DNA of 62,967 nt, the filler included, from Lenisia limosa (Eukaryota > Protista > Breviatea): assembly GCA_001655205.1 (NCBI GenBank). It is 13 parts of 13 records of this genome, joined end to end, with 100 filler letters (N's around TTAATTAATTAA, not from the genome) between each part and the next. Parts side by side here need not be neighbours in the genome. Positions count along the whole stretch, not along the records: positions 1 to 25,578 come from LPNZ01002563.1; 12 more parts are not named here. One strand, given 5' to 3'. The stretch's first letter is position 1. Each line of letters begins with the position of its first letter. The notes under the pieces were generated by a model. That model was not told the DNA's origin and ran no database searches. It worked only from the letters and a program-made list of their open reading frames with translations. Shown one piece after another: positions 1 to 62,967 of this stretch. A program made the position numbers and the translations under genes.

Positions 1-1474
1 ATCCCACCATGACCCAAAACTGAGGTTGTTTTTCACTTTTATTAAAACATGAGTATCTGTATGATATCAAACGATATAATAAAAAGTATACATACAGTAG
101 CTATGTCATAATGTAGTATTCCTGTCATTTGTTTTTAAACAATAACATCATGAGGCATGGAGATGGTGTTCCTTAGACTCGGTGACCCTTGATTTGGTCA
201 ACCGCAACGTTTTGAGGTTTTACATTGACCAGCGCTAAAACACGTAGGAGACTCGCCCCATCATCGATACCGTCGACTGCAGTCCCAAGGCACTTGACCC
301 TCTAGTATGCTTCTTAGGCTTTATTTCTGACCGTTTTACGGAGGTTTCTTCAAATGCTGTCTCCTTTTAGCTGTTTTATTAATAATAATTATGAATAGGG
401 TTCGGTTCAAATCGTGGAGGACCTCCTCACATTACACCGAATCCTCGTCAAGCGAATTATATGATATAATATGAATGTTCTCTTTAACCCATTAGATCCA
501 CGACCAAGACTTAAGCGTCTATTAGGCCATCGTCAACAAGATACCTGTTTGGCGTGCGGCCGGCCTTTCGTAAACTTTTTACCCTATGTTTAGTCCCGGC
601 ATCTATGAGGTCCTGTTGTCACCGCGTCTTCTCTGGGCTTTCGACACTTCCCAGTTTTCACTTTCGATAGATATTCTGATCATTGACCTTGTACGCCACT
701 TTCCCACCATTGCCAATTCCCTCAATTGCCATTTGTATTTCCATTTGGTTGAGGAAATGCACCGGTCTGGTTCGTCTAAACGAGTTTGAGGGAGCTCTAA
801 CAGTGGAAACTATTTTGGAATTGTTTTTTGTTTTTTTTTTGTTCTTAAGGTGGTAGTTCACGTTGTACTTTGGTGATTCAAGCAAGAAGGTATTACTTCA
901 TATTGCTAAGGTTGGTGGGACTATTTCCTTTTTCGAAGAACTAAGCTAGTAGTAGTGATTTGTAGACAGAAATTATAGCTAAATTTTTGTCTTTGGGACC
1001 GAAAGTAAACTTTTAGGGACTGAAAAAAAGCGAAAAAAAAGCGAAAAATCCTGACCAACGACCACCCAGTATTTTTTTCTGTATTAGTGTGTTATTTATA
1101 CTTTTTTCCTTCCCAATACACATTTAGTTAAATATTAACAATGGTTTTAGCGAGATTAACTTACAATAAGTTCGATATTAAGTCTTTTCTCAGAGAAAAC
1201 CCGCGTCACTCCGAGAAAATTAGAATTCCTGACACCAAGGGACAGTCTGTCATTAGAGATGACGATTTGTTTAATTGAATTTAGGCCTGGACAACAGGGT
1301 TTGCGTCATTTATTCGCCCTATTAAGAGGATTAATGATATCTCAACTCAATAGGTCTAAAAGTGATGAGGTATGGTGGTTACAAAAGTGATGAGCTTTAA
1401 TTTTGGTAATAATCCAGGTGGCATTATATTCGCTATTATGCATCCTTGTTGAGTTCGGTAAGATAAGCCGACAG

Positions 1475-4400
1475 CAATTACCCAACATCACCGGACCTTC
1501 CTGCACATATGACAGGTTTTCAATTGTTTGGAGTGGACATTTATTTCTTGGCACCCACAGAGTCTGGATGAATCTTTGCGTTCGAAACATGTGTTGCGTA
1601 TTCAAGATGAGTCGAAAAGTAAAAAAAGGCTCCAAGAAAGAAAAACAAAAAAAAAAGTTCACAAAATAGTTAGAAACAGCAATCAATGAAAGGGGAGCAC
1701 TCAGCATTTCAATAGTTTGCCCCCTGCACCATCTCCAAACCAATTCCAAGAAATATGATAATTTGATATGCAAACTTATAATAGAAAATGATAAATGATA
1801 ATGGAACAGAAGCATCCACACATAATATACCAATAAACGTCCATGTAACAAACCTCTGTATCTCCAGGGTTCGCCAGGGCAAGCCTAGCACCTGGAGAGT
1901 CCAACTCAAAGATTTCATTTTCCAGAAGCATGGAATTTGAGTGCCTGTCGCGTGGTAAGACCTATTTGTGAACCCAAAAGTAACAATAAGAACATAGGAC
2001 ATACCAACTGCCCTTACCGAGAAGTTTTTAATTCCGGCGGCGCAAGTGCCTCAATACGGCTGTCCACGACACTCAAACTCACAATCGCAGGCACGGGCCG
2101 GCCAAACAGCGTTGTTGCAATATTGAGCTTCACCTCCGTGCCGGGGGAATAGCTTGGTCTGGAAGGTGTTGGAGAGGGGCAAATTATTGGAAATGACAGG
2201 ATTTATATTTTGTATGTACAATGTAGTATTATACATGTACATATGATATCTATCATTCCCTCTCCCTTACAACAATAAAAATGTTAGAATTCTGTTTAAA
2301 AAGTAGGCTTTGCAAGAAACAGTTGCTGGTCGCAGTTGGGCCAAAAGTGTTACTAGAACTGTCACAAACCTGTCGGAAGTGACGGTGACGCTGAGGCCTG
2401 GTGGAGGGGGCACATAGACCAGCCGCTCAGCCATTGGAGTGTCTTGTTCAGTCTCGACCAGCACCAAGCGAACCACTCCGAACACCACTACTGGGCTTGA
2501 TGGAGTCGCTGAAATGTGAAAATGGAGGGAGGCAAGCTCCAGTGATTGTAATACGTAGAGAGAAGACAGTTAAAACAATGACTAGCAAAGGGAAGAAAGA
2601 AGAAGGAATAATATAGCATTGTGGTACATGATTTATCGGTATGTTATTTCTGGTGAGCTCAGTGTGCTGATACTATACTATTAGAAGGAAGAAGGAGGAA
2701 GAAGGAAGAAGAAGGAAGAAGAAGGAAAAAGAAGGAAGGGGGAGGAAGAAGCCAAGCTGGAAGTGTGAAATCATTATATTGTAAATATATATATATTTGA
2801 TGTATAGCACTGAGAAATCAAAAATAAGGTAGTATTATCAGGCCGAAGCCATCCACACCATCACGCTTATAATATTGGATTATATATCATATTAACCCAA
2901 TCATTTGCCTTACAACTCTGTGCACACAGCTTTCTGCGTGCCTCCCCGATACTCTGTATGAAGAAGATACATCTGGTACCTACACGTTGGGTTTTGGAAG
3001 GATTTCCCGGTTGGTAAATTAGCCACGTCATTCTTGGTCATAGCCATGCCATCCATAAGGCTGGCAATTGGGAGGGTCACGATAGAGGCGGTTCGAGATA
3101 CCAGGTTCATATTACGTGCCATGACCTGCACGAGTGTGAGATAATCCAAATGTTTAATCAAGAGCAAGAGCCCTCACCTCTGCATTCTTGACAAACGCTT
3201 TGATTGTGTACTGTCGCGTGTGCGTTGACCATGCCTATCCAGTCACAATCACATCAGCAACAAACAAAAGAAAACAATCAACAATCTGATTTGTACCCAA
3301 GTACCATGAAATATGAGCACTTTCCCGATAGTTGGTTACTAAGCCCCCCAACTCTAAGCCCCCCAACATGCACTCTGATCTCAGAACATGACATATCGCC
3401 ATTGCTGTTCCTAATGCTCTTAGGACAGTTGCCAGAAACTACGTCGGCATGAAACACGGCACCGGCGGGGGTGGCAGGAGGCAGGCATTCAACTGTACTA
3501 CAAGAGTAAACAGGAGTGTCGTGATATCAAAAATGTGCAAAAAACAAATCTTAAAGCACTTTGGGATGGAAATGAGCAAAAAATATATATCATGTGTTTA
3601 GCAAAATGGAATTGATGACATTTTCCTCGTCTTACCCACTTGATTCCAAGAGGGTAGACAACCATCGCACAGATTTTTGACACTGAAAGGTCAGTGATGA
3701 AGGACTAGAACTAACCCTACATAAGCGCTACCTGTACTATATCATATGGAAGTGTTGAATATGTGGAACAAATCCTAGGTAAGGTATACCCGTATCTTTT
3801 AATAATTTCTCATTACTACATATGCATATACAGTTCTCTAAAAAGGAGAAACGTCGCTAACGGCTCATTTCTCAATACCATTTCATACTCTTTGAGGAGG
3901 AAGGGGTCAGAAGAGGCGAAATGGCATACCCGTCCTTGAAGGTCGTAATACGGCCTAAATCGCCGAAACACTAACAGGTTAGGCTATTTTCAGTTCAGTT
4001 CAATTTCTTTGGTTCGATGGTCGAAACGCAGAATTCAGTACACCTCCACTTTACCTCAGATAAAGTTCCATCTTGCTCCACCGTCATTGAACAGAACTTT
4101 ATGGTCGCCTTCGTAGTCATGGGAGAATGGACACAATGCGTCAGACATATGAACGCTTATCTTTCAACAAATTTCGTGTCAAAATTAGGTAAATTAGAAC
4201 ATCAACGTGTAAGAATTAAAAGAGGCATTTTTTCTCAGCCAATCAAACACCATTTCATTAGAAGATAAAATAAAAAAGGTGTATAATATGATATAATACG
4301 ACTATGCCGGATTTATTATCTACCAATAACCATGAATTTACAGCAACATCCGTAACCCCCACCCACCTGTATGGGTCTATTTGAAAGGTCCTTCGTTTCA

Positions 4401-7035
4401 ACATAAACCCTTGAACCAATACCACTAAAACGCCATTAAAACTGAATAGTAGTACATGTAGTATGATATACTGTTGGTATGACAAATAACGACACAACAC
4501 CTCCCCCCACTTGACTAAATGGCCTGTTTCAGGGTGCAGCCTGAGGTTGATCCGAGACAATACAAGGGGAATCGGCCGGGTGAGTGACACTGAAGAACCA
4601 GATTCCTCAGCTAAGCATACCAGGGAAAGGGAACCCATTCCATCCTAAACAGTCAAACGCTCAGTTATATAAATTTTTCTACTACCTAATGCATGCTTAT
4701 GATCGATAGAAAATACAAATAACTACCAGTTGTCAAAAGTGAAACTAGGAGTTGTTTAATGTGTCAAATCTTCGGTTATAAAGATGACTAGGGGAACCCA
4801 TATGTTGCCCCCCCCCCCCNNNNNNNNNNNNNNNNNNNNNNNNNNNNNNNNNNNNNNNNNNNNNNNNNNNNNNNNNNNNNNNNNNNNNNNNNNNNNNNNN
4901 NNNNNNNNNNNNNNNAGGGGTAACGCGCCTCTTTGGTAGTTGCCATCAACCACTGCCTCCCACGACAGCTACATCCGGTATTAATGCAACTCCATTGTCC
5001 ACTAAACAATACAAGTTGCATTCTTAAAATCTGTTCTGTGTCTACTGCAGTATTCACTCATATACGTACGTACATATACATATATATATCATATTTATCA
5101 TCTGAAAAAAAAAAAAATAATAGTAGGTAGATTATATTATCTATAGTAGTAGATAATATACTAATTATTCAACGGCAATAGAGTATTCATTATATGATAT
5201 GAAAGAAAACTGTTTGTCCATACTGTGAGGGCACGCGGGGAGGGTCCGGAGGCCTTCATGCACTCCACATCAACTACCACCTATAATAATAAATACTGGG
5301 AAATAAATAATGAAAGGGCTTAGAAACAGAAAGACTGGGAAATAGAGAAGACAATAACGACAACATCAATCTTTGAAGAGGACATATTTTTAATAATAAA
5401 GTGGCACCATCATGAATCCCCTCACGTTATCACCAGTTGAATAGCCACTGCTTGCGTATTCTGCCTAAAAACATGTCAAGGTCTGAAAATTGGTCTTTCC
5501 AAGATATTTCTAGAAAATGATAAAGAACAATGTACAATGAAGCGTTTAATACTACATAACTGCTCCAATATGTATATCTGATGTGATATAATATGTATAT
5601 AGTATATAATATGATGTTATATGCTATAAGACAGAAAAATCCGTACCAGTAGTTTGAGAGTTTGAAGTTGATAAGATTGGACTGAGAATTTCCTGGTAAC
5701 TTTTGGGAAACTAAATGTGAACGATGCAACACCACTGAGACGAACCATCAATACCGGTGCCTATTAACCAGCAAAGAGGTAATTACAGACGGCTGATATT
5801 TGCCTACCCCCTACCCTGGTAACTTGGAGATGATGGTTGCGTTATACACTCCCCCAGGGACTTGGGAAGGAAGGGTCCAATCACAAGCAAATGTCCCGTC
5901 TGAGTGTAAGAGGGTGTTTATTGGAGTTTCCGATGAATATCATTTGAGAATTTACAGGAACAATATCCGTGTTTTGTTCCTGAAATGCCCACAAGAATGA
6001 ATCATCTTTACCAACCCCAATAGCTTTAACCTCATATTTCTACCCACAGAGGCAAGTAACACTCACAAATAGTCGACTACCATCCCTTCATACCCCGAGA
6101 GAGACAATGTGACGTTGCAGTGACATCCCCCTTTGGCCCTCTAATTTCGAGGGACAACCCAGTGGACACCGAACGCTCCAGAGTGCGGTTCAATGCTAGA
6201 TGATGTGAAAACCCAACGCTGGAAGTGAGTAAAAAATTCAGAGTATTCGTACCAAAAATAAAGCTCAAAACAAAATGCCTATACCCCCCACACAGTTAAT
6301 CATAATGCCAGAGAAGCGGGCAGTTTCGCCTGGCTTATAGATCGGGCGGTCGGCCACAAGAGAAGATGTCATCTTCTGACTGGGGGAAGACCAAGTCTGA
6401 TGGAGCACTTCCTATGATGGTGTGGGTGAATGGGAATAAGGTTTAAAGATTCCACATTATTAATTAGTTATTGCTGCAAATGGTATAAAAGCTCCACACC
6501 CTTTCCCACAAACTCAATTCCAAATATTGATCCTAAGCCTGTTCATTAATTACTGTACTCCAAAAAAAACCCTCAACAGCCCCATACCAGCCCATACCAA
6601 AATGGCCTCGTTTTCAGCGTCAATAGGGAACATTCGAACTGATTTATCATTTGCGGAAGAGCAAATTGACGAGGAGAATGGAGAGATGATAAAGAAAGGA
6701 AAGGGGAAATGAAGAGGAAAGATGATACTCATTCTAAGCTCTTCATTCACCACAACGTTTTAAAAAAATGATGAAAAAGAAAGGCTGAACTTACCTTCAA
6801 ATGCCCTCTCTCCACGCAGCCACTGTGCGCCAGTCAAGAGGGCCACAATACAAACAATCAGTAATATGAAGACATAGATGAAGGATGTCAGCTTGGTGCG
6901 GAGGGGGACGACAGAATGAGGCTGAGGAGGATCATTGGGATAGTATGGCGGAGATGCATCGCTGTCTCGAGTAGGGAGCTCCGATTTAAGATTTCTTCGT
7001 CTTGAAGCGTTAGACATGGCACCAAACACCATCAT
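1475..7035 (-). CDS. Multi-exon alpha-2-macroglobulin-like (MG2 / A2M_N_2 domain) protein with N-terminal transmembrane anchor; 3' end unresolved, may continue past the left edge
   Basis: Spliced minus-strand exons give, in order: MMVFGAMSNAS...KLTSFIYVFILLIVCIVALLTGAQW (TM, 7035-6795); ADRPIYKPGETARFSGIM (~6360-6300, MG2 'DRPIYxPGE' motif); LEIRGPKGDV; FACDWTLPSQVPGGVY; RKFSVQSYQLQTLKLL-AEYASSGYSTGDN-VVVDVE; PIPLVLSRINLRLHPETGHLV (~4590-4510); GVVRLVLVETEQDTPMAERLVYVP (~2480-2400); PSYSPGTEVKLNIATTLFGRPVPAIVSLSVVDSRIEAL (2158-2018); MLLENEIFELD (1944-1854). Splice phases were consistent where checked. No thioester CxEQ motif seen in the window. Confidence 0.82.
2797..2940 (-). repeat. Dispersed non-TIR repeat family C (~150 bp) in an intron of the A2M-like gene
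   Basis: Consensus GCAGAAAGCTGTGTGCACAGAGTTGTAAGGCAAATGATTGGGTGAATT...CGTGATGGTGTGGACGGCTTCGGCCAGATACAACC(T)nCTCATTGCTATAT. Other copies at 7895-7935 (part), 36365-36460, 37295/37507-37560 (split), 56060-56210, 57570-57680 (deleted), 59297-59445, 61350-61430 (part), all on +. Confidence 0.85.
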
Positions 7036-8801
7036 TTTGACGGCAAAGGGAAGAGGATTCTCCTTCTCCTTTCAGAAGAAGGTAAGACGAGTCGAGCCTC
7101 AACCACTCTCTACCCGCCAATTTGTTGCTAAACAGCAAAAACTACCAAATTGCAACACTATCTTACTTTTACTTTCTTATCCTTTTCCTCTTTTTCGGAA
7201 AAATATTTTCAAAATTGAAATGTTTACATCATTTACATTTGGGGGGGAGGGGTGGCACGTACCCAAACTGACTGTTCTTTCTGTTTGCTTTAGTAGTATC
7301 TATGATAATTTGATCAGTAAAAGGGGACGATTACCTCAATGATTTTGCTATTTTGCTCCAATAGATATTAATACATTATTTCGTTATTTGAGTTCAATCA
7401 AGTTCAAGTTCAAGTTCATCAAGAAGTTCATTATTCCCTCATTCTTGCCTCCTCTCTCAATAGTATCCTCCATTCTGAACTCCCCTCTGTCTCCCCTTGA
7501 ATTGCCCCGCTCAATCTCCCCTTGAATTGCTCCGCAATCGTCGGCCCCTGTAGGGTACAGAGTGCGTATCCTCAACAGTGTTTTTTGTGCCAGTATTGTG
7601 ACTGTAGTGGGAGTATTATGATGGAGAAAGCATCATGAGAGTGATGATGATTGATCTTTGAAGATGATACAAGGAAACCTTGGTCAATCAAATGTTTAAT
7701 TTTATTTAGGCAACATTGATGAGGGGATTGGGTGTCGTTTTCTTCGCGGTCCTCTGTTTGGTCTTTCTTGTTAAGAGCGTGAGGTAGGAGTGTTTTTCGA
7801 AGAAAACACAACATGTTACCCGGTCCACTTTGCACCTTGTTTCTATATCGGTCATCACATATCCTCTTACCGTCTTCTGGGACACACATAAATCTGAGCA
7901 CGGAGTTGTAAGACAAATGATTGGGTGAATTAATCAATATCCCAGAGACTCCCTATTTTTATACATAAATGTAGCTATATATCCTCTTACCAAAGGAAAG
8001 GTTGACCTTCTCAGCAAATGATGTCTATCAACTGCTTCATCACACCCTTTGAATATTTAGAGTCCCACCTGGTAACCCCTCACTCAAGACGAATGTCGAT
8101 ATCCCATCCGTTTTGTCTCTGAAAAAGCAGATAATTAACCAGGTTCGTGCGACGTCATATTCTGTGTATAGAGGACATTCACCCATTACCACCCAGGTTG
8201 AAGATTTTCGAGTCAACAGGTTAGACGAACACGAGGATGTACGTGTGAGTGGGTAATGCAAAATGTGACAAATAGTCCGCCATTTTATTGTGAGTTACTA
8301 TTTTCTTCTTACATCATTTGGTATTGAGAGAGACTCTTTTTCCTCTGACTTCCCAGAGTTTCATTTCAAGCCTTGTTGATGGTTTGCCTCAGAGTGTCAT
8401 TAGAGTTTCGTGTCGATTTCATATATTCCACTCTCTATTTGAACTTCTCTTCCATCCTAGACCATCTTTGCGAATTTGAGGGACCGGAGTCAGACCCCGT
8501 CGTCATGGCATCCATGTCACAGCTCCAAAGACCAACATCTATAGGTCTCTACAGTGTTCAAGTAGACCTTAATGTAGGCTGGGAAGTAAGTCTTGATTAA
8601 AAACTAGATAAATGACCCCACCCGTTTTATGATATTATTATAGTAATGCGAACATAGATGTATCTGATACTGTCATGTTTTGCGTGAGGCTGATAATTGA
8701 CGTAAAGAGACATTCTCATGGTCTTAAACAATGTAGGGAGACTGTAGCCCCAAGGATTTGCCGTTCCTCTCAGAAACCCTGACCTGTCATCCCACCTCTG
8801 G

Positions 8802-8951
8802 ATGGTCTAAGAACACCAAATGTTATTCAAGTACATGGGGATTATGGTCTAAGAACACCAAATGTCATTCAAGTCAATGGGGATTATGTCATTCAAGTCA
8901 ATGGGGATTCAAGTACATGGGGATTATGTCATTCAAGTCAATGGGGATTAT
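8802..8951. repeat. Imperfect minisatellite (GGGGATTATGTCATTCAAGTCAAT-like units) just upstream of the Cys-rich gene
   Basis: Repeated ATTCAAGT(AC/CA)ATGGGGATTA and CTAAGAACACCAAATG segments. Confidence 0.85.
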
Positions 8952-9029
8952 TTTCTCTGACAAGTATCAAATTTTTTGACGATGTGTTACAGTTTTTATT
9001 GTGTGTTCTACTCAAAACGCCATTTTAAA

Positions 9030-12000
9030 TATGGATCACGACCGCCCAGACTGTCTGAAATGCATTGCTGCCGACAAGTTCCGAAGTGTCGAGTGCGACC
9101 CCGGTGTGGCTTCAGACGTGTGCGACTTTTGTGCAAATCAATTCCGAAACGACAGGGCCGGCCATTTCTGTGGCACTTGCATGGTTACTGGGGGGTATCA
9201 TCGATCGTATTACCACGGTGCAAGATGAACTTCTCTTATTTAATGTCAAGTTACAATATTCAGGACACATATTGGCATGCCACCCTTAACAGGAATGACG
9301 AGACGGCAGTGTGTAACTGTATGTTTTTCAAATATCTGGAGGCTTCCATCATACCATTTTGTTGCCTGGACTTCATCAGTTCTTAATAAATACATCGTAG
9401 CTGGAACCTTTTCTTGGTGCTAGTATTAACTATCAAGCCTGTAACCTCTGTGACAATACGGCCGAGTACCTGCACACAGGCTGCACAAGCGACACGGACA
9501 CCGTCTGTGACAGTTGTAGCTCTATTCACCGAGAAGGAATCGGCGGTGATAGGTGTGGTCCTTGTCTGGACGGCTATTACCATNNNNNNNNNNNNNNNNN
9601 NNNNNNNNNNNNNNNNNNNNNNNNNNNNNNNNNNNNNNNNNNNNNNNNNNNNNNNNNNNNNNNNNNNNNNNNNNNNNNNNNNCAGTCTGTGACCTCTGTG
9701 AGCTGACTCACCAATATCTGAAAATCCCATGCTCCAATGTCAATACCGTTTGTGACACGTGTGACAATCTGAATCGACTGGGCTTGACAGCATCATCATA
9801 TTGCGGGGATTGCAAGGACACGTTCTTCCATTTGACTGAGGGTAGTGTTGCTTCAAGATTGAAGTGTTCTTGTAAGCAATGTGACAATCATGTCTTTTTT
9901 TTCTCACCCATACAGAGTAAAAGGTGGCGTAAAATACTGATTGGATTCCTTCTACCTACTTACTTCCTTATACTAATAGACTACAAAAACCATCTTCGTT
10001 TTTTCTTTTGTTATATAAGCGATAATGGTATTTTGCAAAATAATAAGTCCCCAGCTCAAAATTACTTTGACCTTCTAGCTTGTCATCTTTGTCCCAATGT
10101 TGAGTTCGTGACACAACCCTGCACAAAAGTATGCATGCGTGTTTGAGTAAGAGCTATCTCACGTTTGTGAAAAACTAGTCTGACCCCCCCAGAACACGGA
10201 CACGGAATGTGCTGCATGCAGCAGCAGGAACCGTGAGGGTAATAATGGCATTATCTGCGGTCGCTGCGCATCAACATTCTTTAACACCGGTGATGGCGCT
10301 TCAAATAGCAACTCAGTCTGCAACTGTTGGGGGGGGGGGGNNNNNNNNNNNNNNNNNNNNNNNNNNNNNNNNNNNNNNNNNNNNNNNNNNNNNNNNNNNN
10401 NNNNNCCCAGCAGCGTGCAACCTTTGTAGTGGTGCAGCCATCTACCTCAAGGAAGCCTGTCAGAACAACAAAGACACAGTGTGCGATAGCTGTTCAAATG
10501 TCAATAGATTTGACTCTTCTGGAGACGCCTGTGGTCCGTGTTTCAGCGGCTACTACCACTTTGACGAAGACTCAGACGGCCATATTTCAACTTGCAACTG
10601 TATGACGGTTACTGTCAGTAGCTGCAAGTACTTTATTTTAACAAATGTACAAATTACGAGATATTATTTTCTGTTTTGTGCTGTCAAAATATTATGGACC
10701 ATTTTAGTTTGCTCGTTATGTGATGAATCGTACCACTACCTGAAGACACCATGTTCCAATGTTGACACCGTGTGTGACACGTGTGCTAACCTGAATCGCC
10801 TCAACCTAGCTTCTTCTTCATATTGTGGCAACTGTCAGAGCTCTTACTTCCATTTGACTGAAGGAAATGTTCCGTCTCGAGCGGAGTGCACTTGTGAGGG
10901 GGAGGCAGCAACAATACATCGAATGCGATATAATATATAATATAATATAATATTACCTGAAGTGGGTTAATATGTACTGTAACGCTAATAAAGAAAAAAA
11001 ACCTGTGAAAAAGCAAAGGGTGAGCCAAGGGATCCCAAATTCATGGTTTTTTTGCATCGTCAAATCTTTTTCCAAACCCCAGAACACTATTAATAACAAT
11101 ATCTGTCGCAATACTTTGTTGCCTGCACGGAACCCTATTTTACCATATTTTAAATAAAAAAAAACCCCTTTTTAAACGACCTTTGACACAACGAAGCATG
11201 TTCTTACAATATAACGTACTTTACAAGGAACACTGTGCCTTTATAAAATAGCGAGATTAATCGGGTTAGTTCAAGGTAGCATACATGACGCATGATATAT
11301 ATGTATATTACTATGTTGTATATATTAACAGTAGACAAATCATATATTACACATAGCTACATGCTATGTATGAGAATATGACATGATGTTCTTTGTTCTA
11401 ACCAATTCAGCATGTTTGGTTTGTCCCAATTCGCATTTCATCAATTCACCATGTTCTTTGGTTAGTGTTGGTTTTTGCTATATTTGAGATCATTTTCGCT
11501 GGTAATGGTACTGTTTTGACGTATTTTAGACAACTGACACTGTTTGTGATTCATGTGTGTCCAAAAACCGAAACGGGAACAACGGCATTATCTGTGGTAC
11601 CTGTGCAAACTCGTTCTTTAACACCTTTGACGGACACTCCAACAGTAATTCGCTCTGTAGTTGTGAGTGGGCGTTAAGCAATCAATATTATATTACTAGG
11701 TTTTCTTGTTGATATTCCTTTCAAATGCAGTCATCAGTTCCAAACACTCCTCACCAGCAGCGTGCAACCCTTGTAGCGGTACAGCCATATTCCTCAAGTT
11801 AGCCTGTCAGAACAACAAAGATGCAGTGTGCGAAATGTGTTCAAATGTCAATAGATTTGACTCTTTTGGAGTCACCTGCGGTCCGTGTTTCAGCGGCTAC
11901 TACCATTTTGACGAAGACATGGACGGCCATATTTCAACTTGTAGCTGTATGTAGGAGTTTTTTTTTCTTTTCATCACCTTTGTCCCTTATTATTGATGAT

Positions 12001-15000
12001 CGCTAATAACACTTGTATCAGTACAATTATGCCTGTTTTAGTTTGTAACTTATGTAACTCTGCCGACGTGTTCCTTAAGTCTGAATGTACGAACGTTAAC
12101 TCAGTCTGCGGCACCTGTGCGGAACTGAATCGTTTGAATAAGGACATATCTACTTTTTGCTCCATCTGCAAGCCAAATTTCTTCCATTTATCGGAGGGAG
12201 GGCTTGACTCTCGCCTCCCGTGCACTGGTTTGTGGTGTTACCATTCATTATATTCAATCATGACTATTACTGCCTTTTTCTAAAATATAACAAAGCTGTT
12301 GTCAATATTTCAATGTAAACTTTTGCTCTCTTCTGTTCAAAGTTATGTTAGTTACGTCTTCAACTGAGTCACTTTTTTTGTTGCACCCTGGTTTAAAGAG
12401 CGTATTTAAGGAACTGAACCTTTTAGCCTGCACCACCTGTCCGAATACAGGCTACATCACAAATGCCTGTACTCTGGTTAGTGACGGCATCAGCATTGAA
12501 TTCAAAATAATCTCACTCACAAACACTTAGACTTCGGATGCAACATGTGGAGTATGTGGTGACCATAACCGCCAAAGTAACAACGGTGTTATTTGCGGAC
12601 AGTGCCAGTCTGGTTTCTTTAACCTATTTGACGGGGACATTTCAAGTAACACCGATTGTGAAGGTGGGTGGTGTCATAGTAGCAATCACATAATATTTTT
12701 GGAGTTTCCAGCTCTTGCCTCAAGGTTAGTTGCTTAATAAATCTTGTTGAGTTTCTGAAAATGATGACTTTGTTTCATTAGAGTTCCTTCTTTCTTACCT
12801 TGTCATTAACTTATTCGCGGGTTTAATTTAAGGCCATTACCTTGTCAGCTTGTCGACCTTGCAACCAGAACTATCAGTTCCTCTCAACCGAGTGTCAAAA
12901 GGACAGTAATGCACTCTGTGAGAACTGCTCGAGTGTAAATCGCGGCAATGAAGCCGGAACAAAGTGTGGCGCTTGCTTGGATGGCTACTACCACTTCAAT
13001 GAGGACTTCTCTGGCTTCACGTCAGAATGCAGCTGTAAGTGGTCACAGTTTTGAGAGATATGGTGGCTTTCTTAATTCGTTCAGTATGCGATACGTGTGA
13101 TGCGGTGTCGCTCTACCTCAAGTCTGCCTGTACAAACGTTAACGCCATTTGTGAGACGTGTGCCTCACTTCAAAGGCAAGACGCCTCAGGGACCGAATGT
13201 GGAACCTGCAAATCTGGGCATTATGGCTTCCTTGGCCAATTCTCTGGCACATCACAGTGTTATGGTGGGGTGTCATTAGGAAAATTGTATCCTACATTGT
13301 TTCTCTTCTTATCCCATTTTAGAGTGTAACACCTGCTCGAACCTTCAATTCCGTGTCAATTATTGCCAATTGGTATTGAGGGAGGGTGGTGCTTCCTTTA
13401 ACCAACAGTATTCTTAAGGGAGAGAACTAGAAGCGATGTGGAATTTTTCATAAAGTATCAGGATGCATGATAAAAAAAGTTACAGAAGTTTTTCGAGGGA
13501 TTCTACTCCAAATTTCTCATGAAATATTATTAACTTTGTAATAACCGTAATCAGTGCTGGTTTGAATGTTGGTTAAACTGTCTAGTTCCAAGACATTCAT
13601 TGTATGGACTGTGTCGAACGAAACCGTTTGGGTCATGATGGCGAGGTCTGTGGTCACTGTTTGAATGGTTTCTACAACCCAAGTACTGGAGAGAGCGCTG
13701 ACAATACAGAATGTCCAGGTATGATTATTTCGCATTGCACCCCTGACAGTATAACACACCTTTAGAATGTACCTCCTGTGACACAGAGATGTTTGTGTCC
13801 ACTGCGTGTACCAAGGTAAGAGGCTCTCGTTTCTCATGCATCCTCGATCATGCCCCCTTGATTCCCCTTCTATACTCAACTAATGCATCCTTTATTCTTC
13901 CTCGATATTGCTGCTACATCCTTGGTGTTATTCTGAGAAGTGAATTTTCGCTCTTCTCAGCAGAAGTCACCCCTCCAGACGTCAGATACGAGTTGCTCGA
14001 CGTGCAGCTCCAGAAACAGAAAAGGACATGACGGGATCACGTGTGGTCTTTGCAAGACAGGTTTCTTTAACACCAACTACGGCGGCTTTATCAGCAATGA
14101 GTCATGCACTGGTACATGGGATGGCGATCTCTTCACCTGAGTGAGACCCCTGTCATCCTGTTAATCTCAAAAATTTGATATAAGTGACAATATTATGAAT
14201 TCTAGCCTTGATGTTCTCAATAGAAAAAACTGACACCTCCGAAACCCATGATACTAAAAAGTGCAACATGTATATAGCACATTGTGATATAGCTGTAATA
14301 TAGGATTTCATATATATATATATATATATATATGCATTCATACTATATATAGTATATGCATATCATAATAAATATGCATATCATGTGATCATACATACGT
14401 AATATAGTCTGATAGTAAGTTTGTTTATTACCCTGATTTCTCAGTTACAACCCCTGCACATTTTACTTTTAGGGTGCTCCACCACATGCAGTTCTACTCG
14501 CTACGCAGCTGCCCCGTGCAGGGAGGATGCAGACTTGGACTGCCAGCTGTGTACCAGTTTAAACAGAAATGGAAACACCGGTAGGGAATCATCATATTGT
14601 TTATTGGAGTGCGTCCCGACATGACCTTTTAGGTAACACCTGTGGAACGTGCATCACTGGCTACTTTCTTCAGGGCAGCGGTGACACCGCGGGGGTCATC
14701 GCCTGTAAAAGTAGGTCGCAAGCATCGTTGCAACTCTTCAGGTTGCAGGACAGCCAGTACAGCACAATACGTCAAGGAGCCTTGTTCCCCTGTGACCGAC
14801 ACTCTATTCGGAACATGTAGCACCCTCAACCGGGAAGGCCAATCTGGTGATTTATGTGGACCTTGTTTGGACGGTTATTGGCATGCTGGAGATGGAGCTT
14901 CTGACGCCACAACCATATGCCAAGGTGGGGGAGTTTAATTGACATAATAAAGCAGTATATTCACCTCTGCCTGTTTGCCTGTTTGCCTGTTTCACTTCTG

Positions 15001-17262
15001 CCTGTTTCACCTTGCAGCGTACACACCTTGTGGCGAGGAGAACCAGTACATATCCACTGCAACGTGGGTGTTGTGCCGTTGACAACTAGGGCTTCACTTC
15101 TGTTCAAAAAAAGACTGAATTCCCCGAAAACTATCTATATTTCACGGTCTTTTTTGAAACGAAGTGAAGCCATATTGACAACAGAAGCTTTTATTCTTCT
15201 TGTTATTGCACACAATATTCTAACTTCGTTCTATGTGAAAGGGTGGTAATGGACAGCTATTCTGGTTTATATGGTCAGATCTCTCTGAGATCCGGACCAA
15301 AGCCCCCATAAAGCCCTATCATATTAATACAGTTATTAAAGGTATAAACACATTAGGTAGCACAATGGGGTGCCGACAACGGTTTAGAGGTTTTTTCTAA
15401 TTCTTCATAGAATACTGATAGAATCTGGTAGAATTATGATAGAATTTAGTCAGCTGACCATTTTATGATATGATTGTTCTTGTTGTGGGTGTCAATGTGT
15501 CCCCACTTAGTGCTTAAAAAGGAAGAATTGAGTAACACCCGAGGTTGATTCTTGAGTATCATATCTTGAATATAAGCGATGTTAACAACACTTTTGCAGC
15601 TAAATCGTATATTTGTTTCTTTTTATCAGTTAACAATTACAGCAAAACAGCGGATGTTGAGTGCGAAATGTGCTCGTCTCTCAACCGCTTTGGGTGGGCT
15701 TGGTGTTTGCTCTTTCCATATCAACAACACAACTATCTCACACGACAAGGTACAATAACGTTATTTGCGGCCAGTGCCTAGACGGCTATTGGCATAACTT
15801 TGGTGATGTCGCTGATACCAGTTTATGTACTCGTAAGCTACTTCCAGGGTTATAGTGGCGCGTGATCTGATTCCTTTTTATTGCTTGTCATGTTGTAGTA
15901 ATCATTATATCTTCAATTTGAAGTAGCCTCGATTCACACTCACCATTCATCAATTTGTTCATCATTATGAAACCATCTCCCAATATTGTTTATCTTCCAA
16001 ATGATCCTTTTTCTTTTCATTTTTTTTTGTCAAATACAATACAAATATATTAGGGTACGTAAGCTACTTCATTTGAAATATTGTTGTGCTCAAAGCATGT
16101 TTTGAATGTCCACTATAGCATGTCAAATGTACTGCGCTGAAGGCTCCTACATCTCGCAAACTTGCACAGCCACCACGCCCACGGAGTGTGCCACGTGTGA
16201 CAGTTTAAACCGTCTTGCCGGTAACCAAATCACATGTGGCACCTGCACGGACACGTATTACGACACCACGGATGGCGATAAGGCGGCTATTTCCAGCTGC
16301 AGTCGTAGGAGGGCTGGTCTTTCGGTTCTGAATTTTTACAATTGCTAATTACACAGCATGCGCTGTCTGTGCCAACTCTCAATACGTTAACAACGACTGC
16401 ACCACAACCCAGAACCGGCAGTGTCTCAATTGCATCGCTCTCCACCGCAATGACGGAGACAGTGTCACTTGCGGATCTTGTAGATCAGGCCATTTTGCCA
16501 CTGGTGCTGAAGAAACCAACTCCATTCAAACTTGCCAGGGTGAGGTGGTCATGTTCATACATTTTAAAAATAATCAAAATTTTTCAATCTACTGATGATT
16601 TCTTCAAAATCTCACTTGTCCGTTCATTCACCCCATCCCCTCTCAGAATGCAAGAAATGTGCGTCGGATGAGATGGTATCCACTCCTTGCTCAAGCTCAG
16701 CTGATACCGTTTGTGTACAATGCTCGCTATATGGACGGAACCCTAACGACGGCGAAACATGCGGAACATGCAAAGTTGGAACTTTTCTCTTTTCACCACA
16801 ATGGCCATTGTGTCTTGGTCCAGCATTTACGTTTTCAGGAGGACCATTACAACATTGCCAACGGAAACCTCATCGGGTTCACCGATTTTTGTTCAAGTTT
16901 GCAACGGGTTGTACGGGTATAATTTCTTGAGTGACCTTCGTATTCGTTATTCTGATTCAATACCCCGCTCTTTTAGCTTGCGTGAAGCCATCATTCAATC
17001 TCTACGTGTCCACTCTGTGTACCTTGGTCTCACAAGGTATGGCAACTACTATCCTAATGGCTTCCTTCCTTTATTATTCGACGACATAACGCAACATTAG
17101 GATATAATGAGGTTGATTAATGCCTCTAACCCTTTAGCGGTGTATAAAGCCTGCAGTGCCGACTTGCACCGACTGGGTCACCTTGAGAATCGATGCGGTA
17201 ACTGTGAGTCAGGCTACAGCTCTGCGGATCCCAGTGGAACAACTGTGTGTGAGGCTGTTTAA
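9030..17262 (+). CDS. Large cysteine-rich tandem-repeat protein, about 21 modules of ~60 aa with 8 Cys each (TNFR-like CxxC..Y..C..D..C plus NR..CGxC..GYY..C); true 5' end uncertain
   Basis: Successive exons such as ACNLCSGAAIYLKEACQNNKDTVCDSCSNVNRFDSSGDACGPCFSGYYHFDEDSDGHISTC (~10412-10600) and VCSLCDESYHYLKTPCSNVDTVCDTCANLNRL (~10709). Most modules are bounded by phase-1 GT-AG introns. The last exon ends ...GTTVCEAV* at TAA 17260-17262. No signal peptide or TM seen. Confidence 0.88.
15087..15174. mobile_element. MITE family A copy (TA-flanked GGGCTT...AAGCCC hairpin, ~90 bp) in an intron of the Cys-rich gene
   Basis: tAGGGCTTCACTTCTGTTCAAAAAAAGACTG...GGTCTTTTTTGAAACGAAGTGAAGCC, long imperfect inverted repeats; same sequence recurs about 20 times in the window. 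Confidence 0.85.
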
Positions 17263-17884
17263 GGGGCTGGTGGCGCTGTTTAATATTTTTAGTGTAATGA
17301 ATTGAATGTATGATTAATACTCCTATATTACTGACATACTCGACAACTAAACAAAATGAACTCAAAAATACACAAGATGTTGGAAATCCGGCCATCGGCA
17401 CCCATGTCTCAGTGGGACCGATCGACGTCAAATGGAAATAGTGCATTTTTTGTACAAAAACACTCAACAGAAGATGTCTTATATAGTTTGGATGGTTTGG
17501 ATGGGACTGATAATGACTAAACAGTGAAAAACGTTTTGGAATCAAATATCTTACGTGCGTGGAAAATTGGCTAAAAACTGAGTCTAGGTGCCTTCGAGTT
17601 TGATGAAACTAAACCAATTCTTAACTTGCTCATTTTACCGCCGCGAGTCTGGGTGTCAACAAAATAACATGCACTTGACCCTCCTGTTGACAAACTAAGT
17701 CAGAGTAGACAATAAGACAATAAATAACTAAATGGTAGATTTTTTTACAGATTTCCCAGATTTCCCCTCCACCCTGTGTTGCAAGATTATCCAATACATT
17801 CCAAAACGGTACACTTTACACAGAAGAAAGCAACAGCCTGGATCCAGATAAAACTATACCGAAACCCTTGCGAAACACGGTTAA

Positions 17885-20800
17885 TTAGACCAAGAGTGGA
17901 GAGTCGAGAACCGCCACACCCGACGCCACGCCGCCGTCATCCTTATCTTCGGGCTTGGTCCGGACCAGATGTCCCAAGTGCTTATTGTACACCTCACTGT
18001 CGCTGTTCCTTTATCGTTAACGGTTTCATAGATAATAGTAATGAGTACTTTGCGTGGATTATGTTTAAAGCTGAGTCATTGTGGCATTGAAATATTATAT
18101 AATTTAAAATTAATTGCAACGAAGTTAGTTAGCTTCCATATTCATCGTTAGGAACATGCCACATCCAACTCACCCGAGATAGCCCGCAAAGATGCCAAGT
18201 TCTGATACGCACACGTGCTCCGTGGCCTTGAGATCTCGGATCAGATGGTTGCGGACCTTGACGGGATGCACTGAAAAGTGAGTGCAGTTATGGTAGATGT
18301 AGAGCTAAAGAATGGGGGCAAAAATGAAACAGTTCTTCATTGCTTCATTGTGGATTATATGACAAAATGGACTATTGCTGGCAGGGTTATCAGCCAAACC
18401 CATTTTGGGCCCTATTCCATCAACCTCTATCATCATGGATTCTATAATGGTAGCACATCAAATCACAGGATAGCCGCAACCCACCTCTTGACATCAGAAT
18501 AAAAGACCTTCTCGTTTCCTTATCCATTTCCTTCAACTGCGTCACGATATCTTCTCCAAAGAAACATTGTCCTCCACCTTCACGCTAAATTGATGAATGT
18601 GCGAAGTGAGTAAGCTGATCAATGGTAGCATTCAAATAATGAGTTGGAGTTGACATTGACCAAGGTAACACAATCATGCTGAAGGGTAACAAGATTGATT
18701 TAAATCAACAAGAGTTCCGGTAATACCTGTGGCTTCAGGACAAAATCTTCACAGTTTTCAATCGCCAATTGTGCATGAGCATCACCATTCTCCCTGGTGG
18801 GTTAGCAGATTTATTTGTAATTATATCATACAATACAACTTCCACTGCTCATTTCAAAGTAATGAATGAACATAAAAAAGGGATTGCTCATCCCAAATAT
18901 TTAGCACTTCACTAGGATGATTATTTACTTGAATAAGTTTTGCCTCTCATTCAACTTGAAACAAACCGTTCATCAAGGGACAAGAGTGTACCAAAGACTT
19001 TCCTGACACTTTCTGCTTCAACTTGAGGCAAAAACCTTTTGAGGTAAAACCGAGAATCAAAATATCGGATCTGATATATTATATGATATATGATACTATA
19101 TGATATTATCGACCTTATGCAACTGTCACTCACACCATCCACTTGATAAAACTTATGTAGTCCATATAAGGTGACCCGAAATTTTAATATCTGATATTTA
19201 CTTCTTGTACTTATTATAAAACTGATATAATATCGATATACAGTACATAACAGATAGAATATTACACAACACCCATCAAATGCCTACTTTTCAATGACAC
19301 CTTCCTGCGCAAACACTTGTTGCATCTATTCAGTCAAAAAGATAGTTCCCTCCAAAGTAAGGGAGCAAGGGAAGGGGTAAAGTGACAAAACCGCAGTAAC
19401 CTCGCATAACATGCCAAACAGTCCTCCCACTTTCTTCGTTCCAACAAGCTGATACGACACATCAGGACATTTAATTGCGTTTGACTTCTCAAGAAGCGTT
19501 CGGCTTGCCCATAAACCTACAGACCATGAACGCTATCTAACATCCAAAAGAATACTACGCTTTTCCCTGGTCCAAAAATCGGATTACAATATATCACATA
19601 AACAGAAATAGAATAAGATACATCTATAAAACTTGATAAATGCCCACCCCCACCCCCCGGCCGTCTATGACTCACCATTTGGCTCGGTTGCGTCAACATA
19701 GTCATCAGGGCTGTAGCCAGCCCGGAAATACACCACTCCAATTTCTTGCTTTTCTGGGATGATAAGTATCTCTTTCTTTCCTTTGAGCAGGTATTGCTAT
19801 TTAAAACTGGATCACTATTTCAACACTCTAATGAAACGAAGGAGAAGCAACCCACCTTGATTCGGTAATGAAATCTGAAGGGCTCCAGAGTCTGACAACT
19901 CACCATAGTGAAGTACCTGGAAATAAGGACAATATACTATTTGATTGGCTTCTTTATGATAAATTACAGAAATCGGAGGAATGCATCGGTAATACCATGA
20001 TATTATGATACTATTTAAATTGGGACAACAACCCGAAACAGGAACTCTCATCAATGTACACAGGGCCATTGAAACTGAACATACACAGCTGCAAACCTCC
20101 TTCAAAGATGCCCTTGTGACTGGAATACCCTTGGCCTTGAGTTTGTCGGCAATGAGGGTCTGATCAAACACATTAGCCTCCCCTAAATACGTCACTTCAA
20201 TCAACCACTTTCATAGCTAGAGCCCCGGCAGGTCTGAAAGGAAGCCCAAAACTAACCTGGTTGGACAACAAAGAGCACTGATGCTTCTGTGTTGTTGTAG
20301 TTCTAAAGATATCAGGAATGGTAATATGTACATGTGTATATGTAATTATATAACACAACATAGAAGTATGTACTATGATAAACTACTACAGTTCTCTCAA
20401 AGCTCTATGTCAGAAAAGCGCATCCCATTTGCTTTGGCCGCCCAACGAACTTTGTGACACGTTGAAAGGAAGTCCGGTACTTCTGTTGCTGACTTCGACT
20501 GCGGAACTGAAACAGTAACTCTCAAGTTTGAGATTGGTTATCAGTAGAATACTGGTCCTTGATTGATAGTGATACCATCATCTTCACAAAAACAATGATG
20601 ATATGATATGTGTGTATTATTACATATTTCTTTGTAAGTGATGGATTGAAATAGAAAAGGCTTCATTCACTATCACTATACTAAAGTTTGTAATCAGTGC
20701 CAATTGCAAACTGTACAAAAATTGAAGAACTGACCCACCCCCCACTTGAATCGGCCAATTCTGGGAATGTTTCAGCATGTATGGCGTTGATAGAAGTAGA

Positions 20801-22036
20801 GTGTGATGCGAAGGCGGCAGAAATTGTGTTTATTTCAACTGCAGCAGTGAATTTAATATATTTTGCATTCATTACTACCACCATAACTCTTGGGGGAGGG
20901 GGTACAAAAGGTGATAGATGATGTTTTGGGGGAGGAATGGGTCTCCTAGCTGAAAATCCAAAACCCCCAAAAATCATGACTTGAAGAAAGGTTAGTGGTC
21001 CCAACTTACTCTGAACCATCTTGTTGCCCTTGCTGCTGCTTTCATACATATAGTCCTGTCGGTGTATTCCTGCTTTGTACTAAACAATGTGGTTAAATTA
21101 CACTCAATAAAAATAACAAAATTGTTTTCAATTTAAAAACACTTTTGTACGATATCCAGAATGAATGCAATGCAATACAATTCTATCAAGGATTTTAAAA
21201 CGGGTTGATATAATTCTAGAAAATGGAAAGAATTAAATTACAAATAGTTTCACTGAGGGCTGCACTGGTACCCCCTTAGGTCTCACCTTGGAACCTGAGT
21301 TTCTGGTCTCATTGTAGATAGAAAAGAGCTTGGCAGTGAACGGGTCCGCGTCCCCCAACCTATGATGTGAAAACATATGCCTCTATCTCAGAAACCTGAA
21401 ACAGTTTGTTTTAAAAACCTGGATTTTATCAGTCCATTTTCGAACCCTAAAAAAGCCCAGCCCATTTTGACAAAGCCACTATCCTTATTGTTGAAAGTCC
21501 CTATCCACTTGTTATGTAACGCACAGAATTGCTCAAAAACACCGCCTCACATCGAAAATATGTCATTCAGGAAAGAATGTGAACAAGACGCAGCATGCAC
21601 AAGCTTGTTGAGAGAGGATGCAATATCCTGGATTATGTGACCAGGGAAATGAAGATGGTTTGTGATTGGATGACCAAAGATTAACATAGCCACCAGTTAC
21701 CAGATTGAATATTTCAAAGTTAATGTACACCTCCCTACCAAGGCTTGCTGGAACAATTCTTTCGGTATCGGTGATGGATGATAAGTAAAAGGCAGACTGG
21801 ACTCAATCATTGTCTTTGACATCTTCGTCATAGTTTTACTCACGGCTTTCTCCGTGCTTAACCTGCAGTATTATAATACATTCTGAAACTTATGGCTTTC
21901 TTTCCCTTACAATACAACAATGCGTAATAATAATTTAAAGAAACCCAGTTTTCCAAAAAAACATAAAAATAATGTTGACAATCCTCCGAAAGAGCCCATA
22001 CTTGATTTGGTCATTATTAGGGGCGCTGAAGGACAT
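17885..22036 (-). CDS. GSS: Glutathione synthetase (eukaryotic type), multi-exon, apparently complete
   Basis: Exons encode [95 protein letters not shown] and GHLVRTK...[17 protein letters not shown]. These match the conserved eukaryotic GSS motif order (VLKPQREGGG, SELGIFG, RTK, GGVAAG). Confidence 0.95.
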
Positions 22037-22299
22037 TGTGATCAGAGGACGAGTGAGTGATATCCGGCTCAGTCCCGTCTTAATTTTATTAACTAATGAA
22101 AACAGTTTGATTTAGCAGTAGATAGACGCAAGAGGGTCGAAAATAGAGTTCGTCGACAGATATGCGACCCCGGTCGCCGGACACCTTCTTCATTTCTCGA
22201 AACAATAACAGCGCCCTTTTGAGTACTTTATGCTGCTTTGGATTCAAACGACGTAGCTAAGAAGAAATAGAGCAAGTTTTAGCTTAAACAAGCACAAGC
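22037..22299. promoter_or_regulatory. Putative bidirectional promoter between GSS and KIFBP
   Basis: Only ~263 bp separate the two inferred, divergently oriented start codons; inferred from gene geometry, no motif identified. Confidence 0.45.
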
Positions 22300-25200
22300 A
22301 TGTCGGAGTGTTGGAAAGAATTTGAGGAGGGAACCTTCGTCCCCACAATTAACGAAGCTGTTAGAGGGAAGATCAAATAAATAAAAGGCAGAGGCTGTCA
22401 GGGCGGGACTGTTGTCGGATTGTACTACCATTGTTCAACATTTTGTTCAATATAACATGGTGTATTTGGGAATTCATACGTTCTGACCATATGCATCTCA
22501 TTCTTGCAAGTATTTTACTGTCTTGTTGCTTGTTTTTTTTTTGTTCTCTAGTTTAATTTGTTTTCACTGGTCCCCCTTTCACTTCCCCTTTAGGCAGTTC
22601 TCCATGACCAAGTTGCAACGGTAGAGCAGCCCTTTGTTCACAAATATGAGGCTCGGGATAAACTGAAGGTGAGAGACACTTCATGTACTCCTGAGGACAT
22701 GGAACTAATAGGATATGTTACTTTATGGTGTGCTTTGAGATTGGGTAATAACGAACGTGATGATAAGCCTTTGTTTTTGATGGTTTCATGCATCACTCCT
22801 TTTAACCCGTTAACAGGCCCTGCGTTTGAAAACAGTCGAGTTTCTCAGCAATAGTGCTCAACAGAAAGATAAAAAAGCCATGGAATTTGCTCAGACTCAT
22901 GAAGGACGTTACTGCGAGGATGAAGTAGGCTTGGTCACAAAATGACGTAATTTATCCAATATTTCTCTATTAATCCTCATGTTGTATCTGGAAGAAGTGA
23001 AGTCCTCACATTGAATCCTACTCAACTATGTGTGATTTTTATATTTTGTACATTTTTTTAATGCAGTTTATGAATATTTGGGGTCTCAAGCAACCATTCC
23101 ATTCACCCCTCCAGTGGATATCAACCCCCGCGAGTGGCATTGTTGAAATTCTTGATGAAGATGACGAAGGTCTGCGACTTCCTGGGGGTGTAAAATACGG
23201 ATAATATCCAATTGTATAACATTATATTGCTATTATTTGGTTTTTCTGTACCACTGAGATTACACTGAGTGGAAACATTTTGATTGAGAACTAAATGAGG
23301 TATATAGACATTAAGATTGTATGTATGTACTTGTATGTCATGTTTTCGCAAGATTGCAAGAGAAATCGGGAGGATGGTGGCTAAACAAGCATCTTTTTAC
23401 AAAACTCATGTTTTAGACGCACAGGAGACCCAGATTCTGAATAACCTCGCTATTTTGGACTATAATCTTGGTGAGTATGTTTAAAAGCAGTGGGCATGTG
23501 CTGATGCACTGGCTTCATTACAATTATTTTGGCTGCTTTGGTGTTATCACACTTTACTCTGTCACGTTAGTGTCATATTTAGTTACCACGTTAACAATAT
23601 AGCTCTGACGTTTTTGGATACGGATGAGAATCGTGAGGGTGAAGAGCGCATGGCAAGAGCCAGTATGAGGGTGAAAGGGTAGGGAATTGTGATTTTTGTT
23701 TTGTTCCTGTGCTATGGGAACTTACAATCTCTTAAATTTCAAAAGTTCGCTTTTGAAGGGCGTTTTGCATTTGTCTCATTAATCGTAGAGTTTCAGTTCA
23801 AAAAAGTGTGGCTCACTGATCCCAAGTTTGGCCTTGTGCTTCTTGATATCTTCAATAGGTACTGCGTTATTACCGTCTTCTGTCAAATTCTTCAATGTGT
23901 TTCAGTCGTTTTGTCAGATCAAATTGTCCCATGACCTCCTCTGCCCCATCTATTTTTTCCACCACCATTCACTGAGAGAATTTCAATTTCATTCTTCACC
24001 TTCTGTTCATTTCCCTTTATAACTCTCTTCGCAATAATGTATGCAGACTAGGCGTTCTCTGCAGTGAAAGAGAGTCTTTTGATGAGGTGCGCTTCCCGTT
24101 TTGTAGGAAATTTTTTTTTTATTATTTTTTATGCTATTATAATAAGCATATTGCTTTTCTCATTTTTATCATTAGCTTTACAATTCAAGAATAACATTCT
24201 TGTGATATTTTGGCTCACCATTCAGGCATTCACTTTCCTGTCAAAAGCTGAAAAGGTGTATCTGCGTCTCATTACTCTGTCAAACCTTGTTGAAGATGAC
24301 AATGATGTTGGCGGGAATTTTTGATGTGATAAGATTGTAATTGGATGTTGAGCAGGATGTCGATGATGATGTTTTATGACCATAAGCTGAATGAAGAATG
24401 AATTGTGTTAATTTGCATTTGCCCAACTCGGAGATTCACCCAGCAGTCGGACATTCAAACAACGGCCACGTCATCGCACCCTGGCATGCCCCCCGCCTTC
24501 CGCCTAGACATTCTCAACCACGCCCACACGCACACCCTGTTCTATCTCGCACAGGTTTACGCCAATCGTGGCGACGGTGCCAAGGTTAGGGGGGGGCTCC
24601 AGAGCGTTTTGATTGTTTGTTTCGTTTGCTGATCAATTGTCTCGGTTTCGTTTTACCACCAGTCGGCTAAATACTGTCACGTGACGCTGGATCGTCAGCT
24701 CCGCTCGAAGCAGTTTGACAGATTGGTTGGGTGGTGTGATTGAATGTACATTACATTGTGGAATTGCCAACAGGAATATACACGTGATTGTGTGAACGAT
24801 AAACATAATCATACAATGTTCCTAATTTGTAAGTTGCCTGTAGTATCCTGTTTAAACCATTCCAGACCAAACCCCGTAGTATTGGCTGATTGACTGCCAT
24901 GACCTATTCAGGAGTGGGTGAAGAACACAGTGACCTTGACGGAGTACTATCTTGCCAACAACCTTTGGTCTATGGCCGAACACTGTCTCTACAGCGCATA
25001 TCTGGCGTGTCCCAGCTGGGTTAGTAACGCATTTCTTATGATAGGGACTGGATTCCTATCAGTCCTCGATTTTTAGGGGATTTAGTGTTGGGCGAGGGAG
25101 AGGTGTTTATATAGTATATACCTCGTGGGAGTTATGTTAACAAGATAGGCAGATGATGATATGAAAGCGAATATGTTCTTCACGAAGGGAAGAATCCTGT

Positions 25201-25578
25201 CTGCAAGACTTCAACAAGGTATGGGACGGTTGGTATAAGACAAAGCTTCCAATTTGCTCTTGATTTTGATAAACTTTACATGGGGGAGTGTGTTGGTATA
25301 AATAAATACAGAACCTCTACACCACTCAAGCTCTTTCAGCGTCCGAAGAAGCCGAAAAAGACGAAGTTGTACCCCACCCTTGCGTGGTATGTCAGATATG
25401 CTGACTGTTTGGAATAAGAAACTGCAGCAACCCGTCTTTAGCCAAAAGAAATGATATTAGTTTGTATATGACATTCATGTCTTAGTTCTTTTCCCATGTT
25501 TCATCCCCCAGAAGGACCTGTACCCCTCGGAGTCAATGCCTGATGCGACCAATGTCAGAGACAACGACTTCACCGTCA
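22300..25578 (+). CDS. KIFBP: KIF-binding protein (KBP/KIFBP) homologue, 3'-truncated by a contig spacer
   Basis: Exons encode EQPFVHKYEARDKL, LAILDYNLG/ALTFLDTDENREGEE, THTLFYLAQVY, KYCHVTLDRQL and EWVKNTVTLTEYYL...AEHCL. These parallel KBP motifs (PYKSKYSAR, EFHLG..DTEE..GE, THNLYYLAQVY, YCHSTLKRQL, EW..NAATLSQFY). The start at ATG 22300 is tentative. Confidence 0.85.
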
Positions 25579-25678
25579 NNNNNNNNNNNNNNNNNNNNNN
25601 NNNNNNNNNNNNNNNNNNNNNNTTAATTAATTAANNNNNNNNNNNNNNNNNNNNNNNNNNNNNNNNNNNNNNNNNNNN
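25579..25678. other. Artificial contig spacer (44 N + TTAATTAATTAA + 44 N), first of 12
   Basis: Identical 100-bp spacers with the 12-mer at 25623, 28886, 31030, 32707, 36236, 38708, 40555, 42112, 55713, 57829, 59628 and 61053. The palindrome places stop codons in all six frames. Confidence 0.97.
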
Positions 25679-25835
25679 CCCCCCCCCCCCTCGTGACCCC
25701 TCGAGTGGGGAAAGGGGAAGGGGATGAGGGGAGTCAGGCTTTCAATATTGGTATAGCTAACTTGACCCTATAGGGGAGGCCCAAATCCCCCGACCGCACG
25801 CGACTCCATCCCAATCCCTCCGGTGGGTTGGACCA

Positions 25836-25930
25836 AGAGCTTCACTTCGGTTCGAAAAAAGACTGAATTTTTTCGATAAATCCTCGAAAACTATCTTTTG
25901 ATGGTATTTTCCGAACCGAAGTGAAGCCCT
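25836..25930. mobile_element. MITE family A copy
   Basis: AGAGCTTCACTTCGGTTCGAAAAAAGAC...TTCCGAACCGAAGTGAAGCCCT inverted termini. Confidence 0.85.
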
Positions 25931-26289
25931 TTGGACCGGGTTATTTGTTACGTTGTTGGTTATAACTTTCTTTTTTTATTGTAATTCGGAAAAGGGATAT
26001 TTGTCCCGTTTTGTTTATCACTTTTGGTTCTTTGCGCGTTTATTACCAAGGGGGTTATTTAGACGTTTTTAACATGTTAATTTACGTGGGTAGTGACCGG
26101 AATAGTTTTGACCTATTTGAAATGGGATTTCCGAGGGAAAATAGGTCAAGGCTTATCCTGGTCACTGTATATGTCACCTTTTTGCTGATTTGTAAGATAT
26201 TTTTGCATGGTATATTTATCAAGGTTTTTTTTTTGTATTGGACCAGAATGAAACCCTGATTTGATAGGAAGTCTCTCTAACATTACAGA

Positions 26290-28122
26290 CCACGCATCGC
26301 ATACCAACACCCGACCAGTCCGCCACGACCTCATCACACCCCCTCCTGGGGACAGGTGCGATCTCATGTCCAGGCTTTGTGCTTTTTTTCTCTTTCAATT
26401 TGTCCAGGAACACTTCTGCCTTCGCCCTTTTTAAGTCTTATTTCCACGTCTTTCTGACCCACTAGTCCCAACCAGCCGCCTCCTGTCCACTCTCGATCTG
26501 CTGAACCTTCAGAATACGAAAGTTTGTAGTTTCGATACAGTGACCGTGATAAGCCTTGATATTGATTGTTCTGAAGGGAAACAAGAGTTTCTCTCAATTA
26601 AGGCTTTTCATTTTACGTCCCATAATAGACCGCTAATTTTGATATGTATAAAATATCAAAAAGCCTTCTTGAAAGTGGGATATCCTGTGAGGCTTTATTC
26701 TAACCTCCTGTAGATCACCAATATCCCTCCGCACACCACTACGAATATGAGCAGTCCAATGACAGCTTCCTTACTATGCCCCCGTTCTCAGCCGGTGGGT
26801 GGTGCACCCAGACTTGAGCGATTACCCCTTGATTATTTATAAGCATATTATGTCTTTGCATCTATTTCTTATGTCCTTATCCAACATAGCAGCTGCTACC
26901 ATTTTCCCATCATACCTAAGATTCCTTGTTCCTATATAACATTAAAACACCGACTGCGATAAGTCCTGAAACGAGAGACTGGTTATTAAGCTCGTGTCAA
27001 GACTTTTCACGGTTAGTATATATGATAAACTACATCACGCCCAAAGTTAAACTACATCACGCCCAAAGCTAAACTACATCACGCCCAAAGTTTCATCTGT
27101 TTCTCATCTCTTCCCCAACATACAGANNNNNNNNNNNNNNNNNNNNNNNNNNNNNNNNNNNNNNNNNNNNNNNNNNNNNNNNNNNNNNNNNNNNNNNNNN
27201 NNNNNNNNNNNNNNNNNNNNNNNNNNNNGCAGGATGGACGGAAGGTTGGTACCCGAGTCTATGCTTTATTTCTTTTTGTACTATACAATCAAAGTCTTTC
27301 TATTTCAGCGAATTTCCACCGCTGGACCTCTATGATCCTAGTTTCAAGAGAGACTTTACTGCAAAATCTTCATTCTTTGGTCCCGCATCGAAGTGGACAT
27401 TCCCACTTAACCTCTCTCTCCCCCAGATAACGGATTGCTTCCCTCTTCCGCCGACCCCGCACCCTTCGAGTCCGAGGTCTCTTCCGACGCTTCCGACAGC
27501 GACGCTTCCGATAACGACGCTTCCGACAACTCAGAGCTCTCCAGTCCCCTCTTCACCGCCGAGCCAGAACCGTCCACAATGGCGCCTTTACGCACCCGCC
27601 GCCGCACCAAGGTCACAGACCCCCCGGTGGAACTAACGGAAAAGGCCATAAAAACGGACCGAAGGGGTCGGAAGGCGAAGGCCAGGGGTCGCCGTGGGCC
27701 TTATATGACCAAAAAACGTCGGGAGGCTCTTGCGGCAGAAGACGCAATTGAGGAGTACGTGGCGCCTAAGACGACGCAAAGGTCCGGCAAGAGGGTCCCG
27801 AAGTTACATCTGAGAAGGCTGCCATCGCGGCCGGTTATCGAACAAATCAACTCCGTGGACCTTGATGTGAGGGGATTTGGGCAGATACTATACTAGAAAT
27901 ACAACGTTTTTGATAAGTGATGATATAATGATGATACAACTGTAATATCATTTCAACATATCAGCAACCTCATCTATCTGCTATTATTCTTCGTTTTGAC
28001 CGATTTACCCATTGCAGAAATTTGAACTGATCATTGTGAAACAAGGAGGTGACGTCCCTGGCGTTTCCCCCTTTACAAGACGGCCGAGTGGGAAGGGCTT
28101 TTATACGCCGTATCCTCCCTGA
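26290..28122 (+). CDS. Hypothetical low-complexity protein (Pro/Ser, acidic DASD repeats, basic RRGRK segment); partial
   Basis: Long open segment 27435-27860 (SDASDSDASDNDASD...RRGRKAKARGRRGPYMTKKRR) ends at a GTGAGG donor and splices in phase to ttgcag|KFELIIVKQGG...PYPP* (TGA 28120-28122). Upstream exons are weaker and span an N gap. Confidence 0.5.
27026..27091. repeat. 22-bp tandem repeat x3
   Basis: TAAACTACATCACGCCCAAAG(T/C) three times. Confidence 0.9.
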
Positions 28123-29079
28123 GGGACAAGGCAGCTTTATGGTCATAGCCGGGTGAATACAAGAGCTTCCCTTTGATAAATACATATAAATATTGAAACT
28201 TGTTACTTTTTTTCAATCAAGCTGTTTTCATAGTGACTGTTACAGGCCTGTATCATTGAAGTTGGTTGGATGCGGAGAGAGGGGTGGTAAGTCTTTCATT
28301 TTTGCTTATAATCGAGGAAATCAAATGAATTCACAGAGATACAGTGAACATTATTACTTTTAAACGTGATGGAATGAGGCTTTGGCTATTATTTCCCCAT
28401 TTACGTTCCTGCATGCTATTCTCTACTGTTCTGATGTTACGATATGAGTCCATGATTAGTCAGTTCCCGTAAATGGTGTATTTAGCCTTTTTACTTACAT
28501 TTTAGATTAACACCCAATTGCTGATTAGAAGGTAGCTTATTTTGAAAGTCTATGTATTTTATTCCATTTCTACCATCCAAGACTTCACTTTCGGTTCCGA
28601 TATCCGTACCCAACTAAATTTTACACTCGATTTACATTATTACATTCAGTTAGCCCAAGAAAACAGGGTTGGAACAGGGGGAGTCGGCCATTAGACAATG
28701 AGGAAAGTTTTTGAAGCCTTCTAGAACTTTCGAAAAACGTTAACAATTTTTAAAAAAAAACAGAAAAAAATTAACGACACCACAACAAACTACTGAGACT
28801 ACCGCTTAACACTGATCCATCCCACTAGCCATTGCCCATACNNNNNNNNNNNNNNNNNNNNNNNNNNNNNNNNNNNNNNNNNNNNTTAATTAATTAANNN
28901 NNNNNNNNNNNNNNNNNNNNNNNNNNNNNNNNNNNNNNNNNGCCCGAAATCAGCTATCAATAGGTTGGAAACAAAACAAAGCCCAGGCCGGTCCCTTCTT
29001 AAATCGCTGATAGAGGGGAGGGGGTGAAAAAGCCCCATACACACACACACACAAATTTCCCCTTCTCCTAAAATGCCCA

Positions 29080-30065
29080 CTCACGGAAGCATGTCGCAAA
29101 GCCACTGTCGTAGTATTGGCCAATGTGACATGTGCTGAAACTCGAACAGCTCTGTAGTGTTAGTGCCAGCCGGCAAGCTGCCATAATAATAATCATCATC
29201 AGTATAATCATCATTATCACCACCATCATCATCATCATTACTATTAACATCATCATCATCATTTATAGTATTATTATTAACATCATCAATCATGCCATCA
29301 TAATCATCAGCATTAAATCATCATCATCATCCACAACATCACCAGCATCATCATCATCATCACCTGTTTGAAAGGCTCTTCAGTAGAGAAACACGATGTG
29401 CAGATGTCCGCTTTTTCATCACAGAACTGACAATTGGTGTCACAACCTTGAGGTTATAATTAATTGACTTGATAATTTTTTTTTAAAAAAATGTTTTTAA
29501 CTATTTTAAGGCAGATAGGGCTCCGTGCAACTAATTTTTGAGGAAATTGACAAAATTAGATATTTAAAGTGTCTGGAATAGGGTTTTTGCTATAATATGT
29601 CCGACTTTAAATTTTGAAATTAATTTTTCAATTAATTGCACGGAATAAAAAACAATAGTGCCCTAACAATCAGTCAAAAGATGACGTCACGGGTAATAGT
29701 GACAATTCGGAAGGCGGTAAGAGCCAAAATACAATATTATTGGGGTGAGCCGGGGGTGCTTATTATGGTGGGGGGGTATTTTAATTAATAACATATAAGT
29801 AGAAAAAAGAAAGAAAAAAAAAGACTGAGTTCTCAGATAAATTCTCGAAAAATATCGATATTTCCCCGGTCTTTTTCGGACCGTAGGGAAGTCCAAAATA
29901 TAAGTATCCAGCCCAACCATGGTAGAAAAAAAAAAGACTGAATATCTGATAAATATCGATATTAGATCGTAGGAGAGCAATAGATATCTAGCCGTACCAT
30001 AATAGGTCTCCTGTCCTCGTCTGTTGTAACCGTGGGTGGCAGCGATACAATCGCCCATGTAAAGA
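29080..30065 (-). CDS. Fragment of a furin-like/EGF-type Cys-rich repeat protein
   Basis: Three exons splice in phase: GDCIAATHGY...TYY|GCDTNCQFCDEKADICTSCFSTEEPFKQ|SCSSFSTCHIGQYYDSGFATCF|GTGAGT. The CxxxCxxC...CxxC...C..G.Y spacing is furin-like. Confidence 0.6.
29175..29363. repeat. Degenerate (ATC/ATT)n microsatellite in an intron
   Basis: Runs of CATCATCAT/ATTATT; these produce the spurious poly-Ile/Met/Asp ORFs. Confidence 0.9.
29517..29664. mobile_element. Longer (~150 bp) TA-flanked GGGC-terminal MITE; related copy at ~31985-32105
   Basis: TAGGGCTCCGTGCAA...TTGCACGGA...GTGCCCTA; the second copy shares TAGGGCTCCGT...TGAAATTAATTT.TCAATTAAT...CACGGA. Confidence 0.6.
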
Positions 30066-30254
30066 TACTGGCCCTTGGGACAAACCTAAAAGAGTTAAAA
30101 TGACATCTGCATCCCCGAGATTTCTTTAATTAAATAATGTGGCGCTCTCAAGAATAATAAGTCTTGACAAATACATATGTTCTATGATTTCTCAAGGAAT
30201 CGGGCAAAGACTATCCTGGTCTCTATAAGTTTAATACTTTTAAGATGTTATTAC

Positions 30255-30353
30255 TAGGGCTTCCCGTAGGGTCCGAAAAAGACCGTTTAAATATCGATAT
30301 TTTTCGAGGATTTAGCAAGAAAATCAATCATTTTTTGGGACCGTAGGAGCCCT
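30255..30353. mobile_element. MITE family A, subfamily 2 (GGGCTTCCCTACGG-type arms)
   Basis: TAGGGCTTCCCGTAGGGTCCGAAAAAGACC...TTTTTTGGGACCGTAGGAGCCCT with the shared core ATATCGATATTTTTCGAGGATTTA. Similar copies at ~29815-29894, 35803-35870, 38125-38292, 43965-44035, 46330-46407. Confidence 0.8.
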
Positions 30354-30791
30354 TGATATAATATTGGTGATTTAAATGGGGGCTGGGGAGTCCTAAAATA
30401 CCCCATCATATTCTACCGATCTCCCCCTCCAACCGCATCATGTAATTAGACATTCCCCCTTAACGGACAGCATAAACGGAAACTGGGAAGGTCCAGTTTG
30501 GACCTGGGTGGAAAATGGCTACTCGATTTGATTGCGAGAAATCGAGAAGTAGAAACTTGTTAGTCCTCAATTATCGGTTGGTCTCTTCGTTTTGTTGTTT
30601 TTGGCGAGGTAAGCAAGAGCTAAGCCGTTTTGTTTTCTGAGTTATACAGAACAATGATCAGTGTGAAAAGTGTGAAAACCTAGCACCCAAACTAGACCTT
30701 CCGAGCTTCCGATAATGCTGTCCTTTAACCAAGTATTCCCTATCCTTCCTCCATCATTATATATCAATATCCCTACGTTGCATTCTATCAC

Positions 30792-30941
30792 TATTCCCAT
30801 CTGTATGAATAGTCCCATCTGTATGAATATTTCCATCTGTATCAATATTCCCATCTGTATCAATATTCCCATCTGTATGAATATTCCCATCTGTATCAAT
30901 ATTCCCATCTGTTTCAATATTCCCATCTGTATGAATATTCC
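30792..30941. repeat. 18-bp minisatellite, about 8 copies
   Basis: TATTCCCATCTGTAT(G/C)AA tandem units. Confidence 0.92.
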
Positions 30942-33759
30942 TTCACACACATTAGCAATGAGAAATAAAAAAATAAGGATGTATCNNNNNNNNNNNNNNN
31001 NNNNNNNNNNNNNNNNNNNNNNNNNNNNNTTAATTAATTAANNNNNNNNNNNNNNNNNNNNNNNNNNNNNNNNNNNNNNNNNNNNGGGGGAAGGAGTGTT
31101 TTGTATGTTTGTGAGTGTTTGTGAGGGGAGGGGGGATAAAGGTGATTTAAATGCTAGATGGAGGTATGTATTTGATTGTGTTTGTGGGGGTTGGGATTGT
31201 ACCCCCCAATTTTGGGCTTTTTTTAATTCATATTTTTATTTTACGAGTGATGGGATGCGGTGCTGCAGAAGTTACTGGCCTGGTCTTTTTTGTTTTGTTG
31301 TTATCGACCTACGTGTGTTGTCAGCCAACAGAGTTGATTTTGGGCTTTTTTCTCTTTCATAAATTTGCAAATTTTACTCCACCCAGATTCCCCCAGCTTG
31401 AGTCTCCCCTGAGTTACCCCCAATTCAACGGCTTTGCCCCGCTTGAGGAAACCCTGAAATGGACTCATTCATCCACTGATTACCCGGGTATTGGGGGATT
31501 AACCCGGACACAGGGGGATTAGCCCGGGTAATTTATGTAGTATTTTCCCACTCCCCTCTTTTTTTACACCCCAAATCTGTTGTTTTCCATCTCGCAATTT
31601 TGATTTTTTTTTTTTCTTCTTTATCAATTTTATATATATATTTGTAATACTTTGCAGTTTCTACTATCAAAAGAGCTGCCAGTGACGCCGACATTATTCT
31701 GCTTGAAGTGCCCTCAATTCCAAGTGGGGTGGTTGGAGCGTTTTTTTTAGGGGTAAAATGCTTGGAATTCCCATGTATTGTTGTACCCCCCCAAACAAAC
31801 AAAAACAATTCTTTTTTCATAAAATTTTTTACCAGCTATTATAAAATCGGTGCAGAAGTAGGTATGCATGTTTCCTCTTTTGCCACTGCAAAGTATTGGC
31901 TAATATGTTCATTTTGCAAAGTATTGGCTATTTTGTTCATTTTTACCACTTGATCATCGTTCTGTTGCAATATTGTGATATGGTTAGGGCTCCGTACTAA
32001 TAATTTTTTGAAGAAATATTAATTGACTAAAGTATCTGAAATGGGGTTCGCGCCACTTCAATGTGAAATTAATTTATCAATTAATGGCAATCAATTACAC
32101 GGATTCTGAGACATGATGACGACCTCTTTCATCTTACAGCTCAATTGCTGCAATTGAAGGCGCATTTGCAGTGACATTACCCTGTCTCCTATCTTGACAT
32201 TTCAGCCTCCTTGCCTTTCACTGCTACTTTGTCGTACTACTTCAGGCTCCAGCGGCCTGACACTTGGGGTATGGGGCTTGTTTATTTTTGATCCAAGTTT
32301 CAATAGAGACTTCTTCAAAAAAATTATTTACAAATAGTATATTTAGACAAACACTTACCATATTTAGACATTTAGAATAACACTTACCATATATAGACCA
32401 GCCTTCCGGAACTTCCGTTAATGCTCTTTTTGGCTCTTCCACTGTGTCAACTTATGATGACATTTTGAAGCCCCCAGCTGCAGTTTGGGGGGAGGGGTTG
32501 AATTAAACAAGATTCTGGGTGGTATATTATTGTGCTTCATTTGGGGTTCCCAATAAGACTGAATTCTCGATAATTTCTCGATAAACCCTCGATATTCTCG
32601 ACATCCCTAAATTCTCATGTGAACAGGTCACGGAAGACTTCACCTTTATTGAAGCACCTTACNNNNNNNNNNNNNNNNNNNNNNNNNNNNNNNNNNNNNN
32701 NNNNNNTTAATTAATTAANNNNNNNNNNNNNNNNNNNNNNNNNNNNNNNNNNNNNNNNNNNNTCGGGGTATCGGCAGGCCTTCTTCCCAGTAGTATCTAG
32801 GGGAGAGGGGAAATTAAATTGAAAAAAAAATAATAAAAAAAAAGCCCAAAATCAGTTCTGATTAGGCGAGATAAAAATGAAAAATCTATGAAAATCTATG
32901 AAACAAGTAAACAAACAAGAATCAATTTTGTTGTTAAACGTTTGAGAAACACAAAACGATATGAAAACACAGAACAAATAAATCCCGGTTGAGAGGGGGG
33001 TATAACATTCAGCAAACAAAGCGCAACTTGAGACTAAATACATTATTCAGGAAGTTCTCTACATCGCTTTGTCTATTGCACGGTTTCGGCCAAACCCTCC
33101 CGTTATTTTTTCTAATTTCTACAGAATTACAATGATACCTCCCTCCCACCACCGCCAAATCTATTTAAAATCGCATCCTCTCCGCGGCACTTGGCCGCAG
33201 GGAGGTGGAAATGTTGGAACCGAAAAAGTTCGACGATTTTGCCTCAAAAAAAGATGTTTAAGGAAGCTAATTGAACTGATTTTGGGGGATTTATGAAGAA
33301 AAGTAGTCGAATTTTTGTGTCGAAATAGTTTCCAACCCTCAACAGCCAAACACCCGCTCCAGCCTCACCGAATAACTCGAAGAAACTCTGACCACAAGAG
33401 TGCCACAACTACAAAAATGAGTTCAGGTGTGAAAGCCGTTTTTGCAACATTGCTGATATGCAGAGCTTCACTTCGATTCGGAAAAACTTCCTTTACTAAT
33501 CGAGAAAAACTCGCTTTCAGAAACAGAGGGTGACGCTCTACTTACAATGAAGATAGAAAATCATGGCACTCCCCCCCTCCTTTCAAGATAGTCCATTTTT
33601 TATAATACTCCCNNNNNNNNNNNNNNNNNNNNNNNNNNNNNNNNNNNNNNNNNNCCTTGTCTAATTAATAACACTCAGGGCTATACAACCCCCCACCCTC
33701 TGGATTAACCTCAGACGCAGCTACTGCAGCAAAATCCGTGAGGATGGAGAGGGCTGGGG

Positions 33760-34860
33760 CTCCACGAAGTTTGGGGGCTGTGAGGGATGAAAAGCGAAGT
33801 TTGAGCAAATGCTGATAGGCGAAACGTAGCGTTTGAATAATGTTCCATAATTTTCTTGTCTTACGAACCAACAAAGAGGCACAATATCATCACGCATACC
33901 GGGGTGACATGAAGACGACTTGACTTCCCTGAATTATCAAAAAAACGGTGGCTCTGACATTTAGTCTCATATCCAAAAGTAAAAGAATCTCAAATGCAGT
34001 AGTAATATATTGAATATGATGGCTTTATTTCAGGTTAAAAGGAAAGTAAATAATGATAGCAACATAGGTGCTCAATTGTAATATCGTAAATATGTTAAGA
34101 GACTAATTTCGCTCATCTTTAACACAAAATTTGAAGAACCATTCTCCTTTTGAAATATTTTTGAAGGATGTTCTGTTGTTCCATAAAGACATGAACATTA
34201 TTTTGGGGGCACTTTGGTCCTAAAAAGATTTTTTGATATATATTCAATAAACATCGAAATTTTACAGGCCTTTTTCGGATCGTAGTGAAGCCCTTGTAAT
34301 TTTGCAGCAAATATCATGTAATTGTTGAACGAGGGATAATATACATTATATGATATATACTATTAGTACTACTGGGGAAATATTGAATAATTCGGAGTTT
34401 CCTTCTCACCGTCTCGGGGTTGCCAAGAGATCAGGCGCTGAAAACCACGAAAATACTTCTGAAATCATTGTTAGAAACGAAAACTATAGTTCAATGAAAA
34501 TATCATGAAGAAGTAAAACAAATTTTAAAATAAAAACCATCAAAATTATGAAGAAGTGAGCATCTAATTGAAAACAGTAAAGCCCAAGACCCTCAACACC
34601 ATCATCATGTTTAACAATATAGTAGGTAGTTTCCCTCAGAGGCGATAGTATTTGACTTTTAGTGTTGCAAATGATTTTTTGAGTTTTTACATCAGGTTGT
34701 TCCATAGGTTGTTCCATATAAGACGTATAGGTCCACGAAGTTTAGGGGCTGTGAGGGATGAAAAGCGAAGTTTGAGCAAATGTTGATAGGCGAAACGTAG
34801 CGTTGGAATAATGTTCGATAATTTTCTTGTCTTACGAACCAACAGAGAGGCACAATAACA
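33760..34860. repeat. Local direct duplication: two ~130 bp copies (33760-33890 and 34731-34860), about 90% identical
   Basis: CCACGAAGTTT(G/A)GGGGCTGTGAGGGATGAAAAGCGAAGTTTGAGCAAATG...CTTACGAACCAAC read directly at both sites. Confidence 0.9.
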
Positions 34861-37107
34861 AGAAGAAGATCAACAACAAAACATCTTTGTGCCTCTCGTG
34901 ATCCATTATCCACCCCTAGTATATCGTCTTACCTTCAGAGATGTCAGAAGGGCTCCTGAGGCCCCCCTTTCTCCTTCCTGTCTTCATTACCTTCCGCTGG
35001 TGCTCCGCTGCGTCATCCCGGCCACCTGTATGGGGTTAATGCAAGGGTATGGATATAGTCTATTAATATTATACTATACCATTTCATATACTTTCCAATG
35101 GCGGGGATAAGCTTGACCGATTTGCTATGATTTCCCATTGATAATCAGTCAAGACTTATCCCGGTCACTGTACACTAATATATAGTGTGTTTATCATTTG
35201 TTATGTATATAGAGACAAAAAGGGGGAGACGATGGGAGCTTGGCCCCTCCTTGGGGTGAGGGTCAACAAAACAATCATACCAAACACCCTACCCTTACCC
35301 TCAACAAAAATCAAACCCCCCTACTCGATCCAGCGGTTGTTGTTCCAGTCATTTCGAACATGACACTGAACTGGCTTCCTTCGTGTCTGAAAGAGTGAGA
35401 GTAGGGCATTTTGCTTTATGGCATCCCTATGTATTTATTTGTTCACCTCACCCCTATGTATTTATTTGTTTATGTCATCCCTATGAATATATAAGATATG
35501 ATATAATACATAATATACTACTTATCATATGTTTGTTCCCCTGGATTTCTAATATACAACATTTTTCTTGTTCAATAAAAGGAGTGATGTATCGGGAAGA
35601 CAGGAGGGTATTTTGTGTCTGTGCGTGCGGCGGGCAAAAGACGTACAAAATAATGATATTTATCGAGGATTTATCGTGAATTCAGTGTTTTTTGGAACAG
35701 AAAGTGAAGCCCTTGGCCTTGCGGGTGTTGTGTTCGGGGGGAGTGTGCGACACAATAATGCTGTTATTTTTCTATTTGAAGGACTGCGTATGTGTATAGA
35801 GCAGGGCTTCCCTTTCGGTTCCTAAACTCCCTAATATTTTGTACGTCTTTTGGAACCTAAAGGGAAGTTTTAATATAGTGTCTACTAAAGTAGCATCACA
35901 ATACTAAACTTGTTATACAGCCCCCCCCCCCCAATGCACCCCCCACGTTAATCCGAAGAGACGGGTCACCAAGTCTGCAACTGGAGTTTCGAGTGTTCTA
36001 AAAAGTGACTTGAGGAGTGAAAATGCTCAATTAATAAACCGAAAAACGCAAAACAGAGATGAAAATATACCCTCACACACACACATTTCAGATACAAATG
36101 TCATATAATCTCCCCCCTCCCCCCCACCCAGTAACAATATCCGCACGCCAATCCATGCAAGATTTCGGCGGAGGGTTGGCTGCGGCGGCGGNNNNNNNNN
36201 NNNNNNNNNNNNNNNNNNNNNNNNNNNNNNNNNNNTTAATTAATTAANNNNNNNNNNNNNNNNNNNNNNNNNNNNNNNNNNNNNNNNNNNNAGTAATACA
36301 GCTACTTCGAAAGAAAAAGAGACAACAGCAGATGGTCTGCTATTATGCTAAATAATTATGTGTACAAATGATTGGGTGAATTCATATTATACTATAATTC
36401 AACGTGGACGGCTTTGGCCAGGTACAACATTTATATGATATTTCTCATTGCTATATATCTTGACACATCGACCCGCCCCCCCATCACACACTCATACATG
36501 TATATGCATAGTACAATTATAAAGGCATGCGGTTCAATCTAACAGAGTTGATGTTGGTTTTTTGTTTTATAAGTTTTCCTACCTCCCATCCTTGACCAAT
36601 TACCCAGATATCTTCATCAGTTCACAATTGCTCCAGCAGTTGACGAACCCGAAGAAGTGCTCCCGTAAGAGGGGTGGGGGCTTATATACACTGACTCGGA
36701 AAAGTTGCTCTGTGATTTCCCAAGTAAAATCGGTCAATAGTTTTCGAGGGTTTATACGTATCTCTTTTTGCTTACTTCATTTCACCCCTCCGTTTTCGCT
36801 TCAGTCATTTGCCCAATTTACCTCCCTCCCTCTCCCAACTCACGTATGTTGCTTGCCAACAGAGGTGATTTTGGGCATTTTTTGTTTCATAACTTTTNNN
36901 NNNNNNNNNNNNNNNNNNNNNNNNNNNNNNNNNNNNNNNNNNNNNNNNNNNNNNNNNNNNNNNNNNNNNNNNNNNNNNNNNNNNNNNNNNNNNNNNNNNN
37001 NNNNNNNNNNNNNNNNNNNNNNNNNNNNNNNNNNNNNNNNNNNNNNNNNNNNNNNNNNNNNNNNNNNNNNNNNNNNNNNNNNNNNNNNNNNNNNNNNNNN
37101 NNNNNNN

Positions 37108-38370
37108 CCCCTCCCCAAGATCAGTCCCCATGCATTTACCAATCATGGAACAGGCCCACGCCATCTCACCCCTGGTATGTGCAATGATGATTATTAATTT
37201 GAGAACACGAAATATGATATCATATACTATATAAGTATAGCCTGTAATGGATTATCAGTACATCACCCATTGAAATAAAAGTATTATTGTTTGATAATGG
37301 TTGGGTGAATCAATAATTGACAATAAGAATCACTTATACATTTACCAATTTTTCTTCCACTTAACTGAACAGGATCGAATGGCTTTCCTCACAGACCACC
37401 ATATGGACTATGCGCATGAAAGGGCAAATGAAGGTGCGGGGGTGAGGTTCAAAGCTACGTCCATATGTAGCTTTATATTAATCCAAAATCTCTTATAGGT
37501 TTGATTGTGGGCGGCTTCGGCCAGATACAACCTTTCTTTTTTTTCACATTGCTATATATAATAGAGCCATTTTTACCTTGATGGGATGCAGTGCTGCAAC
37601 GCGGCTGGCCTGGGCTTTGTTTGTTATTTTCAAACCTAGTGTGTTCAACAGAGCTGATTTTCAAAATCGTCCTAATTTTATCCAGCCCAACTATACCAAT
37701 TTTTCAGATAGAAATGACCATCTCCCCCCCCTCCCCTCATATTACCCACTCCTCCCTACGGCTTCTCTTCGGTTAGGGAAAATATCGATAATTATCGAGG
37801 ATTTATTGGGAAATTCAGTCTTTTTCGAACCGAAGTTAAGCACTACTCCTCCCCTCAATCTTTTACAGACACCGTTGTTTCTCACAAGACCTTTAGAGGG
37901 AAACGACCTTGATGCCGGAGCTCTTGGCGGTGTAGTAGACAAGCCGCGCATGTTCCACATACAGGATGAGACGCCTCCTTCTGAGCTCGCTGCCCGATTC
38001 GACCCGAAAAACATCGACAATGTGGGATGGCAAAGATTAGATATTTTCTCACTCACTAAATATGATCCCCCAGAGGCCCCACAATACCATCATTCACCCT
38101 TCACCCTCATTGTACTTATGTCTGGAGCTTCCCTACGGTCTAAAACAGACCGATTATTTATCGAGGATTTATCAAGAAATGACCCATTCGTTGAGTAATT
38201 ATTCCCAACGTCCCGAAAAAGACTGAATTTCTCGATTAATCCTCGATAAATGTCGATATTTTCACGTTCTTTTAGTACCATAAGGAAGCCCTACTTCTGC
38301 CCCTTTTTACGTTTCAGGTCAAAAACCTGATCAAGCGCATTCCGAATTGTTCTCATGCAGTGGGCTTCCT
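37108..38370 (+). CDS. Hypothetical protein fragment (several short exons)
   Basis: aacag|DRMAFLTDHHMDYAHERANE|GT splices in phase 1 to tttag|EGNDLDAGALGGVVDKPRMFHIQDETPPSELAARFDPKNIDN|GTGGGA. No family recognised. Confidence 0.35.
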
Positions 38371-38940
38371 TCTGCTCGTGGTGGGAGGGGTGCTGCTGGT
38401 AATGGTGATGAATACCCATAATTAGACTAGAAAAAAAAGGGGGGACAGACGGAACATACCACAAGAATTTATATTGAGATATTTTAGTTCCACTACCCTA
38501 TATGGCAGGCAATTGTTAGAGTTTCAGATGAACCGACTGTACCTTTACGAAAATATTCTTCATCCGAAGTATTTTCATTCTACGTCAATTGTCCATTTTT
38601 ATGCAAAGAAGCGACTAGATTGGGCGTTGTTTGTTTTGTTGTTATAAACCCTTGTGTGTTGTCNNNNNNNNNNNNNNNNNNNNNNNNNNNNNNNNNNNNN
38701 NNNNNNNTTAATTAATTAANNNNNNNNNNNNNNNNNNNNNNNNNNNNNNNNNNNNNNNNNNNNAATGTAAGTAACAATGAACTGTTGCCCATTTTGAAAT
38801 TAGATTTGTACCTGTGTCAAAAAAACAATTTCAGTTAAAAAATCGGGTAAAATCGGGTTTAGTGTCGTAGCATATATCGATATACTATAATATAGATAAT
38901 ATATATACTATATTTGCATATTATATCATATATCATATAG

Positions 38941-40040
38941 TACAGTGAGTTACTTAATGACAAAAAAGTTTTTTGTTATTACTTTTCGTAAAATAGGCCT
39001 TTTTAAGTGTGAAAAAATTGCACCAAAATTCTAAATTTGGCATACATTTTGATTTTTGTCATTCACCAAATTCAACCTTACCTATAAGGCAAATTGGGTT
39101 CACTAAAAAATGGCATATTTTGACCCATTTTGTGGTTTTTTCTACCTGCACTTTTTCAAAAACATTTTTGGAAAATGAAATTTTTTTTGATCCATATTTA
39201 ATCCTGGTTTGTATTGATTGATAATAGTCCTTTTTGTACATTTTTAGTAATTATTAAGAATATGGGAGGAGCAAATCCAAAGAATGGCACCTTTCTAAAG
39301 GTCAAGTTTACGGTTTGGCACGTGCTGCTTTGTCTCCATTAAAAGTTGTTCGAAAAATGAAAGGCTCTCAGCTCACCATTTCTAAAAGAATTATCGCTGG
39401 TGCAAAGAAGCCTCTGATGAAACTGAACGTATTAACGGCAAACCTATTGGAAGACCACGCACAACTTTAAAAGATGAAGATACTCGAATTGTGGAGAAAG
39501 TCACCTCTGAACCCTTGAAGCCTGTGTAACTGAACACAAGAAGGAGCTTGAAGACGAAGGAGTCGCCGCTTCAGAGCGCATCATGCGATTATTAAGATTG
39601 GAGGAAGCCAGCTATTATTGCTATAAAGCAAGGGAAATGCCCTGGGTTTCTGACCACAACAAGGAAAAACGACTGAAGTGGGCTAGCGATAGAGTCAATT
39701 GGACACTTTCCCAATGGTACCTTATAATGTGGACTGATGAGTCAAAGTTCCTGATGGTAATGCTCGTGTTTGGAGGAAGGGTACTGAATGGGATGTAAAA
39801 CACATTGTACTAACTGTGAAGCATGGCGGAGGGCGCGTACTTGTCTGGGGAGCTATCGGTATAGGTGGTGTTGGAAAGTTGTTCCAAGTAAAAGGCATTC
39901 ATTTTAGATATGTCTGAATTTCTTCAACGATGCACCTTACACGTTACTTGACTGGCACGCCCACAGTCCTAAACCCAATTGAGCATGCGTGGCAACTCTT
40001 TGATGACAAACTCCGTGCTTCTTCTGTTAAACCCACTTCT
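38941..40040 (+). pseudogene. Decayed Tc1/mariner-family (Tc1-like) transposase with candidate left terminus TACAGTG at 38941
   Basis: KEKRLKWASDRVNWTLSQWYLIMWTDESKF (first catalytic Asp), then after a frameshift DGNARVWRKG...TVKHGGGRVLVWGAIG, then a deletion to LNPIEHAWQL (catalytic Glu). The middle Asp region is deleted and no right TIR was found. Confidence 0.88.
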
Positions 40041-40610
40041 ATATGATATAGTAATATGATATGGATGATAATATGTAATATATTTTTGTCCAACGTCGAC
40101 CCCCTCCCCCCAGCCAATTTAAACAATGTACATAGTAACATATAAACACATCTACAGACTGCATGCGAGATAGGAAAAGACGGATTACAAGTAAGGGTTC
40201 CTGGGAGAAGGATGCCATCCAGTTGACTGTTTCCAGGATATTTAGAAAAACTGTTTTAAAATATCAGGCAGGCTTTCTCAAATAACAGAACGATTGTGAC
40301 CTTTTGTACATTTTTGATTCTTGAAAATAATCAAAAAATTGGAAATTAGAGTCATGGATTTCGAAAGTTGTCAAGTACAAGCTGTAAAAATTAGGCTTAC
40401 AAATAAAGATATGAGTCAAACTAATACACCGCCCATTTCCATGATAATAGACCCCCTATGGTGGGGGGAGTGAGTTTAATGATGCTGTTTGTGTATTGGG
40501 GGGGGGGGGGNNNNNNNNNNNNNNNNNNNNNNNNNNNNNNNNNNNNNNNNNNNNTTAATTAATTAANNNNNNNNNNNNNNNNNNNNNNNNNNNNNNNNNN
40601 NNNNNNNNNN

Positions 40611-41189
40611 ATGGGTGCCGTCCTGGGATTCTACAGCTCAGTGTGCGTCAGCTCCATGGTTGTTGGCCCGGTTATGTTCGGGTGGGGGGGGGGGATAACG
40701 CAAATTATCATCAACATCAAATATACAAAATAGAAATATTATCAACCCAGCCTCTATGTTTGTGTATCAATAAGAACAATGATACATTTGATTTCATACT
40801 CATTTGAAAAGCAGTTGACTCCAAGTTTGTATTTGGAGCTTGTTTTATGGTGTAGGTTCTTTTACGATTACGGACGACGAATTCCATTCATTATCGATGG
40901 TAGGGCAACCCTGTTATTCTATCCCTCTCACTGAATGTCAGGTGCTTTCCACCTTTTCTCTCTGCTCGTCATCTTTGTGCTTTCGACCCAAAAGATGCCT
41001 GGAAAGGAGGGAAAAGAAGAAGGAAAAGAAGAAGGAAACGAAGAGAAAGAGGGAAAGGACGGAAAAGAAGAAGGAAAGGACGGGGACAAAGATGAGGAAG
41101 AAGGGGAAAACTTAAAAGAAGAAGATGGTGATTCTATACGGCAAAAATTAAACGAAAGCCAGATAAAGGAAAGTGAATCATGTGTCTAG
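40611..41189 (+). CDS. C-terminal fragment of an MFS-like membrane transporter with a Lys/Glu-rich tail
   Basis: MGAVLGFYSSVCVSSMVVGPVMFG / VLYDYGRRIPFIID / GAFHLFSLLVIFVL then KEGKEEG...* resemble final MFS helices. The first junction is off by 1 nt beside a G homopolymer, so the model is imperfect. Confidence 0.5.
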
Positions 41190-41307
41190 CCCCAAGTTCT
41201 TGTTTTAAGTATGGTCTGTATTATACAGTTTTCATGTTAATAGAATAGTAGTACTCCCTCTTCCCTTTTAGTGAAACTAGAAATCTTAATCTCTCACAAA
41301 ACCATAC

Positions 41308-42067
41308 TTAATAGTCATCATCTGACTCACTGTCGCTCATTCTCCGGTGGCTCACGGTGACATCCTTGTAGTCCGACCACAGGTCCACATGCGCATTGTT
41401 CATGAGTGCGTTGTTGACAACCTGCGATGGTTATAGAATGAATCCAGTGTATGGTGTATGTATGCTTATCATGACATTTGTCAGAGCCACCTTTCTGCTA
41501 GAGTTGACGGACGAGGGGTGCGCGGAGTGTGCGGAACTGGCGGGCTATAGGTGTGAAGCAAGAGAATTGAGAGAAAATTGAAGAAATCAAAAGAACATGT
41601 TACGCATTTTATTCCATGACACCTATTCACAAACCTTGGCTGCACTTTCTGTGATCTAAAATGTGAAAACGAAGTACAGAAGAAAAAAACAAGACAAAGA
41701 GATTTCAGGAAGTGTGACCGAATTCATACTTCTTTGGTGTAGTTCTTCCAGTCGCGGTGCACAATAGTGGAGTGGTCATTGGAAGGTCGAACATCCTTTA
41801 ACATCTGAAGGGAAGTCAATGAAATCGAATGTGAAAACTCTTGACTGGATCAAAGGAAGGAAACGCCAGGGTACCCCAACAACACGGACGGCCTGCCTAC
41901 CACGACGTCATCCTCATTGAGGTTTTCTCCATGCTCCATTGCCTGCACATTGTCATGGTGGCGTTCTAGGGTGATCAAAGGAACAGGAATTGCGCAGTGA
42001 TTCCGAAGTTAGTGGTCAACAGGATGGCCAACTTTCAGTACGTGCAGCGTCACGTCGTCTTCTTTGG
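41308..42067 (-). CDS. 3' exons of an unidentified protein (tail-to-tail with the MFS-like fragment)
   Basis: Exons with good splice sites: ERHHDNVQAMEHGENLNEDDVV|MLKDVRPSNDHSTIVHRDWKNYTKE|...|VVNNALMNNAHVDLWSDYKDVTVSHRRMSDSESDDDY* (TAA ends at 41308). Confidence 0.55.
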
Positions 42068-42779
42068 NNNNNNNNNNNNNNNNNNNNNNNNNNNNNNNNN
42101 NNNNNNNNNNNTTAATTAATTAANNNNNNNNNNNNNNNNNNNNNNNNNNNNNNNNNNNNNNNNNNNNGCCCCTGGCAAGCTTCGGCAAGGGCCAGGCCCA
42201 GGGTGGAGGGGTATAGGTAGCCGTCCTGGGGGGATAAAGGTGAAGGGGGAATAATATGGAGGGGCATAGAGCACACCAAAATTACATACCGATAAATTAT
42301 GTCCCAAAGTGGTAACTTCGCTCCATTTGAGCCATTTTACCGGTAACTGATTTTTGGTGTTGTGTATGTGCCCACCCAATATTATAAGGGGGGAGAAGAG
42401 AATCGAAGGAGACAGAATAGTGCCGAGGGTGAGGGAATTGTGATTGTGAAGGAGGGAGTTTGTGAAGGNNNNNNNNNNNNNNNNNNNNNNNNNNNNNNNN
42501 NNNNNNNNNNNNNNNNNNNNNNNNNNNNNNNNNNNNNNNNNNNNNNNNNNNNNNNNNNNNNNNGGGAGTGACAAGGGTTTGACTTGTTTTGTTCTAACTC
42601 GTAGCGTACTGATTCTTAATAACACTAGAGGGATTCTCGTGAACCCAATGGGTTTGCTTCAGCAATCATTTCAAAAAGACAAGAGTTTACCCTCCATCCA
42701 ACCCATCCATACAGTATTTTGAGGGTGGGGGAGGTAGAGTGTACAAACTCCTTCACATTGCCATCCCAAACCCACGCTC

Positions 42780-45700
42780 TCTTTCATTACGTACTGACGG
42801 TCTTGAATAGTCTCAATGTGTCCCGCCATTGTGGCATCAGTTCCTGCGTAGTGATGGATATGGGGGCTATGAGTATGAGATCTACAGGAAACATATTACC
42901 ACACCGAAGCCGTCAACACCATCAACAACATCACCGAAGCCATCAAAACCATAACAACATCACCAAAGCGTCAACACCGTCAACATCACCAATACTCTCA
43001 CCAATACTATGACTGTCCATTGCCTGGAGTAATTCGGCTTCTGTCAGCATCTCAGGAGCAGAGGTACTACCTGTGGAAATGAGAAATCAAAAAGAGGTAT
43101 CCGGTTGAAGCCTACAGCATCCAATATCATCTTTAAAACAGGGCTTCAGAAGACTCAGTTCTCAATCCAGCATATTGTCAATCACCCCATACAGTTGCAT
43201 TTCCTCCTAACATGGCTGTAGTACAAATATATCGTATAGTAATATGATATCATATCAAACCTTCATGCAGTATCAGACTTTTGGGGTGAATTCGCTCTCC
43301 GATCTAAGGTGTCAAAAACATCCAATTTTCCTATTTAGGGGTCAGAAACTTCAATTTACCTTGACCGCTCACTCTCAATAATAACAACAATATAATAACA
43401 ACAATAGCAACAAATGGATTATCACTCCTTTCCTTTTGTTTATCCACCAATTCTTCAGAACTATTAGACAGACACAAACCCCCAAAGCTTCGGTCATATA
43501 CTATAAGACTTCTCATTTGCACATCAAAATACCTATGAAGCAAATGCCTTAACGAACACTCCACCAACATGCATGAGAGGGATGGTTTTGTCCCCCCATT
43601 TGTGGTAGGGGTAGACGTCCAGGTAGTTTCGCTCGCGGATCATAAGGCCACTTGCTGCAAAGGACTCGTCCCCGCAGGCGAATGTTACTGTTGTCGTGTC
43701 CCCCTGGTAGTAAGAAAATTGTTGGGGAGGGGCGAGTAAAATTGGAAAGTTTATGAAACAAAAAAATGCCCAAAATCAACTCTGAAGGGTTGAGAACAAC
43801 AAAACAAGCAAAGCCCGGGCCAGTCGCTTCTGCAGCAACGCATCCCTCTACTCCGGAATTCGAATGATCCTGGTCCTACCACAGCGTCTTTATGGCAAGT
43901 GGCTAGGAATGACCGGGTAATGAACTCGTATATACGCCTCTCATCCTGGGGGGTCAAAGAATAACCAGGGTTTCCCTCGGTCCAAAAAAAGACCGTCTAA
44001 AATCCATATTTATCTTTTGCCAATATCGAAATTTCCTTCTTTCACCCCCCCCCCCCNNNNNNNNNNNNNNNNNNNNNNNNNNNNNNNNNNNNNNNNNNNN
44101 NNNNNNNNNNNNNNNNNNNNNNNNNNNNNNNNNNNNNNNNNNNNNNNNNNNNNNNNNNNNNNNNNNNNNNTGCGCTTCATCAGAAGACCTGCCTTTAGAC
44201 GGAGGCGACAGCTGGCCATTCAACAATCTAGGTTAGGAAATCAAGATACCGAGTAGCAAATTCGCCCCAATTTGGGTGTCCAGTTTGTTTTGAAATGAGG
44301 CCGGTGAAGTCGAAGCCCTCAGGGTAGATGTTTGTTTCCGTTCGAGGGTAAGAGATTAAAGTTCGCTGGTACATTTTCTCGCACATCTATAGGGACGTGA
44401 AAAGTGTGAAATAGGTACACTCACTGCGATAAGTCCTGACACGATGAGAGAAAGCTCAATATGTCAGGACTTATCGCGGTCACTGTAGGTATGTCAGCTG
44501 TTCACAGATACCCCAAAACTTAGCGGGAAATCCGCTCAGTTTAATTTCCCATTCTTACCTATAATAAATCAATAATAAGTCTAGTCTGGATAGACTACTA
44601 GTAAGATTTCATTTATGATATCTGTAAATAGAAAGAGAATCCCATTTACATCGAGGCAATTTTTGGCCGAAATGTGATATTTTCTTGCCATCTGCTTCTG
44701 TAGTTCAATCGTGGTAAGGGGCCAAGGCCGACTGCAGGGTCAAAAAAAACAAACAAACGGGGAAAACAAAGAAGACAACAAAAAAGCCCCCCTCCATAAT
44801 TAAGAATCCTGACCCCCCTCCATAATTAAGAATCCTGACCCCCCCCCAAGACCCCGGCCCACAATTTTCTTGCAGGTTTGCAGTCGACATTTGCCACGTA
44901 GAAACCGTGCTGTTCTGCATTATGTAGACAGTCCTCGTAGAAAATTGTGGCAGCAACCCGGTCGAATACCCGCCCTCGTTGGGCTGTCATTTTCATGGTA
45001 TCTGGGGAAGTAAAAATGGAAAGTTGTATAAAAACAAAAAAACCAAATCAACTATTGACCTCACATTTGAGCTTACTATTCATTATTCAAGCATGACAAC
45101 ATAATTATTATTTAAGCACGGCTTACTGTTGTCTTTGGTGACTTCCGCATTAATAGTCCAAAAATTCTCCTGAACAAATAAGTTGCAGGGTTACAACTAT
45201 TTACACGCCAATAGACACAGAGAAACACATATATTTATATATATATAATTATATAATACAATTATGTCCCAGAATGTAGGGCATCAGCAAACCGGTATAA
45301 AGGCCTTGACAGCTTTGAACCGTGCAACGACAAAGCCAAGGGTAGGGAACTGGCATGGGCCTAAAGTGTGACGATACATTGAACTGGTCGTCCTAATAAT
45401 AAATGAAGATTCAAGAATGTGACGTGAATGTGGTAGCAAGACAATCATCTAATATCAAAAAGAAATGACACCGAAGCTCACCATAAGAAAGAGCTTTCAA
45501 TTGGGAAGTTTCTTCAAACTTATCTTTGAAGGACATTGTTAAAAATCGGGTGAAGGAGGCTCCAATTCTAGTACTTTTAACGAAGACAAAAAATAATCGT
45601 AAATAGAACCGAAACCAAGTACATATTTTATTTAATAAAAGCAATTATTATTGAAATAAGAGAGCAGGTACCACTGAGTGATGGACTAAAATGTACAAAG

Positions 45701-47650
45701 ATCAGATTGAAGAGGTTTTTCAATTATTACTATGACTGTGGTAAGCTTGGCACTTCCCCCTATTATTGTCCCAGATCTGCCACATATCCATTTTATGTCA
45801 TCCTCATTTTATGTCATCCTCATTTTATGTCATCCTCATTTTATGTCATCCTCATTTTATGTCATCCTCATTTTGTGTCATCCTCATTTTATGTCATCCT
45901 CACCGTAAGTCCATCTCTTGCCTGGCCATAACTGCGTCCGACTGGGGTTTGTTGGGGATTTGCAGCGTTCGAATTGCGGTGAAGACCTCCCGTTCAATTA
46001 CGGCCGAAAATCTACCAGGATTACAACAGAATGCAGGCAGAGGTGAAAAGATAACAGTAGAGGAAAAAAGCTGAAAAAATATTGGCAAAAGTTTGAAATG
46101 AGAGGAAGAAAAAAAGAGGAAGAAAGCTAAAGATAATGTAGAATAATGCTGTAGGAATACTATTTGGTAAGAACGCTACAAACAAATTGATGGTGAAATT
46201 TACCATTGATGAAATAGGTTATGAAGAGCAAATATCAGATTATTATTGTTAATATTGACTCTTTGTTTTACAAAACCAAGTGTAGACCTTATGGAAGCCC
46301 TAATTATGAAAGAGTATATCTGTTTCCAGCTATGAGGGGAACAAAAAGACTGAATTTATCGATAATCGATATTTTCACAGTCTTTTTAGGACCGTAGAGA
46401 AGCCTTATGCAAAATATAAGCACTCGCAGCTCCGACTTTGCTCTCTTGACAACCAATCTTGGGTTGACACTGAGACAAAGGTCCATGACTTCAAAGCCAA
46501 TGTTTTCTCCTTCTAAATCGCAATCCAACCTGCGGGAGGGGAAAGAGATAAATCGTAAGGAAGGACGAAAGTAAATTGGAACTCATGCTCTTGTTGGGGG
46601 GGGGGGGCAAACCGGCAATTNNNNNNNNNNNNNNNNNNNNNNNNNNNNNNNNNNNNNNNNNNNNNNNNNNNNNNNNNNNNNNNAAACATCGTCCACCAGA
46701 AGATTCAAAACATCGCCCACCATAAGATTCAAAACATCGCCCATCATAAGATTCAAAAACATCGCCCACCATAACATCCAAAACATCGCCCATCATAAGA
46801 TTCAAAACATCGCCCACCATAAGATCAGCATCTGACATTGGCGACTAAGACGGACTAAATTGGTTTCAAGCTCTTTCATATCCTGTAGCAGTTAAAGATT
46901 AGTATCGTATTGAAGTCAATGTGCGAGCATATTGCTTACATTCATGATAATTATTTGATCAAAGTGCCACTATGATCTTACAATGTAACTCACCTTTTTC
47001 ACTTCGTACTTCATAGGAGCCTCAAATAAACTCTCTGGGGGGACTGAAGTCCATTTTTGATACGGCGGCGTGAATTCAAGCTAAATTTATCAAGATATGG
47101 CTCTAATAAAGTGGAATAATGTGGTGTTGAAAGGATAGAAGATTCTCATTTCCAAACAAAAGATGACGACCTAATATGTTAACCCATGTCCATTAGTGAT
47201 ATAATACGAGTGGAGATGAGGTACCATATCACTGTGTGACAAATGAATGTTCACACGGGTGAAAAAAGACTCCAAAAGTGATGTGCGGCATGATACTGGC
47301 TTCAGACCTCCTTCAAATGGCCTCGGATGCTTGTAAACATCATTTCCGTCTGATTGTTCTCGATGTTGCAGTTGAACTGCCAAACAGGGTTGAATTTGGA
47401 GTCACTGCGGATCTGTGGGGTCAATTTCCTGGGTTCTTAATGTCAACTATCTATTCATGAATTTCCCCCAACCAGTCCTTCACTGTTCCCTTACGGTATT
47501 GAACAGTCCTTCACTATTTCCCCTTACGGTATTGAACAGTCCTTCACTATTCCCCCTTACGGTATTGGGGCGGCCGCCGCCACAGAGGATTCGAGCCGCC
47601 TCTTTTGCCACAGAAGGCTTCTCAGCGACATTGAGTGTTCGCATCACCAT
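42780..47650 (-). CDS. TOP3A: DNA topoisomerase III alpha, multi-exon; C-terminal part not resolved
   Basis: MVMRTLNVAEKPSVAK; MFTSIRGHL; WLDCDLEGENIGFEV (TOPRIM); RQEMDLR/RIGASFTRF; SYG/PCQFPTLGFVVARF; ISYPRTET (catalytic Tyr, ~44360); DEAH; IYEFITRSFLA; RNYLDVYPY; LTEAEL; SIG/TDATMAGHIETIQDRQYV. CQFPTLGFVV and GTDAT favour alpha over beta. Confidence 0.95.
43735..43860 (-). repeat. Dispersed non-TIR repeat family B (~140 bp), here filling most of a TOP3A intron
   Basis: Consensus GATGGGATGCGGTGCTGCAGAAGCGACTGGCCTGGGCTTTGTTTGTTTTGTTGTTATCAACC...CAGCCAACAGAGTTGATTTTGGGC. Copies or parts at 28942-28990(-), 31247-31380(+), 32843-32870(-), 36845-36897(+), 37579-37665(+), 38620-38663(+), 45010-45058(-), 53300-53408(+), 58945-59020(+), 59684-59755(-). 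Confidence 0.85.
44416..44487. mobile_element. Tc1/mariner-type MITE family D (TIR CAGTGACCGCGATAAGTCCTGACA) in a TOP3A intron
   Basis: CTGCGATAAGTCCTGACA...TGTCAGGACTTATCGCGGTCACTGTA. Related ends at 26537 (TACAGTGACCGTGATAAG), 26951-27014, 35147-35172 (GACTTATCCCGGTCACTGTA), ~52349, 57397-57450. TA|CAGTG termini are characteristic of Tc1-like elements. Confidence 0.75.
45789..45902. repeat. 16-bp minisatellite, about 7 copies, starting at a TOP3A splice donor
   Basis: CATTTTATGTCATCCT units abutting the minus-strand GTGAGG donor. Confidence 0.92.
46684..46826. repeat. 24-bp minisatellite, about 6 copies, whose unit spans a TOP3A exon/intron junction
   Basis: AAAACATCGCCCA(C/T)CATAAGATTC; on the minus strand TCTTATG|GTGGGCGATG. 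Confidence 0.92.
47473..47567. repeat. ~32-bp tandem repeat x3 containing the TOP3A first-intron donor
   Basis: CAGTCCTTCACTATTTCCCTTACGGTATTGAA; on the minus strand AATACC|GTAAGG in each unit. Confidence 0.9.
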
Positions 47651-49510
47651 CTTGTGTCACTAAGAGGGGGGAGGTAAAAAAATGGGAACTTATGAAACCA
47701 AAAAACACCGAAACTAATAACATAACGCAAAAAAACAAAAAAAAAACAGAAGTAAACACTGACAATCAACTGTGTTCTGACAAACTGGTGTTTCCATTTG
47801 TATCTATATTTTGCTTTATTTATTCCTCTCTCCATAGAAAGTCCTTTAGTTTTAAAGTATTTCGTTAAATCTGTCAAAGCACCAACAACCACAATACGTT
47901 ATTGCAACCGTTTTTCCATGAAAATACAATTCCTGTTAGGGGAGTGAATCAGGAGAAGATGGGATTGCATATTTAATAGGAACCAAACCCAAGAGTGTTT
48001 CATTTTGCTATACCAAAGAAAGGAAGTGAAGATGGGGATAGAATAGTGCCTGCTGCCGAGTAAATAAGCTCAAGTGATGAAAGAGAAATGAATATCATTG
48101 AGCAAAAGATACAAACAAACTGTTAACTCACATGGGACTTTCTCTCTTTGATGTATTTACATCCTTGGGTGGTACGAGCAAGTTTATTCTGTGAGTGGAG
48201 TCGATACAATCCAAGGGTCACATGAAGGAGGTGGTCTGAAAGAATGAAGAGCGTATTCTGGATATTGCGCGTTTGTTTTCTTATAAAACGGGTTGAATGC
48301 TTCTATTTGACATGAAGAGGCCTTGTGCAGCGGTTAGCGAAGAGTTTCTATCAAAGAGATCTTTGATCTTTGGACTGTTTTCACCAAAAATTTTCGCCGC
48401 TTCTCGCCTTTTCCGCACTCTCAACGCTAAATTACACGTTATTATATAAAGGAATGTATTGTTACCAGGAATTGGCGATTTCGCGTTGACCACCTTGAGA
48501 TAGACCGCAGCCATGTCCGAGTCTGGTAAGGCCTGGGTTGTTGCGGTTTTTCTGATGGTTTAGTGGAGGGCTATGAAGTGTTTCGGTCCTTGAAGGTAAG
48601 ATAAAAGGGGTTTCAGGTGTGGGCAACGTATGAGCAAGCCAAGATCAATCTCTTTCAGTTCTATGTGTTTTTTTCTACCGTTTATTATGATGATCTTCGC
48701 TTCAAGATCACTTCACCATTTTTATCTGAATCACAACGCCTTTTCTTTCATCAAATAACTATGTTATTAAAATATCTGAATCTTTATCTTTTTGTGTATG
48801 AGATCCAGTTTTTGGCAGCACATAACCCCTCTTAGACACATTGGGTTGAGACTGGGAAGTTGAAAAGCCCCACGCAGTCTCCAAGAGGATCTGTTAGATC
48901 AAGGTCAAGCTCGCTTGAAAACATTCCTCCTTATGGTTTGATGGGATGATGATAATCAATCTTTCATCTCTTTTGTCAACAGGTTTCCCTGTTTCCTATT
49001 ATTCTTAGAAGCACCCCCCCCCTTGTTCACGTTAATAACCCTCCCAACTTCTTTATTGTTATTAGTCAATCCTCCTGTTGAAGAGCACAGTGATATAAAC
49101 ACTTTCAAGAGGGACTCAATTTCATCAGAAACATCCTTCCATTCTTATGGTAAGAGTTATCCTGAATGTTAATGATGAATAGCATCGTATATTATAGGGG
49201 TTAGGGTGGGGTTTTTTGGTGAGAGTTTCCGGTTCCTAATACTAGAACTTAATTTTGGATTGAAAGCTGCAGCTATCGATATGATATGGCATTGTTGTGG
49301 CAAGCTTTAGATAATATTGTTTTTCATTGGATGAATATGATGATGTTTCTATTAGATTACACGTATTTTATTATGTTTCAATCATACATCACATTGTCGC
49401 TTCTTTTTTTGTGTAGTTTGCTGTTTTCTCTTTTCTAGTGGTTGGATTGCTGTCTTCTCTTTTCTAGTGGTTGGATTGGTACCTTGGCCAAAACGAGTGA
49501 TGCAAACGAG

Positions 49511-52500
49511 CTAACCGAGTAGGTAATGAAGGTGACGTTGGTGAGCTGAGAGATGCCAATACCCTTGCCTTTGCCAAGTTCCAACAGAGGCTTCTGTATC
49601 TTGTACGTTTGAAATTGAATCATGTGTTTTATTCGCTCTGGAAGGCATAAGGGGAGGGGGGAGGGTAGGGTGAGAATTATGATGGAGATGGAATGAGAAC
49701 AATATTGTGGTACACTTAACACAGCAGAATGAAAGAGAAGAAGACCGAAAGGCTGAAGCCGTAAGACAAGAAGAAAAGAGGGCGGCGGAGCTTGATGCTG
49801 CAATAGCACGGACAACACATCGACAACAGCAGCTCCAGATCCTCCAAGCCCAGGCAGATGCGCTGGCAGTAATCGAGCTTGAACGCGAACGCGAACTTGA
49901 GTGTCAACAAGAAGAACAGCATTCCACGCAGCCCCCCGCAGTTGAAACGCCACCAAATGACATGGCGCGCGAGCTTTTGGCGTCGACTGTGGCTATCAGC
50001 ACGAGTGATGACGAAGACGTGGAGAACGACCCTGAGAGCGAGGCTTTTGCGGCTCGGTTGAGGGGAGGTGGGGGAGGGATAATTAGGAAAAGAATAAGAT
50101 CAGTGCAAAAGTTATTGTTATTGATAATATTCAGTATTTTCCTTGATATGATATTATACTTACTGTCCGTTTTACAGTTTAGATACGCAGCGATCTTATG
50201 AGTTCGAGTCTTTTGCTGAGGTAAGTGTGACTGTCTTTACTGTTTGGAATAGAACTATATTAAAACCTTTTTCCAAGGAATTATGCCCTGTTGCACACAA
50301 TATTGGTTCCAAGCCACTATTTATAACTTGAATATTGAGTCTAAAATGGCGTTTTCGTTAATATGTAGTATGGCCCACTTCACATTTTGAATATCGCAAT
50401 GAATTCGACATAGCCTTAGAAATCTTGATAAAAAAACCATACAGGTGGACTCTCTAGACGTGGGTGTCCAAGATTGCCTCGACAAGTCAGACTCTGAAGC
50501 CTCTTTCAACGACCTTGTTTCCCACGCTGCTCTTTCCATTGCTGAAGTCGACAAGATGATAAATGGCGAAATGGAGCGGAGTGTTGATGATCGTCCCCCT
50601 CTCCCAGCCCACCGTCAGGTCTCACAGGACTCTTTGTTGTCCCATCCAGTGAGTGGGCTTGATGATTTGATCTGCATGCTGTCAGCGAATGATTGGGTGT
50701 TTTATTTTAAGAGGCAATATCTTTGGACGTCTTCGGATGTTATAACTTTTTTCATTTCTCATTTCTATATGTATATTATATGAAAACTAGAAAAAAATCC
50801 TTAAGATTAAATCGGTTCTGAGATTAAAACTAGGATTCTGGTGAGTGTATAATTCACTGCTTTAGTTCGTCCCAGAGACATATGAGGAATCCGAGCTTGC
50901 GCGGCCACTCAGCGCCTCAATGGTCTTAACACTGGAGGACCTGGCTAATTTACCGGGTTGCGACGTTCCTCTGGAAGTCGAAGTCCAGCCGAGCTCAAAC
51001 CATGGCCATCCGGAGGTCCAATCTGGGCCTTCTTCCAACCTCCCGCCTCCCTCTCCCAAGAGCATTCCAACCTCTCCTCGGTAGGGTTTTTTTTTTATAT
51101 ATTTTCATAAATTGTCATTTTTTATCATGAGCAAATGACTTCCGAGCATTATGGAGTATGGTAGACATTTTGGTTGTTTTGAACTCGCGAGCTGGCTTGT
51201 TCTCTTACCGGCTTGAATATTTCGATTTTTGTTCAATCTTCCCTTAGATCTCTAACTTCTTCAGATCCCCTCCAGGTTCACCCCCCCNNNNNNNNNNNNN
51301 NNNNNNNNNNNNNNNNNNNNNNNNNNNNNNNNNNNNNNNNNNNNNNNNNNNNNNNNNNNNNNNNNNNNNNNNNNNNNNTTGGCCAGCCCACGCAACAAGC
51401 CGCGATCGCCATCCCCCCTCGCTCGGCCGCCAGTTTCTTACGTCACGTCGCCGCAAGGAAAAACGGAGACGAGTGAGAACGAAATCGAAGTGTCGCCTGC
51501 CGTGGCTTTGAAGATGTCTTCTGTTGACAAGAAGGATGTAGGGGGGGCATTATTATTTATACAGAGGAAATGATATATTGTATACTTAGGGATCTTATAG
51601 TGGAGGTGACAGACAGGGTTTTTGTTTTGTGCCGGTTTTTATTTGAAGTATTAACGATTTTAGAATGACGAGGCAACTGCAGCATCAGATGTGGAAGTGA
51701 GGGGAGGTGGAGCCCAAATAGAAATATCTTCGAGCCGGATTTGCAGTTTCCTTAGCATGTGATTTATGCAAACTACATATAATGTGTACATGTAACTTAG
51801 TATACTATATGTATAGTAGAATATACCGTTGATATAATATAATATATATATATCATACTATATGATGATATAGTATATCATATACTATATGATAGATATG
51901 TATTCACAGTATATTATATCATCATATCATGTTATAGTATAGTATAATAAGAGACAAAGAATGCTAGTCTTTGTGTTACATCTTGATCTCTACACATCCT
52001 CATGTTAACTCTTCCCTCATAGACCATGTCTGAAGTAGACTCGTTCAGCGTATCGTCAGCATCATCACGGTCACCCTCTCCAATTCCGCACCCTGCAATC
52101 ACAATTCCTCCCGGCGCGGGCCAATTCTCGACTTCTATCCTCTCAGTCGCGTCAACACTGGAAGAGGCGGGCCGGGATGCTGAAGATGTGGAAGGTCTAG
52201 ATATTCCGTTCGACGTTCCTTTGGGCTTGTCGTCACGGTCGATTGTTTTGCTGAAGAAAGCGCATCTCAAGAGGGTCTCCAATGACTCTTCTGTGGGCTG
52301 GGCAAGTGGCTGGAGTATTGTGACAGTATTGGCGTTTTTCCAATACATCTGCGATAAGTCTTGACACCATTGACTAGAGATAAATCTCCATTTCTATGTC
52401 ATGAGTTATCGTAGTCAGTGTTAATAATTACTATCTTCCTTCTTTATAATTGTGAAAATGTTAAAGCAAGGTGCCAACCAGAAACTGGAACGGTTAAACC

Positions 52501-55500
52501 CCAAATAGAGCCAAAACCGAGCGTAACCTGCGTGATTTTTATTTACTGTAATAAAGGCAGTTGTTTTGGAAGCAAGAGAGCAAATGTTGTTTTTATCAAA
52601 CTGACCACAATCTTTCGTTAAATTCTGTAAAAAGTAGTTAAAAGATGACGTCACCGAAACTTTTTGTTCGGATATCCGAGCAATTTTCTGAATTAGCACT
52701 CTGCTTTAAACATTGCTTCGCTACTACGTGCAATAATAAGGGAAATGGTATACTCTAAATACGATAAATGGCTATATTACGACTCAGGTCTTGAGGGCAA
52801 TTCTTGAGTGGTACTTGCGATCCTCGCAACTCCGCTGGCCCAGATATTGAAGATCTTTTCTCGCAACCCCCCCCTCTAGACTGATATTTAGGCAACCGAG
52901 ACAGATGACGCTGTTACAGACTCCCCGTCCAACAAGGTGGCAACTTCTTCCATCCTCAACCGCATTCCACATTCAAAAGAGGAAGTTCCCGATGGTGGGT
53001 TTTGGTCGTTATTCATGAAAATCATACTTTCTTCATAAAAAGTCTGGTGGCAAGATCTAGTTCTACTCAATATGAGCCATTTTTCTCAATTTAACATAAT
53101 ACCCAAGTTAGTGTAAACTACATTAGAGGCATTTTTGTCAAATAATCATCCAGATGACCCGTCTATTATCCATGAGAAGCCTTTGTTGCCCCAATTGAAG
53201 AAGCACCTGAAAAACGTTGGTTTAAAGGCTATTTCATTTACCATCACACTGTGTATCTGGTTTTCACTTTCCCCTTGCGTTTGAGATCCTTATTCCCCTT
53301 GACCTGGGCTTTGTTTGTTTTGTTGTTTTAAAACTGTGTGTTTCCCAAATGCTAGCCAACAGAGTTGATTCTGGGTTTTTGGTTCTATATTTAGCGGTGC
53401 TGCAGAAGNNNNNNNNNNNNNNNNNNNNNNNNNNNNNNNNNNNNNNNNNNNNNNNNNNNNNNNNNNNNNNNNNNNNNNTCCAGATTTCCATATTTACTCC
53501 CCCTGTACTTTCCCTCTCCCCTTATTGGTCCTTACTTGCCCCCTCCAACAGAGCCGAAGCCTGGCCGCACACGTCGTGGTGTTGGAGCTTAGCATTGCCG
53601 AGAAGGAACGCGACATTTCTGCTCTCGAGGAGGCGGTTGAGATGTCCAAGGCTTCGGAAGAGGCTATGAGGGAAGATTTGACGAAGGAGGTGAGAGGGTG
53701 GTGCTATTTCTGTTATTTCATCTTTGTTTTTGGAAGTCTTTACTTAGTCAGTAATTTTCATCTTTGTTTTCGACTCAAAATTCGGTCATAGCACATTTGT
53801 CGAATTTTGAGCCATTTAACAGGGGGGGCAGGCCTTTTTCTCGCAGCAGCCTTTTACCTTACGTTCGACAAAAGTTCAGTTTTTAGGTTGACAGTGCTGT
53901 GGATTCGTTGAAACAACTCGAAGCTTTACAGGAGCGGAACATGACGGTGCGGCTTGGTAGAGCGATTTTTGATTATTAGGAATTAAAATTAGCTTGAAAT
54001 AAGCGTAGAAAGAGAGAACGATAAATCTGTTAAATATATCATATAATATACTACAAGCATACATATACTATAGATATTATATTTTTATTATACATCACCT
54101 GTCACAAGTACAACGTCTGAATTTGACTTTCTTCATTTCTGACTGACATGTTTTTTAGATTGCAGAGGAAGAGAAAAATAGGAGTCTTGAAGATCTTCGT
54201 TTGTCCATGGAAAATGAAATCAGAGAGGCTCTTGTGGGAGGGGAAGCATGAAAAATACAAGATGGGAGTTGTTTTTTCAGTTTTTTTAGTACATAATGAA
54301 CTACTATGAATACTATTGCTACTGATATAGTAGATAGGCTTTACATAACTTCACAAATTAGGAAGGTGAACATACATATATGATACATATAACTTACCAT
54401 ATTAGGAAGGTGAAGAACGGGCCGAGGCCCAAGCCATGCAGTCTGAGAAGAAGGCAATGGAAATGACCGCCGAGAGGGATGCGATGCGGGAGGAAAAGCT
54501 TCAAATTGAGCAAAAATTGCGGACTGCTGAGCTCAATGAACTGAACTCCAAGGGGCAGGTCTGGGGGTCGGAACAACGCATATCTGGGATTGTACAAGGC
54601 GCTGTCATCCGGAATTGCTGTGGTTCTGTTTTTGATGGATGGGGTTTAAATAGCTGGAGTTGGGGTAATAGCGTATTTCTAGTGTCTATTTACAAAGCAA
54701 ATAGAAAATTATAAATTAATTCAATTAAAATTAAAACAAACTGATCGAAGTGATCATTTAGGTGGAGGACACTAAGAGGCTCCTGGAATCTGGCCAGGCC
54801 ACATGGACTTCTCAGGTGTCTAAGCAGCAGAAGGAGATTTCATCTTTGCGTGACGGGTTGGCGGCGGCGCTCAAGGCAGGCAAGGAGGAAGAAGAAGCCC
54901 ATAAGAAGTCCAAAGCTCGGATGTCGGAACTTCAGTCAATTGTCGACTCTAGGGAGGCTGCGTTGGTGGCTCAGACGGATATTGCCGTTATGGAAGCACG
55001 AAAATTCAATGTGGGGGGGTTGTGGGTTATGGATTGTGTGTGTGGCTGGAGGGGATGCTCTAGATGCTATGGTATGCGTATTACGAATGGATATCTTGCC
55101 ATGGTATGCATGACGAATATGATATCTTTATTTTTTGAGTCATAGTCCAGACACGAATTGAAGAGTTGGAGCCCTATCTTGATCGCTGCGAGGAGCAAGC
55201 CAAGTCCATTGCCAACCTGAGGAACGAACTTCAAAGTTCAGCGCAGCTCAATGACTTGCTGGAGAACCGGATCGAAGTATGCGGGGCAGAAGGATTTCGG
55301 TGGCAATTGTTCATTTTTGGTCATAGGGATTCAAGAAATTTATCGCTGGTTTTTGAAATGCGATAAATATAAATGTATGTCTATATGTCTATATGTACAT
55401 GAAGCACTCCATATCTGACACGCAGCTCCTTCGCGAAGCCCACGATGAAGAGAGCGAAATAGCGGCGGTAGCACGGACTAGTCTTGACCAAGTTATCGAA

Positions 55501-55540
55501 AGTCTGGAGTCGGACTTAGCTGCACAGGTTGGTGGTGAAA
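49511..55540 (+). CDS. Large multi-exon protein: acidic/Ser-Pro-rich middle and long C-terminal coiled coil; family unrecognised
   Basis: Exon-like ORFs with heptad, E/K/Q-rich composition (EREEDRKAEAVRQEEKRAAELDAAI; LELSIAEKERDISALEEAVE; AMQSEKKAMEMTAERDAMREEKLQIEQKL; QQKEISSLRDGLAAALK; LDRCEEQAKSIANLRNELQ), each flanked by AG/GT, all on the plus strand of one contig. Confidence 0.7.
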
Positions 55541-55919
55541 ATGACGTATCATTGTTTGGAGAGGATTTATTGAGAGTTGGGAATGCAGCAAAAGCTGTTC
55601 TTATCATTTTGATATTCCTGATTCTTTAATGTCAAGATTTCCGGGTCATTTGTTCTGGTATTCTTGGTNNNNNNNNNNNNNNNNNNNNNNNNNNNNNNNN
55701 NNNNNNNNNNNNTTAATTAATTAANNNNNNNNNNNNNNNNNNNNNNNNNNNNNNNNNNNNNNNNNNNNATGCGTGTGTTTGAGGGGACATCATGCGTGTG
55801 TTTGAGGGGAGAAATTTGGCATTATGTGTGTGTTAGTTCAGAATGACAAGGTACCCTGATAGCTACAATTCTCTAATAGGAATAGACAATTTTCCTCTGT
55901 CCTTTTTTTTTATTCTGTT

Positions 55920-57784
55920 TCAGCGAAGCCAGCCCAAGCATTTTGGCTACGAGCATGCCAAACCGTCCTATTATGATACCTACACCAATCGGTTGGATGG
56001 GGGGAGGACGTTTTGAGTGTAAGAATTTATCTGTTGAAGCAGGTATGATAAGGAGGCACGCAGAAAGCTGTGTGTACAGAGTTGTAAGGCAAATGATTGG
56101 GTGAATTCATATTATTCTATAATCCAATATCTATTAGAAGCGTGATGGTGTGGACGGCTTCGGTCAGATACAACTTTTTTTTTATATTTCTCATCTCCAT
56201 TTAATATATCATTGCAGGTTATATTCCAAAACCGGTTTGGTTGAAGTGCAAAATGAAGTGTGACCCAGATTGAGTGTAATGAAAGTAGAATTGTTTACGA
56301 CCAAATGTTGTGATTATAATACTGCTCAAAATTTTGAATTCTAGTAAAAAGCAGTAAAAGATGACCGTAAGTTTTTGTTCGGATATGACATATTTTATTA
56401 AATTTGATGTGGTATGCTAATGAATATTAACATAATTCTGTACAACAGCGATCCGCACACTCACACACTCACCACTTCTCATTTTTAGCAATTACCATAA
56501 CTAGCAGGTTCACAACGCTACTTACCATATTTAGCAGGTGCAAAACGCCACTTACCATATTTAGCAGGTTCAAAACGCCACTTACCATCTGTAGGTTCAG
56601 TGGTCTGAGAATGAAAGTTGGCTCGTCTGATGTCTGGGTTAGAGAAATGGTATTTGGGGGGGGGGGTACCAGGGTATCAACTCGTGATTAAGGCTTCATT
56701 TCGGTTCAAAAAAGACTGAATTTCTCGATAAATATCGATATTTTATCAGTCTTTTTCGAACTGAAGTGAAGCCCTATTCGTGATATAGTCGAGATGATGA
56801 CCCATTTCTACCAATCATCTAATGTGTATTATGCTGTCAACTTTTACTGCTCTTCGAATTGAAATGTTCCTTTTTGACGGGTATTCACCAATTATGCCTC
56901 TTCCACACGTGTTTTTACCATCTTTTGATGTTTTTCATGGCATATTTTTAGGGCTTTGTGAAATTAATTGAAAAATTCATTTCAAAATTTGAAGCCTGAC
57001 ATATTATATCGAAAACCCTCTTCCAGACTCCTTAATTTCCTATTTTGTATAATTGCATGGGGTAGCATTGACATTCACTCAAAAGGGCTTTTACATCCGC
57101 TGCGCCAATGCGGGAGATTGCCCATCTGGAACAGTGTACTTCCAGGTCTACAAGGACAACTTTAGTAATGGGTTGGGGGGGGGGGGGNNNNNNNNNNNNN
57201 NNNNNNNNNNNNNNNNNNNNNNNNNNNNNNNNNNNNNNNNNNNNNNNNNNNNNNNNNNNNNNNNNNNNNNNNNNNNNNNNNNCACTTCGGTCCGAAAAAG
57301 ACCGGTAAATTGTCGATAGTTTTCGACGATTTATCGATATTGGGTCTTTTTTGAAACCGAATGAAGTCCAAGTTATGGCGATGGGGAGCGGTGGTCACGA
57401 TTAGTCCTGACTAAAGACACAACTCAGTATCCGTGTCAGGACGTATCCCCTTGATCTGAGTGTATTAATATTATTTCTCATCTCTGTAAATATTGTAGTA
57501 TCTTTTCAACATTTACATTTACATCTACTATAGTATTAGTATAATTACATATGTATGTTGGGGAGGTACTCAGAAAGCTGTGTGCACAGAGTTGTAAGGC
57601 AAATGATTGGTGAATTAATATTATACTATCTCTTATATACTATAACCTTGATGGTATATTTCCCATTGCTATATATTCGCTCATACCGCAGATACACGCG
57701 GGTTTTCAACTTGGCCGCTTCCGTCTCGCCTGGAGGCTCCTTTGATACCTTCTTCTCCACTGGGGACTTTTCGGTTGGGGTGGC
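55920..57784 (+). CDS. Fragment of an unidentified protein (5 short exons)
   Basis: AG/GT-bounded open segments: RSQPKHFGYEHAKPSYYDTYTNR; YSKTGLVEVQNE; FSGLRMKVGSSDVW; ALTFTQKGFYIRCANAGDCPSGTVYFQVYKDNFSN; YTRVFNLAASVSPGGSFDTFFSTGDF. Phases not all verified. Confidence 0.4.
56501..56599. repeat. 30-bp tandem repeat x3 ending at a putative splice acceptor
   Basis: CTTACCATATTTAGCAGGTTCAAAACGCCA units followed by CTTACCATCTGTAG|GTTCA. Confidence 0.88.
56689..56776. mobile_element. MITE family A copy
   Basis: TAAGGCTTCATTTCGGTTCAAAAAAGACTGA...TCAGTCTTTTTCGAACTGAAGTGAAGCCCTA. Further copies at ~57283-57370, 57888-57979, 58685-58759, 58804-58902, 60148-60231. Confidence 0.85.
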
Positions 57785-58019
57785 NNNNNNNNNNNNNNNN
57801 NNNNNNNNNNNNNNNNNNNNNNNNNNNNTTAATTAATTAANNNNNNNNNNNNNNNNNNNNNNNNNNNNNNNNNNNNNNNNNNNNTAATTAGAGTTTCACT
57901 CGGTTCGAAAAAAGACCAAAATAGTTTTCGAGGATTTATTGAGATATTCAGTCTTTTTTCGAATCGCAGTGAAGCCCTAATTGTAATGTCTAAACTGCTT
58001 ATGTCATCTGGTTTTTGTC

Positions 58020-58103
58020 TAGTTACGTTTGTTGCTCGTGTTATTGGGGTTTTGTCTAGTAACGTTTGTTGCTCGTGTTATTGGGGTTTTGTCTAGTAAC
58101 GTT
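58020..58103. repeat. 37-bp tandem repeat, about 2.3 copies
   Basis: TAGTAACGTTTGTTGCTCGTGTTATTGGGGTTTTGTC. Confidence 0.88.
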
Positions 58104-58339
58104 TTTTGTTTGGTTTTTATTTGGAGTTTCAAATTATCCAGTTTGTGATTAGTACCTTTACGCAAATATTCTTCATCGAAATTTCCTTCGTTTTNNNNNN
58201 NNNNNNNNNNNNNNNNNNNNNNNNNNNNNNNNNNNNNNNNNNNNNNNNNNNNNNNNNNNNNNNNNNNNNNNNNNNNNNNNNNNNNNNNNNNNNNNNNNNN
58301 NNNNNNNNNNNNNNNNNNNNNNNNNNNNNNNNNNNNNNA

Positions 58340-59252
58340 TCTTCTCTTCATTCCGCGCATTTCGATGGTGTGGGACTTCACCGTGTCCACCCTCGTGTCC
58401 ATGGACATGGATACTACCGGCGAAGTGGGAGGGGGGCATTGTTTGTGTGTATGTGCGTATCATATGGATATGATCACAATTAAGTCTGGACTGATCATTT
58501 AGATCGTTCCAGGCCTGTTCTTTGCTCTGGTCCTTGTGGTCATCACAACGGTCCGGGATATTCCCTTCGACCTGTACAGTACCTTCGTCATCGAGGAGCA
58601 GCACGGGTTTAATAAGAGGTCTGTTGGGATGTTTGGTGTTTATGCTTATCAGAAAAGGTGTGTGTGTGGGGGGGTAACAAGAGGCTGAAAGACCCTCAAA
58701 CATTTTGAGGGTTTATCGCGAACTTCAGTTGTTTTAAAAAAATAGCTAAGTGAAGCCCTAGAGGTGGGAGTGTATTTTGTGTTGAATAAGAGATGGGGTG
58801 GGTGGGGCTTCAGTTCGGTTCGAAAAAAGACTAAATGTCTCGATAAATCTTCGAAAACTATCGATATTTTCCCAAGTTTTTTTGAACCAAAGTGAAGCCC
58901 TAGGGATGGGGGTTGAAGAATGGTGTTCGTCCCTAAAGTTCCCCCCTGGCCTGGGCTTCGTTTGTTTTGTCGTTATCAACCCTCGTGTGTTGTCAGCCAA
59001 CCGAGTTGATTTTGGGCTTCTTCTTTTGTTTTATATACTATATCATATACTATTAAATTTTCATTTTACCCCCCCCCCTTCTGAAACTTCCAAAATCATC
59101 CATCCAGCACCATTGGCACCTTCATCAAGGACAAGATTATCGGCTTCCTTCTAACTTGTGGTATCGGCGGCGGCGTGCTGGCTCTTCTCATAGCCATTAT
59201 TCAATGGGGTGGAGACCTTTTCTACATTTATGTATGCTGTGGGTGGAGACCA
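58340..59252 (+). CDS. STE24: CAAX prenyl protease 1 (STE24/ZMPSTE24, peptidase M48) N-terminal fragment
   Basis: IVPGLFFALVLVVITTVRDIPFDLYSTFVIEEQHGFNK|STIGTFIKDKIIGFLLTC...IIQWGGDLFYIY matches the STE24 signature P..LY.TFVIEE.HGFN..T...F.KD..K...GGDYF.IY; splice phases consistent. Confidence 0.9.
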
Positions 59253-59455
59253 TCTCTTTGTATGGTGAGGACCTTTTCTATCTATTTATGATGGGCGCAG
59301 AAAGCTGTGCACAGAATTGTAAGGCAAATGATTGGGTAAAAAATAGTCTACTCTAATCCAATATCTCTGATTATCGTGATGGTGTGGACAGCTTCGGCCA
59401 GATACACCCTTTTTTTTGTTTTGTTTTTTTCTCATTGCTATATATGGATGATGGG

Positions 59456-59557
59456 TAGGGCTTCCCTACGTCCCAAAGAACGGTAAAATATCTATATTTA
59501 TCGAGGATTTTTCGAAAAAATCTGTCTTTTTTGGGACCGTAGGGAAGCAAGCCCTAA
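59456..59557. mobile_element. MITE family A, subfamily 2, TA at both ends
   Basis: TAGGGCTTCCCTACGTCCCAAAGAAC...TTTTTTGGGACCGTAGGGAAGCAAGCCCTA. Confidence 0.85.
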
Positions 59558-59779
59558 TGATAGGGGTTTCTATTTAAACGTGGNNNNNNNNNNNNNNNNN
59601 NNNNNNNNNNNNNNNNNNNNNNNNNNNTTAATTAATTAANNNNNNNNNNNNNNNNNNNNNNNNNNNNNNNNNNNNNNNNNNNNAAACAAAGCCCAGGCTA
59701 GTCGCTTCTGCGGCACCGCATCCCATCACTCCAGCGTACAGGGTAAAATTGGATATATGAATCGAAGTGAATCCCTACC

Positions 59780-60889
59780 CCTCAAACCTCCTTTTTGCAG
59801 TTGAAGAAGCTGAGAATAGCAGTAGCCAGGGGCAGGTAGGTGAGAATAACAAGGGTCCACATAGAGCTACGGGGAAATGAAAATAGTAATAATAATAATA
59901 AAAAAACAAATTAGAAATATGGAAAATTCGGGCCACATGTAGCTTCGGGATATTCCTTTTTACCCCCCTCTCATACCGAACAGCTGCGTGCCAAGAGCGA
60001 TCTGGCTGATCTTCATCTGCATGGGCGAGGCTGGCCTTAGACTGCACCTTCCTAATTGGGAATGAAAACCAAAGGAGTTTAATAACAAAGGAGTTTCTTC
60101 ATCAAAAAAATTAATCTAAATATATGATATATTTTCGCAAAACAAGTAGAGCTACACTTCGGTCCGAAAAGAACCGAAAATTTCTCGATAAATCCTCGAA
60201 AACTATCGATATTGTCCCGAACTAAGCCCTAATTGGAAGAAACTAAAATTGAAACTTAACAATAATGTACACCACATGCACTTCTTTCCCAAAACAAACT
60301 TGAGTTCATTCTTGCTGGACATTTTGAGGTAAATAACTCTTCCAATGTAGATCAGAACCACGACAATGCAGAGGAAGAAGGGCAGGAAAAGCTGAACTGT
60401 GAAAAAAATGTTCATGTTTTTTGAATTATTTTAGTTTTAACTCTCAACAAATCAATGACGAGAGTCTGCTACAAACCTTCATTGAAAATTTGGTGAAGAA
60501 ATCGAGTTGGGAGTCTGTGGAGCATTCGGGGGCTGGAAATGGTGATGTTACTAATGTAATGGTGATGGTGTTAATGTAACAGTGATGTAACTAATGTGAT
60601 GATATGGTAAGGGAAAACAGGAGGAAAAGACGTAGAATCTGTTATCACATGCAAAATATTAATTAGAGCTCCACAAGAGACTGATTTCTCGAAAAAACTA
60701 CAATCAATATCGATATCGATATTATATATGTCAGTTTCGAACCGGAGAGATGTCCTCTCTGTTCATCATAACCACTTCTCCCATTTTCCCCATATTACAT
60801 CTGGCTAGTGTCGCTCTTCCTTTTCCCACTCACCCGCAAGGTCGAAATTGAAGTTCACAGTGGACATATACGAAAAACTGTCATTCACC
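59780..60889 (-). CDS. Fragment of a multi-pass membrane protein
   Basis: In-phase exons VNDSFSYMSTVNFNFDLA|APECSTDSQLDFFTKFSMK|VQLFLPFFLCIVVVLIYIGRVIYLK...|KVQSKAS...AVR. The 'NF..D..APEC....F..KF...L.LP' pattern recalls the TM region of protist large-ectodomain receptors (from memory). Confidence 0.6.
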
Positions 60890-61108
60890 TACATGGTAAG
60901 TAAGGGTCAAAAGGAGACCGGGGAATTCAAATTCGTTATTTTCCATTTCCGAAATGAATGAGTCTGACAAGTGAAGCCCTATCTACCCCCCCCCCCCATT
61001 ACGGATTTNNNNNNNNNNNNNNNNNNNNNNNNNNNNNNNNNNNNNNNNNNNNTTAATTAATTAANNNNNNNNNNNNNNNNNNNNNNNNNNNNNNNNNNNN
61101 NNNNNNNN

Positions 61109-62757
61109 CACACCAGTTTCACTGTGGCTGATCCTTCCCATTGCGCTTCTCGACTTATCAGGAGGTGTTTGCTCAATGGCTGCGGTTTCATTTACAGGAT
61201 CAGGGGTAAGCTGGCCTGTTTCAGATCCTAATTGGGGAATGTATTCGGGTATCGATGCTCAGGTTTGTTCACCCTTCAGCTGTACCAAACGATTTATTCA
61301 AATGTTGTGGTCTGCAGTGCCATCATATCCTTCTTCGCCTTAGGTTTGACATTTGAATTACATGGTTATTATTCTATAATCAACATTTCTTATAAAAGTG
61401 GTGGAACGGCTTCGACCAGATATTTCCCTTTGTTATTTCTTGGGCACCTTGCCACAATTGACAATATTGTTTTTTTTTTTTTTTTGAAGCCCAAGTTATT
61501 TCTCATTTCCAATATTATTCTACTGATTTTCACATAATATGATTTGGTGTTTTGTATTAGTATTACTATTTGCAAAAAATCAAAGCGAAGAGAGTGTTGC
61601 TCATATTGAAGTGGAATATATAATATACGTAGCATCATGATAAATGTAGAAATGAGTTGTAAAATATGCTAGTATCTGGCCGGAGCCGTTGAATCCAGCA
61701 TGGTTTTAGAGGGAGATAGGTATCCTGCTACGATTGACCAATAGGACGAACGTATTCCTTCCCCCAATGGTCTGGCCTCATTGTATTGGTGTCAGGTTTG
61801 GCCCTCTCCAGCAGATCTGGTGGCGACTTGGGTATGCTGAAATCCTGTTGTGAACTAGATTTTCTTCCCCAATTTTAATCTAATGGTTTATAGGCGATAG
61901 TGTAGTGTTTGGTATTTGCTTGACGATTGTTGCCACTGTGCTCTATGCCTGTGTTTACGTTGCTAATGAGCGTGTTTTGACAAAGAAAACGTCATACGGT
62001 TGGTCGAGTTTAATATCTAATTAAAACGGGTGTAACACCACGCAGGCCCTCCACCGAATCCAATCCATATGTGCAGTGCTGTAGGACAGGCAGGATGTAT
62101 CATTCTCGGCATTTGGATGGTTTTGGTGACTGTACCAAATTGGCACAATCTCGTGTCAGTCCCCTTCATTGAAAGCAACACTCCTGTCATGCCAATAGAT
62201 TCATCTAGTTCTTCTGGACCAGGTGGGAAGCCTAACTTTTGTCTTGAAAAGGCTTCTGAAAATATCATTTTGATGCTGTATTAAACATAATGTACCGTTT
62301 TCTCACTTTGAAGGAGCGATTGTCGTTGTACCAACACCTACCATTGGTGAGTCTTTTTATTAACCTGGACACAGAGATATTTTGAAATAATTTTTTTAAT
62401 CATGCGTTCCCATTTCACACAAAAGGTCCTGCTGAAATAGATCCGACGGGACATGTTCAACAAATGGTGACACCAACCCTCTTTGTCTGGCTCGGTCTGG
62501 TTATTTGCTCCCTCACACATAACGCGTCATATTTCATGCTCCTCAAGGTGAGATAAAGGCAGAAGGATATATATATAGGTGTACATGTAGTTCATAAGTC
62601 ATAAAAATTCAATATTTGATTTTGATCTAATTCAGGATACTGGGGCTGTAAGCGCTGGAGTTCTTCAAGGTCTGCGTGCCATCCTTGTTTTTGCCCTCTC
62701 GCATCTCATGTTTTGTGACCGCGACTACGGGCAGTGCTATACTGACGATAAGGTGAG
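61109..62757 (+). CDS. Drug/metabolite transporter (DMT/EamA/SLC35-like) fragment
   Basis: Hydrophobic exons: LWLILPIALLDLSGGVCSMAA; LYQTIYSNVVVCSAIISFFAL; GQAGCIILGIWMVLVTVPNW; HNASYFMLLK; DTGAVSAGVLQGLRAILVFALSHLMFC. YQ..YS.VVV.SA and GAV..G.L..LR..LVF are DMT-type helices. Confidence 0.72.
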
Positions 62758-62967
62758 ACATCCCACTCGAATCCACCCCTTCAATAGTTTCACCCATACT
62801 TGCCTTGAGGAAGTTATTTCTAGTTGGAATTCAACTGATACGATCTTAGGCTCTTTCAACTGCCGTGGTAATAACAGGGCTTCTGATCTACGCAATTGCC
62901 TCTTCTAAAGCCCCTGCCAAACCTTCTGTTGAGGTTTGCAGCCTTTTCTTTCACGGATTCAGCATTG

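What the first reader, a model, noticed from the sequence alone, without database searches (positions are those of the whole stretch)
1475..7035. Intron-rich eukaryotic gene for a bacterial-style alpha-2-macroglobulin-like protein with an N-terminal membrane anchor
Seen: about 18 short exons, missed by the ORF track, splice into a protein with a short N-terminal tail, one hydrophobic helix, then DRPIYKPGE, IRGPKGD, W.LP....GG.Y, LHPETGHL, AERLVY, YSPG..V.L and VSLSVVD motifs in MG2-to-A2M_N_2 order. Known: A2M/thioester proteins are protease traps and complement-like opsonins in animals and envelope protectors in bacteria (E. coli YfhM, encoded with PBP1C). Inference: as I recall them, the PEGG-like, AERLV and 'LLE.E..EL' motifs belong to bacterial MG2-domain A2M-like families rather than animal TEPs. 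That would mean an old bacteria-to-eukaryote transfer, since intronised and given a type II anchor, possibly a surface protease-trap defence in a microbial eukaryote.
Basis: partly seen in the sequence, partly recalled or inferred. Interest (0 to 1): 0.82.

Follow-up and report, generated by a model that had tools for sequence, protein, structure and literature searches.

The report
Membrane-anchored half of a macroglobulin gene
An intron-rich eukaryotic gene encodes a single-pass membrane protein whose outer part matches the front half of bacterial-type alpha-2-macroglobulins, but the protease-trapping half is nowhere in the sequence we hold.

Summary
On the minus strand, from ATG 7035 down to at least 1854, about 20 short GT-AG exons join into one unbroken frame of 624-652 aa. 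Exons are 50% GC and introns 36%. The product has a 48-aa tail with a PPYY motif, one strong hydrophobic helix (aa 49-70), then macroglobulin (MG) domains. Homology to the A2M family is solid. The spliced model scores 74.5 bits against an HMM of 39 bacterial A2Ms and 57 bits (E 6e-20) against a Desulfuromonadaceae protein. It matches in two colinear blocks, the MG2 domain and the end of the bait-region domain, with the same spacing as in bacteria. Both blocks run across predicted splice junctions. The assembly gap lies inside intron 9 and the phases match across it. No A2M/MG7, thioester or C-terminal domain exon, and no CxEQ motif, occurs anywhere in the window. The "protease trap" reading is therefore unsupported, and the 3' end is unresolved. 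The two matched blocks resemble thioester-type bacterial A2Ms more than E. coli YfhM or the few animal sequences I could compare. I could not make a phylogeny with eukaryotic sequences, so horizontal transfer remains plausible but untested. Dictyostelium offers a published precedent.

The parts
1854..7035 (-). Supported span of the gene: ATG at 7035-7033 to the end of the last homology-adjacent exon
   Evidence: Unbroken spliced frame of 624-652 aa through GT-AG introns. Exon GC 50% against intron GC 36%.
6795..7035 (-). Exon 1: start codon, 48-aa cytosolic tail, transmembrane helix. Donor GTAAGT, phase 1.
   Evidence: In-frame stop 12 codons upstream of the ATG.
6940..6951 (-). PPYY (a PPxY motif) in the N-terminal tail, aa 29-32
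   Evidence: Regex on the model. Its role as a WW-domain ligand is inferred.
6826..6891 (-). Single transmembrane / signal-anchor helix, aa 49-70
   Evidence: Kyte-Doolittle 19-aa mean of 2.98. It is the only hydrophobic segment in the supported model. The tail before it holds 7 K/R against 4 D/E.
6598..6638 (-). Exon 2 (41 nt)
   Evidence: AG/GT sites with matching phases. Aligns to the strand preceding MG2 in the bacterial HMM.
6294..6411 (-). Exon 3: start of the MG2 domain (DRPIYKPGE)
   Evidence: Pfam MG2 E 3.8e-4 on the exon alone. Panel HMM 29 bits.
6106..6195 (-). Exon 4: MG2 continued (IRGPKGD)
   Evidence: Inside the 54-bit HMM block, aa 88-240.
5815..5899 (-). Exon 5: MG2 continued (WTLPSQVPGGVY)
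   Evidence: Panel HMM positions 462-485, colinear with exon 3; 4.7 bits, corrected E 0.08 within the gene region and 0.28 over the whole window.
5647..5734 (-). Exon 6: end of MG2 and link to the next MG domain
   Evidence: Inside the 54-bit block.
5426..5464 (-). Exon 7 (39 nt)
   Evidence: Inside the 54-bit block.
5211..5280 (-). Exon 8
   Evidence: Its start lies inside the 54-bit block. The donor was chosen by phase.
4951..5001 (-). Exon 9, ends in phase 1
4611..4950 (-). Intron 9, which contains the assembly gap 4820-4915
   Evidence: Donor GTTGAT, acceptor CTTAG, phase 1 on both sides. A 12-nt C run at 4808-4819 abuts the gap.
4499..4610 (-). Exon 10 (LHPETGHL); the donor is uncertain
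   Evidence: No homology available to fix it.
4367..4424 (-). Exon 11; frame chosen among two alternatives
4055..4108 (-). Exon 12; acceptor uncertain (alternative at 4155)
3889..3970 (-). Exon 13
3640..3682 (-). Exon 14
3368..3497 (-). Exon 15; donor uncertain because a perfect 15-nt direct repeat follows it (3339-3367)
3178..3234 (-). Exon 16
2914..3125 (-). Exon 17; three possible donors (exon ends at 2984, 2928 or 2914)
   Evidence: Enumeration of GT-AG solutions. My first 26-nt 'intron' here was rejected.
2370..2495 (-). Exon 18 (AERLVY); acceptor paired with the exon 17 donor (exon starts at 2508, 2536 or 2495)
   Evidence: Its 3' part lies in the second homology block.
2018..2158 (-). 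Exon 19: first half of the MG6-like domain, the end of the Pfam A2M_BRD model (YSPGTEVKL, VSLSVVD)
   Evidence: Pfam A2M_BRD E 0.044. Geobacter-type HMM 24.6 bits, corrected E 2e-7. 35 bits and about 55% identity to L025 across the exon 18/19 junction.
1854..1944 (-). Exon 20; ends in phase 0 at a GTTTGT donor-like site
   Evidence: No homology beyond 'APPE'.
1342..1853 (-). Unresolved 3' end. Either read-through for 25 hydrophobic codons to TAA 1778-1776, or splicing into a 180-codon open frame (1345-1884) that stops at 1344-1342.
   Evidence: No A2M-like signal here.

Best explanation
This is a real, spliced eukaryotic gene on the minus strand. It encodes a type II (N-in) single-pass membrane protein.

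Shown: a short tail with a PPYY motif, one signal-anchor helix, then about 550 aa. That stretch begins with an MG2 domain and ends with the first half of the MG6-like domain that closes the Pfam bait-region model. The spacing between the two equals that in bacterial thioester A2Ms.

Inferred: the roughly 300 aa in between are three more MG beta-sandwich domains. The array therefore stands on the outer or lumenal face of a membrane. The PPYY tail would let Nedd4-type ligases control its sorting.

Shown: what is in the window has no recognisable MG7, thioester or C-terminal domain.

Inferred: as encoded here it cannot work as a covalent protease trap. It more likely serves as a rigid MG-domain stalk or binding platform.

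Its nearest relatives that I could reach are bacterial. An old bacterial origin followed by intron gain is the most economical history, but it is unproven.
For: - Gene model: about 20 exons, all GT-AG, intact frame, exon GC 50% against intron GC 36%.
- Membrane anchor: Kyte-Doolittle 2.98 for aa 49-70, 48-aa tail with net positive charge, PPYY at aa 29.
- Homology to single proteins: phmmer of the spliced model against L025 gives 57.2 bits, E 5.8e-20. Blocks 89-189 and 546-598 match L025 489-594 and 938-991.
- Homology to profiles: panel HMM 74.5 bits, Geobacter-type HMM 47.3 bits, hhalign probability 97.5%.
- Exons alone: Pfam MG2 E 3.8e-4 and A2M_BRD E 0.044.
- Splicing adds 25 bits over exon 3 alone, and the alignments run across six predicted junctions.
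- Relatives have the architecture MG2 ... A2M_BRD - A2M - TED - bMG10 and carry CxEQ in 156 of 159.
- No such exon and no CxEQ anywhere in the window.
- Eukaryotic neighbours.
Against: - The 3' end is not fixed. The last supported exon ends without a stop at a site identical to a donor used earlier (GTTTGT), so more exons may follow, perhaps beyond the left edge of the piece.
- The middle 300 aa have no detectable similarity to anything.
- No transcript, orthologue or close homologue was found, so expression and selection are unproven.
- A small exon could hide in the gap.
- The bacterial panel was seeded with exon 3, which inflates the scores of the first block.
Confidence: 0.6

Rival explanations
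1. The gene is a full-length thioester A2M. Its 3' half (bait region, MG7, CUB, TED, C-terminal domain) lies outside the window or was lost in assembly. The protein would then be a membrane-tethered protease trap.
For: The last supported exon ends in phase 0 at GTTTGT, the same donor as the exon at 2370, with no stop. Nearly all bacterial relatives carry TED and CxEQ. An MG6 domain cut in half is structurally odd. The piece ends only 1.85 kb downstream.
Against: At this gene's exon density, 1.85 kb should hold about 230 aa, enough for the bait region and the well-conserved A2M domain. Yet HMMs of that domain, Pfam and a CxEQ scan find nothing there on either strand. The longest intron in the gene is about 475 nt.
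Confidence: 0.25
2. The gene descends vertically from an old eukaryotic A2M/TEP lineage and not from a bacterial transfer. Its likeness to bacterial proteins only reflects slow evolution of the MG2 and MG6 cores.
For: The bacterial L025 region is itself as close to human A2ML1 (48 bits) as to E. coli YfhM (47 bits), so the kingdoms are not cleanly separated. Human C5 shares the YSPG..V.LN.AT motif with the exon at 2020-2157. The high intron density implies long residence in a eukaryote.
Against: Typical members of a bacterial family that was not selected against this sequence score higher than C5 or YfhM in the 56-aa block: median 92 and top 137, against 66 and 60. The exon at 2020-2157 hits 105 of 159 bacterial proteins but no PDB animal chain. 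In PDB, exon 3 reaches only E 1.5, to TEP1.
Confidence: 0.3
3. It is a decaying remnant: a pseudogene, or a fragment of a transferred gene that is no longer functional.
For: It lacks the functional C-terminal half. No homologue or transcript-derived protein was found in 1.84 billion representatives. The middle region is unrecognisable.
Against: An intact frame of more than 620 codons across about 19 introns, with canonical splice sites and a clear exon/intron GC contrast, is not expected of a dead gene.
Confidence: 0.07
4. Bacterial contamination or a chimeric assembly.
For: The nearest relatives are bacterial MAG proteins.
Against: The coding sequence is split by about 19 spliceosomal-type introns. 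Identity to bacteria is only about 25-55% in blocks. The flanking genes are eukaryotic.
Confidence: 0.02

Closest known systems
Bacterial thioester alpha-2-macroglobulins of the COG2373 type (labelled 'YfaS' by JGI), e.g. the ~1715-aa proteins of Desulfuromonadales/Geobacteraceae (L025/P0121), and those of Cyanobacteria/Melainabacteria, Terriglobia and Fimbriimonadaceae
   Same: An MG2 domain and the MG6-like start (end of A2M_BRD) are recognisably homologous and equally spaced: about 480 aa in this gene against about 470 aa in L025. Identity over the last block is about 55%.
   Different: The bacterial proteins have 350-800 aa of extra N-terminal domains (CarboxypepD_reg, bMG3). After the shared part they continue with A2M, TED (CxEQ) and bMG10. 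This gene starts at MG2 right after a transmembrane helix, has introns, and shows none of the C-terminal half.
E. coli YfhM (ECAM) and Salmonella A2M, periplasmic lipoprotein protease traps encoded next to pbpC
   Same: Same superfamily. The two blocks align colinearly to YfhM 390-461 and 758-786.
   Different: A very distant relative: 6 bits. YfhM is a lipoprotein with bMG1/bMG2 domains, a thioester and a pbpC partner gene. None of these is present here.
Dictyostelium COG2373-like proteins (DdiCPRas2 and a paralogue; Elias and Novotny 2008, PMC2430557)
   Same: A published case of bacterial-type A2M-like proteins in a microbial eukaryote. The authors explained it as transfer from prokaryotes.
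   Different: According to the paper, those proteins are very large, keep A2M_N, A2M_N_2 and A2M-like regions, and one carries an inserted GTPase domain. I could not fetch their sequences, so any relationship to this gene is untested.
Animal TEP / CD109 / complement C3-C5 / A2M
   Same: MG-domain array. The YSPG..V.LN.AT and VD motifs of MG6 are shared with human C5. CD109 is also membrane-attached.
   Different: Animal proteins have a cleaved signal peptide, MG1, a bait or anaphylatoxin region, TED and a C-terminal domain, and CD109 uses a GPI anchor (established knowledge). Exon-level similarity is weaker than to bacteria.

Membership tests
A2M / thioester-containing protein superfamily | MG2 domain (Pfam PF01835) | tested here: met
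   Exon 3 alone: E 3.8e-4, 21 bits, below the gathering score because it is only a quarter of the domain. Spliced exons 2-8: 54 bits to the bacterial panel HMM; hhalign probability 97.5%.
A2M / thioester-containing protein superfamily | Bait-region domain model (PF07703) ending in the MG6 'VVD..v..l' strand | tested here: met
   Only the last ~50 positions are recognised: Pfam E 0.044, 28 bits to the Geobacter-type HMM, 35 bits to L025. The homologous position in human C5 is 552-595.
A2M / thioester-containing protein superfamily | A2M (MG7) domain after the bait region (PF00207) | tested here: not met
   No hit in any stop-free segment of either strand of the window with Pfam, a purpose-built HMM or full-length HMMs.
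A2M / thioester-containing protein superfamily | Thioester domain with a CxEQ motif | tested here: not met
   No CxEQ in any open segment of the window and no TED-like HMM hit. 156 of 159 bacterial relatives have it. It could lie outside the window.
A2M / thioester-containing protein superfamily | C-terminal receptor-binding / MG8-MG10 domain | tested here: not met
   No hit in the window.
Bacterial A2M (YfhM type and COG2373 type) | Signal peptide or lipobox plus extra N-terminal domains (bMG1-3, CarboxypepD_reg) | tested here: not met
   The model has a 48-aa tail and an internal anchor helix, and MG2 starts about 40 aa after it. YfhM, L025, L004 and L015 have 340-510 aa before MG2.
Bacterial A2M (YfhM type and COG2373 type) | Sequence closer to bacterial than to animal members | tested here: inconclusive
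   Exon-level and block-level scores favour bacteria. Only PDB animal chains and one C5 segment could be compared, and the tree without eukaryotes was uninformative.
Horizontally acquired gene | Nested within a donor clade in a phylogeny that includes eukaryotic homologues; patchy distribution among eukaryotes | not testable with these tools
   The spliced protein cannot be submitted to the large searches. No eukaryotic A2M/TEP sequences could be fetched. Similarity is spread evenly over several bacterial phyla, 28-57 bits.
Type II single-pass membrane protein | One uncleaved hydrophobic helix far from the N-terminus, with the positive charge on the N-terminal side | tested here: met
   Hydropathy and charge count only. 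No dedicated topology predictor was available.

The most novel reading that the evidence does not exclude
A eukaryote captured a bacterial thioester-A2M gene long ago. The gene was then broken up by about 19 introns, cut down to its MG2-to-MG6 domain array, and given a type II anchor with a PPxY sorting tail. That would create a new family of eukaryotic surface or endosomal MG-array proteins that no longer trap proteases.
Probability: 0.3. Interest if true: 0.6.

Novelty: new variant of a known kind. Interest (0 to 1): 0.42.

Why it matters
A2M-family proteins are known as protease traps and opsonins of animals and as envelope guards of bacteria. They are rarely reported from other eukaryotes, Dictyostelium being the published case. 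A membrane-anchored form that keeps only the MG array would show that this scaffold can be reused without the thioester machinery. If its bacterial origin were confirmed, it would be a well-aged example of a transferred gene that acquired introns and eukaryotic sorting signals. As it stands, the case is incomplete: the organism is unknown, the 3' end is open and no orthologue is known.

Tried and rejected
- PDB searches with single exons gave nothing useful. NCBIfam on 10 pieces gave nothing. Pfam on all other exon pieces and on 1-1700 of both strands gave nothing relevant.
- Exact look-ups of 11 raw ORFs found none on record. A metagenome scan with the 62-aa piece found no relative.
- I aligned the exons to E. 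coli YfhM 330-1000 to get round the length filter. MAFFT stretched the fragments, and the search returned only E. coli YfhM fragments. The same stretching occurred with L025.
- My eye-match of 'DTE|TLWVP ... LPNS..ATWII' (1563-1385) to the FKDTAFW / LPDNLTTWR motifs of the A2M domain got no support from any HMM, so I dropped it.
- A putative last exon at 1709-1774 was rejected for low GC. A 26-nt 'intron' in my first model was rejected.
- Codon-usage scoring trained on the exons did not discriminate.
- A FastTree of bacteria plus the model was uninformative.
- The idea that the organism is Physarum-like rested on homopolymers at the gaps. These are exactly 12 nt on two gaps and may be sequencing artefacts. 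The Physarum supplements mention no A2M. I dropped the idea.
- One protein search was left unused, because no query by reference could rank eukaryotic relatives.

Full report
**What is there.** The gene lies on the minus strand. The ATG at 7035 has an in-frame stop 12 codons upstream. It opens an exon that encodes a 48-aa tail, with 7 K/R, 4 D/E and a PPYY motif at aa 29. One strongly hydrophobic stretch follows, aa 49-70, with a Kyte-Doolittle mean of 2.98. It is the only such segment in the supported model. A helix this far from the N-terminus, with the positive charge before it, is read as an uncleaved signal anchor with the N-terminus inside. That reading is an inference from hydropathy alone.

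**Gene model.** I joined the coding pieces by hand and by enumeration, using GT-AG sites and matching phases.
- The result is about 20 exons of 39-241 nt and introns of 52-475 nt. Together they give an unbroken frame of 624-652 aa down to 1854.
- Exons are 50.4% GC and introns 36.3%.
- Junctions that lie inside the two homology blocks are backed by alignments that run straight across them.
- Junctions in the middle of the gene are chosen only by phase and site quality, and have alternatives. These are 4610-4055, the donor after 3368, and the pair 3125-2914 / 2495-2370.
- My first model held a 26-nt intron, which I rejected. Three single-intron solutions there score the same.

**The assembly gap.** The gap at 4820-4915 sits between a GTTGAT donor (intron starts at 4950) and a CTTAG acceptor (next exon starts at 4610). 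The upstream exon ends in phase 1 and the downstream exon needs phase 1. The frame therefore continues across the gap without any missing letters, and the flanks look intronic. A hidden exon of 3n bases cannot be excluded. A 12-nt C run abuts the gap. A 12-nt G run abuts the gap at 10341.

**Homology.** Single exons are too short for the large searches.
PDB and NCBIfam gave nothing either.
- Pfam on single exons gave two sub-threshold hits from the same family, in the right order: MG2 at 6268-6411 (E 3.8e-4) and the end of A2M_BRD at 2017-2202 (E 0.044).
- The breakthrough was a scan of 185,579 prokaryotic genomes seeded with the exon-3 piece. It returned 38 loci, all holding A2M-type reading frames, mostly 1500-2450 aa.
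- Against these, the spliced model scores up to 57.2 bits, E 5.8e-20 for a single comparison. The best is L025, a Desulfuromonadaceae MAG.
- The match is in two colinear blocks. Model 89-189 aligns to L025 489-594, which is MG2. Model 546-598 aligns to L025 938-991, which is the end of A2M_BRD, at 35 bits and about 55% identity.
- The spacing between the blocks is the same in both proteins.
- An HMM of the 39-protein panel gives 74.5 bits. Its first block is worth 54 bits, against 29 bits for exon 3 alone, so five further exons add signal.
- An HMM of 120 Geobacter-type proteins gives 47.3 bits. These were chosen by likeness to L025, not to this gene. hhalign gives a probability of 97.5%.
- Across all 1316 stop-free segments of the window, on both strands, only these two exons are significant.

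**What is missing.** The bacterial relatives read [N-terminal domains] - MG2 - MG3/bMG5 - A2M_BRD - A2M - TED - bMG10, and 156 of 159 carry CxEQ.
- In the window, nothing after the VVD strand resembles the A2M domain, TED or bMG10. I tested this with Pfam, a dedicated HMM and full-length HMMs. No open segment holds CxEQ.
- The 1.85 kb left of the last supported exon could hold about 230 aa at this gene's exon density, so the well-conserved A2M domain should have shown up if it were there.
- The 3' end is open. The exon ending at 1854 has no stop and ends at GTTTGT, the donor also used at 2369.
- Reading through would add 25 hydrophobic codons up to TAA 1778-1776. Splicing into the 180-codon open frame 1345-1884 would add 72-95 aa with no homology.
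- The gene may also continue beyond the left edge of the piece.
- The middle 300 aa match nothing. That they form three MG domains is inferred from the conserved spacing.

**Bacterial or animal type?**
- With identical settings and a PDB-sized database, the exon at 2020-2157 hits 105 of 159 bacterial proteins at E<=10 (best 4.5e-7), and exon 3 hits 155 of 159.
- In the PDB the first exon hits nothing and the second reaches only E 1.5, to TEP1. The PDB holds A2ML1, A2M, C3, C4, C5, cobra venom factor, TEP1, CD109, YfhM and Salmonella A2M.
- In a 56-aa block, Smith-Waterman scores are 66 for human C5 and 60 for YfhM. The bacterial median is 92 and the top is 137.
- This favours the thioester-type bacterial group over both animals and enterobacteria.
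- The caveats are real. The panel was seeded with exon 3. Only a handful of animal sequences could be compared. L025 itself is as close to human A2ML1 as to YfhM.
- Similarity is spread over Desulfuromonadales, Cyanobacteria/Melainabacteria, Acidobacteriota and Armatimonadota (28-57 bits), and a tree without eukaryotes was uninformative. No donor can be named.
- Transfer from bacteria is plausible and has a published precedent in Dictyostelium (PMC2430557), but it is untested here.

**How it probably works.**
- Shown: a membrane anchor plus the MG2 and MG6-start domains.
- Inferred: an array of about five MG beta-sandwiches is held on the non-cytosolic face by a type II anchor, and its traffic is set by the PPYY tail through WW-domain ubiquitin ligases.
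- Without a bait region, thioester or MG7-CUB-TED body it cannot trap proteases. A stalk, spacer or binding platform is the most likely role.
- If the missing half turns up outside the window, the tethered-trap reading returns.

**Surroundings and organism.** On the plus strand at about 9.5-17 kb lie repeated cysteine-rich modules of the TNFR_c6 type. On the minus strand at about 19.3-21.1 kb lie exons of a eukaryotic glutathione synthase. No RNA family is present. The organism could not be identified. None of the raw ORFs is in the 15-billion-protein collection.

**Verdict.** The family assignment is confirmed for the N-terminal half. The bacterial affinity is partly supported. Horizontal transfer is untested. 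The protease-trap function is unsupported by what the window holds.

Noticed in passing
window 9500-17000, + strand: A run of at least six similar cysteine-rich modules (C..C.....Y...C......C..C...NR......CG.C), each on its own exon. There are weak Pfam hits to TNFR_c6 (best E 3.6e-4) and laminin-type EGF. Two assembly gaps (9584-9682 and 10341-10405) fall inside this gene.
   Followed up: partly
window 19300-21100, - strand: Short exons of a eukaryotic glutathione synthase. Pfam gives GSH_synthase E 0.004 and GSH_synth_ATP E 0.004 on single pieces. This confirms a eukaryotic genomic context.
   Followed up: partly
window 4808-4819 and 10329-10340: Two of the three N gaps are directly flanked by a homopolymer of exactly 12 C or 12 G. 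This looks more like a read-end or assembly artefact than biology. The gap lengths are therefore doubtful.
   Followed up: no
window 2683-2751: A purine-rich microsatellite on the + strand (GAAGGA-like units, pyrimidine-rich on the gene strand) sits inside the long intron between the exons at 2914 and 2495.
   Followed up: no
window 3339-3367: A perfect 15-nt direct repeat (CTAAGCCCCCCAACT, 1.9 copies) lies immediately downstream of the exon ending at 3368. It offers two identical GTTGGG donor sites 15 nt apart, in the same phase, so alternative 5-aa isoforms are possible.
   Followed up: no
window 1345-1884, - strand: A 180-codon stop-free frame, the longest in the gene region. It can be entered in phase from the last supported exon but has no detectable homology. 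It may hold the true last exon.
   Followed up: partly
window 150-330 and 510-810: Two GC-rich islands (45-60% GC) in an otherwise AT-rich stretch look like exons. They gave no Pfam or HMM hit on either strand. AT skew flips sign near position 1000, hinting at a different gene on the + strand.
   Followed up: partly
window 8802-8949: A tandem repeat of 40-42 nt units, about 2 copies at 93-95% identity, lies between the A2M-like gene and the cysteine-rich repeat gene.
   Followed up: no
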